A stretch of 62,803 nucleotides of DNA, filler included, from Globobulimina sp. (lineage: Eukaryota), in the NCBI GenBank assembly GCA_003354225.1. It is 42 parts of 42 records of this genome, joined end to end, with 100 filler letters (N's around TTAATTAATTAA, not from the genome) between each part and the next. Parts side by side here need not be neighbours in the genome. Positions count along the whole stretch, not along the records: positions 1 to 1,399 come from PIVH01017314.1; 41 more parts are not named here. The stretch is one strand, 5' to 3'. The position numbers and the translations under genes were made by a program. How positions within the stretch are numbered: position 1 is the stretch's first letter; the number at the start of each line of letters is the position of its first letter. This document shows, in pieces, positions 1 through 62,803 of this stretch. A model generated the notes under the pieces. It searched no databases, was not told where the DNA came from, and worked only from the letters and a program-made list of their open reading frames with translations.

Positions 1-48
1 GATCAATGGATACAAGAATTGGACATGGTTGGACGCTACACCTCGTTG

Positions 49-230
49 TGGGAGTGTTGCAAGTTGCATAAAAGAAATGTTTGAAATACGTGATAGTAGA
101 AATATGTGATTTTATATTATTTGATTATTGTTTGTTTCTTTGTAGTTACTGATCGGTTGCTTGTCATAAACCTTTCGCTCGTTGTTCTTGTTGTTGTTGC
201 ATGGTTGTTGGTTTTCACATTGGTGCCTCG
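49..230 (+). mobile_element. Putative LTR junction: purine tract, LTR (55-219, TGTTG...CACA), PBS-like TGGTGCCTCG (221-230)
   Basis: GGGAG|TGTTG start, CA end, one spacer base, then TGG; followed by a long leader and a gag-like ORF. Only one LTR copy is visible. Confidence 0.4.
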
Positions 231-496
231 ACTCATTGGACCTGTTCATCAACGACACAAAGAAGTGCTCAAGTGGCATTGGAACAAAGAAGAGAAGAAC
301 CACAAGTGGTCAGTAAGTAAATATATGTTACATAGATATACGTGTATAGTATCCGTAGTATCATATAGTCATTTTGTTTCATTATCATACAGTACCCATA
401 GTTATACCATTTCTGTCGTGTAAGGTTTGTGCTTTGTAAAAGACATCGCACATATTGATCATATATTCATTTATTGTCTTTAGCTTTCGTAAAGCA

Positions 497-806
497 CTTA
501 CAGTCCGGTTAGGGTGAATGCAAAGTAGCATAGACCCATTTAAGTACCGTATCAGTAGACTGTAAGCATACGTTACTAGCAAAAACAAGTCTAGTGTTAG
601 CAAGAAAATCATATTCATTCATTGTCATAAAAGTACTTACAGTCCGGTTTGGGGAACGATTGCCAAGTAGCATCGACCCGTTTAAGTACCGTATCAGTAG
701 ACTGTATTTTTTGGTATTTCTTTGTCATACAAGGTGTTTACAATCCGGTCAGGGTAGTGAGAGCAAAGTAGCTTCGACCCGTTTTCAGTGCCGTATAGAT
801 TGTAAA
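497..806 (+). ncRNA. Three tandem ~70-nt structured repeats (497-566, 638-706, 737-806)
   Basis: Each folds as nested stems ACAGTC/GACTGT, CGGT/ACCG, GGGT/ACCC, TGC/GCA with an AAGTA loop; copy 3 has compensatory changes. Confidence 0.7.
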
Positions 807-944
807 AGTAATCGATCCTTGTCATAAACTCCTAGTAAAAACAAATCTAGTAGTAGTTCATATCTTGCCTTTCAAAATTATTCACAGTCCTTTTTATTTT
901 CGATTTTTATTTTGTGTCTTTCATAAACCAAAAAACAAAAAGTC

Positions 945-1399
945 ATGCCATTAAAAAGGGCTAAAAAGGCAGATGTTACTATGTGGCGTAATCAACAGCT
1001 CAATTTAGAGGAAACGCTCAATGAAAAAGCAGAGCAATGCGAAACATATTTTGACCAATTTAGCAACAACGGTCAAATGGCAACGAAAAGAGATCTTTTA
1101 GATATACGTACTTTAAAGGACGACATCGAAAGTCTTTTATCGGAAATTCAGGACATAAATGAATCAATAAGAAAAAATGTGCCAAACGGAGAGACCGAAA
1201 CAAAGGAAATCCAACGAGGCGGTTTATTATCGGGACGCGCAATAACACTGCGAAACAAACTTAAAAATCTAATCAGTGACATAAGAGAGACACCTATAAA
1301 ACGAGTAGAAAGTAATAATTCTCTATCAGATATGTCTAAATCTCCTGCTTCGTCACATCAAAGTGAAACAATCATGTCTCCCGCAAAGGTTCCATTAAT
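945..1399 (+). CDS. Coiled-coil protein, possible retrotransposon Gag N-terminus (3'-truncated)
   Basis: Helical N-terminus, Ser-rich linker, ends AKVPL (resembles the KLP motif before Bel/Pao Gag cores); intronless; downstream of PBS-like site. Confidence 0.4.
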
Positions 1400-1499
1400 N
1401 NNNNNNNNNNNNNNNNNNNNNNNNNNNNNNNNNNNNNNNNNNNTTAATTAATTAANNNNNNNNNNNNNNNNNNNNNNNNNNNNNNNNNNNNNNNNNNNN
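1400..1499. other. Artificial contig linker N44-TTAATTAATTAA-N44 (first of 41, about every 1.5 kb)
   Basis: Identical N-flanked six-frame-stop spacer between all contigs; contig lengths fall from 1399 to 1396 bp. Confidence 0.99.
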
Positions 1500-2898
1500 A
1501 TATAGTTTTTATAACTCAATCCGGACAAACAATGAGTAATATTAATTAATTGCATTGTTTTTAAACCACCAATAAATAATAGTTCCTGTTCAGAAGGAAA
1601 ACGGGATAACCAACAACAATCAAAACATCTTAATTGTAAATGTGGTACCATTTCAACAATAATTCCCTTATTATGACTAAAATGTAATGCAACAATCCAT
1701 GATGAAGTTGTTGATAAAACACCAAATATCCATGCTTGAGTTGAATCGAATATCATCTCTCTATCAATTCCATGATAAACTGATTCTATATTTCCTTTAA
1801 ACGTTTCTGTGCCATAAACTTCTACCATTTCACGTACATATTTACCAAAATAAAAGAAATTACAATGTCGTTTTTTTAAATCAGATAAACATTGTCTTTC
1901 TTTTAAACGAAACGACTCAGAAAATGCTCTTTGAAAATGCTGTTTTTGTGTTTTTGTTATTGAGCGACTTTAAAAACAGCAAATATTTCAGAAACTTAAC
2001 AGTTAAGGAACAATATAATGTGACACATATTAAATGCTGTAATTTTATTCCTTCTCCATCACGAATTCCGTATTTTGATATATGAAATGGACAATTTCTC
2101 CATTCGACCATATATCCATTAACTTTAGCAACAGTTTGTTTGCATTTGTCAGTTATTTTATGTTGTTTGGCCATACTATAAAAATTATGAAACATAACAT
2201 CACTAATTTGACATATTTTATTATTCATTAATTCAATTTTTAAATTATTATATTTGGGTTTAATGTATAATTCTTTATATTTAATACCGCCACCGGTATA
2301 TGATTCAGGTGCAAGTTTATAATATCCCCAATAATCAAATCTAAATGAATATGAATATTTTAATTTATTATTTATGGTAAGCTGTGATTTGGACATATTA
2401 GTTGCAAATTTGTTAACTGCGCGTTCAGCGTTATGCTCTTTGGACGTTCTGTGAACATGAATTATTTGATCTAATTTGCGTCTTTTTAATGTCAAAATAT
2501 CATTAATAATTTCAATATGTTTTCGTTCTTCATTGCATCCAAATCTTTCGTTATTCAATCTATTTCGTTCTGCGATAGTTAAACGTCCACCAATTTCGTA
2601 ACAATGAACAAAATGGCAATGTATTTGATTTAATATTTGTAAAATTACATTGTTTCTGTTATGTATCGATCGTGATCGGAATCTATAATGTCTTTTAATG
2701 GCATGGCAATCAAATAAATCACATTGTTTTAATAATTTAAACATATAATCAATGTTTAAATTATTTCCATTTTTATCATGAATTAATAAAAAATGATTGA
2801 AACAATTCAATATATTTGTAATATCATCATTACATTGATGGACAAACTCATCTTTCTTTGAATTATTTACGTCAATATTCATTACTTTTTGATATTGT
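1500..2898 (-). CDS. ADP-ribosyltransferase-like family protein, partial; intron 1940-2000
   Basis: A 61-nt GT-AG intron joins ORFs 1917-2882 and 1448-1828; motifs VYHG, STTS, SRFPSEQELLF. Confidence 0.7.
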
Positions 2899-2999
2899 NN
2901 NNNNNNNNNNNNNNNNNNNNNNNNNNNNNNNNNNNNNNNNNNTTAATTAATTAANNNNNNNNNNNNNNNNNNNNNNNNNNNNNNNNNNNNNNNNNNNNT

Positions 3000-3125
3000 T
3001 ATTCAGTGAATGTAAAGGACCAAGGGATCGCGTATCAAAATATTGATCGAGCAAAATATAGAGTTGCTATTGATTTATACAATGCAAATGATTCCATAAC
3101 ACTGATGGATTATGTTCAAATATAA
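3000..3125 (+). CDS. C-terminus of SPRY/B30.2-like protein
   Basis: YSVNVKDQGIAYQNIDRAKYRVAIDL matches the C-terminus of 55959-56615 (YKINDKNQGIAFQNI). Confidence 0.6.
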   Translation, partial: YSVNVKDQGIAYQNIDRAKYRVAIDLYNANDSITLMDYVQI

Positions 3126-3299
3126 CTTGTTGCGTCCTTGCGCACAATGGCCTCGCTTGATTATCAAAGAATTGTTAATAAATAATATTAGCAAATGCAT
3201 TGCACAATTTGCAACATTACAAAGTAAAAATGTTTTTTGAAAAATCGTTTGGTTTAACATTTGCAAGAGGGTAAAAAGTCCGATCATTGTGGTGACTGT

Positions 3300-4035
3300 T
3301 TACAATTTACTATTGGCAACAATTTTATTTTGCATTCGAATGTAAAAGTCATTGTTACCGCTCCATAATTCAGAGGTTAATGTGTCGCCTTCAACCACTT
3401 GTCCAACTCCTTTGGGAGTACCAGTTAAAATAATATAACCTTTATCTAGCGTAAAATATTTACTTAAATAATTAATTAATGTTTCAATATCAAATATCAT
3501 TAAATCACATTTTGCTGCTTGTCTTACATCCTCATTCACTGTTAATTTCATTTTAATATTTTTATAATTTTTAATCAAAGCTTTGTCAATAAAATGTGAA
3601 ACAGGAGCTGCGCCATCAAATCCTTTGCTGATTGTCCATGGCAAACTCTTTTTTTTTAATTCCTTTTGAATATCTCTTGCTGTCATATCCAATGAAAGAC
3701 AGTAACCTGACACATAATCCATTGCTTTATCCTTTGCAATCACATTTCCGTTACTATTTGTACCAATAATTACACCCAATTCTATTCATTTTATGTAAGT
3801 ATAAGTTATGCACAAAGTAAGAATATATTATATATTATATACCTAATTCATGATGCAAATTGTTACATTGATAGGGTATTCGAATAGAGTCATCGGGTCG
3901 TAATAGCGATGATGGAGGCTTTAGAAATACAAACGGCGTCGAAGGTGGCTCATTTCCTAACTCGTGAGCATGTGCTACATAATTTCTACCAACACAAATA
4001 ATTTTGGTACAAAGACTTCGGAAGTTTGCTGGCAT
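3300..4035 (-). CDS. FAHD1: Fumarylacetoacetate hydrolase-domain protein (acylpyruvase); intron 3782-3842
   Basis: KIICVGRNY, FLKPPSS, HHELELGV after splicing, DMTARD, KGFD, ILTGTPKGVG. Confidence 0.93.
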
Positions 4036-4098
4036 TGCACTCCGACAGACTGACTAAGTTCGAAATTGTTATATTCAAAACTCTCTTTTTTTTTAAGT

Positions 4099-4397
4099 AT
4101 GGCGGCGTTTGTTGCAAGCACCGAAGCAAATATTGGTGAGGAAGGATTCAAAGCTGCATCAACATTAAAAGAATGCTTATCATCTTTGCCAAGTGTTTAT
4201 GAGAAATTGGAGAGGCAGGGAATGACAGAATTAGATATTTTTGTATTTATAAATGAGAAAGATTTAGAAAGATTATGTGGAAAAAGTGGAATTGATTTGG
4301 AATTTATGGAAGCAGTTAAATTTAAATCAGCTGTTCGAAAGCTTCAATCTCGAAATGCACAAAAACAAAAAAGTCATATTGTGTTATTGTCAATGGC
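4099..4397 (+). CDS. SAM-domain-like protein, partial
   Basis: SVYEKLERQGMTELDIFVFINEKDLERLC...KFKSAVRKL has a SAM helical pattern. Confidence 0.55.
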
Positions 4398-4892
4398 NNN
4401 NNNNNNNNNNNNNNNNNNNNNNNNNNNNNNNNNNNNNNNNNTTAATTAATTAANNNNNNNNNNNNNNNNNNNNNNNNNNNNNNNNNNNNNNNNNNNNTAA
4501 ATACTATATTTTTGACAGATTTTTACAATTTTCGATGATTCTGTATTTTTTGCAATTTTGCAAATATCACATAAATATTCATTTTTTTAGCACTTTTACG
4601 GCTTTTTGACCACAGCGCAGCCAGTCGCAAACAACGGTTTATTTTGCTTTAATAAGAAAAGAAGAGTCCGCACAGAATGGGCAATTTTGTTTTATATTTT
4701 TATAAAAGGCAAAAAAACAGAATTAAGATTGAATATTTTTGCAACAAAAAAGAAACAAAACAAATGGATTATATTTATATTTCATTCGTTCCAAATATAA
4801 AAAATAATTGAAAAGCAACCAAACAAAAACAAAAAAATAACTTACATTCAATTCAATTTCAAACATTTAAAAGAAAACAGAAAAAGAAAACA

Positions 4893-5896
4893 TTACAAGC
4901 GCGAATACTGATGTTCCAACTGCGACAACCAGCTCACGATGGTTTGATGTCCGTTCTGCCACGCATGCTCGAGGCCGGTCTTATTCTCGTAATCCTTTTT
5001 GAAGATGTCCACCTTCACCACGTTGATCAAGTACTTGATGACGTTCTCGTGCCCGCCCATACACGCCAAGTGCAGCGGGGTCCACCCATTCACGCCGTCG
5101 CCGGCATTCACGAAGTCCACGATCTCCTGCGGGTTCTTGACATTCAGCAAGTGCTGGTACGCCAACTTGACAATCTCGGAGTGTCCCTGCATGGCCGCGC
5201 AGCCCAACGCGTTGAGCCCCGTCGTGTTGGCCTGCATCGGATCCGCGCCACTCTTCAACAACACGTCCACTATGCCGGCGTGCCCATTGTGCGCCGCCAT
5301 CATCAGCGGCGTGGTCCCGTCGCCACTCCGCGGCCGGTTCACGTCGGCATTGGCAGACAACAACAAATCCACGCTCATCTTCTTGCCGTTCTGGCACGCC
5401 ACAAACAGCGGCGTCGCGCCCTGCGACCGGTCCGGTTTATTCAAGTCTGCGCCATAATTGATGAGCGGCTCCATGCACTGAGAGTTGCCGCGCGAAGCCG
5501 CGATCCATAGCGGCGTACAGCCATCGTGTTTGGCCAAATTTGGGTTGGCCCCCTTCCGCTGCTGCGGTTTCTTGCTCTCCTTTTTCTTCTTTTTCTTCTC
5601 CTTTTTCCTGCGCGGATTGACGCGCTCATTCGTATTCTCCTCCAACTCCGACACGCTGTCCTCGCTGTTGTACGCCGCCCCGTTCATCGCCTCCATGCCG
5701 TCCATGGCCATGGCAGCCGCACTGTTCACGTCGAAGAGGCCCTCCTTATTGGTCAGCGACATGACGCGTTGGTGCCCGCTGCGAGGATCCGTCTGGATCT
5801 CCACCACCACGTTGCGAGGATGCAACAGCAACTCCACCACTTCGCTGTTGTTGTTCTGGCACGCGGCCCACAGCGCAGTCACTCCCGACAGGTCCT
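4893..5896 (-). CDS. Ankyrin repeat protein, 5'-truncated
   Basis: Repeated TPLxxAxxxG motifs (TPLWIAASRG, TPLFVACQNG, TPLMMAAHNGH, TPLHLACMGGH). Confidence 0.95.
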
Positions 5897-6147
5897 NNNN
5901 NNNNNNNNNNNNNNNNNNNNNNNNNNNNNNNNNNNNNNNNTTAATTAATTAANNNNNNNNNNNNNNNNNNNNNNNNNNNNNNNNNNNNNNNNNNNNAGGA
6001 TCCACGAGTTACCATTGATTGATACGCAATGTATTGATGACAAAGTTGCCAATTCAGATGCGAGCAACAGTTAAATCTATATTTGTGTACATTGTTTCTC
6101 TTTGATGTATATACATATTTATAAAAGCAAATGAAGTGCGAGCTTCC

Positions 6148-7260
6148 ATGAAGAAAATGAATGAATATAACATGGCGCCAATCGATGAATATCATATATC
6201 AACATCTCCCAATATGGATGTGAGAGAACGAGCAGATAAGAGCAGGAAAACACGATCGCATTCGGTTAAACTATCCAATAAAAACAAGAATGTCAACAGT
6301 AACACCCCGCAGTCCGCAGATCAAGCTTCCAATTATAAATTAAATTTGCCAGTCAACGCTGTTGACAGTCAATCAATTCCAATGTATAAATTAAATTTGC
6401 CAGTCACTAATACTGATATTAATATTCGCAGCTCCTCCAATCCATTATTATTGATTAAGGACGAAAAGGATAAAATCAATCAACTCAATGAACTAATTAC
6501 AATCCCTTCGCTGCAGCCACAGCATCAACAACAATCGCTAAGTTCGCCGAAATTGTCGTTAGAGTTAAGGTTATATACTATATACTGCACCATTTTATTA
6601 TTGTCACTGTTGATATGTCAAATTAAGGAATATGGTTTCCTATCCTTCGCTGGATGTGGCAGTGGGAGAGTCGAGGCGGTTTACGTATTCCTCGGACAAT
6701 ATGAGTCCACACTCTCTTACTCAGTCCTGTCAAATCAAGACATTTACTTTGCTCGATGCAGTACAGCAAGTGCATGCGCACAAAGATAACAAACTTAATA
6801 TTCGGAAATCTGAGTCCAGTCTTGACGTAGCAAGGGGACATTCATCTGCTGTTACCATGTTTAACTTGTTTGTGTCGCAGGGTTTTTATGATACGAAACG
6901 TGCTCAGCTCATGAAAGAAATGTAGAAAATGCCTATATATCAATCAATCTCCTCCGTTGCGTTGCTACAATATAGCGCAACAGCTTCTTCTAAACAACAT
7001 AAGGAAGAAGAAGGAATGATATTTATGTGGCGTATTCTGCCTTTACACAGTATGAAGATACATTACCAGACAAGGTTAACTGGTGGAAGACTGCAGAATT
7101 TCGTCCAAGAGACATCGCAACGTGTCAGTTTATGGAAGAAGACGAGCGTTTACTGTGGCGATGCTTGAATACCGAGAGAAATGTAGTATGGATATCATGA
7201 TTGATGATGTGATAGAGCATTTGGTCGGGATAGAATATGAAAATGGATCGTAATGATAAG
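6148..7260 (+). pseudogene. Unknown protein with in-frame stops
   Basis: ORFs 6632-6925 and 6929-7168 share a frame, split by TAG then TGA; probable intron near 6570-6627. Confidence 0.4.
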
Positions 7261-7495
7261 ATGTCAAAAAACTCAGTTTTCGCAATGACGTTGCCCACCG
7301 ACATGCCCCATGCCCTTGTCGCACCTGACGTGTCTCATAGCAAGTTCGGCTCGCGTTGTCGTTGCAATCATGCCAGACTCCCCAGAGAGGAAAGGNNNNN
7401 NNNNNNNNNNNNNNNNNNNNNNNNNNNNNNNNNNNNNNNTTAATTAATTAANNNNNNNNNNNNNNNNNNNNNNNNNNNNNNNNNNNNNNNNNNNN

Positions 7496-7983
7496 GCTTT
7501 GCTGAATGTTATCGATAACCGTAATTCAGCAAACGTTGAAGTGATTGATTCATATTCCACAGTGAATGTATTGTTTGCCATAAAACCATGCAATGCGTCA
7601 TTGCGCGATGGCTCAGTGACCGGCACATTGTAGGTTTTACCAAAAAAGGTATAGGTTGCGTTTGCGAGTCTATTTGCCCACGGCATCAATGCACAACCTT
7701 TAAAATGTGCATTCTCATAAACTGCAGAAGCGTTGCTGTCATGTCCAGATATAATAGAAACCGGTGCATTGCCATGGTTTGATTGTGAGCGTAGATTGAT
7801 TTCTTCCAACCTGCCACCGGGTGAATATATTACCAATAGTGATTCGTCTGTGTTTCTATTAGTTAACCGTTTTAATAATACATCTGGGCCATTTGGATTC
7901 TGCCAAGTTTCATTTGTAATCGTAAATTGATCGCCATATATTGGATGTACTATGCCTACAAACAGCAAAAGTAACGCCGACAT
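7496..7983 (-). CDS. Aldose 1-epimerase (galactose mutarotase-like) with signal peptide, partial
   Basis: GCALMPWANRL...YTF.G..Y...NDALHG motif; hydrophobic N-terminus. Confidence 0.85.
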
Positions 7984-8218
7984 GGTTTAATATAATTGAG
8001 GTTAGCAAAAGAACGTGAAATGTACAAAAAAAACTAGTCTAAACCCAGATTAGTATCATTGCTACCAATGAAAGCTAAATTGAAATTAAAATAAAATGTT
8101 CAATCTACACTAAAATATGCACTAAAAAAATTAAAAGGAAAAAGCATCTAAATGCTTTCGAAGGGGAGCTAATTCATAAAAAAAATATTTCAATACATTC
8201 ATTGCACAAAATAACCCA

Positions 8219-8610
8219 TTAAACCAACCACAACCGGCACCATACAAACAACCGAGGATCCATCTCCTCCATTTCCTGCATCTGCAGTAGTACTTGAATC
8301 AGGTGTATTGGTTGTAACTGTCTGTCCACCCAATGTCTCCACAATATCATCTACAAAAACACACATAAATATATACAAATGTATACAAAAAAACTACACA
8401 TACCATATAAACAAGATATTTTTACCAACGTAGCTTCATCGAAAGTTGTCCTTAATCCATTTTGATCGCAGGCAGCCGCATCAATTGCATCATTAAAGCC
8501 ATCATCACCTAAAACATCCACAATAACATCGCTTGAATCAACCAATAAACGCCGCCCATTACCATTGCCACTGTCTGTCACTTCTACAGTTATTTGAATA
8601 TCATCCTCAG
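8219..8610 (-). CDS. C-terminal fragment of secreted/surface protein
   Basis: RRLL motif, D/T/S-rich, probable intron around 8351-8402. Confidence 0.35.
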
Positions 8611-9063
8611 AGTTTTGACAACGTAAGATAGAATCCAGATTAAAATGTAGATTTAATGTGTTTCCTGAGAATTTGGCGTGAATCTATGCTAAATCTATGA
8701 ATACCAAATCAATACAGCTATGAATCATCCTGGATCTATATGTATACGATTCGTGTTGATTCCATATGATTCAAAGTAACATAGAATCTTTTCGATATGC
8801 CGCGAATCCAGATTCAATACATTCAGAATGTCACATTCAAAAAGATTCAAATGACATTCTAGGGTGTGTTTGTATATGAAAAGATTCATATCAANNNNNN
8901 NNNNNNNNNNNNNNNNNNNNNNNNNNNNNNNNNNNNNNTTAATTAATTAANNNNNNNNNNNNNNNNNNNNNNNNNNNNNNNNNNNNNNNNNNNNGTTGAT
9001 TGAAGAAATGAACTAAAAGCAAAAACCCTATTAACTGAAATCGTCGAAGTCAACAACCAACCA

Positions 9064-10393
9064 ATGTCTTCGTTGTGTGTTTTTATTGTATGTGCATTTG
9101 TGTTATATGTTGTACGTGGCGAGGTTGAAGTGAATGCATTATTTTCTGATGGCATGGTGCTTCAAACCAGTAAACAAGCCGGATTTAGGAGTTTTTTATA
9201 TGGCACAGCAGCACCAAATGAACCCATTAAAATAACAGGAAGTATTATGGGAGCTCCATATTCAATTAATGCAAGAAATGATGGTTTATGGAAAATAGAG
9301 CTTAATCCTGATACTAATTTTGCGATCAATATGACAATGAATGTAATTGGACAAAACAATACCATCCAAATAAATGATATTAAAATTGGTGAGATATTCT
9401 TATGCATTGGCTCTAAAAATATGATGTACCCAATGAGTGATATATTTAATGCATCGAATTATATTCAAAATTCAGTCAAATATCCATCCATTAAAATTGT
9501 AACATTACCAACAATCAATGCAAATGAACCACAAAATATGTATCCATCATCGGCAAATATTAAATGGAAGCAAGCGAATCCAAATACATTGCCATCATTT
9601 TCTGCCATTTGTTATTTATCAGCACAGAAATTGTTGGATATGTATGGAGATGGAAGAAATATGGGTTTAATTCAAGTTGCTGTGGATGATTCCACTTTGA
9701 ATTGTTGGATGAGTCAGAATGCACTAAAAACAGCGTCAACGCAATGCGACGATCTCGACAAAGAAGAAGAAATGTTATCGTTTGAAGCATCTGTTTGTAA
9801 TGATTCCACATTATTTAACGGAATGATTAATCCTTTGGTTGAACAAACATATCGCTCAGGAATATATTATCAAGGCGGAAATGAGCAAATATCGACAAAT
9901 TATGGTTGTAAATTTGCTATAATGATGAATGATTATCGTGATATGTTTGGAAGTGGAGATTTTGCATTCGCCTATGTCCAAGCAAGCAGTGTGTATAACA
10001 ATGATATAATTAGTAATATGAGAATGGAGCAATCCACAGATGAGCCAAGAATGGATGGCATAGTCGATACAACCGCAATGATCGTGTCTTATGATTTAGG
10101 CAATAAAAGCAGTGACACTCCAAGTCACAAAGCAGAAATTGGGGAGCGAATTGGTTTGAAATTGGCAAGAATTGCTCCGGTTCTTTTGTATGATCATAAT
10201 TCCACACTTTATGACGGTCCATAAATTTTTAATGCAATTTACAACAGCAATGATAAATTAATATCATTGCATTTTACTAATTTGGATAATAAATCATTGC
10301 TTTTATCGCCGACATTGGATTGTGTCCAAGGTTGTTGCTCTGCAAATAATGTATTCCAAATAAGCAGTGATAATCAAAATTGGCTGAATGCCA
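9064..10393 (+). CDS. Sialate O-acetylesterase-like (SASA) protein, catalytically degenerate, in-frame TAA at 10222-10224
   Basis: LFSDGMVLQ, FSAICY, GLIQ, LFNGMINPL, YYQG, FAYVQ; same frame continues after the TAA. Confidence 0.8.
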
Positions 10394-10497
10394 NNNNNNN
10401 NNNNNNNNNNNNNNNNNNNNNNNNNNNNNNNNNNNNNTTAATTAATTAANNNNNNNNNNNNNNNNNNNNNNNNNNNNNNNNNNNNNNNNNNNNTGGA

Positions 10498-10567
10498 TGT
10501 ACGCAACAGGAATTGAACCTGTATCATGGTTTAAATAAACCAGTGCTCTACGTTGAGCTATGCGTAC
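10498..10567 (-). ncRNA. tRNA-like element with non-canonical anticodon arm
   Basis: GTACGCA/TGCGTAC acceptor stem, GCTC/GAGC D stem, ACAGG-TTCAATT-CCTGT T arm; no canonical 5-bp stem plus 7-nt anticodon loop. Confidence 0.7.
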
Positions 10568-10984
10568 ATAATATTTGTTTTATTTTTATTTATCTATTTG
10601 CTTTGTTTTTTTTGTGGCATAAACCAACAACTTTATTCATCCATTCATATAAAAGTAAAATCCAAGGACATGTATCGACTAATACTTGAAGTGTCAGCTG
10701 ACATGATGTTGACATTTAGAAAAGTTAGATGTTGACATTACACTAAAAACTTCAAGCAACAAATTTTTTTGGTTAAATCAATTTGATCGATTAAATTAAA
10801 ATTTCAAAATAACAACATCCCAAAAATATAGAATCTTTATTGCAAAATGTTAATATCAATCAACAGATTCGATTGTTTTTGTTATTGCATATGTGCTAAT
10901 CAATAGCAATGCTTGTATATAAACAGCGCTTATTTACAATGTTTCATTTATGGTGTAATAATTATATATTGATACAAAGTTTGT

Positions 10985-11012
10985 TTACCCCTCCTCACAT
11001 GAGGAGGGGTAA
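10985..11012. repeat. Perfect 13-bp inverted repeat
   Basis: TTACCCCTCCTCA-CA-TGAGGAGGGGTAA. Confidence 0.85.
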
Positions 11013-11992
11013 TGTATATTTTTCATTACCCATCCTCTCTCGAATCATTTTTTGAACGCGTGATGTAACAATGACTGCTGTCTTAACAATGGGAGCAAGA
11101 TAATTTTATATGGAATATGCCACTGCAAATTAAAAGAAATGGTCCATTCCATTGCTAACGGTGCATTTTTATGCACGTATAATAATTGACATACTTTGTC
11201 ACATATTTTGTTTCTTATATATATATCTTATGTGAGGTTATGCCCTTTAAAGCAAATATGTTAAATAAACATTCCTTCTCTTTCAAATCTAAAAATTGCA
11301 ATGTTTTCGAGTTATATTTTGGTAATAAATTCATTTTTGTAGTGGGCTCTGTTTCATTTTGTTGCTTTGTTTCGTGTTTATAATTATTGGAATAATCCTT
11401 TGTACTTTGTGTGATGTTCAATATCCAGAAAGTAAATATTTGCAATGCAAAGGATTTATGATATAATTTGTAATGACTGGTAATGGTTTGACTTTGATTA
11501 AGTTTGTATTTCTATATAAAATATGCCTGTGTCTGGAATGTAAGTGTGGCACAATTAAGTCTAATAATTAAAAGGAATCTGAATGGTACCGAATGTCTGT
11601 GTTTGTTAATTCAAATGTAATAGAAATAAGCGTAAGATTAATGATATGATATCGCCGTCAATATTTGAACTGAAAAATGAGGATAAATTGTGTCTGAACC
11701 ATGCTGCATGTAATGTAAATAATGCGTTTTGAAATATTATCAATAGCTCATCATCAGGTAATTTAATTATGTATCGACACTGCTTTTAACTCAAACGTGA
11801 TAAGAAACAGTGATCACGAAACAGTTAAACGAAACAGTAAATCATGACTGGTGTTCACTAGAAAGTGAACAGAAAATCCTATAACTCCAAAGNNNNNNNN
11901 NNNNNNNNNNNNNNNNNNNNNNNNNNNNNNNNNNNNTTAATTAATTAANNNNNNNNNNNNNNNNNNNNNNNNNNNNNNNNNNNNNNNNNNNN

Positions 11993-13189
11993 TCCTCATT
12001 TGCAACCAGTAAAAATGGAGATGTTGGTGCCATATCCATAGGCATTGTATATTTAGTATTTACCTGTTCCAATCTGATTGCATTGCCAATTATCACTGCC
12101 TTCGCTCCCAAGTCAGTGATGTTTCTGTCAGCAGTAACTTATGGAATGTATATTGCTTCAAATATTTTCTTAGATCCATTGCACAATTTCTATGACAAAA
12201 TAATATTATATTTCCTTTCGGCATTGTTAGGTTTTGGTGCAGCATGTATATGGATCTCCCAATCATTGTTTATTACTCACTGTGCAAATACCTATGAAAG
12301 ACAAAAGAAATTAAAACAAAATTCAAAATTGGGTTATTTCAATGGCATTTTCTTTATGTTTTTCTTGTTTAATCGATTCGTTGGATACTCAATATCTGCC
12401 ATTTTATTTTCATTCCAATATCAAGAGTCCACAGTTTTTACCATACTATCAATTATTTTTTCATTTGGTTGTTTTGGTTTTTTTTTGATTTCAAATACAA
12501 AAAAAAGAAAAAAAAAGAAACACTCGCAACAGAAAAATAAATCAAATACATTGCAAATGATCAGAGTGAGTATTTTGAATACAATTAAATTATGGACATC
12601 GTTTAATTTGTTGTGTTTGATTGGTTTCACAATGTTTACAGGCGCCGACTTACAATTTAATGGAGCTGTGTTCCCATTGTTTATCAAAGATAAATCAAAT
12701 AAGTTTTTTATATTATCATTGTATGGATTGGCTGCTTCCATTTCATCCTTGGTTTTAGGCAAATTGTCTGATAAAATATTGCCTCGCTTACAAGTATTGG
12801 TCACGGGATTTATGTGCAAATTGGCATTTTATTCATATTTATATTTGAACCGAGAAGCAGCAGCGTTGTTATATAATTTTAATGGCTCTACAAATGCGAC
12901 AAATAATGGCTATATGCTATTAAGTTTGGTCATAGCCGCTTTATTGATGGGTATTGGCGATGGTGCGTTGTTGAGTCAATTATCGGCAATATATCCGATA
13001 TTATTGAATAGTAAAAAGCCAGAAATATTTGCAAATATTAAATTTTGGCAAAGCGGAGCTGCAGCTTTTGTATTTTTCATGCATTCCGTATTCACATTGG
13101 AATTAAAAATAAAGATTAATTTAATATTGTTGATCATTGGATATTTGCCCTTTGTTTTATGTGAATCTATCCGCGCAAAACTAATGTAA
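11993..13189 (+). CDS. UNC-93-like MFS membrane protein, 5'-truncated
   Basis: SALLGFGAACIWISQS, GYFNGIFF, GKLSD, GIGDG, FANIKFWQS; multiple TM segments. Confidence 0.85.
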   Translation, partial: SSFATSKNGDVGAISIGIVYLVFTCSNLIALPIITAFAPKSVMFLSAVTYGMYIASNIFLDPLHNFYDKIILYFLSALLGFGAACIWISQSLFITHCANTYERQKKLKQNSKLGYFNGIFFMFFLFNRFVGYSISAILFSFQYQESTVFTILSIIFSFGCFGFFLISNTKKRKKKKHSQQKNKSNTLQMIRVSILNTIKLWTSFNLLCLIGFTMFTGADLQFNGAVFPLFIKDKSNKFFILSLYGLAASISSLVLGKLSDKILPRLQVLVTGFMCKLAFYSYLYLNREAAALLYNFNGSTNATNNGYMLLSLVIAALLMGIGDGALLSQLSAIYPILLNSKKPEIFANIKFWQSGAAAFVFFMHSVFTLELKIKINLILLIIGYLPFVLCESIRAKLM

Positions 13190-13504
13190 AAATATGCTTG
13201 ATAATAGTTTAAAAGATGATATTTTTAATTTATAGGTTCTCTTGAAGTGATCGCACAGTTCGCAAAGTTACGGACCCCGCCCTCAAAAAAAGAAGATGGT
13301 GACATGGCAATTTGTCGGATAACTACATGGTGAGTATTTATTTAATAGTATACGGAGCGGCTATTACACTTTCAACGCTATAAAAGACAATNNNNNNNNN
13401 NNNNNNNNNNNNNNNNNNNNNNNNNNNNNNNNNNNTTAATTAATTAANNNNNNNNNNNNNNNNNNNNNNNNNNNNNNNNNNNNNNNNNNNNAAACATTTT
13501 AACA

Positions 13505-14732
13505 ATGGGCCCTAAAGCCAGTCAGTTACATAATGTATTACAATCGCTCCTTTTAAGACATTGTCTTCATCTATTCGCCCAATAATATTGTTGCATGGGT
13601 GTTAGTGCTACCAGGACTCGCAATAGCGTACCTGCTTCTGTACGGGCTCACTACGCAATATTATTTGGTTTCTATTTTTTGTTAATAACTAATATTTTGT
13701 TTGAATAATATTCAATCTGCCACAAACGCGTCCATTTGGTATTAATTTTGTTCTTTCATTGCTGATATTTAACGCGTTATTGTCGATCACTGGCTGTGAT
13801 GGTTGTTGTTTGTGTTCATGTGATGGTATATCAAGAATAAATAAATATAAATATAAAGTATTATGTATATTTTGGTGGCATTCTTGGCCAAAATAAGCCG
13901 CCTTCTGCTTGCTTATTATTCATATGGAAATAGATATGAAATCGTATTATGTATCGGATTTAAACGTGCATTGGTTGGTACTTGATGTTAACTGAAATCA
14001 TCGGATGATAACGGACATTTTTATCATGTGAACATGGTTGAATTGTACAGTATTTTATGGCAGATATTTACTTATCAATGCCACAACTTATTTAACTCAA
14101 TACAACTGAAAATATAATTTAATGTTTGTTTTGATGTTTTATTATTTAAATTATTTTACGTGCTTATAATGCATTTATGTTTGTATTTATTTATACTTAC
14201 AATTATTAAATTATAATTAAGCAAATTACTAATATTCAGATTTAATCAAAAAATTGGAAGTTGAAAAAGATTTAATCGGTAAACATTAATTGGAAAATAT
14301 TTAATTGGAAAAATTGACATTGGAAGTTGGAATTAGAAAGATTTAAACAGTTTATTAGAGTTTAAATAATTCATTTTGTATAGCTATTGGAAATTTGTAT
14401 TTGTATTTGCAAATGCCTTATTTCTATTTAATAAATTTATTATTTGCATTGGGAAGAAAATGGTATTGGAAATGTTTAAACATTTTATTAGAGTTTAAAA
14501 ATCTATTCATTGGAAGAAATTTAATTTTTTAACTTGGAAGTTGGAATTGGAAATATTTAAGCAGTTCATTAGAGTTTAAATAATTCATTTATATAGCTAT
14601 TGGCCATGGAAATTTGGAAGTATTAGTGTGTATAACATGGAGTTATTACACGATTTTATGGTGCCGTCGTACAACGTTGACCAAACTTGATTGATGGGCC
14701 CTAAAGCCAGTCAGTTACATAATGTATTACAA
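13505..14732 (+). repeat. Exact 39-bp direct repeats (13505-13543, 14694-14732) flanking an AT-rich segment with internal repeats
   Basis: ATGGGCCCTAAAGCCAGTCAGTTACATAATGTATTACAA twice; ~80-bp internal repeats near 14320-14398 and 14534-14617. Confidence 0.85.
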
Positions 14733-15343
14733 AAAATCAATTGGCTTCAGAAATCCCTAATCAATCTATATTGCAAGAATACTGGAATCAGTTTCTATGG
14801 CCTCCTGTATAGGAGCTACGGCAGATCTGACCCCAGAGACAAACCCTAATATTCGTTGGCAAACCACGTGGTACCCACTAGACTGTCTCNNNNNNNNNNN
14901 NNNNNNNNNNNNNNNNNNNNNNNNNNNNNNNNNTTAATTAATTAANNNNNNNNNNNNNNNNNNNNNNNNNNNNNNNNNNNNNNNNNNNNATAGAGATAGA
15001 AACAAATTGTAAAAATTTGCAACAATGTAGGAGTGTTCATGATAAATCCAGACATGCGCCACTCACATTCTTATACACATCATCTAATGTTTGTTTTAAG
15101 CAATATTTCGTTTCTTTTTTGCACTAATTTCTTCTTAATTGTAATCTCTGGTATTAATTGTAATATTGGTTTGATCACTTTGATGGGTGTAGATGATCCA
15201 TTCAATTTGGCAAAAATTGCTGGCTTAGATTGCCTGTATAATAATGCACTCATTGACACAAAATAAGAAATATTTTTGCGTGTTTTATCCAGGCAAGTGC
15301 AAAGTGATGAACCTTAAAGTTTTTATCAACATCCCTCAACACC

Positions 15344-15751
15344 ATGAACAGACTCCTTTTATCAACTAGTGATCAGTTTGATATCGATAACTGTACATGC
15401 ATAGAAGATCCATATGAGTCATTATCTCAAGAAGTCGCTCACCACGATGCAGACGGAGCATTCACACATGTCTACTTTGTCATGTTATTCGTCGCCTCAT
15501 TGTGGTTCGTAGGTAAAGCTTCGACCAAATTAGGAATGCCAGCCTTGGTCGGCGAGATGCTGTTTGGTATGTTAATGGGTCCAAATCTGTTAAATCTCGT
15601 CGGTACGCACGGTTCAGAATTCTTAATCGTAATTGGCGAAATTGGTTTGATTATGTTAGTGGTTGAAGCCGGCATCGATGTCGACATTGGCATGTTAAAA
15701 TTAATCGGTCCGCGTGGTGTAGCCGTCGCAATCTTAGGCTCCATCATTTGA
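15344..15751 (+). CDS. CPA2 Na+/H+ antiporter N-terminus, ends prematurely (possible pseudogene)
   Basis: KLGMPALVGEMLFGMLMGP, GEIGLIMLVVEAG. Confidence 0.75.
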   Translation: MNRLLLSTSDQFDIDNCTCIEDPYESLSQEVAHHDADGAFTHVYFVMLFVASLWFVGKASTKLGMPALVGEMLFGMLMGPNLLNLVGTHGSEFLIVIGEIGLIMLVVEAGIDVDIGMLKLIGPRGVAVAILGSII

Positions 15752-15949
15752 TTTATTTGTCAGAAGAAACGGAGGCCTACAGTTTACTGGGACATGAATG
15801 GGGGCCCAATAAGTATTTTACGCACATGGTGATTTTACAGGTAAATTACATTACTTAATGGTAATATGTGTAAACATTGTGTATTTTTATTGGAATCAAA
15901 ATATTCATTGTATAGTCAGACAACACACAAAATTATTTTGTCAAAGTCG

Positions 15950-16150
15950 TTATATTGTAACATTTAGAGATTCAATATATTTTCCCAAAACATATGCAGC
16001 AATGTCGCCTACACAAATCATGATGAAGTAGATAATAAGCACATTAAATACGGTTAAACATATAACATATTTAATATATGTTATGAATAGTACCATCGAA
16101 AATATACACGCAATCAAAGTATGATGGATGCATACACATCCAATTATCAA
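15950..16150 (-). CDS. Phosphatidate cytidylyltransferase-like fragment
   Basis: Hydrophobic segment ending in GDIAAYVLGK (DxxAYxxG motif). Confidence 0.4.
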   Translation of the reverse strand: MIIGCVCIHHTLIACIFSMVLFITYIKYVICLTVFNVLIIYFIMICVGDIAAYVLGKYIESLNVTI

Positions 16151-16487
16151 TTAAGAATGTCCAACGAACCGTTTTCTGAAGGCGTTACATCAATGTCTAC
16201 TTTTAGATTGGCGATCATAAATATGATTTCCTAAATATGATTGGCGATTTCGTCGTCTAAGAATCTCGATTTAGTTGGACATTCTCTAATGCAAATTGCC
16301 ATTGTTGGAAATTGTTTCTTGAAGATTACCATTTTATATGGTTTCGCAAAGAATTATAGCAATCAAAAAAGTCATGTGTTAGTAAAANNNNNNNNNNNNN
16401 NNNNNNNNNNNNNNNNNNNNNNNNNNNNNNNTTAATTAATTAANNNNNNNNNNNNNNNNNNNNNNNNNNNNNNNNNNNNNNNNNNNN

Positions 16488-17885
16488 AGAAGAGACTGGT
16501 GCAGAAGGGGCTTCAACTTTATGGACGAAATTGTTCCCAGATTCACGATCCAGTTCAGTCATATCCTGTTCAGTGGCCCAGTCACCATAACGGTTTACCA
16601 ATCTGGGCTGTCGCTGTGATCGCCGAGGGACTCTAGGATTTTGCACTGGCTGCTCCTCCTCATCTCCAGTTCCTTCCGCATCAGGTTCAACAAATGTAGT
16701 TACAGGCAGATCAACCATATCAGTTTCCTTCTTCTGGGAAACTCCATCACTGTTGAATGTATTTTCAAAGAATGTCACATCTCTTCTGATGAATATGAGT
16801 TTCTTTGTTTCATTCCATAAACGATAAGCTCTTTTGTGTGGATCATATCCAACCAAACGCATCTTTGTCGTTCGAGATGTCAGTTTCTGCCGTTCTGGTT
16901 TGGTTTTTGTCACATATGCCACACAACCCCATACTTTCAAGTGACTCAATGTTGGTTTTCTTCCATGCCATCGCTCAAATGGTGCACAGTCTGTAGCCCT
17001 TGTTGGAAGACGATTTCGAATATAACATGCAGCTGAAATAGCTTCTGCCCAATATGTTCTGTCTCTGCCTGCATGTTCCATCATAGCTACAGCAGATTCA
17101 CACAGTGTGCGGTTCATTCTTTCTGAGACACCATTTGCCTCTGGTGAGTATGGTACTGTCGTTTCATGTCTGATGCCCTTCTGTTTGAGCCAATTCTTTA
17201 CTTGATGATTCACATATTCACCTCCACAGTCACTTCTGAGGGCTTTGATCTTCCGATCATGCTGATTGGTTGCCATGGCTTCATATTCTTGCAATTTCTG
17301 GAAAACATCACTTTTTTGATACATGGGAAAAACAACACACCAGCGGCTAAAATCATCCGTGAAGGTTACAAAGTATTTTGCACCACCAATGGACTTGGTC
17401 GACATTGGGCCACATACATCTGTATGAACCAGTTCCAGAGGTTTTGTTGTTCGTATACCTCCCAATGAATGATGCGGTGTATGACTGCTTTTTCCCTTGA
17501 CACATCCTTCACATATTGACAGTTTTCCATCTACATTATCATCTATGCCATCAACCAAACCCTTTTTGACTGCTTTTTGCAAACGATTAATTCCACAGTG
17601 ACCGAGGCGATTATGCCAAAGCTGCAATGCACTGTTGTGTTTATTGTCAACTGTAATGTGGTGTATAGATTGTGATTGTTGTTGTGGGACAACACAATAC
17701 AACAAATAAACTTTACCATATCGCTTAGCATTCCCTATACACTTTCCAGTTTTCAAACACATAATTTTAGCACAATACTTTTCAAACACAACAGATACAT
17801 TTCCTACATCAGCCATAGAGGCCACTGAAACAAAATTATTTGTCAAACTAGGAACATGAAGGACATCCTGTAAAGCAAATGTATT
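16488..17885 (-). mobile_element. Ty1/Copia pol fragment (GAG-pre-integrase, integrase, SH3-like)
   Basis: LWHNRLGH...CEGC zinc finger, LVHTDVCGP, FTDDFSR, LRSDCGGEY, NGVSERMNRTL, GYD...YRLW. Confidence 0.97.
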
Positions 17886-17985
17886 NNNNNNNNNNNNNNN
17901 NNNNNNNNNNNNNNNNNNNNNNNNNNNNNTTAATTAATTAANNNNNNNNNNNNNNNNNNNNNNNNNNNNNNNNNNNNNNNNNNNN

Positions 17986-18768
17986 AAACTCATATTTTGC
18001 TGCTTCAATCATGGCCGGCTCACAATAAACAGCACACCGTTTACCAATATCTCTCCGTTCCAAGTTACCAACCACCAAAGCAATTAAATACGAACAGCAC
18101 GGCACTGATTGTTTGAATTTATACGTTCTGCCATCATCACCATCATTGATGGCTGACATTAACGCGATTAAGTCTTTATTATTGACAGTAATAGCGGCAG
18201 AATAGGTGCATTTGGCAGAGGGAGAGTCCTGGCAAGGCAATAAAGTCCGTGCCCCAATGGCTTGGCATTGCGTGAATAAATATGGTAACTTCTTACCAAC
18301 TGTCTGTTCGGGAGTCAACCATTGGATTGCTTGTGCTCCACAAGAGGTTGAATAATGTATCCGGAGTGTTACAGTATCGTTTAATTGCATTGGTGACGGC
18401 AATTCAATGCATAATGGTATACCAAATGTCGGTACTTTAGCATTGCCATCTCCATAAAAATATTTTACATCTTGTGTTTTATTATCAGCGTTTACCATAC
18501 AGATGGCTGTGATATTTAAATCTCGAGTGTCGAGTATTATATTCGATATTGGTTTATCTGTCGAGATGCATTCAAAGGACAGATCGACATTTCCAAATAA
18601 TATTCTTTTATCAAAGTCTACTGTCAAATTGATAAAGGTGTGCGTTGATTTGATTTCATGGAAATTAGCATAGGAGCATGGATCGATTTGTTCGGATTGC
18701 TTTGATTCTGGTTGTTTAGAGTCGTCACATTGATTAATTAAATTATCGACTATATTTAACGCGGACAT
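17986..18768 (-). CDS. LTA4H: Leukotriene A4 hydrolase-like M1 aminopeptidase N-terminus
   Basis: DPCSYAN, QWLTPEQT.GK..PYLFTQCQAIGAR..LPCQDSPS.K, SYLIALVVG. Confidence 0.9.
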
Positions 18769-18838
18769 TACAAGTATTTACAATTAATTAAACTAAGCCG
18801 AAGTACAAACGAAAATGGAACGAAAACATATTGGACAT

Positions 18839-19383
18839 TAATCGTCGCTCTTTGGTGAACATTTAAAAATCTCTATTTGGTGTGAATATTGACTCCTGGC
18901 AATCAAACCATTCTTTTCAAATATTTGACGATATTGGGATAAGGTTTCAACTATGGACAATTGACTCTTTTTATGAGGCAATGAACAAGTTATTTTCCGC
19001 AATCTATAATTCTATATTGAGTCCCGACTAAATACGATAATATATCTTTCATTACACTCGAACATAACTTACAATCGAAAACAATGATTCCTTCAATATT
19101 TGGAAATAAAGCAGTAATGACATCCATTTTTATCCATTCAAACTGTGCATCGATAAACAAACTCCATAAAGACACATATTTCTGTTTTCGATTTGCGATA
19201 ATTGTCAAGAATTGTTTATTTCGACAATAAGTATGTATTATATGTTTTGCGTAATTATCTAATGATGCAAACGCAACATATTTATTTGGAAATGCTTGTT
19301 TCAACTGATTTAAAACTATGGCCTCTATTAATCCAAACATAGACTCTGAGACTGAAATACTTTCATCATCATCGATATCAATG
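18839..19383 (-). CDS. C-terminal region of ART-like family protein, apparent frameshift near 19000
   Basis: LDNYAKHIIHTYC resembles IPEYMQQLFKHYC downstream of EQE in 23978-25375; a second frame continues to TAA at ~18839. Confidence 0.45.
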
Positions 19384-19579
19384 NNNNNNNNNNNNNNNNN
19401 NNNNNNNNNNNNNNNNNNNNNNNNNNNTTAATTAATTAANNNNNNNNNNNNNNNNNNNNNNNNNNNNNNNNNNNNNNNNNNNNACAAATTATTTTGATAT
19501 GTGCAGAAACTCCTGCAAAATATAATACAAAAAACACAGATAACAAAAATCCAAATACAATTGCAAACAATATATATTT

Positions 19580-20145
19580 TCACAGTCGCAACAAATCAAA
19601 AAATAATAATAAAAAAACTAAATAAATAAAATATACATAAAATTCACATATTTTTCCTCTCATAATTGCTGTCGAACTTGGATTATTTGTTGGTGCTGAA
19701 CTTGGTGATGCTGTGAAACTGCATTGTTCCATTTCGCCTTGAATGAGATATGTATAATTGCTGTTTAATGATAATTCCTCGGTTGATTGATTGATCCCAT
19801 ACACTCTGACATGAAGCAAAGTTTCTAATATTTAACAAATATACTGAACCAGAGTCTCCTCCCATGTCATCATGATAATACGCCCCAATTACTGCAGTAT
19901 TTTGATAAATAGACACAGAACGACCAAACCTATCACCTGAAGCTCCGTCACTGGCCACTAATTTCGCTGTCTGTGTCCATTCATTTGTTGTATCGTCGAA
20001 GGTAAATATATATACTGAGCCAGAGTCTACTCCCTTGCCATCATCATAAAACGCACCAATTACTGCAATATTTTGATAGATAGACACAGAAAAACCAAAG
20101 TAGCTCCGTCAGTTGCCACTAATTTGGCTGTCTGTGTCCATTCAT
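19580..20145 (-). pseudogene. FG-GAP (integrin-alpha propeller) repeat gene disrupted by a MITE and a deletion frameshift
   Basis: WTQTAKLVASDG...FG.SVSI...AVIGA..D....SGSVY repeats; first repeat lacks ~10 nt relative to the second. Confidence 0.8.
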
Positions 20146-20147
20146 TA

Positions 20148-20757
20148 GGGGTCTCCGATAAGTACTGATTTTTTTGGCTGTTTGAAAAGGTTTTTTTTTT
20201 CTGTACTGATCTTATCGAACTCAGCAATCGTCGCTACATCCGTGCCTCATCGTAATATATTGATGGTATTATTATTAGTTAATTAAACCACGTTTATTTC
20301 CAGTCCCATTAATCCATTTCAGTTATCCCATCATAAATTATTTAGGTTATGGTTGTGGTCGCTTAGCTCAAGTAGAGCACTGAATTAATATTGATTTATT
20401 TATTCAGCAGATTCAGGTTCAAATCCTGAGGCGACAGCTGCCCATCCCACTCATCTCAAATTTAAGTATGTTATTTTTGTGGATGATTGCTTTGAAAATA
20501 AATCACGAAATTATTTAAAATTAAAACACATTGTATTAAATTGATGATGCATATTATGGCTCTCAATTTGATTTATCGCTAATGGATGCGTTTCTGTCGT
20601 GGCATAATTGTGTCTGTCACACATATACTATATTTGATGGAGGACTTTGTGGAGGAACTACATTTAAACCAAACAATAGACTACTTTCAAATCAATAAAA
20701 TGATGACGCAAATTCGCAACAACTCAATCCATAAAATCAGTACTTATCGAAGACCCC
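20148..20757. mobile_element. 610-bp MITE (Tc1/mariner-like), 25-bp TIRs, TA target-site duplication
   Basis: TA|GGGGTCTCCGATAAGTACTGATTTT ... AAAATCAGTACTTATCGAAGACCCC|TA (1 mismatch); excision restores ...KNNNEWTQTAKL. Confidence 0.9.
20357..20437 (+). ncRNA. tRNA-like gene inside the MITE (could read as Ile-AAT with an 11-nt intron; G1xA72 mismatch)
   Basis: GGTCGCT-TA-GCTC-AAGTA-GAGC-A-CTGAA...TTCAG-CAGAT-TCAGG-TTCAAAT-CCTGA-GGCGACA; A and B boxes intact. Confidence 0.75.
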
Positions 20758-21338
20758 TATTGTTTTTGATGCTGCGACTAAAAAGTTTTGCTTTGAGCTT
20801 AATCTCTTCGATCTTTTGTGTCTTGTTGGATGGATGGATGGATTATTATAGGTATAATTGATAGGTGTAATGTTGGTATTTNNNNNNNNNNNNNNNNNNN
20901 NNNNNNNNNNNNNNNNNNNNNNNNNTTAATTAATTAANNNNNNNNNNNNNNNNNNNNNNNNNNNNNNNNNNNNNNNNNNNNAAGGGGGTTGGTTATTTAA
21001 TGGGATATATCGTTCAATCAATGTATCCTGGCACTTGAGACATATTAAAATCATGTAATTTCTTTTGATTTGTGTTACAACTTACAAGGTTGTATTAATC
21101 CACCCATATCATTGAAAACAAACAACACAACTTATGCTAAAATGCCATCAATTAATCATTGTGTTAACGCATTGATATTCCAACAAAATGTCCAATGATA
21201 ACACCAGGCCTTTTTAATATACATATTCAACAATTTTAAAAATATATTTTTGAGCTCTTGATCGTATACATACAGTATACATAATTCACACTACTCAGTG
21301 ATTCAAAAACATATTTTAAAATCGGTGATAGCATATAA

Positions 21339-21857
21339 TTATATATTGCGTTCACTTAACATCCATGGAATATAACCAAGACCATATTTATTATACCATT
21401 TAGGATGCGGCAAATCTTTTTGATTGTAATGCTCTCCAATTTGGTACATAACAATGATAATAATTTCAAATAAAAAACAAAATTCATTCTTTGCTGGATT
21501 TGGTGCGTAATATGAAAACAATGCACATGCAATAATACATGAAAGAAACCGGATAATAGCAACACTGTACAACGCACTTCGCGGTGCATTGTCTATAATC
21601 TCTCTTTTTTCTCGAAATGATAATTTATTAAATATCTTAGGTTGTGTTAATCCTCGTATCGATGGATATATTCGCGCATTAATCCAATATCCACACATCA
21701 TAAACGCGGATATCAAGCAAAATGTTATGACAAATAAACCAAAGGTATGCAAAAAAATCCAATCCATTGCAAATCTGGCGTACCTAAGCTCAACTAACTG
21801 AGTTAAAAGTTTTTCTAAAAAGAAAATGTTCACAAACACGAATGAACGGACGAACAT
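21339..21857 (-). CDS. Hypothetical membrane protein
   Basis: 172-aa ORF with several TM-like segments; start uncertain. Confidence 0.5.
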   Translation of the reverse strand: MFVRSFVFVNIFFLEKLLTQLVELRYARFAMDWIFLHTFGLFVITFCLISAFMMCGYWINARIYPSIRGLTQPKIFNKLSFREKREIIDNAPRSALYSVAIIRFLSCIIACALFSYYAPNPAKNEFCFLFEIIIIVMYQIGEHYNQKDLPHPKWYNKYGLGYIPWMLSERNI

Positions 21858-22065
21858 AACAACATTTCTATCGCATTTGCTATGTCAATATCCACTCAAT
21901 AAAAGCACATCAACTTTGCAAGGTTTCCGTTTGTAGAAAATCTAAACTAAATTTGCTAAAAATAAAATCAAACCTACACTGTGAAAAAACAAAACATAAA
22001 AAAAAAGTAATACAAAGAAAAAAAGATAGAGAAAAAATATATAAGCAATTATAAATCAGGCAAAA

Positions 22066-22379
22066 TTAAATTGGCTCCGAATAGTCAGCACATGGGACAC
22101 CAGGACTTGTGATACTTTCTCGAACAATACAGCCTCGACACGAATCCGCACCGCATACAAAATCACCAACTTCGAGTTCGAAGAGCGGACCGAAAATAAA
22201 CTGCGCCTCCATGCACGCTCCGGGCATATCACACACGATCTCATCGATTTGGATGATAGCGCCGCCTCTGTGATTACTGAGATTGATCACTGCGCCGGCC
22301 GCCACATACTCGCCTTTGAAAATTAAGCCTTTAATAACCTCGATATTGGGGTCTGCCGTTGGCGTATAATTGATATTAA
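22066..22379 (-). CDS. C-terminus of Cys-rich protein
   Basis: IVCDMPGAC and VCGADSCRGC repeats; GC-richer coding than flanks. Confidence 0.55.
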
Positions 22380-22479
22380 NNNNNNNNNNNNNNNNNNNNN
22401 NNNNNNNNNNNNNNNNNNNNNNNTTAATTAATTAANNNNNNNNNNNNNNNNNNNNNNNNNNNNNNNNNNNNNNNNNNNN

Positions 22480-23877
22480 TACTGACTCAATATATAATTT
22501 GTGTATCGGCAACGAAACTAAATGAATACACAAAACAGTGTGATTTACATTTTCTGTTTTTTCTCCGTTTGGATAAAACATTATAAACCATTCCATTCCA
22601 TACATTATAAACCTTTCTGAGCGCTGACCTCTTGTCAGTGTCCATTCTTTCATTTCATTCAATAATTTCTGTGAGAACTTCCATTCAAATGATTGAGTCG
22701 GAACTGGTACGGTCACTGCAGCTGCACAGCCTGTACTTGATGGAGACGATGAGTTTAATAATGATTTACAATTACAATCGCCAATAATGTCAGCAATATA
22801 TATTTTAAGTTTGATAGTTAATGAATTCAAATGTTTAATGTCCTGTGTTTTTAAGGGCCATATTGTTTCTCCACCACAGCATTGGTCAATTGTATACATT
22901 TGATATTCACCGCATATTTTGTTACTTTCCAACCAATGGAGTTCAAATTTTATGGGAACTCTCATCATTTCATCTTTAAATGATACTAATAACAAAAATA
23001 TATTGACTGTGCCTGTTCGTGATTCGCGAGAACCATTTGGCCACAAAGAAAGGTACCATTTTAATCCAAAAATATTGTCACAAAATATGTCACTTATAAA
23101 TGAATAGACATTTGCTGCCGAACTAATATTTTCAAGTTGTGCAACATCGCTTATTTCCCATTCGTATTCAAACGATGCTAAATTATCCATTGTAACTGGT
23201 CTAAACAACTTATTATACACTGGCAATGGCTGATTGTTATGGTTATTGTATATAATATCAATGATGGATACATCCACCGTAAACGAATAAGAATTTAATT
23301 TTGAAAATTGCTCAAATTGTCTGTCGTTAAAGGTAGCCGCCCAGACAGTTAATAAACTTTTCTCTTCGAACAATTTATACGTTGACTTCCATAAACTTTG
23401 TAAATTAGTATTCATTTCACATATTGCCTTCAAACTATATATTTTAGCAGACGTACCTGAGCTCGTTGAATGCCATATTAATTTTACATAGACATTTATA
23501 AACATTTGAAGGACAGTACCAAATTCTAAAGCCAATCCATGGCGATTTCATTTTGCTTTGTTTCGGTATGAATTGGATGTACCATTTAAAAGGACCATAT
23601 GCCATAATTGGACCATTAAAATGTTCAGAGGTCTGCGCTGATCGTATCTTATTTACATTTAACAAATCCCCAATGCGCCATTTATACGATACGGGTGCTG
23701 TTGATATTGATGATAATTCATATTTATTTTCCCCTTTTTTGCCAGTTTTATGTAATTTTGTTTCTGGGTTTATTGATTTGATTGATATCATATCCATATC
23801 CACTGCAAATGTCAATGTATTTAAATTTTTTATCTTATCAAAAGAGAGTGCATCGCGACGCCAGCCCATATACCATT
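22480..23877 (-). CDS. Multi-MATH(TRAF)-domain protein, partial; intron 23396-23456
   Basis: Repeated YKWRI/YEWEI/FEWKF and KWY...PNG motifs; a 61-nt intron joins the two ORFs in frame. Confidence 0.85.
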
Positions 23878-23977
23878 NNNNNNNNNNNNNNNNNNNNNNN
23901 NNNNNNNNNNNNNNNNNNNNNTTAATTAATTAANNNNNNNNNNNNNNNNNNNNNNNNNNNNNNNNNNNNNNNNNNNN

Positions 23978-25375
23978 TTCTTATCCTCTGATAAATATTG
24001 ACGAGTACTCTCACTCAGTTTGGAAAATTCTTCTTTATTTATCCAGATAATATTTCCAAACTGCCGTATTGATACACAATAATGTTTGAAGAGTTGTTGC
24101 ATATACTCCGGGATTTTCAGATCCGCTTCACGATTAATTACAGAGTTCATCATTTTAATCAACGTTTTTTGGTGTTTATTTTTAAATATTTTGGCGTCGT
24201 GCGTGAAAAAATTGCCTTTGGTGATGTTCTGAAACAAACTCAAACATTTTATAAAGTATTTATTTGAGGTATTCTGATATATAATGTCCTGAAATCCCAG
24301 CTGAGCCTGAAAAAATAGCCTTTCTTGCTCGTTTGGCTGAGGGTGTTTGTCAGTGTCGCTGTGAGTGAATGGCAAATAAATACAGACGTACATAGTCGGA
24401 TAGATCCGAAACATCCAAAAAATGAGAATCCAGCGAGGCAAACTTTGATAATTGAACAATGATTCCTTTGTCCGACGAGAAATTGTACGCAACGGATTTA
24501 TTTACGGTGGTTGACGTCGGACAGTTAAACGCAGCAATCACCGAATCGAACAATAATCGACAACTCAAACCATGATAAAACACTTGTTTTTTGGTTACTG
24601 ACTCGCCATAAAACGTCACCGATTCCCAAAGCAGCTTGCACCAATTTGCAATTTCGCGATTTCTTTTTTTGACGCGATCAATTTTTTGATTATCACGCTC
24701 CAAATATCGACAACCTTTTTTGAACTCCTTCTGCAATTCATCCATGTTCGTGTATAGCATTAAAGTGATGATATGGCCCATTGTTATCATTGTATTTGGC
24801 CGAATGCCACAAATGTTGTTCAAGTTACTTTGTCTGCGAGCAATTAGCAAACGGCCACGGTATGACTGCAAATATTGTTCGCATTTTTTAGATATAGAAT
24901 CGAAGTCAAACTCCGAGATTCTGTACAATGCATTGGACAGTATTTCCTGTTTCAAATCCTTCCATTTAGCTTCCACATAATTGGCATGCGTACTGAACTC
25001 GCGATGATATTTAAACTGAGCACCAAAGCCGTACGAGCTCAACACCGCAGTTTGAACTTCATCGTCTTTCTTTTCATCTGTTTTTTGTTCCTCGTCGGTT
25101 TCCAATTTCTCATTTTCTGCTTTGGCAATTTCAGCCGGAATATGCTGCTTTTTTTCTTCGTTGCACTTGACCTTGATTTCAGTGACAAATTTGCTGGAAC
25201 CAGAGCACGCTGCGGAAGAATGTGGATGCAACAGAGTGCAATGTATCATATCAAATAATTGTTGCACATTTGTTTCGGTAATTTCATCACTTTTCATATT
25301 TAACTGTGCCTCGTCAATAAAGTACAGTTTCCTTCGCAATGTGTCAGACTGTGTGCAATCGTCCCTATCCCGATG
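23978..25375 (-). CDS. ADP-ribosyltransferase-like family protein, partial; intron 24337-24391
   Basis: FYHG, PTSTT, GIIVQL, SDY|PNEQERLF after removing a 55-nt intron. Confidence 0.75.
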
Positions 25376-25475
25376 NNNNNNNNNNNNNNNNNNNNNNNNN
25401 NNNNNNNNNNNNNNNNNNNTTAATTAATTAANNNNNNNNNNNNNNNNNNNNNNNNNNNNNNNNNNNNNNNNNNNN

Positions 25476-25811
25476 GTTGAGAAATCGACATCCCTCAGAC
25501 AATGGCACTTTATCTGGATTTCCGTGCCCTTCGTGTTCCTGTGGGCGGCCATAAAGGGACTCTGGCGCAATCCGAGATTTGCATTTCTCGCACAACTTCT
25601 GATCCTGTATCTCGTTTCGCTGGTGGCGATCTATATTCTATCGCCATGGCGAAATATAGCTATGCACATAAACGTCACTTTTGATCGTGTTACACTTCCA
25701 ATGCTGCCGGTGGTTCTTCTACTCATCCGCGAGTGCCTGGCTCACAGGTCTCAAACTCAAAGGTCTCAAATTGATAGCCCTAAACAAGGAACAGGAATTA
25801 ATCGTGTTTAA
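25476..25811 (+). CDS. Bacterial membrane protein C-terminus
   Basis: Hydrophobic ORF whose stop overlaps the next start (GTGTTTAA). Confidence 0.55.
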   Translation, partial: VEKSTSLRQWHFIWISVPFVFLWAAIKGLWRNPRFAFLAQLLILYLVSLVAIYILSPWRNIAMHINVTFDRVTLPMLPVVLLLIRECLAHRSQTQRSQIDSPKQGTGINRV

Positions 25812-26655
25812 ATTCAGACAAGTTGACACATCACCTGAAGGGATTAGGCAGTGCAGGGAATTTCTTAATGATGTATTTCCAAAGAAATATTCTTATGAAG
25901 CACTGAACTGGATGTATGCAAAAAACCCTGATGTAAAAGCAATTGGATTTAATGCGTATCATAATGACCGGATTGTATCGCATTTTGTCTCGATGCCCAT
26001 AAAGGCAAGGATGTATGGCGAAGAATGCAAAGGAGCACTGTCCCTTAATATAGCAACACATCCTGAATATCAGGGAAAGAAACTTTACGACAAAGTATCA
26101 AATCTCGCCTATGAGTATGCAAATGAAAAGGGTTTTTTGTTTCTCATCGGTGTTGCAAATGCCGCTATTACTCCGATATACATCAACAAACAGAATTACC
26201 AGCTTGTTAAACCACTTGATGTGAAAATCGGCATAGGGAACATCAATGAGATCAATCAAAATTATGATGACTACGAATATAAAAGAATTTGGACAAAAGA
26301 GACACTACAGTGGCGGCTTTCAAACCCGACAATGCAATACAAATTCATTAAAAAAAAGAGTGTGCACTATGCAATAGCCCCAAACCAAAAGCTCGGAATA
26401 GGTGTTTTGCTTGGGAAATATAATGCCGATTTCCTTGCCCCTGACTTTCTTAAAGAGCACCGGGGTATAAATCCCGTTAATATTTGGATGGGAGTCGATC
26501 ACAATATTCGCTGGAAATCTTCTTTATATATGTATTTTCCCGATAAACTAAAGCCTTCGCCCCTGAACCTCATATTCAAGGACCTGGGTAATAGCGGGCT
26601 GCAGTTGAATCCTGAAAAAACCCTCTTCAACAGCATGGATTTTGATGTATACTGA
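25804..26655 (+). CDS. Bacterial GNAT N-acetyltransferase
   Basis: IATHPEYQGKKL acetyl-CoA motif, GVAN, C-terminal DFDVY; GTG start with AGGA upstream; intronless. Confidence 0.85.
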   Translation: MFKFRQVDTSPEGIRQCREFLNDVFPKKYSYEALNWMYAKNPDVKAIGFNAYHNDRIVSHFVSMPIKARMYGEECKGALSLNIATHPEYQGKKLYDKVSNLAYEYANEKGFLFLIGVANAAITPIYINKQNYQLVKPLDVKIGIGNINEINQNYDDYEYKRIWTKETLQWRLSNPTMQYKFIKKKSVHYAIAPNQKLGIGVLLGKYNADFLAPDFLKEHRGINPVNIWMGVDHNIRWKSSLYMYFPDKLKPSPLNLIFKDLGNSGLQLNPEKTLFNSMDFDVY

Positions 26656-26973
26656 TTATTTCATTAGGAATACATTGAGTATTTTAGCGTTAAACCTTCC
26701 TGGCAGAAAAATTTATAATTCCGGAAGGCCCAATAAATAAGTCAATCGGACTGATCAGGGACGCTGTTGCTAAATTAAAGAGCCATCCAAATCCTTCCCG
26801 CCTTATATGGCCGCCTTTTCCCTCATGAGATCGTGACGCGAGACTGACCGCCAGACCTGCCGGATCAAAACCCNNNNNNNNNNNNNNNNNNNNNNNNNNN
26901 NNNNNNNNNNNNNNNNNTTAATTAATTAANNNNNNNNNNNNNNNNNNNNNNNNNNNNNNNNNNNNNNNNNNNN

Positions 26974-28371
26974 ATTTGAAAAATGTTATTTATGTTCGAG
27001 GCGATATGCGTGAATATGTTGATATTGTCGACGTTGATGAAAAACAGCAATCTCTTATTTTACAAGATATTGTTGATACAAATTTGCTATGTAAAGAAAA
27101 TACACATTTCTCGAATTGGATTATTATTCATCCACAACCCGGCTCATTACAGATTGAGTCAATTCTATTGGGATCATACTATAAATCACCAAATCTGACT
27201 TTGGCCATTCCTGACATTAAAATTTTGAGATATTTTATGAAATATATTTTGAAAACATATAAACAGAAGCAATGGTCACGTAATGTACTCATGCAAAGTA
27301 CGCGCAATATACAGACATTTCTGATTAGCGGCGATTTCAATATTAATAATGAGTTATTTTCGCGAATCGACTTTCGTAATTATAGCAAAATGGATCGCCT
27401 TGAATTTGATTGGCTGAATAATATCTTTGATCGTTATCAGATATCTTTGGTTAATACAAAACGAATACCCACGCATTGTAAAGGCAATATATTAGATTTA
27501 CATTTGATTTCTGCTAATTTGCTCTCTGACTTTGATAACTATGTTATTCGGCTTGTTAATAATACTCATTTGCGTACCAAACGTATCTCTGATCATTATG
27601 CGTTATTTACTATTATGAAATTGTCGCATTCTCATCATTGCCCCATTTTGCCTGATGGTGATAAATTGTTTCATGTTAATAATATTAATTATCGTTTCTA
27701 TAGACCGAAATCGTTGGATTTATATCGATTTCAATGTATAAAATTATTACAGAAATTGCAGCAACGAATGGATGATATTCAGTGTGGTTCGCAGTCGATA
27801 ATTGATGATATTTCTCATGATTTCTATTGTATAATACACAAAACAGCCACAAAGTACATAGGTAAAGTCCGCCATAATAAATATAAATACCGCCAACTTT
27901 GGTGTACAAATGAGATCATTGATAAAAGTGAGGCGCTGAAGACAACCAAACGTGATTGGTTGGCATGTAATGATCCCATTGAGAGACAAATCAAACATAT
28001 ACTATATAAAACACAGAAAAATAGGTTGAAGAATTTATGTTTGCGTGCAAAGAAAAGAAAATTAACGGAAAATATTAATCTTACCATTGATGGTAACCGT
28101 GATATCTATAAATCGATGCGTTATCTTCGGAAGATTGGCCATGTATTGCCACGAAAACATTATATTCCGTATATAATTGATACAAATCCGAATCGGTTTA
28201 TCCATGAACATCACACCAAAGCTAATCTATTTGCGCATAAATTTTGCCATCGTACATTATCTGATGTCCAATACCAATCACTGCGGACTTTGAAATTTAA
28301 GAATATTCCGTACTTTGATGACATTTATGAATGTACTGATGTAATGAAGAATATTTCAACCCATCTTCTTG
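26974..28371 (+). mobile_element. Non-LTR (LINE) ORF2 AP-endonuclease region
   Basis: GSYYKSP, GDFN, PTH...ILDL, SDH, then WCT and KANLFA linker typical before the RT domain. Confidence 0.9.
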
Positions 28372-28701
28372 NNNNNNNNNNNNNNNNNNNNNNNNNNNNN
28401 NNNNNNNNNNNNNNNTTAATTAATTAANNNNNNNNNNNNNNNNNNNNNNNNNNNNNNNNNNNNNNNNNNNNCAAATGAAGAGCGGAATACAATTGCATAT
28501 AAAAACAAAGCGAAAACTGAGAGTGCCATTACTAAATACATTGGGATCAAATAAATCGCGGGTAAAAATTATTTCCGTTGGATTGAATATACGATATGGT
28601 TAATATCAACGTTATTTGGTGTGACAGATATTGCAATATCTAATGCAACAATGAATAATACCTTCCTAAAGTTTGCTGTTGACGTCTCGGTCGAAACAAT
28701 G

Positions 28702-28784
28702 ACCTTTGAGAACAGGAAGTGATTTGAGTTTTGTAAATTAATTAAAGAAAACATGAAGTTCACACTAAGAAATAGAAATCACTC
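28702..28784 (+). repeat. Dispersed ~82-nt repeat; second copy at 40211-40292
   Basis: Shared ACCTTTGA.AACA, TTTGAGTTTTGTAAATTAATTAA and ACACTAAG.AATAGAAA blocks. Confidence 0.8.
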
Positions 28785-28881
28785 TGTCACTGATGTTGTT
28801 CACTTAAGTAAAAAACTCGTACCCGACACTACGAAATCATCGTCGAGGTGACTCAACTATTACTAATATCCATAAAAACAA

Positions 28882-29606
28882 ATGTCTCAATTAGGTTTTG
28901 GAAATTCATTTGGATTTATTGGCAAAGACTATGCATTAGTTGCTAGTGATTGCTCCGTGCCACGTTCTATTGTTACAATGAAATCATATGATGACAAAAT
29001 ACATAAAGTTGCACCACAGACATTATTTGCTTTAACAGGAGATGTTGGAGATAGGTATTTTTATATATATTAATAATGTGCTAACGCAAAATCGCAATTT
29101 TTAATACAATCAGAAAAAATTTTGGCGAATTTATTGAACGTAACATCAAATGGTATGAGATGCGTAATAGCCGTACATTGGATAACGAGGGAATAGCGAG
29201 TTTAACACGGAATACATTGGCAAGAGCACTTCGAAGAAATCCTTATGTTGTATGGGTGATTCAGGCCGGCTTTGATTCAGAAAAAGGTCCCTCATTATAT
29301 TGGATGGATTATTTTGGATCTTTAGCGAAACCCACTGCCACTGCGCAAGGATTATGTTCCTATTTTTTACTCTCATTATTTGATCGTCATTGGAAAAAAG
29401 ATATGGATTTAGATGACGGATTACAATTAGTTGAAATGTGCATTAATCAGTTATCAAAAAGATATGTTATCAAAACATCTGCATTTATTGTTAAGATTGT
29501 TGATAAAGATGGTATTCGGCAAATTGATTTATCAAAACGTATTACTATCGATAAGAAAGAAGTTGATCCCGATGCTCCAAAAACTGTCACTGGAATGCCG
29601 CAATAA
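28882..29606 (+). CDS. PSMB2: 20S proteasome subunit beta type-2 (beta4); intron 29055-29113
   Basis: DKI, GDVGDR, LRRNPY, GPSLYWMDYFG, SLFDRHW, FIVKIVDKDG. Confidence 0.93.
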
Positions 29607-29719
29607 ACTTGTCTTGTTTTAATATATCTGACTCGCAAATGCTTTTAAACTTGATTTGGTTCGCAAATGAAATGACTGCCTCAGAAATTGATGTTTTTTT
29701 TTTGACGAATTAATAGTTG

Positions 29720-29869
29720 ATGGCTGAAGTAAAAGAACCTGGCACTGTGCAATCAAATGATTTTGAAAATGCTGACAAAAAGCAGAACGAAAAGGCAATA
29801 AAAATATTGTTTCTCGATATAGATGGTGTATTGAATGGATCTAAAGACTTGGAAGAAGATAAAGATCCG
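29720..29869 (+). CDS. HAD-domain protein (Swiss Army Knife-like HAD), partial
   Basis: KILFLDIDGVLN. Confidence 0.7.
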
Positions 29870-30548
29870 NNNNNNNNNNNNNNNNNNNNNNNNNNNNNNN
29901 NNNNNNNNNNNNNTTAATTAATTAANNNNNNNNNNNNNNNNNNNNNNNNNNNNNNNNNNNNNNNNNNNNGTACAGATAATGTCAGATATAAGTACAGATT
30001 TAATAAGTACAAATATAGATACAGATTAATATCTGTATGTATATAATCCAATGAAATGTATCATTTAAATTATTTTAATAATGTAATCCTTATTGGATAT
30101 TTAATTATAAAATAAAAGGGGGGAAACATGGCCATGTTATTTTTTTTAAAATATATATATATAGAAAATTTGTAAGGATGTAAACGTATTACAGCTGTTT
30201 ACCTGTTTGTTATTTACTCCTTTTTAAAGAGTCAATGTAATTGAAATAAGAATTGCAAATTCTAATTGAAATGAAATTGTCTTTGTCTTTCGCTAGTTTG
30301 ATAGGTAACACCCTCCAATTGTAATGTTCTCTGTGGTTTTCTAGATCTAGTTAGTTAGGAAGTGGTTAGGAAGTTTTTAAGTAAAGATCAAAACATTAAA
30401 AAAACATTTAAACAATGGGTTCATAGCTAGTAAAGTAAATCAATGTATTACAAAGGTGCAGTGCGATCACAGATGTTTCAGCAATAAAATAGTAAATCAC
30501 GTATTATTGGCATAGCAGAATACAAAATAATGAACAGTTAAATAATAA

Positions 30549-31367
30549 TTATGTTTGTGTCAATATTTGAATGTGATTCCATAGACTACATAGATCGCTA
30601 TAATTTACAACACCAAAAAAATTACTCAAATCCGTTTTTTCCATAATTAAGAAATCAATTCCTTTAATTTCTCTATATTTCATTTTCTTGAATAATGTAT
30701 TTTTATATTTCTCAAATTTTCCATCTTCTAAACCAACAAAATATTCTACGATTTCAAAATATGACCAATTCCTCCAATCTTTATTTACAACCAATTCTTT
30801 ATTGCATTTTTCTTGCAACTCTCGATCAATATCAATATCAATATCAATAATTTCTTTATTTTCATCACCATCCCTTTGCTCTTTATTTACTATTATCATT
30901 TTTAACTCATTTATATCTGTTTGTAAATCGGATATCATTTCAATCACTTTGCATAAATCATAATCATTCTTATCCGTTTCCGGCATTTTATCAGTTTGCA
31001 CCATAAACTTTTCATCATCTTCGAGTTGATTATATTCATCGAAAGTTTCCATTTTATTTTCTAAAAACTGAATAATTTGATTTGGTTTTACCTGTTTAGA
31101 TTTTGCATATTCGATTGCATTCAATCCATTATATTTCTCCTTCCATTTCAAATAAATAACTTTAGAATTTATCATCAAATTCAATTCAATTATTTTCAAT
31201 GACTCATCCTCATCAATGACACCACGTAAATAATATTGCAAATCAAGATAACCATTTCCATTCTTATCATTTACATCGATATTCCCTTTGATATACTTAA
31301 TTAACTCCAATATCACATAATTACTTTTGCCAAACCTGTTTTTTGTCACTAACTCAACCATAACACC
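30549..31367 (-). CDS. Ankyrin-like, coiled-coil and C-terminal SAM-domain protein, partial
   Basis: WRNWS..EIVEYF...FEKY...IKGIDF...DL...GV SAM pattern; GLNAIEYA. Confidence 0.65.
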   Translation of the reverse strand, partial: GVMVELVTKNRFGKSNYVILELIKYIKGNIDVNDKNGNGYLDLQYYLRGVIDEDESLKIIELNLMINSKVIYLKWKEKYNGLNAIEYAKSKQVKPNQIIQFLENKMETFDEYNQLEDDEKFMVQTDKMPETDKNDYDLCKVIEMISDLQTDINELKMIIVNKEQRDGDENKEIIDIDIDIDRELQEKCNKELVVNKDWRNWSYFEIVEYFVGLEDGKFEKYKNTLFKKMKYREIKGIDFLIMEKTDLSNFFGVVNYSDLCSLWNHIQILTQT

Positions 31368-31627
31368 NNNNNNNNNNNNNNNNNNNNNNNNNNNNNNNNN
31401 NNNNNNNNNNNTTAATTAATTAANNNNNNNNNNNNNNNNNNNNNNNNNNNNNNNNNNNNNNNNNNNNGAATGGATAATGCTTTCTTTTTTTTCAAACTTT
31501 GCAGATCTTTTGAAGGAGCCTCATCATTCTCAAAGTTACCTGTGCATTGAATGTTGCCCATGTTTGTGGCAAAACAGACGTTTTTAAATATATCTGAGGG
31601 TATAGCCTTAGCAAAAAGCTGCAAACA

Positions 31628-32581
31628 ATGGTTACCTTCTTTACACTCTTGATTACAATATGTATTTGCAATGGCAAATCGTTCGGATTTAATGTAGATT
31701 CCAATTGTCCAACAGTCGAAACGCACAAAGCCAGATTGCAGAAACTATATAATGATGCTGATCCGACTGATTTTGCGGATTCGTTGTCTGATGATGCATT
31801 TATGTATTGCCAAAACTCTGGGACTGACTGTAAAACTAAAACAGAATTCTTGGCGTTATTAATGGGATACGGTGCTCTCGTTTCTTTTTACGACCTCTCA
31901 TATTCGAATATAAAAATTGGTACAAATTTCACTCAGTCCGACATCGTTATTTTCTTCACTGTGGAAAATGGTGGATGTACCTATGGCATAAATGGTGCGT
32001 TTAATCTCTTTTGCGATGCAAATGGGAAAATCATTCAAGATCAGGATTTTTTGAACGAAGAAGAAGTAGCAACAACGCTTTACAATGCAGTTCGTGCGGA
32101 TGGATGTGTCCCGCCACAGTCAGATGAGTCAGATCAGTTTAGTTTGATTTGCAAATATTCTCTGTGTGTTTCTCACAAAACGTATATATTTTATAGTGAC
32201 TCAGACAGTGATAGTAACGGCGACGGCAATAGCGATTCCTCGGAAGATCCAGATGACAGAGCGAGTAATTCGAATGATGGCAGTGACGAACACGATGAAT
32301 GGAATAAAAATAATAAAGGTGGCAACGCTGCAGTCAATTCAGAAGAAGCTGGGAATGAATCGTTGTTAATATCAGATACAAATCAATCATCGACGGCGCA
32401 AATTGAAAACATATTCATTTTAATCATTTTATTTTTAATATTTGTCGCGAATGCAACGTTGGTGTATTTATATTGGCATTTTAACGCAAAGAAAACAAAC
32501 GTATCCTCAGATAAATATAAATATAAATATAAAATACAAAATGTTTCTGTGGATGATGTCGACGGTGATATGGATTGTTGA
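31628..32581 (+). CDS. Type I membrane protein with NTF2/SnoaL-like ectodomain
   Basis: Signal peptide, NTF2-like pattern (D.NGKI), D/S-rich stalk, TM helix; probable intron near 32137-32196. Confidence 0.55.
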   Translation: MVTFFTLLITICICNGKSFGFNVDSNCPTVETHKARLQKLYNDADPTDFADSLSDDAFMYCQNSGTDCKTKTEFLALLMGYGALVSFYDLSYSNIKIGTNFTQSDIVIFFTVENGGCTYGINGAFNLFCDANGKIIQDQDFLNEEEVATTLYNAVRADGCVPPQSDESDQFSLICKYSLCVSHKTYIFYSDSDSDSNGDGNSDSSEDPDDRASNSNDGSDEHDEWNKNNKGGNAAVNSEEAGNESLLISDTNQSSTAQIENIFILIILFLIFVANATLVYLYWHFNAKKTNVSSDKYKYKYKIQNVSVDDVDGDMDC

Positions 32582-32965
32582 TCATGTCACAATATTTATT
32601 TCTATTTATAATGTCATTTCTATTTATAATTTTATATTTTTTTTCTCTTTAGTTTTTATGTTTTTTCATTATTATAAGTTTGCATTGTAGAGACCCGATC
32701 GTATAAAGTGTCAAAAAATGCAAACGTGTTATTATTTTTATTTTTTTTCCCCTTAATTTTAAATTGAGTAATTCTATAAAATACAGGTGTTGAAAATGCA
32801 TGAAATTTCAATTGATTTCTTAGTATTTTGAAGAATCAAAAAAAACGTACAATCAAAAAACTGTANNNNNNNNNNNNNNNNNNNNNNNNNNNNNNNNNNN
32901 NNNNNNNNNTTAATTAATTAANNNNNNNNNNNNNNNNNNNNNNNNNNNNNNNNNNNNNNNNNNNN

Positions 32966-34363
32966 GTGAATTCCATATTTTATAAGCTCTGTGCCAATCT
33001 GGATGGAGGCGCTATTCATTGCTATGGTGGAGCTGGCATATCCAGCATAGAACCAATTATTAGAAATGTTATGTTTGTTGGGAATCGTGCGGTGTATGAC
33101 GGCGGGGCAATTTATGCGACTGCGGAATGTAATTTTGACTGTAAATGGTGTGATTTTGCGCAGAATTCAGTGTCGCGCAGAGGCGGCGCAGTATTTTTAA
33201 ATTATAACAGCGATGTTTATTTTGAAAGTTCGCGATTTACAAACAACTATGCTTTGGATTCCGGCGGTTGTGTGGCGGTGCAAGAATTATCCAATGCTAC
33301 TTTTTATTGTGGAAAGTTTTTCAACAATTCGGCGCGATGGGAAGGCGGCTGTTTGTATGCCGGGCCTGGAAAAGATATACAAATTCATGATGCGGAACAT
33401 TTTCAAGGCTTTATTGTGTACGGCGACTCGTTCGAGTCTATATTTGACGGTAATTATTTAGTGAATCATGGCTATTATGATAAAGGTCAGCCTGATGTAT
33501 ATTTGTGGCCATTTACAGATTTTATATGGGAAACTGTAGATTGCGGAGGGTCTGGGGCCAAACCAACGGAACGACCCACATTGCCACCATCTGAACCTGT
33601 GCCATTGGTCTGTGACGGTGAAGCGAGAGCGGGTTTGTATGCCAACCAAGCTGTAGAGCTTGGCTTTAATTTAGATGTTGATAGGGGGACAGTGATAATT
33701 AGTTCGTGTCTGTCCAACTTTGAGACCTTATTAGAATTGCTTGATAACAATGGCAATGTCATAGCAGGCTCCATAGGTTGTGAGCTGTTGATTAGTGACT
33801 TAACTGCCGGGCAATATGTAATTAGAATTACTTCCGCCATACCAATATCAAATGGTATCTACCATGTATTCGTGTCATGCCCTGGTACCGATGTACCAGA
33901 GACAACTGGCACACCGGAAGTCATTTATGCGACCTGCGAAGATGTAAAATCAGGTGCATTTAATGGGGATGGTATAGAATTTGAATTTATTCAACCGGTG
34001 GCACGTACAACAACAGTGGTATTTAGTACCTGTAGATCAACGTTTGATACATATTTAATTCTACGCGAGAAGGATACCGGTGCAGTGATCCATGAGTGTG
34101 ATAACTGTGGCTTTGATTTTCTAGCCGGTGATTGTGGTTTTTGTTGTAATGGTGAAGCTCCGCAAGCATCTGAGATCGAGAAAATATTGAAGGAAGGGCG
34201 GTATTTAGTGACCTTCACCAGCGTCAATTCGGCACAACAAGCAGGACGCTATGTGGTTGAATTTATATGTTCGCCCATCACACCAGAACCAACTCGACCA
34301 AGTCGTGCGCCAACACCCAACACAGAATCGCCAACACCCAATAAAGAATCACCAACTCCCAAT
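32966..34363 (+). CDS. Surface protein with PMP/pectin-lyase-like GGA repeats, PPC-like domains and PT repeats, partial
   Basis: FxxNxAxxGGAI repeats; STC.S.FDTYL...G.Y domains twice; SPTPN repeats. Confidence 0.75.
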
Positions 34364-34463
34364 NNNNNNNNNNNNNNNNNNNNNNNNNNNNNNNNNNNNN
34401 NNNNNNNTTAATTAATTAANNNNNNNNNNNNNNNNNNNNNNNNNNNNNNNNNNNNNNNNNNNN

Positions 34464-35861
34464 GCCGCATAGTTCGACAAGAATATCTGTTGTAATTGAT
34501 AGTAATTGCAATATAATAATATACTGCAGATATGGTTGATTTTGATCGGCGTATATTCATAGATGCCATACTTATCCACCATTGATTCAACCATCGATTG
34601 TATAGCTCCGTTGCCATTATCATCGTCATCGCCTAACCAATCATACGATAAATATTGCGATGCGTTATCACTTTCGCTCAAACACGCTGCAGATTCGTAT
34701 AAATCATTCCATTGCTGCATGGATATACAGCATAAAGTATTCGATGTCATTTCCTCTTTTAAATTTTCATATTGTTTAGTTACATACCACTCATTTTCTT
34801 TGCATTCGTCCCAATATAATAACTCTACAAAACCAAACTCAAAGTATTCACTTTCCGTTTTTTCATCAGTCTTAAAATTGACATCTAAACGATTGAAATT
34901 GGGGGGAATCTCCACAAAACCTGCAAATCCATCATCCTCTGCATCCTTTTCGTCCTCTGGTTGCTGTGTTTCTTTTTCTTTTTCTTCTTTTGTGTCTTGT
35001 TTGCGTTCCCCATTAACATCAATCATAAATTTTCTCTGTCTCTCATTGATTCTGAATATCTGCTTTGCGTCGGAGATCCACGCTTTTTTTGCTTTTAACA
35101 TTTTATTCGATGTCACTAATTTATCCGTCTCGTCATAGTCTTTGATCCGCGCCCATTCGAAGGGTTGCAACATTAATACATCATAACTGTACAGGATATA
35201 TGAATATATTCTATCCAATAGACACTGCGCATTGATTTCTTTCACATCGTCGCAACCATTAAATAACATATTCCTCTGTGCATTATACTGAATATAAAAT
35301 AATTTATCTCTCATATTCCGCATTAATAGCAATGAATGTTGCGGCGGAATGGCTGGTTTCTCAGTGTCTTTGCCGAGGATATATCTATAAATCTCCACAA
35401 ACGTTTGTCTGTTACCGGCAAAACTTTGCAATAAGAAATTAAAATCATTTAATAAGTGCTTATTGGAATAATCCTTCAAATCATTATTCAATATCTCCCA
35501 AATCCCTTTCGATTTGCTGCTGCCCGCTGCTTTAAAGCCAGTGCTAATCTTATTCTGTAGTTTGGGGGAAAGCGAGAGAGGGCTGCTTTCATATTCAAAT
35601 TGTTTATTAGAACTACACCATTTCGCATAAATATCCAATATATATTTGATGCGTTGCTTCGTTTTATCCATATTTTGAACAATATCCACAAATAATGCTG
35701 CATTGGCGTCATAATTTATAGTTTTTTTGCCTTCATCTAACATTTTTAACCATTCCTGTCGTTTTTGTTCACTGTCAGCGTTTAGGCACCACACTCGATC
35801 CGTTGTTTGTAGGTTGACTATGAAATTCCCATATGGCGGTACCGGAGAACATTCTCTGATC
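34464..35861 (-). CDS. PH domain plus N-terminal region of ART-like family protein, partial
   Basis: RVWCLNADSEQKRQEWLKML (PH C-helix); YENLKEEM.SN...KYGI...HICSILLYCN aligns with the other ART-like members. Confidence 0.65.
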
Positions 35862-35962
35862 NNNNNNNNNNNNNNNNNNNNNNNNNNNNNNNNNNNNNNN
35901 NNNNNTTAATTAATTAANNNNNNNNNNNNNNNNNNNNNNNNNNNNNNNNNNNNNNNNNNNNT

Positions 35963-36508
35963 ACCGTCGAGCCCGGTCACTACTCGAAGATCGATTATTT
36001 GTTGATGAGACTGGACGACGAGGCCCCTCGTGGTCTAAGCTTCGAAAAGAGACTTTTGGATAAGAAGCAGCGAGTGCGCATGAAGATTGGTCGAGAGATG
36101 AGAGTAAAATTCTCGCAAAAGTTGGCGAATATATTGGGTTTCGATCCGTATCAAGAATATGACAAGGGAACTCATGACGCGGAGCGTGTGTGCGATATAT
36201 ATGCTCAATTTCGACCCCTCTACCTTTGCAGTCGTTGTTTGACCGATCCTTGCTGGACCCCCGTCGGAGAACTGCCGTTGTTGCGTCAAATAAATGTACC
36301 CGATCCGAGCACATTGGAAGACAATGGACGTCAGACAACCATCTTTTTTGACAACAAGCGATGGGTAGACGTGCCTGGTAGGCGCTTGCATGCTGTCGAT
36401 TTCTACTTCCTCTGCGCCGACATGAAGATGCCGCTGCAGTTGCTGCGAAATAGTGGAGGCTGCGTTATAGACATCGAGTTGGAACGTGATCAGTTATGTT
36501 TTGTGTAA
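35963..36508 (+). CDS. Polinton/adintovirus minor capsid (penton) protein, 5'-truncated
   Basis: PGHY, LANILGF, LYL, PLLR.I motifs; position upstream of the major capsid gene. Confidence 0.75.
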   Translation, partial: TVEPGHYSKIDYLLMRLDDEAPRGLSFEKRLLDKKQRVRMKIGREMRVKFSQKLANILGFDPYQEYDKGTHDAERVCDIYAQFRPLYLCSRCLTDPCWTPVGELPLLRQINVPDPSTLEDNGRQTTIFFDNKRWVDVPGRRLHAVDFYFLCADMKMPLQLLRNSGGCVIDIELERDQLCFV

Positions 36509-36578
36509 ACACTTCATTGCCTATATATGTGTGCGTGAATAAAGGTGATGACTCGTATACCTCTCTGTCTTTTGTGTT

Positions 36579-36950
36579 ATGGATGACTCAGTGAGTGGCG
36601 GCGGCGGAGTTCAAACAGAATTTCTTAAAAAATATCGCAATCTTTTCGACAAACGTGACTATACAGTTGTCGGAGCAGGAGGAGGACCGACTTGCGAATT
36701 TGAAGCGGGGACAAGTGGTACCGGTGATAAAGTGAGGTCATTGAAATCCATTCCCTTCCCGAAAAAAAGAAAAAGGAAAGTGATTAAACCAAAACGAAAG
36801 CTCGGCGGTAAAAGTAAAAACAAGAAGAAGATAGCCGGCAAGTCCAGGACAAAAGGGAAAGGTGGCAAAAAACAAAATAAAGCTTCGAAAAAGACCAATC
36901 AAAAAGGGAATTTCAAAGAACAACTTTTGAAATTGATTTTACAAATGTAA
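36579..36950 (+). CDS. Small Lys-rich basic protein (candidate virion core protein)
   Basis: Strongly basic C-terminal half, GG motifs; stop 2 nt before the capsid ATG. Confidence 0.55.
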   Translation: MDDSVSGGGGVQTEFLKKYRNLFDKRDYTVVGAGGGPTCEFEAGTSGTGDKVRSLKSIPFPKKRKRKVIKPKRKLGGKSKNKKKIAGKSRTKGKGGKKQNKASKKTNQKGNFKEQLLKLILQM

Positions 36951-36952
36951 AT

Positions 36953-37359
36953 ATGCCTCCAAAAATGTCAAAAATCGATGTCCAACCATTGGTCAATATA
37001 CCCCAATTAGATATATTTAATAGACAAAAGTTGCAAGTAAGTGTAGAAGGAGTGTCGGAAGAAGAAATACTGCCCATGTCCAGTTGGGATCAGGCCAGTG
37101 AGATCGGTTTCCATGTGTATGGCGATCCCGAATCGTTCGTAGATCCCTCTTCCCTCAGGATAGCGATGGAGGTCAGAGTGGTGAGGGACAATGGTCAAAG
37201 ACTCCCCTTCGGGCGAGGTAGTCAAGATTACGCAGTTATCGCCAACTTCGGTTCCAGCGTGTTCGAAAAAGTGGCCGTTCGACTAGGAAATTCTACTCAA
37301 ATTAGTGGTCTGGACTCGCTGTACCCCTATCTGACGTACTTGGAGAATGTATTCAAAAC
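36953..37359 (+). CDS. Polinton/adintovirus major capsid (double jelly-roll) protein N-terminus
   Basis: QLDIF...QVSVE...P...IGFHV.G...FVD...NFGSSVFEKV.V.L...YPYLTYLE matches my recollection of the Maverick MCP consensus (LDLF..Q.SIE, SLFSQV, YPYRAYIE). Confidence 0.85.
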
Positions 37360-37466
37360 NNNNNNNNNNNNNNNNNNNNNNNNNNNNNNNNNNNNNNNNN
37401 NNNTTAATTAATTAANNNNNNNNNNNNNNNNNNNNNNNNNNNNNNNNNNNNNNNNNNNNACGGTAT

Positions 37467-38425
37467 ATGATGGATAAAGCAATGGTATCCATCAGAAACA
37501 AATATCCAGAATTTGAATATAAAAATGTATTTGAAGGAAATATATATTATGGGTCATTGATTAAATTGATATTAATTTATTTATCGATATGGGTTGTGGC
37601 AAGTGATATGAGTCACGTCTTTGTGTTATCGTCTGCAAATATACAAAAACGATTTCAACAGAGACTATCAAGGTTGCGTGACGGAGAAAGATTAGAATTA
37701 GATTTTGGAACATTTCGTGCAATTGATTTTATTGATGGCACGCCACTTAAAAATGTTACTTTTGGATCTGGCGCAAATTGGGTACATAGTTGTGTTGATT
37801 TATTTGAGCCTGGATATAATGGCGCATCGTTGAGAGCCATACATCACGCTTTCTCAACGGCGAAAGACGCAAGTACTGTGACAACGCGATTTAATGAGGC
37901 AATACTAGAACGGGAGTTTATTATTATGCAACGGGATGTGATTTGTTTTGATGCCATTGCGAGATTGATGCCATTGCGAGATTAGATACAAAAATCCATG
38001 GCGACATGCCTTTAGTAGCGTGGGTGAAAAGGAGTGGTGGATGCACACACAATTACGGGGAGATATTAGACACAGTTATATTGACAAAAGATCAAACCAG
38101 TTTGAAAATTGGTTCGTGACAATGGGACATTACGCCGACATGGATGTATAAAAATGATTTCGAGCAAATGAAGCAGTATCCCCGTATTGAGAATTGGCGT
38201 GATATTAATTTTGATGAATTACCAGATGTATTTGTTGCCCATTTACAGTTCGATATTCATTGTTATATAAATGATAAAATCGATCATTACATTGCTGAAC
38301 ATGATGAGTATGATATTAATTCGATTAAAGATCGCAAGGCAGTGGCCACAATATTACGGTCACCCATATATGACCGGTATTTGTTTTGTATTGCCAGTTT
38401 TTATTGTGCGAAATTTCAGACATAA
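37467..38425 (+). CDS. Unknown protein(s), fragmented ORFs
   Basis: ORFs 37467-37985 and 38144-38425; a short duplication (TGATGCCATTGCGAGATT) at the break. Confidence 0.35.
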
Positions 38426-38973
38426 TTAATTATGGCGCTTTAGTACATAATTATTACCGCATAGCATACCAAAAATTATCTTGTTTCAAACAGAAATAAT
38501 AATGCCAATGTAAACTGAAAAAGCAAAGTAACTTCAAATTGTTTCTCACAATTCATAAGTCAATGATTTTGTGAGGTAAAACGAGCGAGCGCAGCGAGTG
38601 AGTAAAGTGGGTAGCAATACGGCAAATTTATTTTTTGACTCATTTCTAACAATCTGTTTCACTGTTTTTTCAGAAATATATTGCAAAACAATGAATTCAT
38701 TCAGAATGTGTTGAATATAGGCATATCACGAAGATTTTTAAGTTCATCATCTGTATGTACTGGCACGGAGAAATATATTGCAAAACAATGAATTCATTAA
38801 GAATTGGTTGAATTGAGTCGTACGATGAAGACTTGTGAGTGATTCACCTGTATCTANNNNNNNNNNNNNNNNNNNNNNNNNNNNNNNNNNNNNNNNNNNN
38901 TTAATTAATTAANNNNNNNNNNNNNNNNNNNNNNNNNNNNNNNNNNNNNNNNNNNNTTTTTTTTGGAATTTTC

Positions 38974-39792
38974 TTACACAAATCCATTGCACAGAGCGGA
39001 TATAATTGCCAATAAATAGCCATTCCATTCATTGGTTCCACTCAAACAATTATGCATTATAACATTTATAAATGGCGGCTGTATACTCATAATACAACCA
39101 ATCACTGCCAAAAGAATTGCGATGATATGGAAAATTGAAAATGGATCAGCCAATACAATATATCCAATCATTGTCGATGTTATTACAGAAAATGAGATCA
39201 ATGTTAATGTATCCGGCAAACCAATGCTTTTTTGACTCGATAAGAAAGTGTGTATTGCCAATGTACCAAAAACGCCTCGGAATAAAATAGCAAACCATAT
39301 TTTTGTCGGTGTTATTTTTTCAATAAAATACTGTGATATTTTGCAATGTTCTTTTTTAGTATTTTGTGCCTTATTTATATGGTCATTATTATTATTCGGA
39401 CTTAGAACGGCTAAAAGATGCTGTGTTGACAATAAGGTAGTCATTGATCCGTATGATGTCGAGTGTGATTTCATAAGTAATGATTTTGTGGTTGAAAATG
39501 GTGGCATGCGGCGTGTATAAATATGTTTTATATTATTTATAGATTTAATTGATATCAATGTATTTTTCAGGTTGATGCTTAATTTTGTTTCCCATTTTAT
39601 TGTTGATGAGATTAATGCCAACAACAACTGAAATACAGAAATGTATGATAATATTTCTGCTATAGAATATTGCATTTTTTCCGAATACCATTGTATTGAT
39701 AATGATAAAACTGCGACTAAGTATCCTGATGAAAAAATCAGTAATATTCCGTATAACGTTTGTCTTTTATTATCTACTTCTAAAATTGCCAT
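38974..39792 (-). CDS. EamA/DMT (SLC35G-like) transporter, partial
   Basis: ILFRGVFG, GYIVLADPF, GCIMSIQPPF; TM segments. Confidence 0.8.
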   Translation of the reverse strand: MAILEVDNKRQTLYGILLIFSSGYLVAVLSLSIQWYSEKMQYSIAEILSYISVFQLLLALISSTIKWETKLSINLKNTLISIKSINNIKHIYTRRMPPFSTTKSLLMKSHSTSYGSMTTLLSTQHLLAVLSPNNNNDHINKAQNTKKEHCKISQYFIEKITPTKIWFAILFRGVFGTLAIHTFLSSQKSIGLPDTLTLISFSVITSTMIGYIVLADPFSIFHIIAILLAVIGCIMSIQPPFINVIMHNCLSGTNEWNGYLLAIISALCNGFV

Positions 39793-40453
39793 TGTCCTGT
39801 TTTTGTTAAAAGGATGCCCTACGTTTAAAACAGCTTAAATGTAAGATTTGTTTGAGATTAGTTTATGAAAAATGTTGCATAATTAAATACGCAAGAAACG
39901 AACGTTTTTATTGTTCCCAGAGTTAAAATAAACATTGTTATCGCTGTATATAGCGGTTCAAATAATTGTAATTTGTTTTAGTTGTTGCAAAATTTGATTG
40001 ATGTACCAATTCCATTTATAATGCCGACGGTTTTGCAATTTTGTGAAAAAATATTAAAAAAGATGTTAATAGACATTAATTAAAAACAATAATTATTATT
40101 TAATATAGGATTTTAAAAAAACTATCAATATAACAACGTATAAAGAATAGAATTTTAAGACTAATATTGAGAGAAAAAATCAATGGAGTCTGGATATGTA
40201 TTTTGTTGTTACCTTTGAAAACACGTAAGTTTGAGTTTTGTAAATTAATTAATAAAAACACAAAGTTTTACACTAAGTAATAGAAACAACTCCAAAATAG
40301 AAAAGTTTAAAAGAAATGTAAATAGATAAAAGTTAAAACCCGGAACAGATAAANNNNNNNNNNNNNNNNNNNNNNNNNNNNNNNNNNNNNNNNNNNNTTA
40401 ATTAATTAANNNNNNNNNNNNNNNNNNNNNNNNNNNNNNNNNNNNNNNNNNNN

Positions 40454-40658
40454 GGCCGCGGAACATGACAGCACTGATCTGCGCATCGGGATCTTTTAAT
40501 GTAAAATAATAATGGCCTGAACCGGGAGCGCTAAAATTCGATATTTCTCCTGATATCCAAATGATAGGAAAGCTATCTTCAAGTAATTCTTTAATATCAT
40601 TTGTGAGTCTTGAAACGGTGTAGATTTTTTTTTGTATTGAATGTTCGTTAAATTGCAC
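40454..40658 (-). CDS. xseA: Exodeoxyribonuclease VII large subunit N-terminus (bacterial)
   Basis: YTVSRLT..IK.LLE, WISGEISNF, SGHYYFTLKD..AQI.AVMFR. Confidence 0.95.
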
Positions 40659-40854
40659 AGTAAATAATTTAATTATATGGTATGGATTGAGAGTATAATG
40701 TTAATAAAACGTGTTATATCAGATTGAATTGAAATATCGTCTTTTGTAATAATATATATGTCCGATCAAATATCCTATCATACATACCGGTAACGTCTGA
40801 TAAGATATATTATGTAAACTTTTATTGGGTCAATAGCAATTTCCCCCTTTCGAC

Positions 40855-41130
40855 TTATTCAATTTGCTTTGCATGCTTCTCGAGGATTTCACGTATACTG
40901 GGAACGATATATATAGCATCAACAGGCATCGTGCATAAACATAAGGCCAGGATTTCATTTTTATCACGAACAGATTTGTGCTTATCCATTATAAATACAT
41001 TTTCCCCTTTTACTTTGCACAAACCGCTTTTTACTTTTAATCCCGAAATTCGAAGATTCTGTTCTAATACTGTTATGCCAAGTTTATCTGCAAGATCTTT
41101 TAAATTCTGGTAAAGCTCTTCTGGTTTCAT
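40855..41130 (-). CDS. Bacterial hypothetical protein
   Basis: 91-aa ORF with LGI.V, GLCKVKG and YIVPSIRE motifs. Confidence 0.7.
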   Translation of the reverse strand: MKPEELYQNLKDLADKLGITVLEQNLRISGLKVKSGLCKVKGENVFIMDKHKSVRDKNEILALCLCTMPVDAIYIVPSIREILEKHAKQIE

Positions 41131-41192
41131 TTTAAAATTTTAATAAAACATTTTTTACTTCATTGCAAACCAAATAATATTACAGACTAAAA

Positions 41193-41230
41193 CAAAAAAG
41201 GCTTAGCTGAAAACAGCGAAGCCTTTTTTG
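41193..41230 (-). terminator. Intrinsic terminator (bidirectional) after tRNA-Cys
   Basis: CAAAAAAGGCTT...AAGCCTTTTTTG hairpin with A/T tracts on both sides. Confidence 0.8.
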
Positions 41231-41235
41231 TTTTA

Positions 41236-41310
41236 TGGAGGCGGCAACCAGATTCGAACTGGTGAATGGCGGTTTTGCAGACCGCTGCCTTACCACTTGG
41301 CTATGCCGCC
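41236..41310 (-). tRNA. tRNA-Cys(GCA), bacterial, CCA encoded
   Basis: GGCGGCATAGCCAAGTGGTAAGGC...CTGCAAA...GGTTCGAATC...GCCGCCTCCA. Confidence 0.95.
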
Positions 41311-41506
41311 TAAGGAACGGAAATTAAATAAATTGAACAGATTTCATTTCAGCTTCAGCTCAACAGTATTTGATCCTGTATTTTTAAAACCTCAAAATAG
41401 TTCACTATTAATTCAACTTTAAAAAAAATTCAGGGTCAAATACTGTTAAACCAAATCTGAACGAACTACATTCAAGTTGTTTTATTTACGTTCTCCCAAA
41501 AAAAAA

Positions 41507-41581
41507 TGCAGCCGGAAACGGGATTTGAACCTGCCACTCCGACCTTGGCAAGGTCGCACTCTACCACTGAGTTATTCCCGC
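41507..41581 (-). tRNA. tRNA-Gly(GCC), degenerate 3' half
   Basis: GCGGGAATAACTCAGTGGTAGAGTG-CGACC-TTGCCAA-GGTCG intact; G-G mismatch in acceptor, A-C in T stem, ends TGCA. Confidence 0.8.
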
Positions 41582-41645
41582 TCAGTAAGACCATTTAATT
41601 AGCTTCTTACAGTATATCTGTCAATAAAAAAAACGACGCACTCAC

Positions 41646-41850
41646 TTATTTGCATTTTTCCAGTCTTTTAAAAAAGCATCAAGGCCTTTATCCGTCAATG
41701 GATGGGAAGCAAGTTTTGCCAGAACGTTAAAAGGAATTGTAGCAATATCTGCACCCATTAAGGCGGATTCAAGCACATGAAGCGGATTACGTATACTGGC
41801 AACAATAACTTCAGTTTCAAAATCATAGTTGTTGTAAATTTCAACAATCT
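41646..41850 (-). CDS. Transaldolase / fructose-6-phosphate aldolase C-terminus (bacterial)
   Basis: [25 protein letters not shown]...[13 protein letters not shown]. Confidence 0.93.
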
Positions 41851-41950
41851 NNNNNNNNNNNNNNNNNNNNNNNNNNNNNNNNNNNNNNNNNNNNTTAATT
41901 AATTAANNNNNNNNNNNNNNNNNNNNNNNNNNNNNNNNNNNNNNNNNNNN

Positions 41951-43177
41951 TCAAACAATTGATTTTCTTTCCGTCGCTCCTTCCTTTCCGTAAGTTGCAC
42001 ATCCAACACATCATCGACCCATTGCACCAGATACTTTGCGAACAAGTTAGGATTAATGAAATATCCGGCACAGTGATCCCCATTCTTGATGCAATACAAA
42101 TTTTTAATTTTACTCTGGCATTTCTCATATAATTGTTGCGAATGTGCAAAGGGCACAGCTGCATCGCATTCGCTATGCATTAACAACAGCGGTATATCGA
42201 ATAAATCATCACTCACCACATCCAATGGGCAGACATCGTCCACAGAGTATCCATAAATAAACTGATTGCCAATATCCATAATATTGACAACCACATCCAA
42301 CAGACCCGTGGGGAACCACAACGCAGACGCGATTCCAATGCGATACCTACAGAGATCCCGCAATGAGCCGAAGGAGCAATCCGTCACAATGGCTGAGATT
42401 ATGTCAGTAAACTGCTTTGCTACGCAAATTGCCACCGTCCCACCCATGCTGGCACCCATTAGAACAATCTGTTTGTCCTCGCCATCTTTATTGTGGTAAT
42501 GGTTGTGTTTCACATAAGTTATAGCAGCAACGGCATCATTTTGTTCCAAGTAGCCAATGGTTTGACGGGTTTTGGGATTCGAAGCAAAGGAACGAAAGTC
42601 AAACATGAATACACTGTAACCCTGGTACCATAATGAAGACGCAACACCCAACAGATTGGATTTGTGGTTGTTGTACGGATGCATTAGTATCACTACACGG
42701 TTAGATTCGCGCTGTTTTTTTGCGATTTTGCGAGTATATGTTGGTTCCAATGGAATGTTACTTAACTCCATTGACTGTGGCAGGGATCCACCAACCTTTT
42801 AAAATTGGACCATCTTCAGCAGAGAACTCGACATTGCGATATGGCATCCGTAGTATTTCAGGGTTCAAATGGTAATCATCGGTATAGCTTTCCCGCATTA
42901 ATTGTAATTTATACATGTTTCTCATTTAATTTTGTGCTGGAAACGGAATATAAATTAACATACGTTCTAGGCCGAATTCTATTGATCGACCAACAAGAAG
43001 CAGCTGCCAATGACACTTTGTTTGATGTGTATTATTATTAATGGGAATGGGCCAACATACATTTAATGTTTGTATACCTGTTCCTATGCCTATCATAGTC
43101 CCCCCTGCGACTGTTATGCCACTGGTTATACGCAATACGCGTCTCCAATTGAAAATATTAGCAAATCTAGAACGCAT
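41951..43177 (-). CDS. Alpha/beta hydrolase, spliced
   Basis: FDFR, GASMGG nucleophile elbow, HSECD, GDH. Confidence 0.88.
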
Positions 43178-43248
43178 TGCAAGCTTGCAATTGTTGCTTA
43201 GTAACAGTTTTTAAATGTTTTTTTCAGACTAAAACCATTTTGCACATT

Positions 43249-43347
43249 ATGAAAAATGTTTTGAATTACGAGGTCATCAGACCTAAAGGTATTTCAATTA
43301 AATTGCCAATTGTGATGTTACATGGATTTTTTGGATGTAAATCAAAT
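43249..43347 (+). CDS. ABHD11-like hydrolase N-terminus
   Basis: PIVMLHGFFGCKSN. Confidence 0.65.
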
Positions 43348-43447
43348 NNNNNNNNNNNNNNNNNNNNNNNNNNNNNNNNNNNNNNNNNNNNTTAATTAAT
43401 TAANNNNNNNNNNNNNNNNNNNNNNNNNNNNNNNNNNNNNNNNNNNN

Positions 43448-44484
43448 ATACTGGAAACGCTAAGATTTTATTATTGAAAGAAAACGAGCGAGCCATACAA
43501 CAGACAGTGCGCCACAACAAACGACGCAAAAAAAGGAAGAAACAGAGGAAAAACTCATCCATATCGTCTATGGAAGTGCCTATTCCTTCAAAATCAAGTC
43601 TTGAATTACAACTGGAACGAGGCGCATTTGCTGATCATGAGATGTTCAATGAGGAAGAAAAAGATTATCATCAATACAATGCAGACTGTGATGAACAACA
43701 TGAATGTGTACGCAATTATAATTATAATGGACATGTATTGGCATTGGATACGGATAAAATATTGAAAGGTATTAAGCGGAAACATAAAGTTGTTGCGCAC
43801 AACAAACCATCGCAACTTTATTTGGATAAAACGCATAAAAGTATGGAGAAAAAGAAAAAGAAAATCAATGACAAATATAAAGCAATGCAAAAGGAGTTGG
43901 TTTCGTGGAAGAGGCAATATCGACAATTGAATGAGGAATATAATGCTTCTCTGGAAAGGAACGAGAGAGTGACGGATAAATTGCAGATAGAAAATGATGC
44001 ATTAAAGGAGAAATTGAAGAAATATAAGCGTACATTTGAATGTATTAACGACGAAATAATATGTATTGGTAATAAATATAAATTAAATAAAAGAGAAATA
44101 GCCATAGCATCGGAAGAGGAGGACAATGAAACGGAGGTTGAAGATGAGAGGGATACACTCGTTGTATTGGAACAAATCAAATCAAGATTTGCAGGGTTTA
44201 TCACTGGATGCGAAGGGATACAACAATTATTTAATAATTTGCAGGAAAGGTCAAAATTAAATGTTTCTGAAACAGTTTGTAAGCGATATGACGAAATATA
44301 TAAATTATGGATGGAACATGTAAGGAATGGAAAGTATGCGGCGGAGTATGTGGGGAATATGTATGAAAAGGGAGTGGATGAGCTTGATAATGTGAGTATG
44401 AATGTGAGTGACGAACAACATGATCTTCAAAATGATTTTGAAGTTATGATGGATCAAAATCGGATTAAATGCGACTTTGTATGA
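43448..44484 (+). CDS. Coiled-coil hypothetical protein, partial
   Basis: Long K/E-rich open frame. Confidence 0.6.
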
Positions 44485-45218
44485 TATTTTTCGATCGAGT
44501 TTTCTTATTTTTATTTTAGTTTGCTTATTATTTCATTGTTATTATTTGATTGTTATTAATTCATTGTTATTATTCATATAATTATTTTTTTAGCTTTTGA
44601 CCTTATTTATACATCACATGATGATGCAACGTGGTACAAACCAGCAAATAATTAAAAGCTTTTTTTTTATTTAATTATTTTTACCTTCTATTTGTATAGT
44701 AATTATCGATAAAGGTAAAAACAAAAAAAAATAATAAATTTAAATCCAGATTTATATTTAAAAAAAAATAAACACTTTGAGACATATATAAATGAATAAA
44801 TCACGCGAACACCTTGAGACATAATGAATAAATCAAACGAACAGNNNNNNNNNNNNNNNNNNNNNNNNNNNNNNNNNNNNNNNNNNNNTTAATTAATTAA
44901 NNNNNNNNNNNNNNNNNNNNNNNNNNNNNNNNNNNNNNNNNNNNTATCTCTAAAGTTACAATAGAAACTCTCAAAATGACTACTTGTTGAACAAAATTCA
45001 CAACATGTTCAACATGTTGCTGACCCACAGAATGAAAATCTCTTAGAAAGTGTCCACACTCTTGTAATCTCCGATTCAAAATTACAAAACTCTGATTCAT
45101 AAAGTTTTTCTTTTATATTATATTAAGTCGCTACTAAGAACATGAACAGAATCAGAAAGGTATGCACGAATAATAAATAACATACTTGTATTTTAAATCA
45201 AGTAATATTCATTGTACC

Positions 45219-46341
45219 ATGTTTATAAGATCGCAAATCAATTAATTGATACAAATGAGGAATTACGTCCAAATGATACAAATAATGAAAAACAAGAATT
45301 CCTTGGCGTCCACAGTTGAGTTTGTTATTGTTGTATTATTTTGAATGAATGATATAATATAATATATTTCATGCAATATTTGTGTATGAAAGCTTGTGTG
45401 CCAACATTGCTCGAATTGGCATACGTTGATAAATTCCTTCATGGAAATTACAAGCTGCCGCCATATGTGATTGCGACGGGAAACGGAGAGCGAGTTCGAG
45501 ATTCATTGAAATATTTGGATGAAGGGGTTTTGTTGCAAGATGTAATGCGTTCGTTTCATTTGAATCCATATCGCATTGAGATAGCAGTCGGATTATACAA
45601 AGGAACACCAATCACCATCTTCGAACATCAAATTGGTTCGGGTTCGACTGAGATTTATTTAAAAGAATTGTTATCAAAGCAATGTATGACGAACATCTAC
45701 AAAGTGTCGTCGACAAATAAATGTTTTACCTCAGATTGCAAATACCTGATTCGATTAGGAACGAGTTTGGGTATCAACAGTGACTCGAATATAAAATTAA
45801 ATGTTGGCGACATCTCTGTGTCGACGCATCAGGTTGGAATTAGTTCCACTGACTTCCAAGCCATCACATCCAATTTGAATATATTCAACGCACATTCGTC
45901 CATTCCGCAGGCCACCACTTTTTTGAATAAGATTGGCTTTCAAATGAAAACAATTATGGATGTGGACGTCGATGGGAACAGCAAACAGGAAATATGGCCC
46001 ATTGTTGCTTTTGATAAAGACGTACATCGGACATTAAGCAGCTGTGTGGAAGCAAATTACAATGGCAATTCCAAGGGATATAAATGTGTCTCGCTGTTTG
46101 GCAATGTGAGTAAAGACAGTTTGTATTCTGAAGAGGCGCCGGATACTTTTCTTCGGCTAAGAAAGCAGTGTGATGTTTGTACTTCGGATATGGAGGCGGC
46201 GACCATCATTCGTACCACTCGGCAAATGAGCTACGAGTACAACAATAAAATAAAGTGTGGCTTCTGCTCCATCATTCTCGGTGTTTTAAGTCCAGATGGC
46301 GGCGATTCCTTTGTTTCCTTTGATAAAACATTATGCGCCAA
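45219..46341 (+). CDS. Nucleoside (uridine) phosphorylase-like protein, spliced, partial
   Basis: GNGERV, IGSGSTEI..KEL, IRLGTS.G, DMEAA. Confidence 0.8.
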
Positions 46342-46441
46342 NNNNNNNNNNNNNNNNNNNNNNNNNNNNNNNNNNNNNNNNNNNNTTAATTAATTAANNN
46401 NNNNNNNNNNNNNNNNNNNNNNNNNNNNNNNNNNNNNNNNN

Positions 46442-47070
46442 TTGATAAATAATATATTATCAGGTTTCTGTACAGGCATAGAAAATAAAATAAAATAAGG
46501 CTTAACAAAAATAATAATAATAACAATAAATATTTGCTTAACTAAATCGCAATGGACCACCCTGTGATATTCATGCATATAAAATAAGGCTTCAAATACC
46601 ATTTTAATAATAGGCGCCGCGCCTTTTTCATTATATCGTTGTTTTTCTCGTATTCTATCAAATAATTCGCCGCCTTTACATTCTTCCATCACAATATATA
46701 GCGTATGCTTATCTTCATAACATTCCTCCATTGATACTATAAATTTGTGTTTTAACCGCCTCATTATGTCAATCTCGCCCTGCATTGCTATTAATAGTGC
46801 TTTTCTGCGTTGCACGGAACGATCCAATCTATAAAATCTCGCTTTTGATATACATTTTACCGCAAATATTTGCTTATCTTTCTTTCTTTTACATCGATAG
46901 GCTTTGCCAAATTGTCCCGCCTCACCAATCTGTTGACCGACTTGATATGCCTGTTTAAAAGGTGCTGTTCTAGCGGTTATCCATACAGTCTTAAGACGTT
47001 CCATTGGTGGCTTTGGTTTACCTTTTCCACCACCACTCATTCCTGGCCGCATTCCTGGCTTCTTTGACAT
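46442..47070 (-). CDS. CAMK/CDPK-type Ser/Thr kinase N-terminus
   Basis: GQFG, AVK, MEECKGGELFDRI, HCDL|KPDN across an intron. Confidence 0.93.
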
Positions 47071-47157
47071 GCTTTAAAGTGCACTGACTCGGCTTAGTAT
47101 GTTTTTATGTTAAAAACTGAACAAGTTGTTTGGTTTAAATAAATAATTTATAATTGG

Positions 47158-47678
47158 TTAACATTTGAACAATAAAACAGCAATATTTCCCTGGTAAAAC
47201 AAATACAATAAGTTTTCTTGTTCGTGCGTAACTTCAAATCCTTATTAATAATGCAAATGGCAACAATTAATCTAAATATTACAGCACAGTCAACAATTAA
47301 ACATACCATAATTCTCACCAATAATACAATGCCATGTTGCACCAAATCTTTTATCCATTGTTTCTTTTATTTGTTTTGAACATTCCTTAAAAAAAAACAT
47401 TTAGAAAAAATTGAAATTCCGACAGGATATATTTTGTCAAACTTCAAAATTTGTTTGATATTTGTCAATCGCAGATACGATAACGTCAACAGCCTCGTTG
47501 CTTAATTCACCGTTCATATCACAATGCTGATTCGATTTATTTATTTTTTGTATTTGTTTTTTATAACAAAACACACGTAATTCTATGTTTTAACTCGAAT
47601 AAGCCCTTTTTCCATTGATTTCTGCAATTCTTTTTGTAATTCATCTGATATATGAGGAGTTGCTTCAGTGACTGCCAT
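47158..47678 (-). CDS. DNAL4: Axonemal dynein light chain 4, about three introns
   Basis: Spliced exons give HCDM...AIDKY...KQIKETMDKRFGATWHCIIGE..GFEVTHEQENLLYLFYQGNIAVLLFKC*. Confidence 0.88.
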
Positions 47679-47938
47679 GTTTTGAGACACTTTTAGAGAT
47701 TTGAGAGAAGTTTGGTTGAGAAAAAACCAATTTAAGCTAAGTGAGTTTTTTTATTTGTTTTTTTTTTCATTATGACAAGCAATTAATGCAATGCTATTGG
47801 ATGACTGTAAAATTGCTTGTCATAATGAAAAAAAAAAANNNNNNNNNNNNNNNNNNNNNNNNNNNNNNNNNNNNNNNNNNNNTTAATTAATTAANNNNNN
47901 NNNNNNNNNNNNNNNNNNNNNNNNNNNNNNNNNNNNNN

Positions 47939-49239
47939 TATCATTATAAATATGCCATTTCTCTGCGCATTCATCACTGCTCTGATACTCACAATCAGGT
48001 GTTTTTATTGCTCCATACACCATCCAGCAAATATATTGAATAAATGGCTCATGCACTAAATACAACGCATAGCTAATTCTGCCGAAATACAACGCTGCTT
48101 TGGATGTTAAAACTTTATACATTGTCGACATTCCTTCATCAAATGTCAATGCAGTAATAAAATATAACTGAAACCATGCAATAGCTAATTGTAACCATAA
48201 ATTACTCCCAACCTCAAAAAAAGCACTTTCTACAACTGACAAAACAATAAAAACAATGAGCATTCCAATACCACTCCAATCACTTACTTTTCTCCATTTA
48301 TCCACAGTATATTCATCACAGCATTTATGTATTCCTAAACCATCATTTCTGAGCAAGCCACCTAAGACACCCATAATAAACACAGGTAATCGAGAAGGTG
48401 GCCAAAAGGTCGCTATGTAAAAAGAAAGTGTTGGAACCACCCAAAATGTGCCAAAAAATAAGCTACATCCAATAAACATTTGAATCCAAAAATAATAACA
48501 AACCCATTTTTGTTTCCTTTAATATTGAAAAACAGAAACTTATGTTGCAAATTACAAAATAAAATGTAGCCACAAACCTGGCATTGTCAATGCTTTGCAG
48601 TCTAGGGACTAAACTTGGAAATATCCAATAAAAGAACCATATTGTACTTACAAACCAAGATGGACCATTTAATGTTGTTGGTATTCCAAACCATGTGGTT
48701 ACCACAAAAGCGGTAGCAATCAATGTTGAGATAAGAGTACCATCTGTGGCGACCCAGCCATGGCCACCAAATGCTAAAGGAATACACATTAAATTGGTCA
48801 AATAATATAAAGGAAGAGTGCGAGCCATCCGTCGTTGATAATAGTTTTTACCATCAAAATGTTTGTGTTGGCCATGGTTTTCAGACGCCGACAAATATGG
48901 AATCGGACCAGATCCAGCATCACCAAAATGTTTTAGTTCTGTACAGCATTTGGTGGGATAATATTTCTGTTTCCCATCACTTAAACCGAAAATATATCCA
49001 GATATAAGAAAGAATAATGGCATTTGAACCGATCCAAGAATATTCCATTGTAGTTTAGAATATATTAAAGAATGGAATATCATGATATGAACGGCAACAA
49101 TCCCTCTTAATCCATTTAATGCTTTTGTATCGATTCGTTGTTGCTGGGAATTGCTAATTGGAGTATTTGGTTTATCTTCATTTGTGTTGCTTAAAATTTG
49201 CAATTGTTTTGCAGACGGAGGAAGATTAGCTGTAAACAT
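47939..49239 (-). CDS. Acyltransferase-3 (OafA-like) membrane protein, spliced, partial
   Basis: LNGLRG, FFLISGY, RR.AR..PLY, NGPSW, RLPVF..G, GRISYALYLVH. Confidence 0.9.
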
Positions 49240-49435
49240 GATTTGCCTGTTTTTGGTGACTAGCTTACTCTGTGAAAAGTGAAAACACCAATGAGGTGAT
49301 ACTAGACAATTAAAATGTCCGTCTCTGACTGCCTGNNNNNNNNNNNNNNNNNNNNNNNNNNNNNNNNNNNNNNNNNNNNTTAATTAATTAANNNNNNNNN
49401 NNNNNNNNNNNNNNNNNNNNNNNNNNNNNNNNNNN

Positions 49436-50832
49436 TTTTGATTTCAATGCATTATTTTCAACAATCTTTCCTTTCAATTGTGAATCTTGAATTTTCTCTT
49501 TCTGTTAAAAGGCAGACATATAATAAATCCGTAAGGGACAAATGACAAATAATACTAAACTTGTGTCAGTTCCTTTTGTTTGTTGGCAACCTCTTTCTGT
49601 TCAGCTTGCAATTTTAATCTAAGCTGATTGAGACATTTATTGTTGTCTTGAATCGTTTTCTCCATTTTATTTTGGTTTGTTTTTAATTGAATAGAAAGAT
49701 TTAAATACTTCCTAGACTCTGTTGATAATTTATCATATTTTTGCTTAATTGTTTTTAAATCTGCATTCAATGAATTTATTTCTTTATCTCTAACTGTATA
49801 TATTTCTATTTTATTTTGCAACTTTTTCCTCATTTCTGTTAATTCTTTATTCTCTTCGCATAACTTATTTATTTTATCATTTAATTTATCAATTTGCTGC
49901 TGTTTGGATCGCAAAACTTGTTTCATTTTATCCCCGAAATCTTTACTTTTAGCACACTCACTTTTCAGTTTATCAATTTCAGTGTCATACGAACTAAATG
50001 TGATTGCCATCAATGCAGATATCTCTGCCGATGATTTCTTTTCTTTTTCAATCTCTTGACTCAACACTTTCTTCTCTGCCTGCAAACTCGCAATATTTTG
50101 CTTAAACTCATTTTCTGTTACATTTAATTGTTTATTTTTTCGTATTATCTCACTTTTCAATGTCTTCTCAGTTGCCATTGCTTTTTGTACTGTAACTTTT
50201 AGTGAATTAATCTCATTCATTTTATGTTTAATTTCGTTTTGTAACTTATCGATTAGCTCTTGTCTCGTATTTAAAATACCGGTTCTTTTCGTGAATAACT
50301 CCTTCATTTTTACAATTAAATTACTTTTGATATTAAACTCTTCCGTCTTCGCTTTTAATTTTCCATTCAATGCGGCAATCTCCACCAAATGTTTCCGTTT
50401 CATTGCTTTTGTTTCTTTCTCATTGGCAGCAAAGGTCTTTGCCATTAATAGCGTCAATTCATTATTGCGCTTCGTATATTGCTGACTTTGCTGTTTCAAC
50501 TCATGGGTCAATGCGGTCACTCTTTGCTGTGCATCTTCAAAGTCTTGCGGGTCAATGCTTGGATACGTCGATAAATAGGACAAGTTCCTCTGTTTTAAAT
50601 CGCCATTTTCTTTCCGCATTCTTTGAATGTTATCATTTAATATTTTATTCTCATTCTTTAATCCATTACATTGAGTGTCATATTGTTTGTTTTCTGTCTC
50701 TAACTTAGTTACTTTGACACATATACTTTGATAGTCATTGTCCATTTTATTATATTTCCTTTGTAATTCATTGAATATCTCAACAGATACAATACTAACA
50801 CTAATATTGCGTGGGTTGCATATTTCTTTCTG
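49436..50832 (-). CDS. Long coiled-coil protein, partial
   Basis: 396-aa heptad-rich ORF. Confidence 0.7.
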
Positions 50833-50932
50833 NNNNNNNNNNNNNNNNNNNNNNNNNNNNNNNNNNNNNNNNNNNNTTAATTAATTAANNNNNNNNNNNN
50901 NNNNNNNNNNNNNNNNNNNNNNNNNNNNNNNN

Positions 50933-51561
50933 TTTAATTGATTATCTAAAAATTTCTGTCGCCTCCTCTCTTTTTCTAATTTGCGAGCGAGAGCCTCTTC
51001 CCTTCGCGCCTTATATTCTTCCAATAATTTTTGACTGCGCTTTTTTTCACGTAATTCAATATTTATACGCTCGATTAAATTTGCCTTGTTTTTAAATGAA
51101 TTGCCTTTTGCCTTTAAATAATAGCGGTGATACCTTGCAAAGTGTAAATATTTGCGATTATGCGATTATGCGGGTTTGATGATGAATGAATAAATTATTA
51201 CATACATTTTCCTATCAATTTTGCCAGCCAATTTATAGCGACACAATAAGCGGCGCATAGCTCTCTGCCGTTTCATCCATAGCATTTTTGAGGAACAACG
51301 AGCATTTCTTGTTCCTTTCCTCGAACCGTGTCCTAAATGACGACCTTTCTTCTTTTCTATTTTGCGTCGTCTGGCTCTGAATCGTGAATGGATTTTTTGT
51401 GGTTTTTTAATTATAAATCCGTCACGAATCAATTTTCTCACTGCGGTTCTTGTATTTGCCATTCCGACTTCATTCATTTCATTTGGATCTAACCATATTT
51501 TTCTGCGGCCACATTTCAACACAGATGCAGCTAATCGTTTTTGTAAACGTAAATTCACCAT
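50933..51561 (-). CDS. RPL19: 60S ribosomal protein L19; intron 51134-51205
   Basis: [36 protein letters not shown]. Confidence 0.98.
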
Positions 51562-51717
51562 CTCAGAGTCAGACTGTCTTTGATTGCAAACAGACTATTT
51601 GCTATGTGAGGACCGGATAGAGGCGATTGAGAGGTGAAGCTTAAAACTTTCAGTAATACAAAAACATTTCAAATTAAACGAAACGAAACGAAAAAAAGGA
51701 TCACTTGTTTTGACTTT

Positions 51718-52293
51718 TTAGACTCCAGCCATTTCAAACCCACAGTCTCTGTCCCATTTCAATGTAAATGTCGCTTGTCCGATGTTCTGTTTTCTTGTAT
51801 TTTTTTGTCTGTTCGTTTCTTGCGTTAATTTTTTCAATTTTGATTCTTTTTGTGCATCATTTAAAAATTTCATTTGTTTTTTGACGTATTTTTCGTTCTC
51901 AATTTGATTCCGTTTTAATTCTTGATTATATTTGTCAGTCTCAGTTGTTTTTTTATTTTTATTTTTATCATTATCATTTTTATTATTTTTATGTTGATTT
52001 AACATTAACATTTCAATTTCTTTCTGTTTTTCTTTATCTTCGATATCAATTCCATGCATTTTTAAAATTTCATTATTTGATTTTAATGCATTTTTTACCG
52101 ATGGCATTGTCTTGATTTTCCTTTTTTTATTTGGTGGTTGTTTATTGTGAATCTGTTCAACTGCAACATCAATAGCAGAAAATTTCCTTTTTTTAGAATT
52201 TGTTTGGATCTGTTCATCATCACTGCCAGAATTAGAATTAGAATTATCATTGGAACTTTGATCAGAATCAGTGTACGCAACAAGCAATGCCAT
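51718..52293 (-). CDS. Lys-rich hypothetical (probably nuclear) protein
   Basis: MALLVAYTDSD start, NLS-like KKRK twice. Confidence 0.65.
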   Translation of the reverse strand: MALLVAYTDSDQSSNDNSNSNSGSDDEQIQTNSKKRKFSAIDVAVEQIHNKQPPNKKRKIKTMPSVKNALKSNNEILKMHGIDIEDKEKQKEIEMLMLNQHKNNKNDNDKNKNKKTTETDKYNQELKRNQIENEKYVKKQMKFLNDAQKESKLKKLTQETNRQKNTRKQNIGQATFTLKWDRDCGFEMAGV

Positions 52294-52463
52294 GACGCAA
52301 AGGCTGTGAAAGCGACAGATGAAGTGAGGNNNNNNNNNNNNNNNNNNNNNNNNNNNNNNNNNNNNNNNNNNNNTTAATTAATTAANNNNNNNNNNNNNNN
52401 NNNNNNNNNNNNNNNNNNNNNNNNNNNNNTGAGCTAGTGCACGCCCATCATCATAATTACAGC

Positions 52464-52530
52464 CTGTCGCCTCAGGATTTGAACCTGAATCTTCTGGATC
52501 AATGCAGTGCTCTGCTTGAGCTAAGCGACC
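52464..52530 (-). ncRNA. tRNA-like element, same family as 20357-20437, short anticodon arm
   Basis: GGTCGCTTAGCTCAAGCAGAGCACTG...AGATTCAGGTTCAAATCCTGAGGCGACAG. Confidence 0.75.
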
Positions 52531-52674
52531 TTTATCCATTATCGATTTTCTGTATGGAGGTTTATTTTTCAAATGGATTATGAACCATATGGAGAGACAG
52601 TAGAGGCAAGAGAGTGAGGAGTATTTATTAATCCACGCTGCTGGCAAGCAATCCTCGTGACATAAGTAGACATC

Positions 52675-52717
52675 AAATGTAACGGTCTCGAAAAAAAACT
52701 TAGTTGGACATAGTCTA
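52675..52717 (+). repeat. Dispersed ~42-nt repeat; second copy at 55076-55117
   Basis: AAATGTAACGGTCTCGAAAA...ACTTAGTTGGACATAGTCTA in two contigs. Confidence 0.85.
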
Positions 52718-53926
52718 ATGTAACTGTCTCATTTTTAGCTGAAACAATAAGTTTTTAGACTTTTAGATGAATCACAACGAATCACTGCGTATCAAAAATG
52801 ATCTTTTTGTGTGGTGTATATATTTCGTGTGTGCGGGTTATACTTATTTCGTGTGCGGGCGGTGTGCGGTTATATTTTTAGCATGAATCAAATTGCAAAA
52901 AACAAATCTATAATAAGAAAGAAACAATTTAATATGCCCAAAAAACATCAATATCATTCTGTCAAAGGATAAGCAATATGCAATCAATATTATACTGAAT
53001 ATACTTATTATGTTTGATCTTACCGACAATGATGGATATTAATCCATAGTTTTTATAAATTGAATATTTCTGTTGTTGTTTCAATTTCATTAGATAATGA
53101 ATTTAAGCCTAATGTTTATAGCCATTACCAACTAATACTTACTGCTATTTACGTTTTTATCAATATTCGTTGTATCTGTTTTTATTTCGAGCATTGTATA
53201 CCTGTTTGATTTCGATGGTTCATTGTTGACAAATCTCGCGAAAATCATTAGAATAAGTTCAAAGGTTATATGGAGACTGTTTTATGGCGTTGGTTTGAGA
53301 TCGAATCTGTCGTATGACATCTCGATAAATTTGAAGTTCTTAACATTTCCAAAACTTGACAACTGTGATGTTTTTCACAACTGTGAATAGTATCTTTTCT
53401 TAACAAAAAAACCCAGCTGCTATAATTGACCCAGCTGCTAAAACAAAGTTCAGGGTTTTGTGAGCCTTTGATGCGCATCATTTAGTATCGTATCTTTGGA
53501 GATCATAAAATGATCGCGGATGCATTTCCAAAGCACTTTGATAAAGTCTATAAATGGGCTGGTTTTAAAAACATATTAAATGATTATATGATCAGTGGAA
53601 TTATGCAATCAAATCTATTCATAGAAAAACAAATCTATTCATAGAAAATTAAACAAAAAAGAAACAAATTAAATCAAGAATCTTATACATTACCAATTAA
53701 TCATAAAATGGGTTTCATTACCAATTTAATTAAAATGGTAACATTAGTAACGACGTTCGGGCTAATCTGGCTTTGGCTGAACAACAAAAAAACGATAACA
53801 ATAACACAGAGTATGTTTTATTTTTANNNNNNNNNNNNNNNNNNNNNNNNNNNNNNNNNNNNNNNNNNNNTTAATTAATTAANNNNNNNNNNNNNNNNNN
53901 NNNNNNNNNNNNNNNNNNNNNNNNNN

Positions 53927-54223
53927 TTGTTTACAGATAACTCATTCACTGAAAATTTACAAATTTTTGCTTTGGATAATAACAATTTCAAAGATGAAAA
54001 CATTGATGATTTATTCAAGAATTTATTTATGGAATGCCCAAATTTGATGGTATTGACATTACATGAAAATGAATATTTATCCGGAAAATTCCCATCAATC
54101 CCAAATGAAGAAGATGTTTATTTGGATCATTTACGTATTTTAACATTGCATAATTTAGATATATATGGTATTATTCCTCATAATCTTCATTTTTCAGAGG
54201 CTGTACATGTAAAAAAATTATGA
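53927..54223 (+). CDS. Leucine-rich repeat fragment
   Basis: LQIFALDNNNF, LMVLTLHEN..LSG.FP, LRILTLHN..IYG.IP. Confidence 0.7.
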   Translation: MFTDNSFTENLQIFALDNNNFKDENIDDLFKNLFMECPNLMVLTLHENEYLSGKFPSIPNEEDVYLDHLRILTLHNLDIYGIIPHNLHFSEAVHVKKL

Positions 54224-54274
54224 AATTATGAAATTATTTATATACAGTTATACTATAATTGGTACGTCACAGTT

Positions 54275-54757
54275 ATGGATTTTGGGAAAATATTTGAGAA
54301 TATGTCACATAATGTATACGTATCTGATGACACATCTGAGAACATATCTGATATCGATATAACATCTGAGAACCTATCAGAGCTCGAGAGCATATTAGAG
54401 AGCATGTCCGAGAACATGATAGAACCAATAAATTCTAGTGATTCATCTGAAAACATGATAAAACCAATAAATTCTTCATACACACCCAAAACGACGATCG
54501 CTGCTGATGTTTCAAATGTAATTATTGAAAACAAAGGACTTATATTTGGCATTATAACTGTTGGTTACTGTGCATATAAACTCATTTCCTGTGTGAAACA
54601 AACAAATTCTGCAAACATGTACAAGTTAAAACAGGCAACTGATACAATAAAACAACTAAATACGCGCGTCAAGCATGTGGAAGATAGTCTGAAAGCCATG
54701 GAAGAATATACGCAGAACTCATTGAGAAGAAAGGGAAATGTCAAGCAGTGGTTGTAG
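54275..54757 (+). CDS. Small TM protein with SENxx repeats
   Basis: Repeated SEN(I/L/M), one TM, coiled C-terminus. Confidence 0.5.
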   Translation: MDFGKIFENMSHNVYVSDDTSENISDIDITSENLSELESILESMSENMIEPINSSDSSENMIKPINSSYTPKTTIAADVSNVIIENKGLIFGIITVGYCAYKLISCVKQTNSANMYKLKQATDTIKQLNTRVKHVEDSLKAMEEYTQNSLRRKGNVKQWL

Positions 54758-55958
54758 CTATAATAATTATGGCAACATCTGTCACATAGTGCATGTTCAT
54801 GACATTTCCAATATTCAGTTACTTGTTTTGTGTCATTCTGTTGCGGGAAATATCTCTTCTTTTTCACGGCTTTTGTGTGCTCAACGTCGTTAAAATAAAA
54901 CAGTTTTACTGGCGTTTTTTTTGGTAATTAAATATTGATTTTTTCTGTTTAAAAACAGATTTTCCCGATAAAGCAAAATGCCTTGTACCTAATGAACCAT
55001 AAATGCAAAAAAGTAATTATTGAGTTCTTTAATATTATTGGAAAAATAACAGTGACATAAAAGCAGTTTAACTTTAAATGTAACGGTCTCGAAAATCACT
55101 TAGTTGGACATAGTCTACAGGGATAACTCCTATAAGACGCAGAATCATACAATTATGATAATTGTATGAAATAAATGGGATCTCGTCCGAGATAATGAAT
55201 TATGTATGACTATAAAAAATAATTAAAAATCATACATGTATGACTATAGGAGAGGGTTTGTCAGGCAAATATGATCATATTTGTATGATTTTTCCTAAGG
55301 GAATGTGTGTTTTTTTTACACGCNNNNNNNNNNNNNNNNNNNNNNNNNNNNNNNNNNNNNNNNNNNNTTAATTAATTAANNNNNNNNNNNNNNNNNNNNN
55401 NNNNNNNNNNNNNNNNNNNNNNNTTGTTTTGTTTTTCATTGTAATATTTTTGCTGTAATTTCACTCTCTTTTTTTTCTTCGAAGATTTTTAATATGCATT
55501 TTTTTTGTTTGAATGCATTTTTTTCTATCACTTACTGCAAGAATACTAGTATTGTTGCTCACTGTATAGGTTAAAGCTTAATAAGTTTTTTGTTTGCTTT
55601 GTTGTAAATGTGTTTTTTTTGTTGTAAATGTATTTTGTGTTTGTCACAACATTTGTGTTGGGGGAAAACATCTGTATGGGATACATATAGATGTAATTGG
55701 CCAAACCTATTTTGTGAGATAATTACAGAACTTTTGAAACATATAAAGATGCTTTTTTATATGATTGTTTCTGATGAATATAAACAAACTCAAAATGTTT
55801 TTTTCTGTACTTTGACTAGTCATTAACGATGATGGTTTATTCAAAAAATTCGGACATCTCGCGGGGGTTCAGAATGGGGGCTGCATAGCTCCCCTCGAGA
55901 TGTATCGCAGTACATATAGATCTATCAGACATTATCAGTGACGTAAACACATCATGAT

Positions 55959-56615
55959 CTATCCGGTCAATAATTGGATTTGTTGGTCACACATAATAGA
56001 AACAGCCATACAGTATTGTTTATTTATGGGAATATTTTGAAATGCAATTCCTTGATTTTTATCATTTATTTTGTAAGACAAAACAGCATTTTGTTTGTCC
56101 GTTTGTCTCATATCCAATGTCATTGTAATAATATCATGTAAGTGACATTTGTCTCCATATTTTTTCCAACATCCTCCATTTTGAGATATAAAACCACTCA
56201 TTGCATTAAAAGCAAATCCTCTGTTCCCAATATCCCAAAGTTTTTTCATATTTTCTTTTGCTTTTTTTGATTCAATAATACCCAAAACAAGAAATAAATA
56301 ATTGCGTATTGCAGTACTGTTTATTTTTAATCTCCATGTTTTCGTTTCGCCCTTTGTGATTATTAAAGTACAGACAGCTGTCCTCCATTTAAATTTCCTT
56401 ATTGTAGCATCTCTTCTCCTTCTCACTAAATTCGTATCACTATTAATTTCCAATTCTCCATCTGATAATTTGCTGTTCCATTTATCAAATACTACAACAT
56501 ACATTGACAAACATATTAATATCAATTCATTGGGAATGTAATTGTCAGTGTATCTCCTTATGAATCCAAACACACATAATTCTTGTGCCTTCTTTAATTT
56601 TGTTAACAGCGACAT
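55959..56615 (-). CDS. SPRY/B30.2-like protein
   Basis: WRLKI, LGII, KYG...DIITMTLD, LSYKIN...QGIAF. Confidence 0.75.
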   Translation of the reverse strand: MSLLTKLKKAQELCVFGFIRRYTDNYIPNELILICLSMYVVVFDKWNSKLSDGELEINSDTNLVRRRRDATIRKFKWRTAVCTLIITKGETKTWRLKINSTAIRNYLFLVLGIIESKKAKENMKKLWDIGNRGFAFNAMSGFISQNGGCWKKYGDKCHLHDIITMTLDMRQTDKQNAVLSYKINDKNQGIAFQNIPINKQYCMAVSIMCDQQIQLLTG

Positions 56616-57008
56616 GTCACATAAACTGAACTGAGTTATTTCCGGTTGTTAACCTAAGAACGGTCAACTGCAAAAGTAAAAATCCGAAAAACGTACTCGT
56701 TCACTGTGTTATAGAGTTTGTGCATTTAAGTGAATTGAAAGTAAAATCACTAATCGAATTAGTTTTCACTCGTCAACTTAACAATGGCGACTCCACCAAA
56801 CTTGCAAGGCCCACGGGATNNNNNNNNNNNNNNNNNNNNNNNNNNNNNNNNNNNNNNNNNNNNTTAATTAATTAANNNNNNNNNNNNNNNNNNNNNNNNN
56901 NNNNNNNNNNNNNNNNNNNCAAGTAAAAAACTTTATTTTCAATTTCAGCGAAATTAATCATCGTAACATTAGTCATTGTATTTGCAAATTGAATACAAAT
57001 CAAAAAAT

Positions 57009-57705
57009 ATGTATCGAATCAACCAAGGACAATTTTATGGAATGGAGAGCTTTCAGCCAACCCAAATTATTAAAAGGATTTGTGTCTTACAAGTAATATT
57101 TTATGTGATGGCATCTGTATTTTTAGGATTAATTGGAACTATCGGTGGTTCGCCATATTCCATATCACTGTTATTTGATTCTACTCAACTTAGCTTTGGA
57201 TTTGGTGAGGGATATATTCCCATTGTATCCTTTGTATTATCTTCATTCCCATGGTATGTTTTTGCGATTTTGCGATTTTTAGAATTGTAATATTTGCAAA
57301 ATGTTCTAAAACTGTTTCTAACTTCAAAGTGCTTACATTGTGTCTTGGATTATAAAGCGAGCAAAAAAATGTTTGGATTATGTGTCAACAATATATGTTT
57401 TACATTTTATATTATGTTGGATCAGTGATCACTTTCCAGCGAATTGGGATTGGTGGATTGTCAATTTTTGTTGTTTTTTAATAATGGCTGTATTATCGGA
57501 ATATTTATGCATAAGACAAGAAATGAGAGTCATTAAATTGGATCATAGCGTATATATCGATGATATGTCTGATGATTCAGATGTGGACGAAAAGAATAGT
57601 GACAATATACCATTATTATCACATCAAAATAATGATGAAAGGGACAATAAGCCACCGATACATATTCAAAATGATGATCAATCGTATGATATTAGGATTG
57701 TGTAA
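57009..57705 (+). CDS. SYS1: SYS1 Golgi membrane protein; intron 57254-57329
   Basis: F.P..I...I..LQ..FY, RAKKCLDY..T...LH, FPANWDWW, EYLC...EM..I. Confidence 0.9.
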
Positions 57706-57889
57706 TGTGAAATGACATTTTTTGTTTTGATGCTTAAATATTTAACAAATGTTCAGATAATCGATCGCTAAGTTGCTTTTTTTTTACGTTGTCCGGCTAA
57801 AAAAAGATTTATTTAAACTTACTTGTCCGGCTAAAAAAAGCTACGAAGTTAATTATTAATTAATAGTTACAGTATTGTTGTATTACAAT

Positions 57890-58315
57890 TTATATATTGT
57901 TATATAAGGTACTAACAAGCATTATGACTGTTACTGTACATATAAAATGTTGAGCAGCACCGGATCGCGAAATCCCATCAGTTCCATCAGGTCCAAGACC
58001 ACATTCACTTGATCCGGAACACTGTGATTCTGGCCAATCTGTACTGACATCGACAGGATAACCATCAGCAATATTGGTACAATCATCATCGGTATATTCA
58101 TAATATGATGTTTCTCGTTCAGAACACGTGATTTTATTACTTCCATTTGGAATTTTGGATGGGTTCTCGAACATTTCTCAGTATATAAGCTATCAATTCC
58201 ATTGTTGTTGCTGTACATGCAATGTTTATCCGTGTTGTATTTAAATCACATTCATTATTTGAACCATCACAATTAAAATACCATGGACCAAGATCATCTC
58301 TTTCAAAAAATCTAG
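57890..58315 (-). CDS. C-terminus of Cys-rich, possibly GPI-anchored protein
   Basis: Cys/Asp-rich region with hydrophobic C-terminal tail. Confidence 0.4.
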
Positions 58316-58904
58316 NNNNNNNNNNNNNNNNNNNNNNNNNNNNNNNNNNNNNNNNNNNNTTAATTAATTAANNNNNNNNNNNNNNNNNNNNNNNNNNNNN
58401 NNNNNNNNNNNNNNNAAATCTATAACCTCTTCATTCGAACTATTGACATTTATTATTTTATCATTGCTTCGAGTGATATTATAATAACAAGCTAAAAATG
58501 ATGGATCGACCAAATCATTGATACGAATGTGATAACGTTTTGTTGAGCAAAAAAACAGTTTTTTCGTTTCTCGCACACGAATTTTTGTATACATTTTGAG
58601 AGTTAAATGGATATTAATAGCAAATCTGTGACTTGATGCATAAATGAAATATCACGTTTGTTACAAAAACACAGACAAACATACTATTAATGTATACAAA
58701 ATGAACAAAAAACCGGGTAAAAAAACAAAAAAACTGCTTTTCAGCACACAGAAATGACAGAATGCATACAAACCTGTCTTATAATGTATAAAAATCCAAT
58801 AATAAAATAATTCTAAACACGAAATAAAATAATTCTAAATTATTATGATTGGGATTTGGACCCAAATCTTATTTACTAAGTGCTCTCAATGAGCTATCAT
58901 CACA

Positions 58905-59178
58905 ACCAAATAAATAAATCCTATTTCGGCCGATATGGCGACTGCTTCGCCGCCCATATATACCAAATAAATAAATTCTATATCCACCGATAAGGCGACT
59001 GCGTCGCCGCCCAAAATCCAATAATAAAATAGTTCTGATCTGCACCCATAGATGAAGCGGCTTCGCCGCTTGCCATAAATAGCAAATAGAAATATAATAA
59101 AATAGTGCTGTGCGAATGTGCACAGAGATGAAGCGGCTAAATAATTCTATGGCCCATAAATACAGCGACTTCGTCGCT
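58905..59178. repeat. ~57-bp tandem units carrying GC-rich mini-hairpins
   Basis: GGCGAC-TGC-GTCGCC, AGCGGC-TTC-GCCGCT, AGCGAC-TTC-GTCGCT. Confidence 0.7.
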
Positions 59179-61407
59179 TTCCATCTAATTATAATATGTA
59201 TAAATAGTAGAGACGATTGATGTGAGTTGTTTAGTGAGTAAATCGAGAGTTAACTTATTATATTTTAAGTTTTTTTGATTACATACAAAAAACAGGAATT
59301 TCTGAAATAATCCAGGAAATATTCTGACTATTAAGTTAATTTGTATTTCAGATGTGCTAATACTATTGTTTCTGAAATAAAAACTTATTTTTCTGAAATA
59401 AATCCGAGTGATAATAAATAAACTTTACATCATGACCAATAAAAATATTGTTTGTAGAATACAAAAATATGATGTTTTTGTTAATTTGCAATATGGTCAA
59501 TTGTATAGGTATCCATTCTCATTACAATCTGTTTTCAGTTATATATTGTATACTAAATATAATTGCTGCGGATAACATCAATATTCCATTTGGCTTTTTG
59601 CTTACTATGAAATGGTCGATCGTTTCTAAACTGTTTGTATCAAACAAAAATGCCATAAAACAAAACAAACACACAAAACAAAACAAACACGACATAAAAC
59701 AAAACAAACAGACAAAACAATACGCCAACAGTCAGTGATAATTATACGTTGCAACTGTGGCGCCGTAACCACCCCCAAACCCACACAAACATTGGTGCTG
59801 ATAACGTGTGCNNNNNNNNNNNNNNNNNNNNNNNNNNNNNNNNNNNNNNNNNNNNTTAATTAATTAANNNNNNNNNNNNNNNNNNNNNNNNNNNNNNNNN
59901 NNNNNNNNNNNATATATTCAAGACTTTAATGTTTCGATTTAAATAAATGCGATTGCAGAGTGCCATAGTCTCACCGGGCAAGATAACGTACTGTAGAATA
60001 GTAGAAAGTGAATAAAAGTATTAGACAAATTAACTTAATTCAAGTTATTTGGGGCTACCAGTTATTATTTGTGTATTTTACAGCTTGGTTCATTGATTAT
60101 TTTGTTCTTGTTTGGAAAATGTATACAATGTAACTGTGTGGTTTGACGCTAACCTATTTAATTAATTTCATAGATTCCATATATATAGTTTTTAATGGTC
60201 TCTTTCTTGCAAAAAAAATGAAAAAAAGAAAGAAACAGATGAATAATTTTTGGAGAGGTCCTTGACCTTTGGAAAGGCCGAGGGGTGGAAAGGGGATCCT
60301 ACATAGTTATGGATTAGATTCAATAGAGCATGGAGTATTAAAAAGTAAAAAAGATAAAAGGAAAAAATTGAAATAAAAATATTTGGAATATTATACATAT
60401 TAATATGGAAAAAGATTGAAAAACAGAAACATTTTATCAATATATTGTTATGTAACTTTAGAGACAGAAAAATTTTTTTACACACAACAAAAAATTTACT
60501 AAAATATTCTATAAAATTATGTCTTCCAAATAAATGGGAAATACTATTTTGGGGAAAATAGATAGCCATAAAAATAAATCACAAAAATAAAATTATGGAG
60601 AAAAAATAAAAATTGTATTAAAGTAATATTAATTTATCCCCACAGAGAAACGTATTTTGTTTCTCGAAGGGTTCTACATACATTTATTGGGGTTTGCCGG
60701 AAGGAATTGTTTGTCTTCAAATGTTTTTATTTTCAAGTGTAATAATAACGACCTCCCCAGTAGTTTACTGCCCGAAAGGAACTTTTAAATAACTCTTTTG
60801 TTTGTGAGATAAATGGTTACCTTTGTGATGTGACTTTTCTCGTTAATTACTGGACAATTAACTCAGCTGCATTTAGTAGATGCAAAAATTGCAAATCATA
60901 AAACTGTGAAATATCTCCTTTTGAATAACAATAACAGCGACAGTAATTGCAGATTGATAGGAAGAAAGAAGAATATGAATAAAATACTTAATTGGGTTAC
61001 ATTTATTATCAGAAAACAGATTAAAAGTGGAAGGAAAATATGTTATAAATGAAATGTTATATATTAGTTTATTATACTTAGGAGCAAGTTTTTCTAGAAA
61101 TCTAAACGATTAAAGTAAAGTTTTCGTTTTTAACATTATATTTTTAACCTATTTTTCTTCCTTTAAAGTCGACAATCTAAAGGTAAGTGACATTAAAGGG
61201 CGACTACAGGAGAGTGATTTGCCGAGAACTGGCTGCAAGTCGTCAAATTATTTAGGTTAAATTCCTTGTTTTTGGTTATTTTTCCAAATGTGCTCATTAT
61301 TTCAATANNNNNNNNNNNNNNNNNNNNNNNNNNNNNNNNNNNNNNNNNNNNTTAATTAATTAANNNNNNNNNNNNNNNNNNNNNNNNNNNNNNNNNNNNN
61401 NNNNNNN

Positions 61408-62297
61408 CTATTTACAGGAGGCACTGAATATTTTAATTCAAGTTCAATTTATTATAATCAGGTAAAAAATATATTGAATACAATGCGTGAATATACCAAA
61501 CAAAACCCGACCAAAAGTATCCCACTTTGGTATGTTTATTTTATATAAACTACAATGTCATCATATATTAAAATAATATCATTAGGGCAACGTGTTTAGG
61601 ATTCCAAGCAGTGATTTGTGCGACATCTAAGACAGGTATACATTATAAAAACACTTATACACATATCCTTGCACAGAAACGAACTGTTTTTGGTAATATT
61701 TAAAGGAGCGGAAATATTGAAAAGTGGATATAATGTATATAACGTTCCGTTGCGTGTTAATTTTGCGGACTATGGTGAGATATCGAGAATGTTTGCTTCA
61801 ACAATGCCGTCTTCATACTCATCGTCAGTGTATAATAAAATGTTGACCGAAGCAATTACATGGAATGACCATTCGGGTGGCTTTGATCCGGCTGACTTTG
61901 AAAATGATGCGTATTTAGCGACGAATTTTTCGCTTATTGGCAATTCGTACGCTCCATTGAGCAGAAAGAATTTTGTAACATTGATTGAATCGCAAAGCAA
62001 GTTAGGATTAAATTGGTACGCTTCGCAGTTCCATCCAGAAAAGCCACAAGTTAATATTTTATATATATGCAGTTTACAGTTGCTACTGTTTTGTTGTTTT
62101 AGTATGAGTTTGCAACGCAAGGGATTCATGATTTAGATTCAGTTTTTGGAAATCAGTATTTGACGGAATTCTTTGTGAATGAATGCCGGATACATAATGA
62201 TATTGTGATGGATGAGGATACATTGAATAATATTGTCATATACAATGACAATCCGTATTTGGATAGCTTTTTTGAACAAATTTATTATTTTCCATAG
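61408..62297 (+). CDS. GGH: Gamma-glutamyl hydrolase (peptidase C26), three introns, 5'-truncated
   Basis: LFTGG, PLW|ATCLGFQ, QFHPEK|YEF, FFVNECR, EQIYYF. Confidence 0.92.
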
Positions 62298-62635
62298 AAT
62301 GTACGTCATTTAAGGGTGGGGTCATTATTTAATTCTGTCATTTATGGTTCTTTGTTGTGTACTTAAAACGGTCTTCGCCGGCATTATCATTGCTTTATTA
62401 AAGCTTTAATACGGTAATACCTACTCAGTCTCTACATGACAGTCAACTACAATCAAAGACTAACCAAATGTAACCAAAGAGGGGTTATCCAATGGAATAT
62501 TCCTTAAATCCTATTGAATGCATCCTCTAATACTCAAACCTAACTGAATATATATAGTGAGCTAGTCATCGGCATTTCTATGTTTCCACTGTTCCACTCA
62601 AGTTCTACTATATAACATTTAGTACTGCCACTGCC

Positions 62636-62803
62636 ATGACAGTCAACTACAATCAAAGACTAATGAAAGTCTGTAAAAAAGGAGATTTAAATAAGGGATT
62701 TGCTTTATTGGATGAAATGATGCAAAATAAGATTGAGTTGTCTCATTATAACTTCTCTGCGCTAATTCATGGTGCAATTAAAAGCAATCAGCCACAAAGA
62801 TAT
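62636..62803 (+). CDS. Pentatricopeptide-repeat fragment
   Basis: YN...K.GDLNKGFALLDEM....I....YNFSALIHG. Confidence 0.65.
   Translation, partial: MTVNYNQRLMKVCKKGDLNKGFALLDEMMQNKIELSHYNFSALIHGAIKSNQPQRY

Follow-up and report, generated by a model that had tools for sequence, protein, structure and literature searches.

Are the three similar hairpins that lie in tandem ahead of an open reading frame, on one short contig of Globobulimina sp., an RNA structure maintained by selection, and in what kind of transcript would they then act? A preliminary description placed them in the leader of a putative retroelement and named packaging, an IRES or a ribozyme as possible roles, which are guesses. 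The window, i.e., the whole stretch of DNA that was analyzed (62,803 bases), consists of 42 separate contigs of 1396-1399 nt, which are ordered by size, range in GC content from 0.26 to 0.49 and are joined by 41 artificial linkers (N44-TTAATTAATTAA-N44, the first at 1400-1499), and features of the window are not readable across these linkers. The hairpin array sits in contig 1 (1-1399, GC 0.36), hence its native context ends at position 1399.

The spread in GC content suggests that the assembly is fragmentary and possibly mixed. ORFs of the UNC-93, MATH and M1-peptidase types are found among the other contigs, and the assembly looks eukaryotic because the UNC-93-like ORF is similar to eukaryotic clusters only. 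A Copia-type open frame of 466 codons occupies a whole contig (16488-17885, - strand) and harbors gag-pre-integrase, integrase core and retroviral SH3-like domains, and another open frame of 465 codons (26976-28370, + strand) is possibly a LINE fragment, with a weak Exo_endo_phos_2 (endonuclease-reverse transcriptase) match of 26.5 bits that falls below the cut-off of 27.4. A 466-codon open frame at 32966-34363 (+ strand) matches a Chlamydia polymorphic-membrane-protein repeat (E 1.1e-6), which is unusual beside eukaryote-like contigs, and an ankyrin-repeat ORF (4896-5894, - strand) lies on the most GC-rich contig (0.49), which possibly stems from another organism than contig 1. Five tRNA-model matches are located at 41236-41582 (-), 10494-10568 (-), 20357-20437 (+) and 52464-52530 (-); two of the tRNAs (Cys-GCA and Gly-GCC) are 200 nt apart, one was given a 2-base anticodon call by ARAGORN, and two on different contigs have identical first and last 20 nt, with scores barely over the Rfam threshold.

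The tandem units and their common fold

A repeat search combined with alignment divides positions 470-812 (+ strand) into three tandem units at about 470-608, 609-718 and 719-812, the starts of which are spaced by 139 and 101 nt. The units are linked by the direct repeats 491-514, 630-653 and 731-754 (92% and 75% identity), as well as by 516-564 versus 658-706 (92%) and 630-683 versus 731-784 (76%); across the hairpin, unit 2 is 92% identical to unit 1, and unit 3, the most diverged, is 75-76% identical to both. The units are not repeats of a coding sequence, because neither spacing is a multiple of 3 and no reading frame is common to them. Each unit opens with (T/C)TTGTC, the TTGTC motif noted earlier in front of each copy being located at 475-479, 621-625 and 721-725, and additionally at 819-823 and 161-165. 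Unit 1 continues with hairpin 1 (497-566) and a spacer containing CTAG-N11-CTAG (577-595), unit 2 with hairpin 2 (636-708) and then a T6 run, and unit 3 with hairpin 3 (737-806). When a covariance model built from the three units (R1) was run over the whole window with filters off, the three units alone matched, at 470-572 (99.3 bits), 618-714 (110 bits) and 718-812 (99.3 bits), and the next best match in the window scored 15.9 bits (E 0.19).

Downstream of unit 3, the stretch 813-860 (+ strand) carries the unit-start motif CTTGTCATAAAC (818-829) and, directly after it, the CTAG spacer for a second time (833-851), both as direct repeats and without a hairpin. The exact 12-mer CTTGTCATAAAC occurs in two places on the + strand, the other being 160-171, upstream of the array. 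A second small hairpin had been proposed for the CTAG elements at about 575 and 832; they do form a true direct repeat (567-600 versus 823-856, 76%), but the hairpin is weak, with folds of -4.4 and -4.1 kcal/mol that 26/200 and 4/200 shuffles equaled in stability, and its pairing amounts to a 4-bp self-complementary tetramer only. A decayed remnant of a fourth unit follows at 874-895 (+ strand); it retains the 5' arm only (TTCACAGTCC), then becomes T-rich, and is 77% identical to 629-650 without giving a covariance-model match. An inverted repeat of 20 nt that flanks the array (426-445/915-934) was considered as a pair of terminal inverted repeats and rejected, as it is 80% complementary, of low complexity and one of 27 similar pairs.

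The fold common to the three copies, as predicted by RNAalifold, is a four-helix rod of 22 pairs, which agrees with the single-sequence minimum free energy (MFE) structures of copies 1 and 2 and persists when positions 424-960 are folded as a whole. Its helices comprise 9, 4, 3 and 3+3 pairs, and its arms are unequal, with 25 nt on the 5' side versus 39 nt on the 3' side, where two 8-nt bulges hold nearly all unpaired residues. Three diverged tandem copies of about 70 nt with one four-stem fold, as originally described, are thus all present, and the AAGTA loop has been kept as well, since the apical hexaloop lies inside AAGTAGC, a string in and beside the loop that is invariant across the copies. 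Loop and bulges are conserved as well as the arms, and (A/C)AGUA(G/C) strings, which are single-stranded in the predicted fold, recur in the apical loop and in both 3' bulges of each hairpin.

The three copies differ in how closely they follow the common fold. Hairpin 1 (+ strand) forms 21 of the 22 common pairs, with large bulges that are all on the 3' side (AUUUAAGU and UAUCAGUA) and AAAGUA as its apical loop; its MFE is -24.3 kcal/mol (z -3.77), a stability reached by none of 200 shuffles. Hairpin 2 (+ strand) forms 20 of the 22, as its two basal pairs are unformed and the effective stem extends from 638 to 706; its MFE of -18.6 kcal/mol (z -1.20) was equaled by 17/200 shuffles and is close to the -17.7 kcal/mol of the common fold. 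In hairpin 3 (+ strand) all 22 pairs are formed; compared with copies 1 and 2, three of them are compensated and two are G.U wobbles, and there is a 4-nt deletion within the second 3' bulge, the first bulge being altered too. The common fold of copy 3 has -17.5 kcal/mol versus -22.0 kcal/mol for its own MFE structure, a gap of 4.5 kcal/mol, and the two differ in the inner part.

As an RNA family, the hairpin is unmatched in Rfam. Searching the window with Rfam 15 (4227 models) at the gathering threshold returned only the five tRNAs, all on other contigs, and the same search on positions 100-1000 with E up to 10 and lax filters gave nine weak matches, the best of those overlapping the array being ceN69 (17.7 bits, gathering threshold 45) and Zeta-pan (15.9 bits, gathering threshold 56.7). 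The Rfam comparison that the preliminary description had called for was thereby carried out and returned no family for the hairpins at either setting, and its statement that known ribozyme cores are lacking holds as well, as no ribozyme family appeared even at E up to 10. Over the array, miRNA, snoRNA, snRNA, Y, SRP and tRNA models likewise gave nothing near threshold at E up to 10. Several candidates were considered individually and set aside: a hammerhead or other small ribozyme (the rod is unbranched, without junction or pseudoknot), a miRNA precursor (no duplex runs uninterrupted for about 22 nt), a tRNA-derived SINE or tRNA-like structure (ARAGORN finds no tRNA in 1-1399, nor does Rfam at E up to 10), a 5' end like that of U1 snRNA (UACUUAC, lost in copy 3), an Sm-site (present after copy 2, missing from copies 1 and 3), and a C/D or H/ACA snoRNA (the boxes are absent). 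Among the papers listed by a literature search, none describes the hairpin motif.

Maintenance of pairing and further copies of the array

The substitutions reported for copy 3 are all seen in the alignment: a G-C pair becomes A-U in ACAGTC/GACTGT, a U-A pair becomes A-U in TGC/GCA, and a U-A pair becomes U.G in CGGT/GCCG. A third compensated pair is located at the base of the stem (C-G to U-A, columns 28/101). Altogether, 57 of 60 cells are paired, versus 32-43% in slid controls, in which the 3' partner is displaced by 1-3 columns, and the observed covariation was matched by 20/500 column shuffles, while R-scape-type covariation tests have no power at n = 3. Copies 1 and 3 differ at 12 of the 66 gap-free hairpin columns, 8 of which belong to the 44 paired columns, and in going from copy 1 to copy 3 no pair is broken and three are compensated by changes on both sides. 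In simulations with 12 random changes and a matched transition count (200,000 trials per starting copy), 0.14% of the trials from copy 1 had at least three compensations, 0.15% left every pair intact and 0.0035% did both (P about 3.5e-5); from copy 2, the combination of no broken pair with at least three compensated ones had P = 5e-5 (0.005%), values that apply to three paralogous copies and to a fold derived from the same three sequences.

As to the strand, the thermodynamics of folding gives no choice, since neither strand folds better than the other (z -4.6, -2.4 and -3.3 on the minus strand, versus -3.8, -1.2 and -3.5 on the + strand). The wobbles point in one direction: each of the three wobble cells is a G.U when read on the + strand, and the unpaired cells are G.A, C.U and U.U, with no A.C among them, the form in which a G.U of the opposite strand would appear. 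The sense (+) strand is therefore likely to be the RNA strand.

Further copies of the contig were found in one sequencing run, X1, which contains 0.56 of the sampled words of the contig, while two more runs from the same sample contain next to none; runs X2 and X3 gave no aligned contigs, and no RNA run is among those listed as containing the contig. At an identity of at least 80%, 84 contig pieces from run X1 align to contig 1, of which 63 are under 99% alike, and up to 13 X1 contigs cover one place. Parts of 424-611 have a summed depth of 97-163 and 753-799 one of 151, with 151-163 over the 3' halves of the hairpins, compared with 5.3 over 1082-1269; the reservation applies that summed contig depth is not copy number and that X1 is one sample, possibly the window's own source. 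Some X1 contigs skip units: joints from 611/613 to 723/724 replace hairpin 2 by about 33 other letters, one contig joins 456 to 638, and another leaves the array at 600 and continues into 177 unlike letters. From these variant contigs and unit-skipping joints, it follows that the hairpin unit belongs to a multi-copy family, the arrays of which vary in unit number. The replacement of about 33 nt has an 11-mer in common with window positions 411-425, and one of its three variants contains CTGTTTCA, which we take to be the nematode piRNA upstream motif, probably by coincidence.

The X1 variants also bear on the hairpins themselves. Between positions 482 and 773, 14 variant letters were classified, 9 of which are inside hairpins, with 4 in unpaired and 5 in paired columns; of the latter, one, at 773, breaks a pair, and with the other 4 a pair is retained or newly formed, in two cases as a + strand G.U. 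The selection on structure that had been suggested is in line with the retention of pairing through substitutions, as judged for three paralogues from the slid controls and the simulation, and the structure is real and, as + strand RNA within a repeated leader, probably under selection.

Two stretches upstream of the array have variants in run X1, too. The interval 142-282, in which the CTTGTCATAAAC 12-mer at 160-171 lies together with a (GTT)n run, is multi-copy in X1, with a summed depth of 24-58 and other copies that carry indels of 3, 6 and +7 nt. At 311-391, a short intron is possible (GTAAGT ... ATCATACAG); the depth in X1 corresponds here to about one copy or zero, and one variant contig is without 62 nt (joint from 320 to 383).

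Searches outside the sequencing runs added no relatives. A 17-nt pattern matched at least 120 metagenome and 26 viral loci, which were dismissed as chance after blastn of the contig against the 146 loci, since the alignments span 17-33 nt at the pattern and lie off it only in three cases (24 nt twice and 33 nt once); the pattern is too short to find true relatives in the metagenome collection. Longer gapped patterns of the unit gave no match in genome contigs and none in viral contigs. A relaxed pattern gave three genome-contig loci and no viral one, all three of which are missed by R1, and by a rough estimate this count is about that expected by chance.

The putative leader and the reading frame at 945

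The whole array lies within an ATG-poor stretch (392-944, + strand), which has 1 ATG versus 18 CAT. Mononucleotide shuffles of this stretch contain 10.2 ATG on average, with no more than one in 0/5000, and none of 328 control windows from both strands of the other 41 contigs has one ATG or fewer, the minimum being 2. Dinucleotide shuffles have a mean of 5.9 (P = 0.011), and the depletion stems partly from dinucleotide content and from the repeated, non-independent units, the two halves alone giving P = 0.13 and 0.12. The sole ATG of the stretch, at 518 in hairpin 1, opens a uORF of 15 codons that ends on TAA at 563-565 and is lacking in copies 2 and 3. With AUG lacking on the sense strand only, 392-944 looks like a scanned 5' UTR, and the earlier placement of the array ahead of the ORF at 945 fits a scanned leader with 1 ATG in 553 nt.

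The ORF itself (945-1399, + strand) comprises 151 codons, is cut by the contig end and is an orphan, with a charged, coiled-coil-like N-terminus that is followed by a Ser-rich stretch. Its GC content by codon position (0.447/0.362/0.298) has a gradient that fits a coding region. Compared with Pfam, the fragment gave nothing above cut-off (best 20.7 bits versus 28.8), and phmmer against 1.84 billion representative proteins gave no true homologue and a single spurious match, to a bacterial Ig/cadherin-repeat protein, in which one match of 30 residues is repeated seven times. In the ESM Atlas no family was obtained, the nearest cluster with a family being DUF1759 (0.78, a value that is often chance), and the PDB sequences returned coiled coils only (best E 0.13). 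Neither peptide patterns of the ORF in viral contigs nor tblastn against the other 41 contigs gave a match. The primer-binding site search used the 3' ends of the window's five tRNAs only and reached at best 9/12. The designation as a retroelement was hence not borne out, as the ORF is without a Pfam family or true homologue, no primer-binding site for the five tRNAs of the window was found, and the native context is 1399 nt.

Explanations of the array and known systems

The explanation that we favor, at a probability of roughly 0.45 and thus tentatively, is that the hairpins are + strand RNA modules in the AUG-poor leader of the mRNA of the ORF at 945, which would be part of a low-copy repeated, probably mobile eukaryotic element. 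The array region would be transcribed, tandem monomers of variable number would make up most of the long 5' leader, and translation would start at 945. A finding against this explanation is that the middle of the ORF (1082-1269) is at one-copy depth in run X1 and the hairpins are many-fold higher, so that the array family and the ORF may have nothing to do with each other. The array could then be an independent non-coding repeat, either satellite- or minisatellite-like or SINE- or MITE-like, which by chance lies upstream of an unrelated single-copy gene, and the monomer of which happens to carry an inverted repeat, the pairing serving its own propagation or being inherited with little function. 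Such a repeat would account for a summed depth of up to 163 over the hairpins versus 5.3 over the ORF middle, for the variable unit number and the X1 contig that departs from the array at 600 and goes on in other sequence, and for an ORF without mobile-element signature; the T6 at the end of copy 2 and the TCGAnnC string of copies 2 and 3, which presumably resembles a pol III B box, would suit it as well. Yet a T-run follows only one of the three units, Rfam at E up to 10 finds no likeness to tRNA, 7SL or 5S and ARAGORN no tRNA in contig 1, and the depletion of ATG on the + strand spans all 553 nt up to the ORF start. Moreover, the ORF is repeated as well, because its two ends have 2-3 variant contigs (depth 10-17; variants at 989-999 and 1304-1363). 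On balance, we regard an independent repeat as rather unlikely. A lower probability still is given to promoter or enhancer monomers acting at the DNA level; these would be tandem binding sites for transcription factors, as are the monomers of mouse L1 5' UTRs, and their dyad symmetry would result from the binding of a dimeric protein to DNA. Tandem units of variable number directly upstream of an ORF, each with a TATA-like CATAAAAG/CATACAAG string at its start and folding equally well on both strands, speak for this explanation, but a dyad bound by a protein would look different from this fold, in which 50-60 nt separate the arms, asymmetric 8-nt bulges break them up and all three nested helices have been preserved. 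Furthermore, the G.U bias of the + strand (3 cells and 2 variants versus 0 A.C) is not expected from DNA symmetry, and the ATG depletion argues that the stretch is within an mRNA.

Two further explanations take the hairpins for processed RNAs. If the array consisted of clustered precursors of small RNAs, whether miRNA-like, hairpin-siRNA or other processed ncRNA, the hairpins would be excised from a primary transcript, which their length of about 70 nt, their spacing of 100-140 nt and the conserved structure would allow; the unequal arms, the helices of only 3-9 pairs between two 8-nt 3' bulges, and a loop and bulges conserved like the arms speak against it, as does the lack of any miRNA, snoRNA, snRNA or Y-RNA family near threshold over the hairpins, which makes such a cluster improbable. 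It is hardly credible that every unit represents a new ribozyme which, by cutting itself, would process a multimeric transcript: tandem units with a conserved fold, conserved unpaired nucleotides and a conserved GUC, both in the TTGTC of the unit start and in the ACAGTC of the 5' arm, would be in keeping with it, but no hammerhead, HDV-like, twister, pistol, hatchet or other family was found at E up to 10 with lax filters, the rod has no multi-helix junction or predicted pseudoknot, and copy 3 has a second bulge short by 4 nt and a changed first bulge.

If the hairpins are indeed modules in the leader of the ORF-945 mRNA, each may be a repeated protein-docking site, most simply for the element's own coiled-coil ORF product. 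Multimerised docking is the simplest model because similar (A/C)AGUA(G/C) strings occur in the loop and in the bulges; it could serve RNP assembly, packaging or the control of scanning, and the number of units would tune this role. The element may be a LINE, an LTR element or another transposon, or a small host gene family might be concerned. A bolder version, which we consider quite doubtful, holds that the hairpins are an undescribed structured RNA module (for multimerised docking, packaging or export, and less likely for self-processing) in the leader of an unclassified mobile element with an orphan coiled-coil first ORF, unit number acting as a tunable dosage. Should the hairpins be RNA modules under selection, they would provide a compact case of about 70 nt with three natural variants in which compensatory changes are present; a repeated element would then build its leader through duplication of one structured unit, and a family missing from Rfam would be added. 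The practical value is limited, as the native context is 1.4 kb in a fragmentary assembly and structured or repeated leaders of mobile elements are a familiar theme.

Tandem monomers upstream of a coding region are known from mouse LINE-1 5' UTRs, where the A, Tf and Gf monomers have about 200 nt each. Like these arrays, the units here are tandem, of variable number and located directly upstream of a first ORF with an N-terminal coiled coil, while they differ in having 100-140 nt rather than about 200 and in that no LINE ORF1 or RT domain was found in the 1.4 kb; L1 monomers are not known to carry a conserved RNA hairpin each. Hammerhead ribozymes process the transcripts of satellites and retrozymes, which consist of tandem units of about 100-400 nt. 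The array resembles these repeats in combining tandem units with a conserved RNA fold, but it has no hammerhead core or Rfam match and folds into an unbranched rod. With polycistronic miRNA clusters, it has in common that hairpins of some 70 nt follow one another in tandem, about 100-140 nt apart, while the arms of 25 and 39 nt, the 8-nt bulges and the absence of a miRNA family near threshold set it apart.

Retroviruses and LTR elements have packaging and dimerisation leaders with multiple stem-loops, examples being MMTV (PMC8096270) and Ty1 (PMC3592414). They share with the locus a long structured leader between the start of the transcript and the first ORF, and stem-loops showing single-stranded purine-rich motifs, while the stem-loops here are tandem duplicates of one unit; no LTR or gag domain was found in the 1399 nt, and the primer-binding site search against five tRNAs stopped at 9/12. 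DINE-1 and other Helitron-related non-autonomous elements have tandem-repeat cores and stem-loops (PMC2374699), and the locus is similar in that it belongs to a dispersed family of repeats, which carry a variable tandem array inside and could form hairpins. It differs from them in that no Helitron termini or defining ends are found in 1.4 kb, that an ORF follows and that the ATG depletion points to an mRNA leader. As judged from its sequence alone, the array would work most like the repeated and structured leaders of mobile elements.

Follow-up and report, generated by a model that had tools for sequence, protein, structure and literature searches.

ADP-ribosyltransferases (ARTs) are classed by their triad as R-S-E, H-Y-E or H-H-h. 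The locus described here raises the question of whether a gene whose product carries His at the position of the first Arg of R-S-E enzymes belongs to this superfamily and, if it does, what that product would do. The window, by which we mean the whole stretch of DNA analysed (62,803 nucleotides from Globobulimina sp., filler included), is composed of 42 unlinked contigs of about 1.4 kb each, separated by N linkers and mostly AT-rich. Spliceosomal-type introns, ribosomal protein L19e and a copia integrase are eukaryotic marks among these contigs, and the standard code applies.

The second contig (1500-2898) carries a single minus-strand gene with one intron, cut by the contig ends at both 5′ and 3′ sides. 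Its upstream exon (2001-2898, 5′ end cut) encodes a Cys/His domain followed by the helical N-lobe of the ART domain; it matched the family profile at E 4.5e-67 and was 38% identical to residues 165-443 of the homologue P0010. The downstream exon (1500-1939, 3′ end cut) encodes a six-stranded ART core. Introns were chosen by scoring frame-restoring GT-AG candidates, nine per gene, against the family HMM. In contig 2, the 61-nt intron at 1940-2000 (minus strand) ranked first, with 228.8 bits against 215.7 for the runner-up, and its removal gave back the exact register of unspliced homologues. Because these GT-AG boundaries restore the register exactly, we rejected the reading of the gene as frameshifted or as a pseudogene. 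A paralogue fills contig 17 (23978-25375, minus strand; exons 24392-25375 and 23978-24336) and shares 34% identity with contig 2 across 103 aa. Its 55-nt intron (24337-24391) scored 183.7 bits against 165.8 for the runner-up among nine candidates, and homologues 74-75% identical to contig 17 were continuous across the splice junction. The original prediction had read YHG, STT and EQE motifs in both genes after splicing, and all of them were found in place: at 1769-1777, 1706-1714 and 1583-1591 in contig 2 (minus strand), and at 24569-24577, 24506-24514 and 24322-24330 in contig 17, where the H-S-ExE set is likewise intact.

To the same family belong two further genes in the window. Contig 24 (34464-35861, minus strand) encodes the end of a PH-like domain (a weak Pfam match, PH_8, E 0.13), a degenerate Cys/His domain and the ART helical lobe (profile E 4e-37), and stops short of the catalytic motifs at the contig end. 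On contig 13, the segment 18993-19382 (minus strand) matched the family C-terminal (LFP) domain at E 2e-9 against P0002 and E 3e-17 against the profile, in agreement with the suggestion that 18839-19383 is a family C-terminus; a possible extra exon at 18841-19011 was not significant (E 0.76). The same contig 13 piece gave a 33-aa HP1451_C match in Pfam (E 4.6e-6, above the cut-off), which we treated as chance in view of the profile match of this piece to the family C-terminus (E 3e-17). Each of the four genes is truncated where its contig ends. We searched 1,289 stop-to-stop ORFs of at least 25 aa from the window, and the same 1,289 reversed as a control, with the family profile. Six ORFs were significant (E 9e-68 to 5e-12), on exactly the four contigs that had been proposed (2, 13, 17 and 24); the next-ranked ORF stood at E 0.32, and among the reversed ORFs the lowest value was E 0.033. 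The family thus occupies 4 of 42 contigs (9.5%; 95% interval 2.7-22.6%), a fraction that gives no genome-wide density because short contigs are perhaps enriched for multicopy genes. Pfam, run on six window pieces, returned neither a match to the ART family PF01129 nor any significant family-related match. Third-position GC was 0.14-0.17 in contig 2 (1502-2897) and 0.38-0.43 in contigs 17 (24392-25375) and 24 (34466-35860), a contrast that could reflect mixed genomes or regional bias, so that a single genome as the source of all the paralogues is not a given.

Other contigs carry coding regions of different kinds. An unbroken Ty1/copia-type pol ORF (gag-pre-integrase, rve and SH3) runs the width of contig 12 (16488-17885), and a LINE-like endonuclease ORF (Exo_endo_phos_2, E 6e-6) spans contig 19 (26976-28370). 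Three consecutive plus-strand ORFs on contig 25 (35962-37359) we take to resemble the C-terminus of a Polinton/Maverick-type penton, a basic core protein and the N-terminus of a hexon; the two that were scanned had no Pfam or NCBIfam match, and none of the three had a PHROG match. A tandem MATH-domain protein, another type of ubiquitin-system adaptor, is encoded on contig 16 (22480-23877). A 229-aa ORF on contig 38 (55962-56648), without a Pfam match, looks like an F-box-like N-terminus joined to an SPRY-like domain. Contigs 18 (25476-26873) and 28 (40454-41850) hold bacterial-looking ORFs, for a GNAT acetyltransferase and a small conserved protein, respectively, suggesting a contaminant or symbiont origin.

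To place the protein in a fold class, we modelled the downstream exon of contig 2 by AlphaFold with 112 homologues. The model (pLDDT 95.6) has six strands and shows the split β-sheet core of the ART superfamily. H56 (strand E54-58), S76 (strand E75-78) and E119 (strand E119-122) fall on strands 1, 2 and 5, and the parts of PMC7827354 available put ART triad residues canonically on β1, β2 and β5. The ARTT loop (S-R-F-P-S-E-Q-E) closes with EQE, and the last Glu of this motif opens β5. VIA-align gave ART2.2 as the top match (Z 8.7, rmsd 2.6, 120 residues), and almost all of its top 50 were ART-fold proteins. Foldseek alone also put ART2.2 first, at E 2.9e-3, with no match at E <= 1e-3, so that the case for the fold rests on the concordant VIA-align results. 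From the ends of the aligned ranges (model residue 135, chain residue 204), Glu119 of the model would lie near E189, which is mutated in ART2.2 entries.

The tool itself warns that VIA-align scores of Z < 8 can be unspecific, and for this reason we took the result for the full-length homologue P0010 (model pLDDT 90.8) as stronger. Residues 322-588 of P0010 aligned with residues 4-208 of ART2.2 at Z 13.4-13.9 (rmsd 3.4, 192-195 residues), followed by XopAI (Z 11.4), Tre1 (11.1), HopU1 (10.5), ExoS (9.5), C3 (8.2) and VIP2 (7.1). Because this alignment extends across ART2.2 including its N-lobe, the helical region upstream of the motifs, which the original prediction described as shared with contig 24, is the helical lobe of the ART domain and not a unit of its own. 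In contig 2 this lobe includes LYC (2010-2018, minus strand), part of a conserved H-x6-Y helix (H in 79/82 and Y in 80/82 rows of an 86-row alignment). The ESM Atlas returned PF01129/PF03496 ART clusters at 0.96. Sequence searches of the PDB found no match for the ART core, giving one irrelevant hit at E 1.4 and otherwise PUB and UBA matches only, and PHROGs, PADLOC and NCBIfam held nothing meaningful for the family. Profile alignments with T4 ModB and Alt had the motifs in register but fell short of significance (probability 5.5% and 0.1%). The PF01129 gathering cut-off is 22.3 bits, and the best scores, from 2 of 102 homologues, were 21.7 and 20.6 bits (E 1e-4 to 3e-4).

How widespread, and how constant, is the His? 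A family profile of 7 rows and 660 positions, including flanks, matched 4,237, 3,109 and 1,356 clusters (50% identity) at E <= 1e-3, 1e-10 and 1e-30, respectively; with flanks in the profile and His-bearing seeds, some of the weaker matches may be to other regions or to Arg-type ARTs. The strictest of these counts agrees with the large family that had been proposed. The motif tally was made from the best 150 clusters. We assembled 184 homologous proteins from EukProt, ENA, NCBI, JGI and MERC records, of which 177 yielded 188 domains covering every motif column (15 of 203 aligned rows were partial and were dropped). The first-strand residue was His in 170 of these domains, Cys in 7, Ser in 4, Phe, Gln and Arg in 2 each and Tyr in 1, in a tally of best matches that is biased towards His by the His-bearing seeds of the profile. 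The full H-S-ExE triad was present in 168 of 188, as expected for the variant clade that the motifs of contigs 2 and 17 had suggested.

An aromatic residue precedes the His position in 186/188 domains, and the residue after HG is hydrophobic in about 96% (I 63%, V 19%, L 10%, M 4%). The second motif reads S-[TS]-[STQ] in 172/188, with the β2 Ser in 156/157 rows. ExE was found in 185/188 domains and QxE in 1/188, and the ARTT-loop aromatic residue in 180/188. In the 86-row full-length alignment, the two Glu residues were the sole invariant internal columns (86/86 each), with S at 85/86, H at 84/86 and R456 at 80/81. Divergence among the paralogues is deep (median end branch 0.61) in a tree made by a quick method with no outgroup, in which 100 of 185 inner branches are unresolved and from which neither a root nor a date for the His is obtainable. 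Both Arg-bearing domains are long branches and sit in tandem-domain proteins whose partner domain has His; tandem ART domains occur in 9 of the first 151 homologues. Homologues with tandem ART domains or motif-1 variants include P0115, P0076, P0075, P0067, P0166, P0179 and P0180, and the domains with Cys in motif 1 form a small group.

The surroundings of the ART domain bear on what the proteins might do. Homologues are multidomain proteins of 600-3000 aa that share an order of domains: a variable N-terminal module, the Cys/His domain, the ART domain, a helical connector and an α/β C-terminal domain. In contig 2 the putative zinc-binding helical domain (2604-2795, minus strand) follows the column pattern H-x4-H ... 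C-x4-C ... H-C-x3-H with all ligands intact, and in the family HHCCHH was found in 65 of the 74 rows, among 86 aligned, that are complete at the six columns. This arrangement of ligands is what suggests zinc binding; within the full-length model the domain had no clear fold match. The C-terminal domain of that model gave weak LRR matches only (COI1 Z 5.3, TIR1 Z 5.4). UBA domains bind ubiquitin and PITH domains associate with the proteasome. A Pfam scan of 102 longer homologues, picked from 151, found PUB in 24, UBA in 18 and PITH in 9 (E <= 1e-3), with at least one of the three in 37 and none in 65. Binding of PUB to p97 is given in the titles of matching PDB entries, and the PUB fold of P0010 was confirmed structurally (Z 12.8-13, rmsd 1.7). 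Rarer fusions among the 102 were PH (twice) and CHY, MYND, RanBP zinc-finger and CAP-Gly (once each). The N-terminal module of the contig 2 gene itself lies beyond the contig end. A crude hydropathy screen found a hydrophobic N-terminal stretch in 7 of 125 long Met-start homologues, which suggests that the family proteins are cytosolic. Subfamilies with PH and ankyrin repeats, FH2 or CAP-Gly (P0152-P0159, P0176, P0180 and P0117) were also seen, hinting at membrane and cytoskeleton targets. The fused domains point to the ubiquitin-p97-proteasome system, more specifically than to 'defence'.

We predict that the family consists of active intracellular mono-ARTs, structurally of the ART2.2/HopU1/ExoS group and probably directed at Arg, whose active site is a hybrid; to this reading of sequences and models we assign a probability of about 0.55. 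The site would combine an aromatic-His-Gly first strand of the diphtheria-toxin/PARP type with three features of R-S-E ARTs: the STT strand, the helical lobe and the F-x-x-E-x-E loop. NAD+ would be held in the cleft, where the His would contact the adenosine ribose as in His-clade ARTs; a role of the β1 His in NAD+ binding in the H-Y-E and H-H-h clades is described in excerpts of PMC7827354, PMC8120803 and PMC10789625. The conserved Arg of FS-x-T-[YF]-R, and perhaps K-x-R-H too, would hold the NAD+ phosphates. This Arg (SFR at 1907-1915, minus strand, in contig 2) lies upstream of the triad in 159/173 rows, is preceded by F/Y as against the x-[LVI]-R of R-S-E ARTs, and by its position is probably the equivalent of their second NAD-binding Arg, the 'aliph-R' described for ARTs in extracts from PMC6829252. 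K-x-R-H corresponds to a family-specific basic patch (KRH at 1865-1873, minus strand; R 76/86, H 73/86). The second Glu of ExE would drive nicotinamide release and the first would pick the acceptor; we propose Arg because ExE is given as a mark of Arg specificity in passages of PMC3102197. Swappable N-terminal modules (PUB, UBA, PITH, PH, ankyrin, FH2 and CAP-Gly) would steer single paralogues, most clearly to ubiquitylated or p97/proteasome-bound proteins, and the family would have grown into a large lineage-specific repertoire. As judged from the fusions, mono-ADP-ribosylation by the family is probably aimed through the ubiquitin/p97/proteasome system.

Several observations count against activity. 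The β1 Arg, a principal NAD-binding residue of R-S-E ARTs, is lost in 186/188 domains, and the Ser/Thr that follows HG in the HX[ST] motifs of His-clade ARTs is absent. ARTC3 and ARTC4 of mammals are thought to be inactive, as far as excerpts of PMC10789625 state, and XopAI, which has lost the β1 Arg and kept ExE, is proposed in the extracts from PMC6829252 to be a non-catalytic binder of Arg peptides. The proteins could then be catalytically dead pseudo-ARTs, adaptors or readers in the manner of XopAI, whose clefts bind Arg peptides, NAD+ or ADP-ribosylated or ubiquitylated clients. This would suit the second-best structural family being XopAI, which according to the same extracts binds an Arg peptide via the same loops, and the fused domains being mostly adaptor modules. 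XopAI, however, has also lost the STS Ser and has Glu in place of the second Arg, whereas the present family keeps both S-[TS]-[STQ] and the upstream Arg, and a single replacement, His, is fixed across deeply diverged paralogues. We consider a dead enzyme unlikely.

An enzyme with an intact catalytic Glu might instead be mainly an NAD+ glycohydrolase, as some ARTCs chiefly are (ARTC5, in excerpts of PMC10789625). The family would then supply switchable effectors of defence or cell death that deplete NAD or produce ADP-ribose, with the Cys/His and LRR-like domains as their gates, and the big expansion, the variable N-terminal modules and the nine proteins with tandem ARTs do resemble immune-type repertoires. 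The conservation of ExE and of the ARTT aromatic, which pure hydrolysis would not be expected to require, makes this quite improbable. PADLOC matched 0 of 5 proteins, which says little for a eukaryotic family. Very unlikely, finally, is an enzyme that does transfer, but to a non-Arg or even non-protein acceptor (a nucleic acid or small molecule) or from a different dinucleotide donor, with the His as part of a changed specificity: His-clade ARTs do include RNA- and antibiotic-modifying enzymes, KptA/Tpt1 (Z 6.4-6.7) and Arr (Z 6.8) are among the fold matches and the family has conserved basic and His residues of its own, but the ExE loop is the Arg-specific signature, with QxE in a single domain, and the fused modules found are protein-binding.

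We conclude that this is a genuine and very large H-S-ExE variant of ART2.2-type ARTs, with fusions linked to ubiquitin and p97, and apparently undescribed so far; published ART classifications could already list the clade. In a literature of mostly open-access coverage we found no H-S-E ADP-ribosyltransferase clade, nor foraminiferan, Reticulomyxa or PUB/UBA-fused ARTs matching the family. A conserved clade of this kind shows a first-strand His to be compatible with the R-S-E scaffold, and it offers a natural test of that residue in NAD+ binding. The available parts of a 2010 review (PMC3102197) describe Arg-specific ARTs as seemingly lacking in unicellular eukaryotes; contrary to this, the ESM Atlas clusters suggest that unicellular eukaryotes do have such ARTs. 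Since the family is nearly invisible to Pfam, numbers more than 1,300 clusters and lies on about one in ten of the sampled contigs, it may explain many 'hypothetical proteins'. New here are the conserved Cys/His domain before the ART domain and the weakly LRR-like domain after it, as well as the PUB, UBA or PITH fusions, which provide a direct, testable tie of mono-ADP-ribosylation to protein degradation in a eukaryote. It is conceivable, if doubtful, that H-S-ExE is a third type of ART site, expanded to hundreds or thousands of paralogues in one protist lineage, whose members dock on p97, ubiquitin chains or the proteasome and place Arg-linked ADP-ribose on ubiquitin or ubiquitylated clients. 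If true, this would be a host counterpart of ubiquitin ADP-ribosylation by bacterial effectors, and a large signalling or anti-symbiont layer with a novel Cys/His sensor domain.

Among known systems, the vertebrate ecto-ARTs (ART2.2/ARTC, PF01129) are the best structural match, including the helical N-lobe, and share the ST[TS] and ExE motifs. They differ from the family in having Arg where it has His in β1, in sequence (12-18% identity, below the Pfam cut-off), and in that, by the crude hydropathy screen, signs of a signal peptide are rare among the large multidomain proteins described here. The bacterial Arg-specific effectors HopU1, Tre1 and ExoS fall in the same structural subgroup (Z 9.5-11.1) and have the ExE loop, and the α-helical N-lobe that packs on the core in the ART2.2/HopU1/ExoS subgroup is also present in P0010 (322-588); unlike these effectors, the family gene is host-encoded, contains an intron and has His in β1. 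The mART domain of SdeA/SidE, which modifies Arg42 of ubiquitin, falls in this subgroup as well (SidE, Z 6.9-7.9) and likewise has the ExE loop. XopAI is alike in fold, in replacement of the β1 Arg and in the retained ExE, but carries, according to extracts from PMC6829252, Thr in β1, AAS at the STS position and Glu at that of the second Arg, where the family has His, Ser and Arg.

The original prediction had compared the motifs with those of the cholera-toxin/VIP2 clade, which is not the nearest group by structure. VIP2/C3/iota and cholera-toxin ARTs share the core, STS and the ExE/QxE layout, but their matches are weaker (VIP2 Z 7.1-7.3, C3 7.9-8.2, heat-labile toxin 5.4 over 88 residues) than those of ART2.2, XopAI, Tre1, HopU1 and ExoS, and no AB-toxin parts were seen in the family. 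By language-model features, without alignment, the closest neighbours are ART clusters from haptophytes, rotifers and giant viruses, none of them characterised (ESM Atlas and BFVD, 0.95-0.96). A giant-virus cluster of 393 members (score 0.95) and, by Foldseek, Mimivirus and Solivirus models (E >= 1.7e-3) lie near P0010 320-600 or window 1502-1939; we regard them as a lead for the origin of the family and not as evidence of transfer. Prokaryote, phage and plasmid collections, in searches that detect close relatives only, held no credible relative (phages 0, plasmids 4 at E 0.2), and the sole GTDB match, of 23 aa, lay inside an ABC-transporter gene and was rejected.

A mixed triad has a precedent in DUF2971, for which excerpts of bioRxiv 2024.07.30.605764 give a weak His, a Tyr and ExE; H-S-ExE is not mentioned in these excerpts. 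The ARTD/H-Y-E clade (diphtheria toxin, PARPs and AACRNL) shares the aromatic-His-Gly of β1, but the family differs from it in having Ser and not Tyr in β2, no Ser/Thr after HG and an ARTT loop, and the clade is structurally remote (PARPs Z <= 4.9; diphtheria toxin Z 7.7 over 94 residues only). The family is a member of the ART superfamily and is apparently constructed as an R-S-ExE enzyme, yet has neither the β1 Arg of the R-S-E class nor the β2 Tyr of the H-Y-E class.
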